This document shows positions 1 through 20,000 of a stretch of 20,000 nucleotides of DNA, in pieces. The translations under genes and the position numbers were made by a program. Where the stretch lies: positions 59,981 through 79,980 of the forward strand of contig JAUGWO010000111.1 in assembly GCA_049724395.1 (NCBI GenBank), written 5' to 3'. This stretch comes from Spongospora subterranea f. sp. subterranea. Its lineage: Eukaryota. The first letter of the stretch is position 1. Each line of letters begins with the position of its first letter. Under the pieces are notes generated by a model that worked only from the letters and a program-made list of their open reading frames with translations, made no database searches and was not told the origin of the DNA.

Positions 1-7791: not shown

Positions 7792-10554
7792 GTGAAAATA
7801 TTGGGAGATAGCGGGGCTGGCGCCAGTTTCGTTAGTTCATCCGTTGCTTCGACTTCCCAGTTAGAACGAACAAAACTAAAGGGAACAATCCGGGTTTCCT
7901 GTTTTACCGATCGCTTGGGAACGAATGTCAGTGAAAAATCGGCGACTGACGTTCAAATCGGGGACAGCTGTTTTTATTGGAATTTTTTTTTATTCTACCT
8001 CAATCACAGTTCGACGTTATTCTTGGTTATGATTGGTTACAGAAGTTCAATCCACAAATAGACTGGCGAACTGGCAAGTTGAGAGTTTCTCACGCTGAAT
8101 CCCCAGACATTCCGTTAGCATCAATGTCAGTCATCTCAGCAATGAAAAATTCCACTCCCATGCTTCCGGAACACTACCGTGATTTCACAGATGTCTTCTC
8201 AAAGAAAAAGGCTGATATACTACCGCCACATCGTCCCTATGATTGTTTCAATCGACCTACATGTTGGCTCCGCTCCCCCATTCGGACCAATTTACCGTCT
8301 ATCGCAAAAAGAAACGGAAGCGCTGCGTGAACACCTCAATGAGAACCTGCAGAAAGGGTTTATTCGACCATCCAAGTCATCTTGCAGTTCTCCAGTCATG
8401 TTTGTCCCCAAAAAGGACAAAACGCTTCGTTATGCGTCGACTTTTGTAAAATCAATGAGCTGACCATTATGAACAGATATCCATTACCATTGATTTCAGA
8501 CCTGTTATCACAGGCCTCGCGAGGGAAAATATTTACAAAAATTGATCTGCGAGGAGCCTATAACCTGGTACGCATCAAAGAAGGGCATGAGTGGAAGACG
8601 GCATTCCGTTGTGCTTTCGGATTGTATGAATACTTAGTTATGCCTTTCGGTTTAGCGAATGCCCCAGCCTGTTTTCAGCATTTTATGAACGATGTTTTTC
8701 GTGGTTTTATTGGAATTTTTATTGTCTCCTACCTGGACGATATATTGATATATTCTGATATAGAAGCTGATCACATAAATCACGTTCGCTCCGTCTTGGC
8801 AGTGTTACGGGAACACGGTCTGTACGTTAAAATGGAAAAATGTGCTTTTCACGTTTCTGAGGTTCAATTCTTGGGATATGTAATCTCCAACAAATGTGTC
8901 AAAATGGACCCAGCCCGTGTCAATGCTGTTAATTCGTGGCCCCAACCCCTCTCTGTCAAGGAACTTGAATCATTCTTAGGATTTGCAAATTTTTATCGAC
9001 AATTTATTTCCAATTTCGCGTCAACCTGTATGCCTTTATATGAACTAACACACAAACGTGCAACCTTCAAGTGGACTCCCCAATGTCAAATTTCCTTTGA
9101 TATGTTAAAACGCTCTTTCGTGTTTGCTCCAGTTCTAACTACGTTTAACCCTGTTCTGCCTATTATTGTAGAAACTGATGCATCGGACTTCGCCCTCGGT
9201 GCCGTTCTCTCGCAAGCCCACGATGATGGTGAGCACCCTATCGCATACTTTTCTAGAAGGCTCAACCCGTCTGAGCTAAACTACGAAATTTACGATAAGG
9301 AACTATTAGCAATCGTCGCTGCCTTTCAGAGGCATTATTTGGATGGCGCCGCGGAGCCTATCACTGTTTGGAGTGACCACAGAAACCTTCAGTGGTTTTT
9401 GAGCTCCAAAATACTGAACCGTCGCCAAGCACGTTGGTCTTTATTTCTGTCTGAGTTTTCCTTTTGCCTCAAACACAGACCAGGACATTTAAATGTAAAA
9501 GCAGACGCACTGTCCAGACGTTCGGATTATCATTGCGAATCTGCAGTGCCTCGCCCTGTCCTCCATTCACCCATATTCGTCAACAACATCAATTTTGTAA
9601 ACAATGCAGATCCCAGAGAGAATACGCTCATCAAAAAACATTCCGAGTTAGGACTAGGTAAATATGACCTTTCACACTTCTCTTTTCATGACGGAGATCT
9701 GTTTTTTCAACGACGAAAATATATTCACCAACACGAAGATCGTCTAAAACTTCTCATCACTAGGCACGATTCCACGCTAGCGGGCCACTTTGGCATTGCG
9801 AAAACCCAAGAACTCGTCTGCCGTGATTTCTGGTGGCCTGGAATGCATTCGATGATTCGCAATGATGTCAAGTCTTGCGATATTTGCGCCCGATCATAAA
9901 AACACCCCACACAAGCCATCGGGTATGCTCTTGCCACTACCGATTCCCCCCAGACCTTGGTCTTCAATATCGATGGATTTCATTGTCAAACTTCCAAAAT
10001 CACGCGGCTCCTGCTGAAATACGAGGTTCTATTTAATTCAATATGATGCCCTGTGTGAAGTGAGGTCCCATAACTGCTGAGCACCACGGAGTTTGTATTT
10101 ATATCTGACGAGATGTCAATAAATAACCACTGCTTTTCTCCATTAATAAAGGCCAGGCATTAAATTGTCTGAGAGATTTTGGGTACCTTAGCCCAGTTCG
10201 ACTACCGTCCTACCACTTTAGAAGCTCCGACTCCATTTTGGTGGTTGTCGACCGTTTCAGCAAAATGGCTCATTTTACTCCTTGTACGGAATCTTGTACT
10301 AGCACCAATCTCGCTTCTTTGATGTTTAACAATATCTTCAAATTTCATGGACTCCCTGACAGCATGATTTCAGATAGAGGTCCGCAATTTATTAGCAAAT
10401 TCTGGGAGCACCTATTGAAACAACTGAAAATTGACCGAAATCTATCGTTCTGCGCGCCACTCTGAATCAGATGGTCAGACGGAACGTGTCAACCAAATTT
10501 TAGAACAATATTTGCGTTGTTATGTTAATACCTCGCAAAATGACTGGAGTTCAC
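7792..10554 (+). pseudogene. pol: Ty3/gypsy Pol (protease, RT, RNase H, integrase), frameshifted and interrupted
   Basis: DSGA protease, FDVILGYDWL, KIDLRGAYN, YLVMPFGLANAP, YLDD, ETDASD, NYEIYDKELLAI, H...GHFG...[41 protein letters not shown]. Confidence 0.95.
10012..10223 (+). mobile_element. 212-bp insertion, probable solo LTR of a fourth family D (TGCTGAA...TTTAGAA) with 5-bp TSD GCTCC
   Basis: GCTCC at 10007-10011 and 10224-10228. Removing the insert and one TSD copy restores integrase LPKSRGSDSILVVVDRFSK. Ends resemble LTR C (TGTTGAA...CTAGAA). Confidence 0.82.
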
Positions 10555-10781
10555 TGTTGAATACAACTTGCCTGCCTCAAGTACGGACATTCTCCAAGGA
10601 AAGTGCGTACCTCCAGTCGGCGCAACCACGACAAGAGCACGACATAAAGCTGACTGTACGGACTTTACGCATTGGGCTATAAATAGCCATTTCCCAAGGT
10701 ATCTACCTATATAAGCAATTACGCCACATTAATAAATTCATTCTGCTATTGCATCTGTTTGAGCAACATCAACTTTCCACA
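10555..10781 (+). mobile_element. Copia family A 5' LTR, 227 bp (TGTTGA...TCCACA), inserted in the gypsy integrase
   Basis: Matches the reverse complement of 1000-1226. Gypsy integrase breaks at NDWSS. Confidence 0.92.
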
Positions 10782-10795
10782 GATTAACAGTCGAA
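10782..10795 (+). promoter_or_regulatory. Primer-binding site GATTAACAGTCGAA (tRNA-Asn anticodon-arm complement)
   Basis: Immediately follows the terminal CA of LTR A. Confidence 0.8.
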
Positions 10796-10821
10796 ACCGC
10801 TGACCAGTTACGCCCATCCTA

Positions 10822-10903
10822 CGAGGCCACGCCCACACTACCAGGCCACGTCCACACTACCAGGCCACGCTCACACTACCAGGCCACGCCCACACTACCA
10901 GGC
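10822..10903 (+). repeat. 19-bp leader repeat of copia A copy 2 (unit ~GCCCACACTACCAGGCCAC), cut by LTR C
   Basis: About four units visible. Confidence 0.88.
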
Positions 10904-11529
10904 TTCTAGAGAGAGGAGAGATCAGGCGAGCGAGGGAGGGAGCGGGAACGCGAGAGAGGGAGCGGGAACGCGAGAGAGAGAGGGAGCGGGAACGCGAGAG
11001 AGAGAGGAGAACGGAGAAGCGGGCGAGAGAGAGGGAGCGGGAACGCGAGAGAGAGGGAGCGGGAACGCGAGAGAGAGAGGGAGCGGGAACGCGAGAGAGA
11101 GAGAGGGAGCGGGAAGAGAGAGAGGGAGCGGGAACGCGAGAGAGAGAGGGAGCGGGAACGCGAGGAGAGAGGGAGCGGGAACGCGAGAGAGAGGGAGTGG
11201 GAACGATGTTGATTGGAAGAAGCAAATAGAAGAATGAGTTTATTAGAAAACGAGGGGCTCTGATATACAGAGCTAGATATTATTGTCTCAGTCGGAAAAG
11301 GGCGCGCGATTTCTCTGTCGGGAAAAAGGCGCGCTAATCGCGCGCCAAAATCCGTCACACGACAGAGGCTGCGCTACAGGGTTGCTCCTCAGGAGGCCGC
11401 TCATTAAGAGGCCGCGTCGAGTCTTCATCAATATCGGATGTACGTGACAGTGGGCCAATACGACCAGTTTGGGCCAGTACAGCCAATGGGCCAGTACGAC
11501 AGGTTGGCGACGTGGTTTGAACTTCAACA
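10904..11529 (-). mobile_element. Copia C 3' LTR, 626 bp (TGTTGA...CTAGAA)
   Basis: Direct repeat of 15969-16599. One difference seen in the 323-bp unique part. PPT TGAGGGGGCG at 11530-11539. Confidence 0.9.
10905..11205. repeat. GGGAGCGGGAACGC(GA)n minisatellite within the 3' LTR of copia C
   Basis: About 12 units with variable GA run. Also at ~15970-16275 and 13719-13860. Confidence 0.93.
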
Positions 11530-14500
11530 CGCCCCCTCAAACCATGTGCCTTGTTGGTCACCAATCTTTTGCTCAGTTTTGTGAATGTTGCGCCTGAAGT
11601 TGGTTTAGTGAAAATATCTGCGACCATCTCGGCTGTTGGCATGAACTGGACTTGAATCTGGTTGTTGTGAACCATCTGTCTCACGAAATGGTATTTTGCA
11701 TCAATGTGTTTTGTTCGCGCGTCGGTTCTGTTGTTGCCGCTGATAGATATGCATCCTTGGTTATCATCGTATATGACAGTTGCGGCTGGTTCTGGGCGCT
11801 CAAGTTCGAACAACAGTTGGCGGATCCATTTGGCTTCGCGTGACGCACCACATAATGCAATATACTCAGATTCAACAGACGATAAGGCTGTTGAGGGTTG
11901 CAATTTGGATTTCCAAGAGATTGGGGAACCATGAAAAGTGAAAACGAAACCAGTTGTGGATCTCCTCGTGTCCGGGTTACCGGCCCAGTCTGCGTCGCTG
12001 TAGCCATAGAGTCCGGCGGGATTCTTTGAAGAGCCTGCTGTAAATTTCAGGCCGTGGTCCGATGTCCCTGCCAAAAATCGGAGTACTCTCTGTGCTGCCG
12101 TCCAGTGCTGCCGCCCGGGGTTGCTTATAAATCTACATAAGGTTCCGACCGCGCATGCAATGTCGGGTCTTGTGGTTGTGGCTAACCAGTTTAAACTGCC
12201 GACAAGCTCAGAATATGGCACCAATTTCATGTTGTCTCGCTCTTGGTCGGTGGTAGGGCTCATGTTCGTACTGAGGTAGTATCCTGGTTGATGTGGAGTG
12301 TTGGCGGATTTGCAATGATTCATATTGAATCGAAGGAGTAATTCATCAACGTAGTCTTGCTGGTGTAAAAATATTGATCCTGTTGTCCCATCACGCAATA
12401 ACTGCATACCAAGAACACGACTGGGCGCGCCAAGATCGGTGACGTTCCATTTGGACTTGAAGTGATCCACTAATTCATCACAAAGAGTTGGATTATTATG
12501 GGCAATAATGATATCGTCGACATGAATGAGAACAATAGCATAGAAAGTGTCACGTCTGAGATGGTAAAGACAAGGATCAGCAATTGTTCTTCGAAAATGG
12601 AGCTTATTGACCAAGAAATCATCCAGCTGCTGATTCCAGATCATTCCCGCTTGTTTGAGACCGTAGAGAGCTTTCTGTAACTTGCAAACTAGATTTCCTT
12701 GACCAGGCTCGATGAAACCATCAGGCTGTTTCATGTAAATATCGCCGTCAATGTTACCGTTAAGGAATGCGCCCACGATGTCGATTTGACGAAGAAACAA
12801 GCCTTGATCGGCGGTTAGTGCCATGACGATACGAAATGATTCCGAATGTGCGACGGGAGAGAAAGTTTCACTGTAATCGATACCAGCACGTTGGGAGAAG
12901 CCTTTGATCACCAAACGGGCTTTGAACTTTCGAATACCACCGTCTCCGGTCAGATTAGGCTTGGTATTGAAGACCCATTTGCAGGCGATTGCTTTACGGT
13001 CTGGAGGTAGTTCTTGCAACGTCCATGTGTCAAATTCGAGCATCTGCTTGTATTCAACCTGCATAGCATCATACCAATGGCCAGCTTCAGGTCCGTTCAG
13101 GGCTTCTGGGACTGTTTGTGGTACGGTAACAGAAGAAATTGTGAGTGATGCGATGTCCGGTCTTGGCAATTTGATACATGTCGAGTCCAACTGCATTGTG
13201 TGATTGGCTTGATGTGCTTTCCACCATTCTCCTGGAGGTCGAGCGATTCTCTAGGACTGCGACGAACGACTACTGCCGGTTCGGGGTCTAAATCATTATT
13301 GTTGTCAGGCGAATAAGGTAATGATGCGTCCGATGTGCTGTCTGTGTCTTCAGGCTGGACAGGATCCAATTCATTGTCATTATTGCTGACATCTTCGGAT
13401 ATGATGGAATCAGCTGCATTGTTTTCATTCGAAATTTGAACATGGGGTTCCATCTCAGAGCGGAAGCAGCTTTCAAAACAGGGGGAGATGGTATTTCTGG
13501 AATCTGAACTTTCTCTTTGAAATCCGTAATCAAAGGAGTATTCGTCGAACTCGACATCTCGACTGGAATATTCTTTTTGGGATATGGGATCGTACAGCAA
13601 ATAAGCCTTTTGATTCTGTGTGTAGCCAATGTGAATTAGTTTCTGTGCTCGAGGCTGTATCTTTTTCCGTTCGTTGGACTGAAGCAATCTGTAGGCGACA
13701 CAACCGAATGCGACAACCGAACGCGAGAGAGAGAGGGAGCGGGAACGCGAGAGAGAGGGAGCGGGACGAGAGAGAGAGGGAGCGGGAACGCGAGAGAGAG
13801 GGAGCGGGAACGCGAGAGAGAGGGAGCCTGAACGCGAGAGAGAGAGGGAGTGGGAACGATGTTCTAAGGTAGTTAAGATTCGGAACCTGTTTGAACAAGA
13901 CTTCATACGGAGTAACTCGGTCTGGTAACGTCGAGTGGGGGTCGTCGATTGTATATATGAACAGCTACTTGTACAGCCCAAGCAAAACATTGCTGGGGCA
14001 ACTTCGAATGTGATAGTAGACAAAGGGCAATATCAGTCAATGTTCGATTAAGCCTTTCAGCCATGCCATTCGATTGTGAGTTTCCCGGGACTGTCCTTCG
14101 GTGATGAATGCCTTGAAGGTCTAGCCAATCACGACACTCTTTCGACATGTATTCGCCTCCGTTGTCTGATTGAAAATTGCGGATAGTTGTGCTGTGAAGG
14201 TTGTTGAAATGTCGAATGAACTTCTTGAGGTGCTCGAACTGCTCAGATTTGTTTCTCAAACAGGCAATTGTGCAGAATCGGCTGTAAGCATCAATGTATG
14301 TGACAAAGTACTTGGAACCGTCTATGCCAGGGGAAGAAAATGGGCCCATGAGGTCGCTTACGATGAGTTCACCCGGAGTGATTTGATGGTGTGTGGTATT
14401 CAAGAACGGTCCTTTTGACATTTTCCCCATCACGCATGGTTCACAAAAGTGTAATTGCTTGGGAGAAGGTTCTAGTCGAATTCCGTAGCGCGCATCCTTA

Positions 14501-15760
14501 CTCAAATTCGATATTTCCTTGTTGCTGGTATGGCCTAACCTTGCGTGCCATAGTGACAGGGGAAGGGCAACGTCATGTCGGACCGCAAAAGTCGCCGCAT
14601 GGTCTGATGATCGGATAGAATTTGAATCCAGTCTGTACAGGTTGTCCTTATCTTTTCGAATCCTTGCAAGTATGTTTCCAACGGGAGCGGTGAAATCATG
14701 AGAGTGGAAGATAGTCATGTGTTCGCCATCGATCAAAAACTTCATCCCTGATTCTGCTGCTTGGCCGGGAGAAAAGAGGTTTTTCCCGAGGTCCGGAACC
14801 GCCAAAACATTCTCAAGTGGAATTGACCTTCCCTGTACGCGCAAATTGCAGTTACCAGATCCCAACTGAAGGGATGGAAGTGTTGTCACCCAGTTGAATT
14901 TCTGGGTTCAGACTTGCGCTTCGGAATTGCGATAAGATCTGACGGTCAAATGTCATGTGGTTGGAACAGCCAGTATCTACATGCCAGGCCCTGGACTTGA
15001 TAAATGAAGCTTGAGAGGCATAATGGTAGTTTTGAACTTGTCCCTGTTTATTATGTCTCGGCTGCCAGCTGCTAGGGCGAAGCTCAGGGTGTTGTGCATA
15101 ACATTGGTCATCCGTATGGCCAAGGTGTGGGTGAACTTTGCATCGACGCTTCTTGCCAGCAATGTTTGCTTGTGTAGAGGCAATATCTTGGCCTTGACGA
15201 GCTTCTTCGTTTAGCAGCAGGGAGGTGATCGTGACTAGTGAAATATGATCAAAGTCCTGGCAGTCTAAGGCAGTAGCAACTGAGTGGAAACGGCTATCGA
15301 GGTTGCAAACAACGAGTGCTGAAATTAATTTTTCTGGTATCTCGATGCCTGCACCTTGGAGGTCTCGGGCTCGAGATTCGACTCGGCCTATAAATTCTTG
15401 CACTGGTTGCCCGTCTTGCATGCAGGTAACCCATTGGCGCAACTTGACGACAACTGAAGAGAGTGATTTGCGCTGGTAGATGTTATGGAGTTTGACCCAA
15501 TACGCGTGAGCAGAGGTTTCAGAGAGTAAATGACGGAGTACCGAGTCACCCACGTTCAGTTCGATCACACCCCGGGTTTTCGTATCGGTACGGCTCGACG
15601 TCGTGTCAGTTCGCGGTTCGACAGGGTCAAATGTTGCTGGATTATAGGAGATTGATATATCATAATCCTTGTCCTGTAATATGGCCATCATACGACGCTT
15701 CCAGATAGGGAAATCGTCGGATCCTTCGAGCTTATGGATGTTATAGACCGTGGACATCAT
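11355..15760 (-). pseudogene. gag-pol: Copia C gag-pol, broken by frameshifts (~14865, ~13940, ~13240) and an insertion at 13711-13861
   Basis: Gag (KLEGSDDFPIWK), WHVDTGCSNHM protease, LWHARLGH/CEPC, SDLMGP/SDNGGEY/NGMAERLNRT integrase, and an open 613-aa RT-RNase H (KARLV, LYGLKQA, HVDD, YSDADWAG, KHID). Confidence 0.95.
13711..13861 (-). repeat. ~150-bp copy of the LTR C minisatellite inserted in copia C integrase
   Basis: Interrupts LNYLRT|FGCVAY. Starts with the same AACATCGTTCCCACTCCC as the LTR array. Confidence 0.88.
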
Positions 15761-15777
15761 GATGGATGTATATACAG

Positions 15778-15917
15778 TGTACACCTAAATGTATATACAA
15801 ATGTACACCTAAGTGTATATACAAATGTACACCTAAGTGTATATACAAATGTACACCTAAGTGTATATACAAATGTACACCTAAGTGTATATACAAATGT
15901 ACACCTAAGTGTATATA
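15778..15917. repeat. 24-bp tandem repeat in the copia C leader (TGTACACCTAAGTGTATATACAAA, ~6 units)
   Basis: Near-perfect units between the PBS and the gag ATG. Confidence 0.95.
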
Positions 15918-15954
15918 GAATAGCACACTTGAGGTACTATGCAGCTAACAGAGC

Positions 15955-15968
15955 TGGGACTCTTAATC
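15955..15968 (-). promoter_or_regulatory. Primer-binding site of copia C, GATTAAGAGTCCCA (complement of tRNA-Lys CUU anticodon arm)
   Basis: Plus strand TGGGA-CTCTTAA-TC. Begins where homology between the two C LTRs ends. Confidence 0.8.
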
Positions 15969-16599
15969 TTCTAGAGAGAGGAGAGATCAGGCGAGCGAGG
16001 GAGGGAGCGGGAACGCGAGGAGAGGAGCGGGAACGCGAGAGAGAGGGAAGCGGGAAGAGAGAGGGAGCGGGAACGCGAGAGAGAGAGGGAGCGGGAACGC
16101 GAGAGAGAGGGAGCGGGAACGCGAGAGAGAGGGAGCGGGAACGCGAGAGAGAGAGGGAGCGGGAACGCGAGAGAGGGAGCGGGAACGCGAGAGAGAGGGA
16201 GCGGGAACGCGAGAGAGAGGGAGCGGGAACGGAGAGAGGAGGGAGCGGGAACGCGAGAGAGAGGGAGTGGGAACGATGTTGATTGGAAGAAGCAAATAGA
16301 AGAATGAGTTTATTAGAAAACGAGGGGCTCTGATATACAGAGCTAGATATTATTGTCTCAGTCGGAAAAGGGCGCGCGATTTCTCTGTCGGGAAAAAGGC
16401 GCGTTAATCGCGCGCCAAAATCCGTCACACGACAGAGGCTGCGCTACAGGGTTGCTCCTCAGGAGGCCGCTCATTAAGAGGCCGCGTCGAGTCTTCATCA
16501 ATATCGGATGTACGTGACAGTGGGCCAATACGACCAGTTTGGGCCAGTACAGCCAATGGGCCAGTACGACAGGTTGGCGACGTGGTTTGAACTTCAACA
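15969..16599 (-). mobile_element. Copia C 5' LTR, 631 bp
   Basis: Direct repeat of 10904-11529. Length difference lies in the minisatellite. Confidence 0.9.
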
Positions 16600-17368
16600 T
16601 ATTCTTCACTAGGCCTTCGTATTCGTTATCGATCGCCTTCTTCCACTGATGCCAAAAAGGATTGTTTGGCTCCATTGCCTGAGGGAGAGTAAAAGGGATA
16701 GCAATCTCATTAGCTTTCTCAAGGATTCCTGTGTCGGACGTGGTCATTGCAACACGCCACCAATCACCAGGAATACGACGACTTCGAGCTGACTTGCGAA
16801 TTTGACTAGGTAGCGGATCATGCTGCTCTGATGTTGTGGAGGGCTCCGATTCTATATACGCTTCTGACATGGGAATAATATCCTGTGATAATTGATCATG
16901 CTCTGAACCGGATTGGATTGGAAGGTCTGCACATGGAGAAGACGAGTCTGGTGAACATGCAGTTGATGCCTCGATGATGTCTTCGTCAAAAAATATAGTT
17001 TCATCATCGATACCAACAGATGGTTCGTTTTCAGGAAACTTTCCTTCGTTAAAGTGAGCATCTGAATATCGAGCGGTGAGCGTGCGATTTTTCTCTGGAT
17101 CGAAGAAATGATATCCTTTTTGCTTGGTTAAGTATCCAATAAATATGCATTTGGTCATTTTTGGTTGAAGCTTGCGATGGAGTTGATTTGGTTCATGAAC
17201 ATGAGCAATGCAACCGAATGTGCGGAGGTAGTCAAGTTTTGGTTTCTCGCCGAACCATGCTTCGTATGGTGTCATGTGCTCGAATAGCGCTGAGTGTGGT
17301 CTTCGATTTGTCAAATGAACGGCTGTATTGATGGCAAAGGACCAGAATTCTTTATTGAGGCCAGCTTG
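16600..17368 (-). pseudogene. pol: Copia pol fragment (integrase C-terminus, linker, start of RT), related to B, possibly family A
   Basis: FWSFAINTAVHLTNRRPH...TPYEAWFGEKPKLDYLRTFGC...KCIFIGY...WKKAIDNEYEGLVKN, open throughout and bounded by LTR C and LTR B. Family assignment is inference. Confidence 0.88.
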
Positions 17369-17597
17369 TGTTGAATACAACTTGCCAGCCTCCAGTACGG
17401 ACATTCTCCAAGAAAGGTGCGTACCCCCAGTCGGCGCAACCACGGCAAATGCATAACATAAGAGTGACTGTGCGGACTTTGTATTTGGATTATTAGTGCA
17501 CTCCCCCCTATATTCTCCCACCTATACATGCTATAACCACGCAGTAATAAACCTCATTCTACTATTACCTTCACATCGGAAACATCGATTTCCTTTA
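17369..17597 (+). mobile_element. Copia family B 5' LTR, 229 bp
   Basis: Matches the reverse complement of 1712-1940. Followed by PBS, leader and gag. Confidence 0.93.
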
Positions 17598-17611
17598 GAT
17601 TAACAGTCGAA
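17598..17611 (+). promoter_or_regulatory. Primer-binding site GATTAACAGTCGAA (tRNA-Asn anticodon-arm complement)
   Basis: Same 14-mer as in family A, although sequence on both sides is unrelated between A and B. Confidence 0.82.
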
Positions 17612-17637
17612 TTGCCACCTCATCAGGCCCCTACGTA

Positions 17638-17789
17638 TACACTTCAGTGTATCTTCTCACCACTGCACACATACACCTCAGTGTATATTTCTACCAGCTT
17701 GTACATACACCTTAGTGTATCTTTTTCACCACTGCATACATACACCTCAGTGTATATTTTCTACCAGTTCATACGTACACTTTAGTGTA
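17638..17789 (+). repeat. 34-35-bp leader repeat of copia B copy 2
   Basis: Same array as 4112-4263. Confidence 0.88.
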
Positions 17790-17848
17790 TATTTCTCGTT
17801 ATTCCCACACTTTCTCTTCTCCGCACCTCTACTTCAACTTCAGTTGCG

Positions 17849-20000
17849 ATGAAAGAAATTTTTCAGACGATTCAAAAGTTCTCCGGCAAAGACACCGATG
17901 ACCTGTTACTATGGCAACAAAAGGTAGTGATGTATCTATCGACAAAGGATCTGGAATTATGCGTTGAGAAAGACCCTGATGCTAACGCGACTCCGGACCA
18001 ACTACGCAAAGACAAGAAAGCTAAGTCCATTTTATGCAGCTGCATTGATGACGTGATTGTCGGCGCAATAATGAAGGAAACAACGGCACACAAGGCGTGG
18101 GCGCTTCTTGAAAGCCTTTACCGCAAGAAATCACGATCCACCAGAACCAGACTCATCGCCGAGTTTTGGAACTGCACAAAGAATGACGCCCCGATGGCCA
18201 CTTACATTGCCACCCTTCAAGTTTTACAGTCAAAGCTCCGCGCTATCGGAAAGGATATGACAGATGAAGACATGACTGATCGCCTACTATCAGGCCTCCC
18301 ATCTTGTTTTGACGCATTCACCGTCACGTTGGATACACTCAGCGAAGTCAAGTTTGCCGCTACTGCCGCGTCGCTCATCAATTTTGAAGCCCAACTCGAG
18401 CACAGGTCTCGTGAAGTATCGGCAGTTTCCATCCTGCCTCGAGCATGCGCTACCTCAGTCAAACGGCATTCTCGCTGCAGCTATCACAACTCCAACTCGC
18501 ATGACAATGCCCACTGCTGGGCACAACATCCCGAGCTACGTCCGAAACATTTATTCACTAAACAGTCTGCCTCAGTCTATCCCCTCCAACGATCAAAAGT
18601 AGCTCCACTCTCCCAACAATCAGCTCATGAACACAGTGACGAATGGCTTCTTGACTGTTGCTGCTCAATGCACATGTGTCCCGAATCCTCTACCTTGCAG
18701 GAAGTTCTGCCCGATTCCGATCCCGTGACAGTTACTATGGCAAATAATGAGAGTCTTTGCTCAACTGCAACCGGCAGCAGCAAAATAGGCACTGGAAATA
18801 CCATCATCGATATTTCACCGGTATTACACATACCCGGTCTTTCCAATAATCTTCTCTCCATTGGACAAGCAACTTCGGACGGACTATCGTTTTTGTTCAA
18901 GGGAGACTACTGCAAAATATTCAACATCGACGGTAAACTTGTCGGCAAAGTTAAGAAGGATGCCAACAACTTGTACCCGTTCCCTGATCATCGTAACATA
19001 CCTCATCTACCGTTCGTTGCCTCATCTATTGCGACAAGCGTTAATCTGCATCAACTCTGGCACAACCGCCTCGGCCACATCAACAATGCCGATCTCGACG
19101 TAATCCTACAAGGCATCAATGGCGGTGAAAAGATCATACCCAATCAACGTTTCGGAGCTCTGCAATGGCTGTTTGATGGGGAAGATGCCAAGAGGCAAGA
19201 TAGCGCGTTTTTCCAAATAACTCCACCAGCTCACCCCTCGAAATCGTTCACAGCGATATTTCCGGACCTTTTCCAGTTGATGGCATCCATTCTAGATCAA
19301 GATACTACATCACATTCCTAGATCAGCACACAAGGTATACCGTCGTTTATCTACTTCGAAGGAAATCCGAGGCTTTTAGCAATCAAAACGTTCATCAGAA
19401 TGGTCAATACTCTTTTCTTGGACAAGGGCTTCTCAGTAAAATACTTTCAAAGCGACAATGGCGGCGAATATACTTCCAACGACTGTCAGGCGCTGTTTCA
19501 AGAACTGGGCATTGTGCATAGAAAAATTGTTCCGTATCAATCAGAGCAAATGGGATGATCGAAAGACTGAATCGCACAATCATGGACTGCGCAGAGAGCA
19601 TACGATTCGGTGCAAACTTAAAGCAAAACTTCTGGACAGCCTCTGTTTGTACAGCCGTTTATCTCCTCAATCGCAGGCCCCACAGTCACCTATCGGAACA
19701 CATGTCTCCATTCGAAGCCTGGCACAATAAGAAACCAGACCTAATGCACCTGCGAACGTTCGGTTGCGATGCGTACATCCACCTTCCAAACCAGCTGCAT
19801 CGCAAGCTACAACCAAGAAGCTCAATGGTAACATTTATCGGGTACACCATGGAACAGAAAGGTTATCTCTTTTATTGCAGCTCTACCAACAAAATTACTG
19901 CCACTCGGTTCACTGACGCTGTCTTCGACGAGAACTCTTTCACACGGGAAACCTTGGACCAGATTGATGACAACACTATCCAATTACACCTTGGCGACAT
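17849..20000 (+). pseudogene. gag-pol: Copia family B gag-pol, copy B2 (Gag, PR, IN), small indels after ~19150, runs off the window
   Basis: Near-identical to 4323 onward. Indels lie mostly in homopolymers and may be sequencing errors. Confidence 0.93.

Follow-up and report, generated by a model that had tools for sequence, protein, structure and literature searches.

A Ty1/copia retrotransposon family in Spongospora subterranea with a probable primer-binding site for a tRNA-Lys(CUU) half

Named members of the genus Hemivirus use one half of the initiator tRNA-Met to prime reverse transcription. Priming in Hemivirus is described as starting from nucleotide (nt) 40 of the tRNA (PMC1181622), and a review attributes the cutting of the tRNA used by Ty5 to host RNase P (PMC5371799); our literature search for a primary study of the cutting enzyme found none. 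A half-Met primer is reported for Osser, and half-Met and half-Ile primers are both on record in the same source (Neumann 2019, PMC6317226). The Copia/Helenus elements of rust fungi are described with anticodon-loop primers from tRNA-Tyr, tRNA-Ile, initiator tRNA-Met and either tRNA-Asp or tRNA-Asn-GTT (both are named in the text), and on the tree presented there the primer changed at least five times (Kojima 2024, PMC10886601). For the FunCo1 clade of fungal Copia elements, Donnart et al. (2017, PMC5445492) give the primer-binding site (PBS) as ATTAAGAGTCT and describe it as complementing an internal part of tRNA-Lys; the motif is absent from six text supplements of that paper.

The DNA analysed here, a stretch of 20,000 nucleotides that we call the window, consists of nested LTR retrotransposons, and Pfam recognises copia-type domains (gag, protease, integrase and RVT_2) in several of its blocks. 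The copia elements discussed below are assigned to families A, B and C. Family C is a multi-copy Ty1/copia retrotransposon that lies on the minus strand of the window, where it is made up as follows.

10904..11529, minus strand: family C 3' LTR, in agreement with the 5' LTR at 329/330 bases outside the GA-rich repeat
about 11530-11540, minus strand: family C polypurine tract, directly before the 3' LTR
11463..15760, minus strand: family C gag-protease-integrase-RT-RNase H region, in copia order
13719..13863, minus strand: piece of the C LTR repeat inside the family C coding region
15942..15954, minus strand: extension of the family C site; would pair with tRNA-Lys nt 25 to 13, leaving nt 26 bulged; includes AGAGC (15950-15954)
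15955..15968, minus strand: probable core primer-binding site of family C, complementing tRNA-Lys(CUU) nt 40 to 27; begins directly behind the 5' LTR
15969..16599, minus strand: family C 5' LTR, 631 bp, with a TG start, an AA end and GA-rich tandem repeats near its inner end

Family C has two direct LTRs with a polypurine tract before the 3' LTR, the Ty1/copia domain order and an RVT_2-type reverse transcriptase (RT; Pfam), and the near-identity of its LTRs outside the GA-rich repeat indicates that the family is young. The termini of Ty1/copia LTRs are usually, though not universally, TG...CA, and ends other than TG/CA have been described in plants; the family C LTRs end TG...AA, both in the two window copies and in public contigs. 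The coding region of the window copy is broken by frame changes near 14860, 13900-13700 and 13300-13235. No target-site duplication was found around this copy, whose two flanks differ and belong to other elements, and the copy is likely rearranged. About 145 bp of the GA-rich LTR repeat lies within the family's own coding region, which may reflect recombination, a template switch or an assembly chimera. Between the primer site and gag the C leader carries tandem 24-mers (15778-15921), and tandem repeats are present in the leader of each copia family (480-975; 4100-4260; 17640-17790), as 19-mers in A and in degenerate form in B.

The rest of the window includes a degraded gypsy element (about 6800-10550) with DUF4939, RVP_2, RVT_1, RNase H and integrase domains, most of whose listed relatives carry a chromodomain family, and a minus-strand fragment of a further copia integrase region (16600-17367) that resembles family B at about 69% across 170 bp. 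Positions 3808-4083 recur at 6039-6313 as a 276-bp inverted copy (99.6-100%), and positions 4078-6474 recur at 17604-20000 as a 2.4-kb direct duplicate of family B internal sequence (99.3%). The locus has either undergone extensive rearrangement or is in part a chimera.

On the minus strand, the alignment of the C LTRs at 16599-15969 and 11529-10904 runs as far as 15969 and 10904, where an earlier note on this DNA had placed the end of their homology, and the two LTRs have one further base in common, at 15968/10903, which is the single ambiguous base of that note. Public contigs on 15930-16010 came from two of the four runs, X5 and X12, which belong to different studies; none came from X17 or X2, and the site is outside the coverage of X1 and X15. 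One X5 contig begins exactly at 15969, where the summed depth rises in a step, about 14,700 before it and 24,100 after; unrelated flanks in the same run join before 15969 in one contig and before 15968 in two, and the other single loose contig ends fall before 15965 and 15975. These contigs favour the assignment of the shared base 15968 to the primer site, where it most likely belongs, and not to the LTR; AA is then the end of the C LTR, with the primer site following at once.

The 14 nucleotides of the core site are kept in other copies of family C. In X5 and X12, no difference is listed within 15942-15968 at the 1% level, and the only listed substitution (15974) and the only listed gap (15973) both lie inside the C LTR. 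A difference-free X5 contig over 15932-15973 has a depth of 5,208, compared with 23-37 for flank-specific contigs, which is a rough hint of many identical family C copies, given that depth is not copy number and that X5 is possibly the source sample of the window. Some low-depth X12 contigs carry unplaced differences (6 in 76 bases in record 2). In one X12 contig a family A LTR begins inside the C primer site, at 15959, suggesting that family A inserted there. Soil and rhizosphere metagenomes are among the public datasets that contain the DNA of the window.

On the plus strand, positions 15950-15968 read AGAGC TGGGACTCTTAATC, the sequence and coordinates from which the earlier note had proposed a tRNA-Lys(CUU) primer. 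The 14-mer is identical to nt 27-40, the anticodon arm, of a tRNA-Lys(CTT) gene called by ARAGORN (L081); it also occurs in L082, a tRNA-Lys-like copy that has no ARAGORN call, and is contained in a published human LysCTT primer (PMC6932762). In both L081 and L082, AGAGC stands at nt 21-25 and is followed by one extra base at nt 26, so that the proposed 14/14 match, with AGAGC across a 1-nt bulge, holds for real sequences. The full 17-nt arm was found in two viral stretches only, again L081 and L082. Within the window the 14-mer is unique even when up to two mismatches are allowed, a generic anticodon-arm pattern fits 42 of 40,000 positions (about 1e-3 per site), and an anticodon-arm site is present at all 4 of the 4 5'-LTR ends. 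A search of the window for tRNA genes found none. Priming from the 3' (CCA) end of a tRNA is rejected for family C, whose site lacks the TGG start after the LTR that goes with this mode.

The complementarity is predicted to continue from the anticodon arm into the D arm, further than the earlier note had it. The Lys pattern fetched 120 loci, of which 113 are tRNA-Lys(CTT) genes, all of them viral or prophage genes and not those of the host. Set against nt 13-25 of the commonest form among these (62 of the 113 genes), positions 15942-15954 pair at 13/13, by 9 Watson-Crick and 4 G-U pairs, a result reached by 1 of 39,976 13-mers of the window, namely the extension alone. The extension pairs at 13/13 with 78 of the 113 fetched genes. 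The search patterns fixed nt 18-25 and 30-40, and at nt 13-17, which they left free, 78 of the 113 genes pair at 5/5. Against the type of D loop found in L082 the extension pairs at 12/13, as do 2 of the 39,976 window 13-mers. The fetched viral genes are mostly unlike the C site at nt 27-31. Taken over its whole length, the predicted pairing of the C leader covers tRNA-Lys nt 13-40 with nt 26 left out, 27 of 28 bases.

Families A and B carry sites of the same register as the C site, each matching the arm of another tRNA.

986..999, minus strand: a further primer site of family A, also of the tRNA-Asn(GUU) arm
10782..10795, plus strand: family A primer site, complementing tRNA-Asn(GUU) nt 40 to 27
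17598..17611, plus strand: family B primer site, tRNA-Asn(GUU) arm

The assignment to tRNA-Asn(GTT) rests on the 120 loci fetched with that arm, 112 of which are tRNA-Asn genes according to ARAGORN, and it agrees with the earlier view that family C had a different tRNA from A and B, Lys(CUU) as against Asn(GUU). The family A site seems to run on into a D-arm-like stretch (960-985, 10796-10820), and the B site does not. Compared with the 120 tRNA-Asn loci, which are not the host's, the A extension pairs at best at 12/13 (mean 7.3) and the B extension at best at only 9/13; the extended family A pattern had no match in viral contigs. The family A LTR ends in CA and the B 5' LTR probably in TA (17597). 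In the other B copy (1710-1712), an in-frame His codon belonging to the target gene also begins with the CA that follows, which is maybe not part of the LTR.

The proteins nearest to family C are unnamed environmental sequences at 61-72% identity, those nearest to family B are at 88% and 60%, and B and C are 48% identical to each other in the RT-RNase H region. A quick maximum-likelihood tree was built from 52 rows (34 proteins and 18 of 80 loci; no bootstrap), from which loci were dropped if their RT segment was short or no site had been called in them. In this tree B and C fall into one clade of 24 rows (SH-aLRT 100) with an inner branching that is not settled, and the only named member of the clade is a protein of Plasmodiophora brassicae. 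Because B (Asn) and C (Lys) share this one RT clade, the primer can fairly be taken, on these sequences, to have changed at least once within it; C may have left Asn, or both families another primer. The earlier note had held that the register was kept while the lineage swapped its tRNA: the 3' end at nt 40 and the common RT clade of B and C bear out that much, and with the open inner branching and the 48% identity of B and C they do not extend to C as the family that switched. Primer identity, which the same note had proposed to map on an RT phylogeny, could be mapped to the extent that B and C form one clade; among the 18 loci in the tree, none with a readable primer site lies inside it.

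The metagenome copia loci are distant, at 34-43% identity among the matches listed, and a Lys site occurs in 0 of 80 of them, again among the matches listed, and in none of 3 copia loci from genome collections, all likewise distant; the viral contigs held no close relatives with readable primer sites. Of the 43 distant loci with enough upstream DNA among the matches listed, 10 have a half-initiator-Met site, 10 a 3'-end site and 1 (L017) an Ile-type site. L025 has one further half-initiator-Met site in a variant form, the site at the LTR end of L060 is of the 3'-end type, and an arm-like match in L024 was not counted, as no confirmed LTR end adjoins it. The site at L017:107-120, in a distant metagenomic copia element, has the shape of a complement to a tRNA-Ile anticodon arm, as in Bianca, and is preceded by TA. 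Copia RT sequences in three bacterial metagenome-assembled genomes (L085-L087) are probably eukaryotic contamination.

We consider it very likely that positions 15968-15942 are the primer-binding site for a tRNA-Lys(CUU) 5' half that ends at nt 40. The LTR boundary, the complementarity, the register and the conservation among copies can all be read directly in the DNA; the steps that follow are modelled on copia and Ty5. Host tRNA-Lys(CUU) would anneal to the element RNA, the long duplex would open the D and anticodon arms of the tRNA, the tRNA would be cut after nt 40, and the reverse transcriptase would extend the new 3'-OH into the LTR to give minus-strand DNA. Families A and B would go through the same process with tRNA-Asn(GUU), and the lineage would have swapped its primer at least once with the register kept. 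The identity of the cutter is the least certain step; by analogy, host RNase P is a plausible first guess, though one that we stop just short of endorsing. The earlier note had gone further and taken the sites to imply a general anticodon-stem cleavage activity, which we treat as possible and not as implied: sequence cannot tell which nuclease cuts, or whether one general activity is at work, and the C site by itself reveals no new activity.

For the cutting step only, the tRNA might instead be cut after nt 40 inside the particle, by the RNase H of the element or at the edge of the duplex, in place of host RNase P or stress nucleases, an alternative that we regard as rather unlikely. The register would suit it, staying at nt 40 for Lys and Asn here and for Met and one Ile-type site in the distant loci, as would the long duplex, which would leave nt 41 onward unpaired. 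RNase H, however, normally requires an RNA-DNA hybrid. The same alternative is opposed by family B, which has no extension when set against the fetched Asn genes (best 9/13), and by the ascription of the Ty5 cut to host RNase P in a review (PMC5371799). As to which tRNA is recruited, a relative such as tRNA-Lys(UUU) could enter by G-U wobble at position 34, the AAG of the site needing a single wobble to pair with a UUU anticodon, but the perfect 14/14 complementarity of the site to known Lys(CTT) arms makes such a substitution very improbable.

Two further readings would do away with the tRNA altogether. In a Tf1-like scheme of self-priming, the 5' end of the transcript would pair with the site and be cut off as the primer, and an 8-nt complement of the site is indeed present at LTR position 120-127. 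It is 8 nt long, the longest in the LTR (about 0.07 expected by chance), it lies upstream of a TATA-like box near LTR position 260 and hence likely outside the transcript, and it would leave 27 nt of tRNA complementarity unexplained; its position upstream of the box speaks against self-priming for family C, and the probability that we would still grant the idea is slight. The site might also have arisen by chance or through rearrangement of the nested locus, as broken elements and inversions lie nested in the window and the C copy is without a target-site duplication. Against this stand the presence of the LTR-site junction in contigs of two studies (X5 and X12) and the rarity of both parts of the match (arm pattern, about 1e-3 per site; extension, 1/39,976), which leave an accidental origin scarcely credible.

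Returning to a tRNA-Lys(CUU) half as the primer, we put forward one bolder conjecture, which as a whole is doubtful: that the element RNA itself sets the cut. Its 27/28 pairing with nt 13-40 would unfold the tRNA and present the nt 40/41 bond to a nuclease, any tRNA could then be recruited by rewriting a short site, this clade of environmental copia elements, separate from FunCo1, would have made its own independent moves between Asn and Lys halves, and its integrase would accept LTR ends other than CA (AA in C, likely TA in B). Were this so, the presence of all three families in a single host would offer a natural test set for the maker of half-tRNA primers.

The Hemivirus-type elements (Drosophila copia, yeast Ty5, Osser and 1731) are among the systems close to family C, which has in common with them a half-tRNA 3'-OH at nt 40 (predicted in C), a site that abuts the 5' LTR and the Ty1/copia domain order; it differs from them in matching Lys(CUU) where they use initiator tRNA-Met, and in an LTR that ends in AA and not CA (PMC1181622, PMC5371799). 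In the strict sense of the genus, which asks for half of the initiator tRNA-Met, family C is not a Hemivirus, as its site matches Lys(CUU). The FunCo1 site ATTAAGAGTCT agrees with the C site at 10/11 bases, a comparison made on the PBS description, and no FunCo1 sequence was recognised among the fetched proteins; FunCo1 is reported almost only from Pezizomycotina, whereas the nearest relatives of C are the unnamed environmental proteins at 61-72%, and the FunCo1 description gives no register, cut or extension (PMC5445492). Family C would lengthen by one the list of copia families whose primer is a tRNA-Lys half, and it probably lies outside the fungal FunCo1 group. The rust-fungus Copia/Helenus elements resemble the present families in that several anticodon-loop tRNA primers are used in one genome, but they belong to another host group and tRNA-Lys is not among the anticodon-loop primers described for them (PMC10886601). 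Bianca, with its half tRNA-Ile, has a non-Met internal primer as C does, from another tRNA and in another clade (PMC6317226). LTR families of Candida albicans have internal tRNA-Arg(UCU) sites, which are likewise non-Met and likewise differ in tRNA and clade, and these families match the same tRNA either extensively or over a short length, much as C and, it seems, A have long matches and B a short one (PMC4139406). The production of half-tRNA primers is thinly supported in the papers surveyed here, and a family that is young, has many copies and carries a 27-base site would be a usable model for it. An internal tRNA-Lys site (PMC5445492) and the repeated switching of anticodon-arm primers (PMC10886601) are already in print; set beside them, the 27-base extent of the C site, the presence of both a Lys and an Asn version within a single RT clade and an LTR end other than CA are modestly new.

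Follow-up and report, generated by a model that had tools for sequence, protein, structure and literature searches.

What primes minus-strand DNA synthesis in Copia elements that carry no TGG primer-binding site? This question is raised by the window analysed here (the whole 20,000-nt stretch of DNA), in which broken LTR retrotransposons are nested: three families of Copia (A, B and C) and a Gypsy element. An initial annotation had reported the absence of a TGG site and had proposed that families A and B are primed by the 5' half of tRNA-Asn(GUU), ending near nt 40 in the manner of copia and Ty5; TGG is indeed absent from the first 8 nt behind all four 5' LTRs. Statements taken from the literature below refer to the available parts of the papers cited. 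The parts of families A and B that bear on the question are the following.

1..966, minus strand: leader and start of gag of family A, with a 19-bp tandem repeat and Retrotran_gag_2
967..999, minus strand: predicted family A primer-binding site in copy 1, core 986-999, 33 nt with its extension, complement of tRNA-Asn nt 9-40
1000..1226, minus strand: family A LTR (A1), TG...CA, 227 bp, its end fixed by a contig from public run X6
1712..1940, minus strand: family B 3' LTR, an insertion that interrupts the RNase H of a family A element
1853..3916, minus strand: RT-RNase H of family B, Copia type (RVT_2, E 1e-65)
10555..10781, plus strand: 5' LTR (A2) of family A copy 2, 219/227 identical to A1, in the Gypsy integrase region
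10782..10814, plus strand: predicted family A primer-binding site in copy 2, with its core at 10782-10795 and the D-arm extension
17369..17597, plus strand: 5' LTR of family B, TG...TA, 229 bp, 227/229 identical to the 3' LTR at 1712-1940
17598..17611, plus strand: predicted family B primer-binding site of 14 nt, complement of tRNA-Asn(GUU) nt 27-40
17849..20000, plus strand: gag-protease-integrase ORFs of family B, a frameshifted copy that ends at the window edge

The Ty1/copia layout was found, with two LTRs, a purine tract ahead of the 3' LTR and a primer site behind the 5' LTR, and the domains Retrotran_gag_2, Pol_BBD, gag_pre-integrs, rve and RVT_2 were identified in families B and C; family A was assigned to Copia by its gag domain (Pfam) and by an RNase H that is 84% identical to that of family B. 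LTR A1 is common to two tandem family A elements, being the 3' LTR of one, preceded by the end of RNase H and a purine tract, and the 5' LTR of the next, followed by the primer site and gag. The two family B LTRs belong to different copies, and the DNA at 17849..20000 is 99% identical to the copy at 4078-6474, in which Retrotran_gag_2, Pol_BBD and rve are in frame (Pfam). The LTR termini are TG..CA in A, TG..TA in B and apparently TG..AA in C, as read in a window of nested elements that has no intact insertion flanked by a target-site duplication. Tandem repeats occur in the leaders of all three Copia families (480-975, 4111-4270, 15754-15921 and 17637-17797), with units of 19 bp in A and 24 bp in C and a longer degenerate unit in B, and the family A repeat lies within an open frame that continues into gag. 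The Gypsy element (6596-10554, plus strand) is also broken and contains RVT_1, RNase H, an integrase zinc domain and DUF4939; there is no TGG behind its apparent LTR end near 6740, and it may be of a self-priming type.

The 14-mer GATTAACAGTCGAA is found at 986-999 on the minus strand and at 10782-10795 and 17598-17611 on the plus strand, and it directly adjoins the LTRs A1, A2 and B without a spacer, just as the initial annotation had described. Its count of 3 compares with a mean of 0.10 in shuffled sequences, none of which (0/200) reached 3, and no further match with up to 2 mismatches was found in the window. The family B 3' LTR (1712-1940) has no 14-mer behind it and serves as an internal control. 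The reading of the reverse complement as a 5-nt stem strand, a CT-GTT-AA loop and 2 nt of the opposite strand was right: the match stops at tRNA nt 40, and the site is thus a complement of an anticodon arm that ends at about tRNA nt 40 and lacks TGG, as is expected of a half-tRNA site. The position of the LTR ends was examined by aligning contigs from four public runs to 930-2050, and the departures given here are among the 17 of 88 loose contig ends listed. One X6 contig departs at 1000, the end of LTR A, and two X5 contigs and one X6 contig depart at 1712 (equivalent to 17597), the end of LTR B, in each case into unrelated flanks. In addition, the empty site of the B insertion was found in two X1 contigs, and the "CA" behind the B 3' LTR is target sequence. 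The ends fixed by contigs, together with the empty sites, indicate that LTR A ends in CA, that LTR B ends in TA, and that the 14-mer lies outside the LTR. One X5 contig joins the end of a family B LTR to the start of another (1714/1940) with 7 letters between them, and this is a tandem or circle junction.

The candidate partner of the site was sought by aligning contigs of four public runs to 948-1004. Run X1 gave 10 records, and in the eighth, a 49-nt contig, letters 9-41 align to 967-999 with 30/33 identical and no gaps, leaving 8 loose letters on either side, of which the rear ones are GAGAGGTT. Both of the same loose ends were found in X5, a separate study, where the upstream one runs at least 255 letters into another flank. 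The RNA-like runs X3 and X4 yielded no contigs on 948-1004, which is no proof of absence. Metagenomes were then scanned with a pattern drawn from 967-999, giving 84 matches at 79 loci, and ARAGORN called 84 tRNA-Asn genes; in BLAST, none of the 79 loci matched the window over 45 bp or more. GAGAGGTT is nt 41-48 in 60/84 of these genes, and the X1 contig, which covers the tRNA as far as nt 48, therefore has the appearance of a tRNA-Asn gene from nt 1 to nt 48, though the locus could be a pseudogene; the 5' octamer of the contig was seen in none of the 84 matches. It follows from this alignment that the family A site is the complement of tRNA-Asn nt 9-40 and that the likeness is lost exactly past nt 40, where the LTR starts. 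Where the pattern prescribed no base, 84/84 genes have CG at nt 25-26 and 83/84 have T at nt 27, and for this reason the 14-nt core is likely to match tRNA-Asn perfectly, with two of the three differences likely at nt 25-26. The binomial chance of 30/33 matches is about 2e-15, and that of the 16/19 outside the core is about 1e-7. The co-occurrence of the tRNA-Asn-like locus and the elements in X1 and X5 suggests that they come from one species, and X1 may be the source of the window.

The D-arm extension is present in both family A copies, and the copy 2 site has 2 differences from that of copy 1. When compared with viral tRNA-Asn halves, which have bacterial-like D-arms, the extension was borderline (18/300 and 23/300 shuffles), and the duplex test against the metagenome tRNAs (0/300) is circular, as these tRNAs were picked by a pattern derived from family A; the D-arm extension thus rests on the X1 contig. 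For family B, the tail behind the 14-mer paired with the tRNA-Asn D-arm no better than shuffles did, as judged with 22 metagenome halves (180/300) and 20 viral halves (197/300). A second pairing box in the B leader was rejected on the same counts, and an 8-nt acceptor motif reached at most 5/8 there. The two families therefore present a contrast within a sister pair, a 33-base site in A versus the 14-nt core alone in B, for the same tRNA.

We propose, with a probability of roughly 0.88, that in families A and B the 3' end of the tRNA-Asn(GUU) 5' half serves as the primer for minus-strand DNA. The element RNA would pair with the anticodon arm of tRNA-Asn, a host nuclease would cut this tRNA within its anticodon stem at about nt 40, and reverse transcriptase would extend the new 3'-OH of the half directly into U5. 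Family B would grip this primer by 14 base pairs, while in family A the pairing would reach into the D-arm as well, for some 30 pairs that are likely interrupted at nt 25-26, and this additional pairing is probably maintained by selection for stronger annealing. It has been reported that synthesis in hemiviruses starts from the 3'-OH of tRNA nt 40 (PMC1181622), and the cut of the Ty5 tRNA has been ascribed to RNase P (PMC5371799). The likelihood of tRNA-Asn half priming derives from the X1 contig, which matches the A site at 30/33 positions and parts from it after nt 40, and the mechanism as a whole is well supported because the LTR boundaries hold, a tRNA-Asn-like locus occurs in two runs and self-priming was not found.

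The agreement between two families is weaker evidence than the initial annotation had assumed, since the families are closely related. It had considered both their U5 and their leader sequences to be unrelated, and this is correct for the leaders past the site, where 942/1000 shuffles score as well, but not for U5: the LTRs of A and B are 73% identical overall and 62% identical over the last 60 nt, a score reached by 0/1000 shuffles. The gag proteins are 71% and the RNase H domains 84% identical. Families A and B are therefore sisters with homologous U5, and the three 14-mer sites represent one inherited trait rather than independent cases; the 14-mer has nevertheless stayed exact across both families while the leader beyond it diverged.

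A separate case is provided by family C, whose RT-RNase H is 45.5% identical to that of family B and whose parts are these.

10904..11529, minus strand: 3' LTR of family C, 606/644 aligned columns identical to the 5' LTR
11358..15760, minus strand: gag, protease, integrase and RT-RNase H of family C in Copia order, with several broken frames (Pfam)
15950..15968, minus strand: predicted primer-binding site of family C, core 15955-15968, of the type of tRNA-Lys(CUU) nt 27-40
15969..16599, minus strand: 5' LTR of family C, 631 bp, apparently TG...AA, with one further base ambiguous

The 14-mer directly behind this 5' LTR (15955-15968, minus strand) differs from that of A and B. When it was compared with 399 distinct tRNAs under 45 labels, the best label was Lys(CTT), with 11 nt, no spacer and an end at nt 40, and the next label reached 7 nt; two 3'-LTR flanks used as controls reached 8 nt, off register. 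The corresponding ranking for Asn is circular, as 204/550 tRNAs were selected on the arm, whereas the Lys ranking is not. Furthermore, tRNA-Lys(CTT) genes make up 7 of the 14 viral loci that contain the full C 14-mer and a T-loop motif. Five bases past the core match tRNA nt 21-25, with nt 26 skipped, and this tail pairing is modestly above shuffles (10/300, with 5 halves). It is therefore likely that family C is primed from a tRNA-Lys(CUU) half. This adds an independent example of the register found in A and B, but a weaker one than the Asn case, because it is a single copy known from the element side only. The family C LTRs also contain a long GA-rich repeat with a unit of about 22-24 bp (10908-11205 and 15973-16275), a piece of which is found within the C integrase region as well (13719-13863).

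Several other explanations of the sites have to be weighed. The site might bind the anticodon arm of tRNA-Asn just for packaging or positioning, with synthesis starting from a different 3' end, such as the intact CCA end bound at some other place or the end of a different RNA. A primer end at nt 40 is a prediction from sequence, and Ty1 and Ty3 are known to have split primer sites, with the Ty3 segments far apart (PMC5371799), both of which give this explanation some room; in A, B and C, however, the match ends at nt 40 with no spacer to the LTR, which is the hemivirus register (PMC1181622), and the family A extension goes solely toward the tRNA 5' end, and we consider it quite improbable. It is very improbable that the 14-mer plays no part in priming today, being either a leftover from an ancestor or a coincidental resemblance. 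Although one ancestral motif would account for the three copies in two sister families, the motif is exact next to leaders that have diverged to the level of noise, the binomial chances of the match to the tRNA-like contig, over the whole site and outside the core, are those given above, and the identical 14-mer opens rust-fungus elements; moreover, the family B LTRs differ at 2/229 bases, which indicates that B moved recently, carrying this site. It is barely credible that the LTR end is misplaced, such that GATTAACA is the CA-ended terminal part of the LTR, or that the elements prime from their own 5' end. LTR B otherwise has the non-canonical end TA, the last four letters of GATTAACA, AACA, are an inverted repeat of those with which the LTR begins, and LTR A1 is a 3' and a 5' LTR at once, all of which could favour a misplaced end, but the idea is largely refuted by the B 3' LTR and four contigs (one for A and three for B), which stop before the motif, and TG..TA has been described as a non-canonical LTR end, mostly in Copia (10.1101/137141). 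As for self-priming of the Tf1/Sushi or TAR type, for which the published criterion is an LTR stretch of 10 nt or more that can pair with the site (PMC6317226, methods), the first 20 nt find in the element's own LTR a complement of at most 6 nt in A and B and 8 nt in C.

A different question is how the 33-base site of family A arose. The pairing breaks at nt 26 in B and C and, as far as can be judged from the 84 tRNA-Asn genes, in A. It has been reported that G26 and G9 are often methylated on the pairing face and that reverse transcriptases misincorporate there (PMC8062790). The family A site might accordingly be a captured cDNA of the element's own mature primer: reverse transcriptase would once have copied on from nt 40 along the attached tRNA-Asn half, slipping at a methylated G26, where the likely differences at nt 25-26 lie, and stopping at a methylated G9, where the match ends. 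If this were true, the genome would hold a record of where the primer was cut and how it was modified, and primer capture would account for switches from one tRNA half to another (iMet, Asn, Lys) in one step. We regard such a capture as unlikely. Ty1 does not inherit the primer sequence (PMC7472051), and family C and Helenus-2_UVF also resume pairing past nt 26, which selection explains equally well. Our preferred reading is that the gap at nt 26 reflects selection for pairing around this nucleotide.

The public runs in which the element was found include soil, rhizosphere and surface metagenomes as well as coded organisms, and the best homologues of the family B and C proteins are metagenome proteins. 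Among viral contigs and genome contigs, no related elements with flanks were found. Two Copia proteins, P0221 and P0133, are filed under Bacillus assemblies on short contigs, and one of them, the only close match under an organism's name, is 99% identical to the family B gag; these are probably eukaryotic contamination.

The priming of copia and Ty5 by tRNA-iMet was reportedly tested experimentally by Kikuchi in 1986 and by Ke in 1999. According to the available parts of the literature that cites this work, half-tRNA priming has been tested experimentally just for these two elements, with tRNA-iMet. The window adds protein-coding, recently active Copia families that are predicted to use Asn and Lys halves, and a tRNA-Asn-like partner occurs in the same runs as the elements. 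Families A and B, with 33 versus 14 bases of pairing, offer a natural comparison for asking whether the tRNA is opened before it is cut, and by which nuclease. Such elements escape annotation built on TGG sites and TG..CA ends.

The initial annotation knew only of half-tRNA cases with tRNA-iMet, but an Asn half primer had already been published (Kojima 2024, PMC10886601), and the tRNA-Asn half as a primer is thus not new; Ile and Arg halves have been published too. In the available parts of that paper, fungal Helenus and Copia elements have sites complementary to tRNA anticodon loops, and tRNA-Asn-GTT is chosen once as the primer while lists elsewhere give Asp (PMC10886601); the "Asp" for the autonomous partner Copia-6_PHord is possibly a slip for Asn. 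In its supplement, 8 consensus internal regions open with the motif and 6 of them with the exact 14-mer, for example Helenus-3_PGr-I and Helenus-2_UVF-I (PMC10886601), and neither of the two listed matches to the Lys motif, out of three, is a primer site. What is added here is the 33-base D-arm pairing of family A, which is absent in B, and the Lys(CUU)-type site in a third Copia family. In the literature searched, which lies outside Repbase and includes few subscription papers, neither a half tRNA-Lys(CUU) primer nor an Asn site reaching as far as the D-arm was found to have been described, and nothing on a primer was found in the available part of PMC2194720.

The rust-fungus Helenus elements are like families A and B in having the same 14-mer, a site for the tRNA-Asn anticodon loop (PMC10886601). 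In contrast to A and B, they are non-autonomous TRIMs with tRNA-like LTR sequence and, mostly, one extra C before the site, whereas A and B are protein-coding Copia elements in which the site adjoins the LTR and, in A, reaches tRNA nt 9. An identity of A, B or C with Helenus TRIMs was rejected, as these elements encode Pol domains and no tRNA was found in the window by ARAGORN or Rfam. The gamma family of Candida albicans corresponds to the LTR of Tca2. Candida albicans gamma and whio resemble the present pair in that an elongator tRNA is matched through the internal region, extensively in one and shortly in the other, but the tRNA there is tRNA-Arg(UCU) and here it is Asn (PMC4139406). Plant Bianca is likewise a Copia lineage for which an elongator tRNA half is the predicted primer (Neumann 2019, PMC6317226); the half in question is tRNA-Ile, and neither a tRNA-Asn nor a tRNA-Lys half was found in the available part of that paper. 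A hemivirus is defined by the ICTV through the use of a short tRNA segment as primer (PMC8515867), and this half-tRNA trait is not monophyletic (PMC1181622). Families A, B and C resemble copia, 1731, Ty5 and Osser, members of the genus Hemivirus in the Pseudoviridae, in their Copia domain order, in a site adjacent to the LTR and in a predicted primer 3' end at nt 40 (PMC1181622, PMC8515867). They differ from copia and Ty5 in the tRNA itself, which is initiator tRNA-Met in those elements and, in the priming predicted here, tRNA-Asn for families A and B and probably tRNA-Lys for family C.
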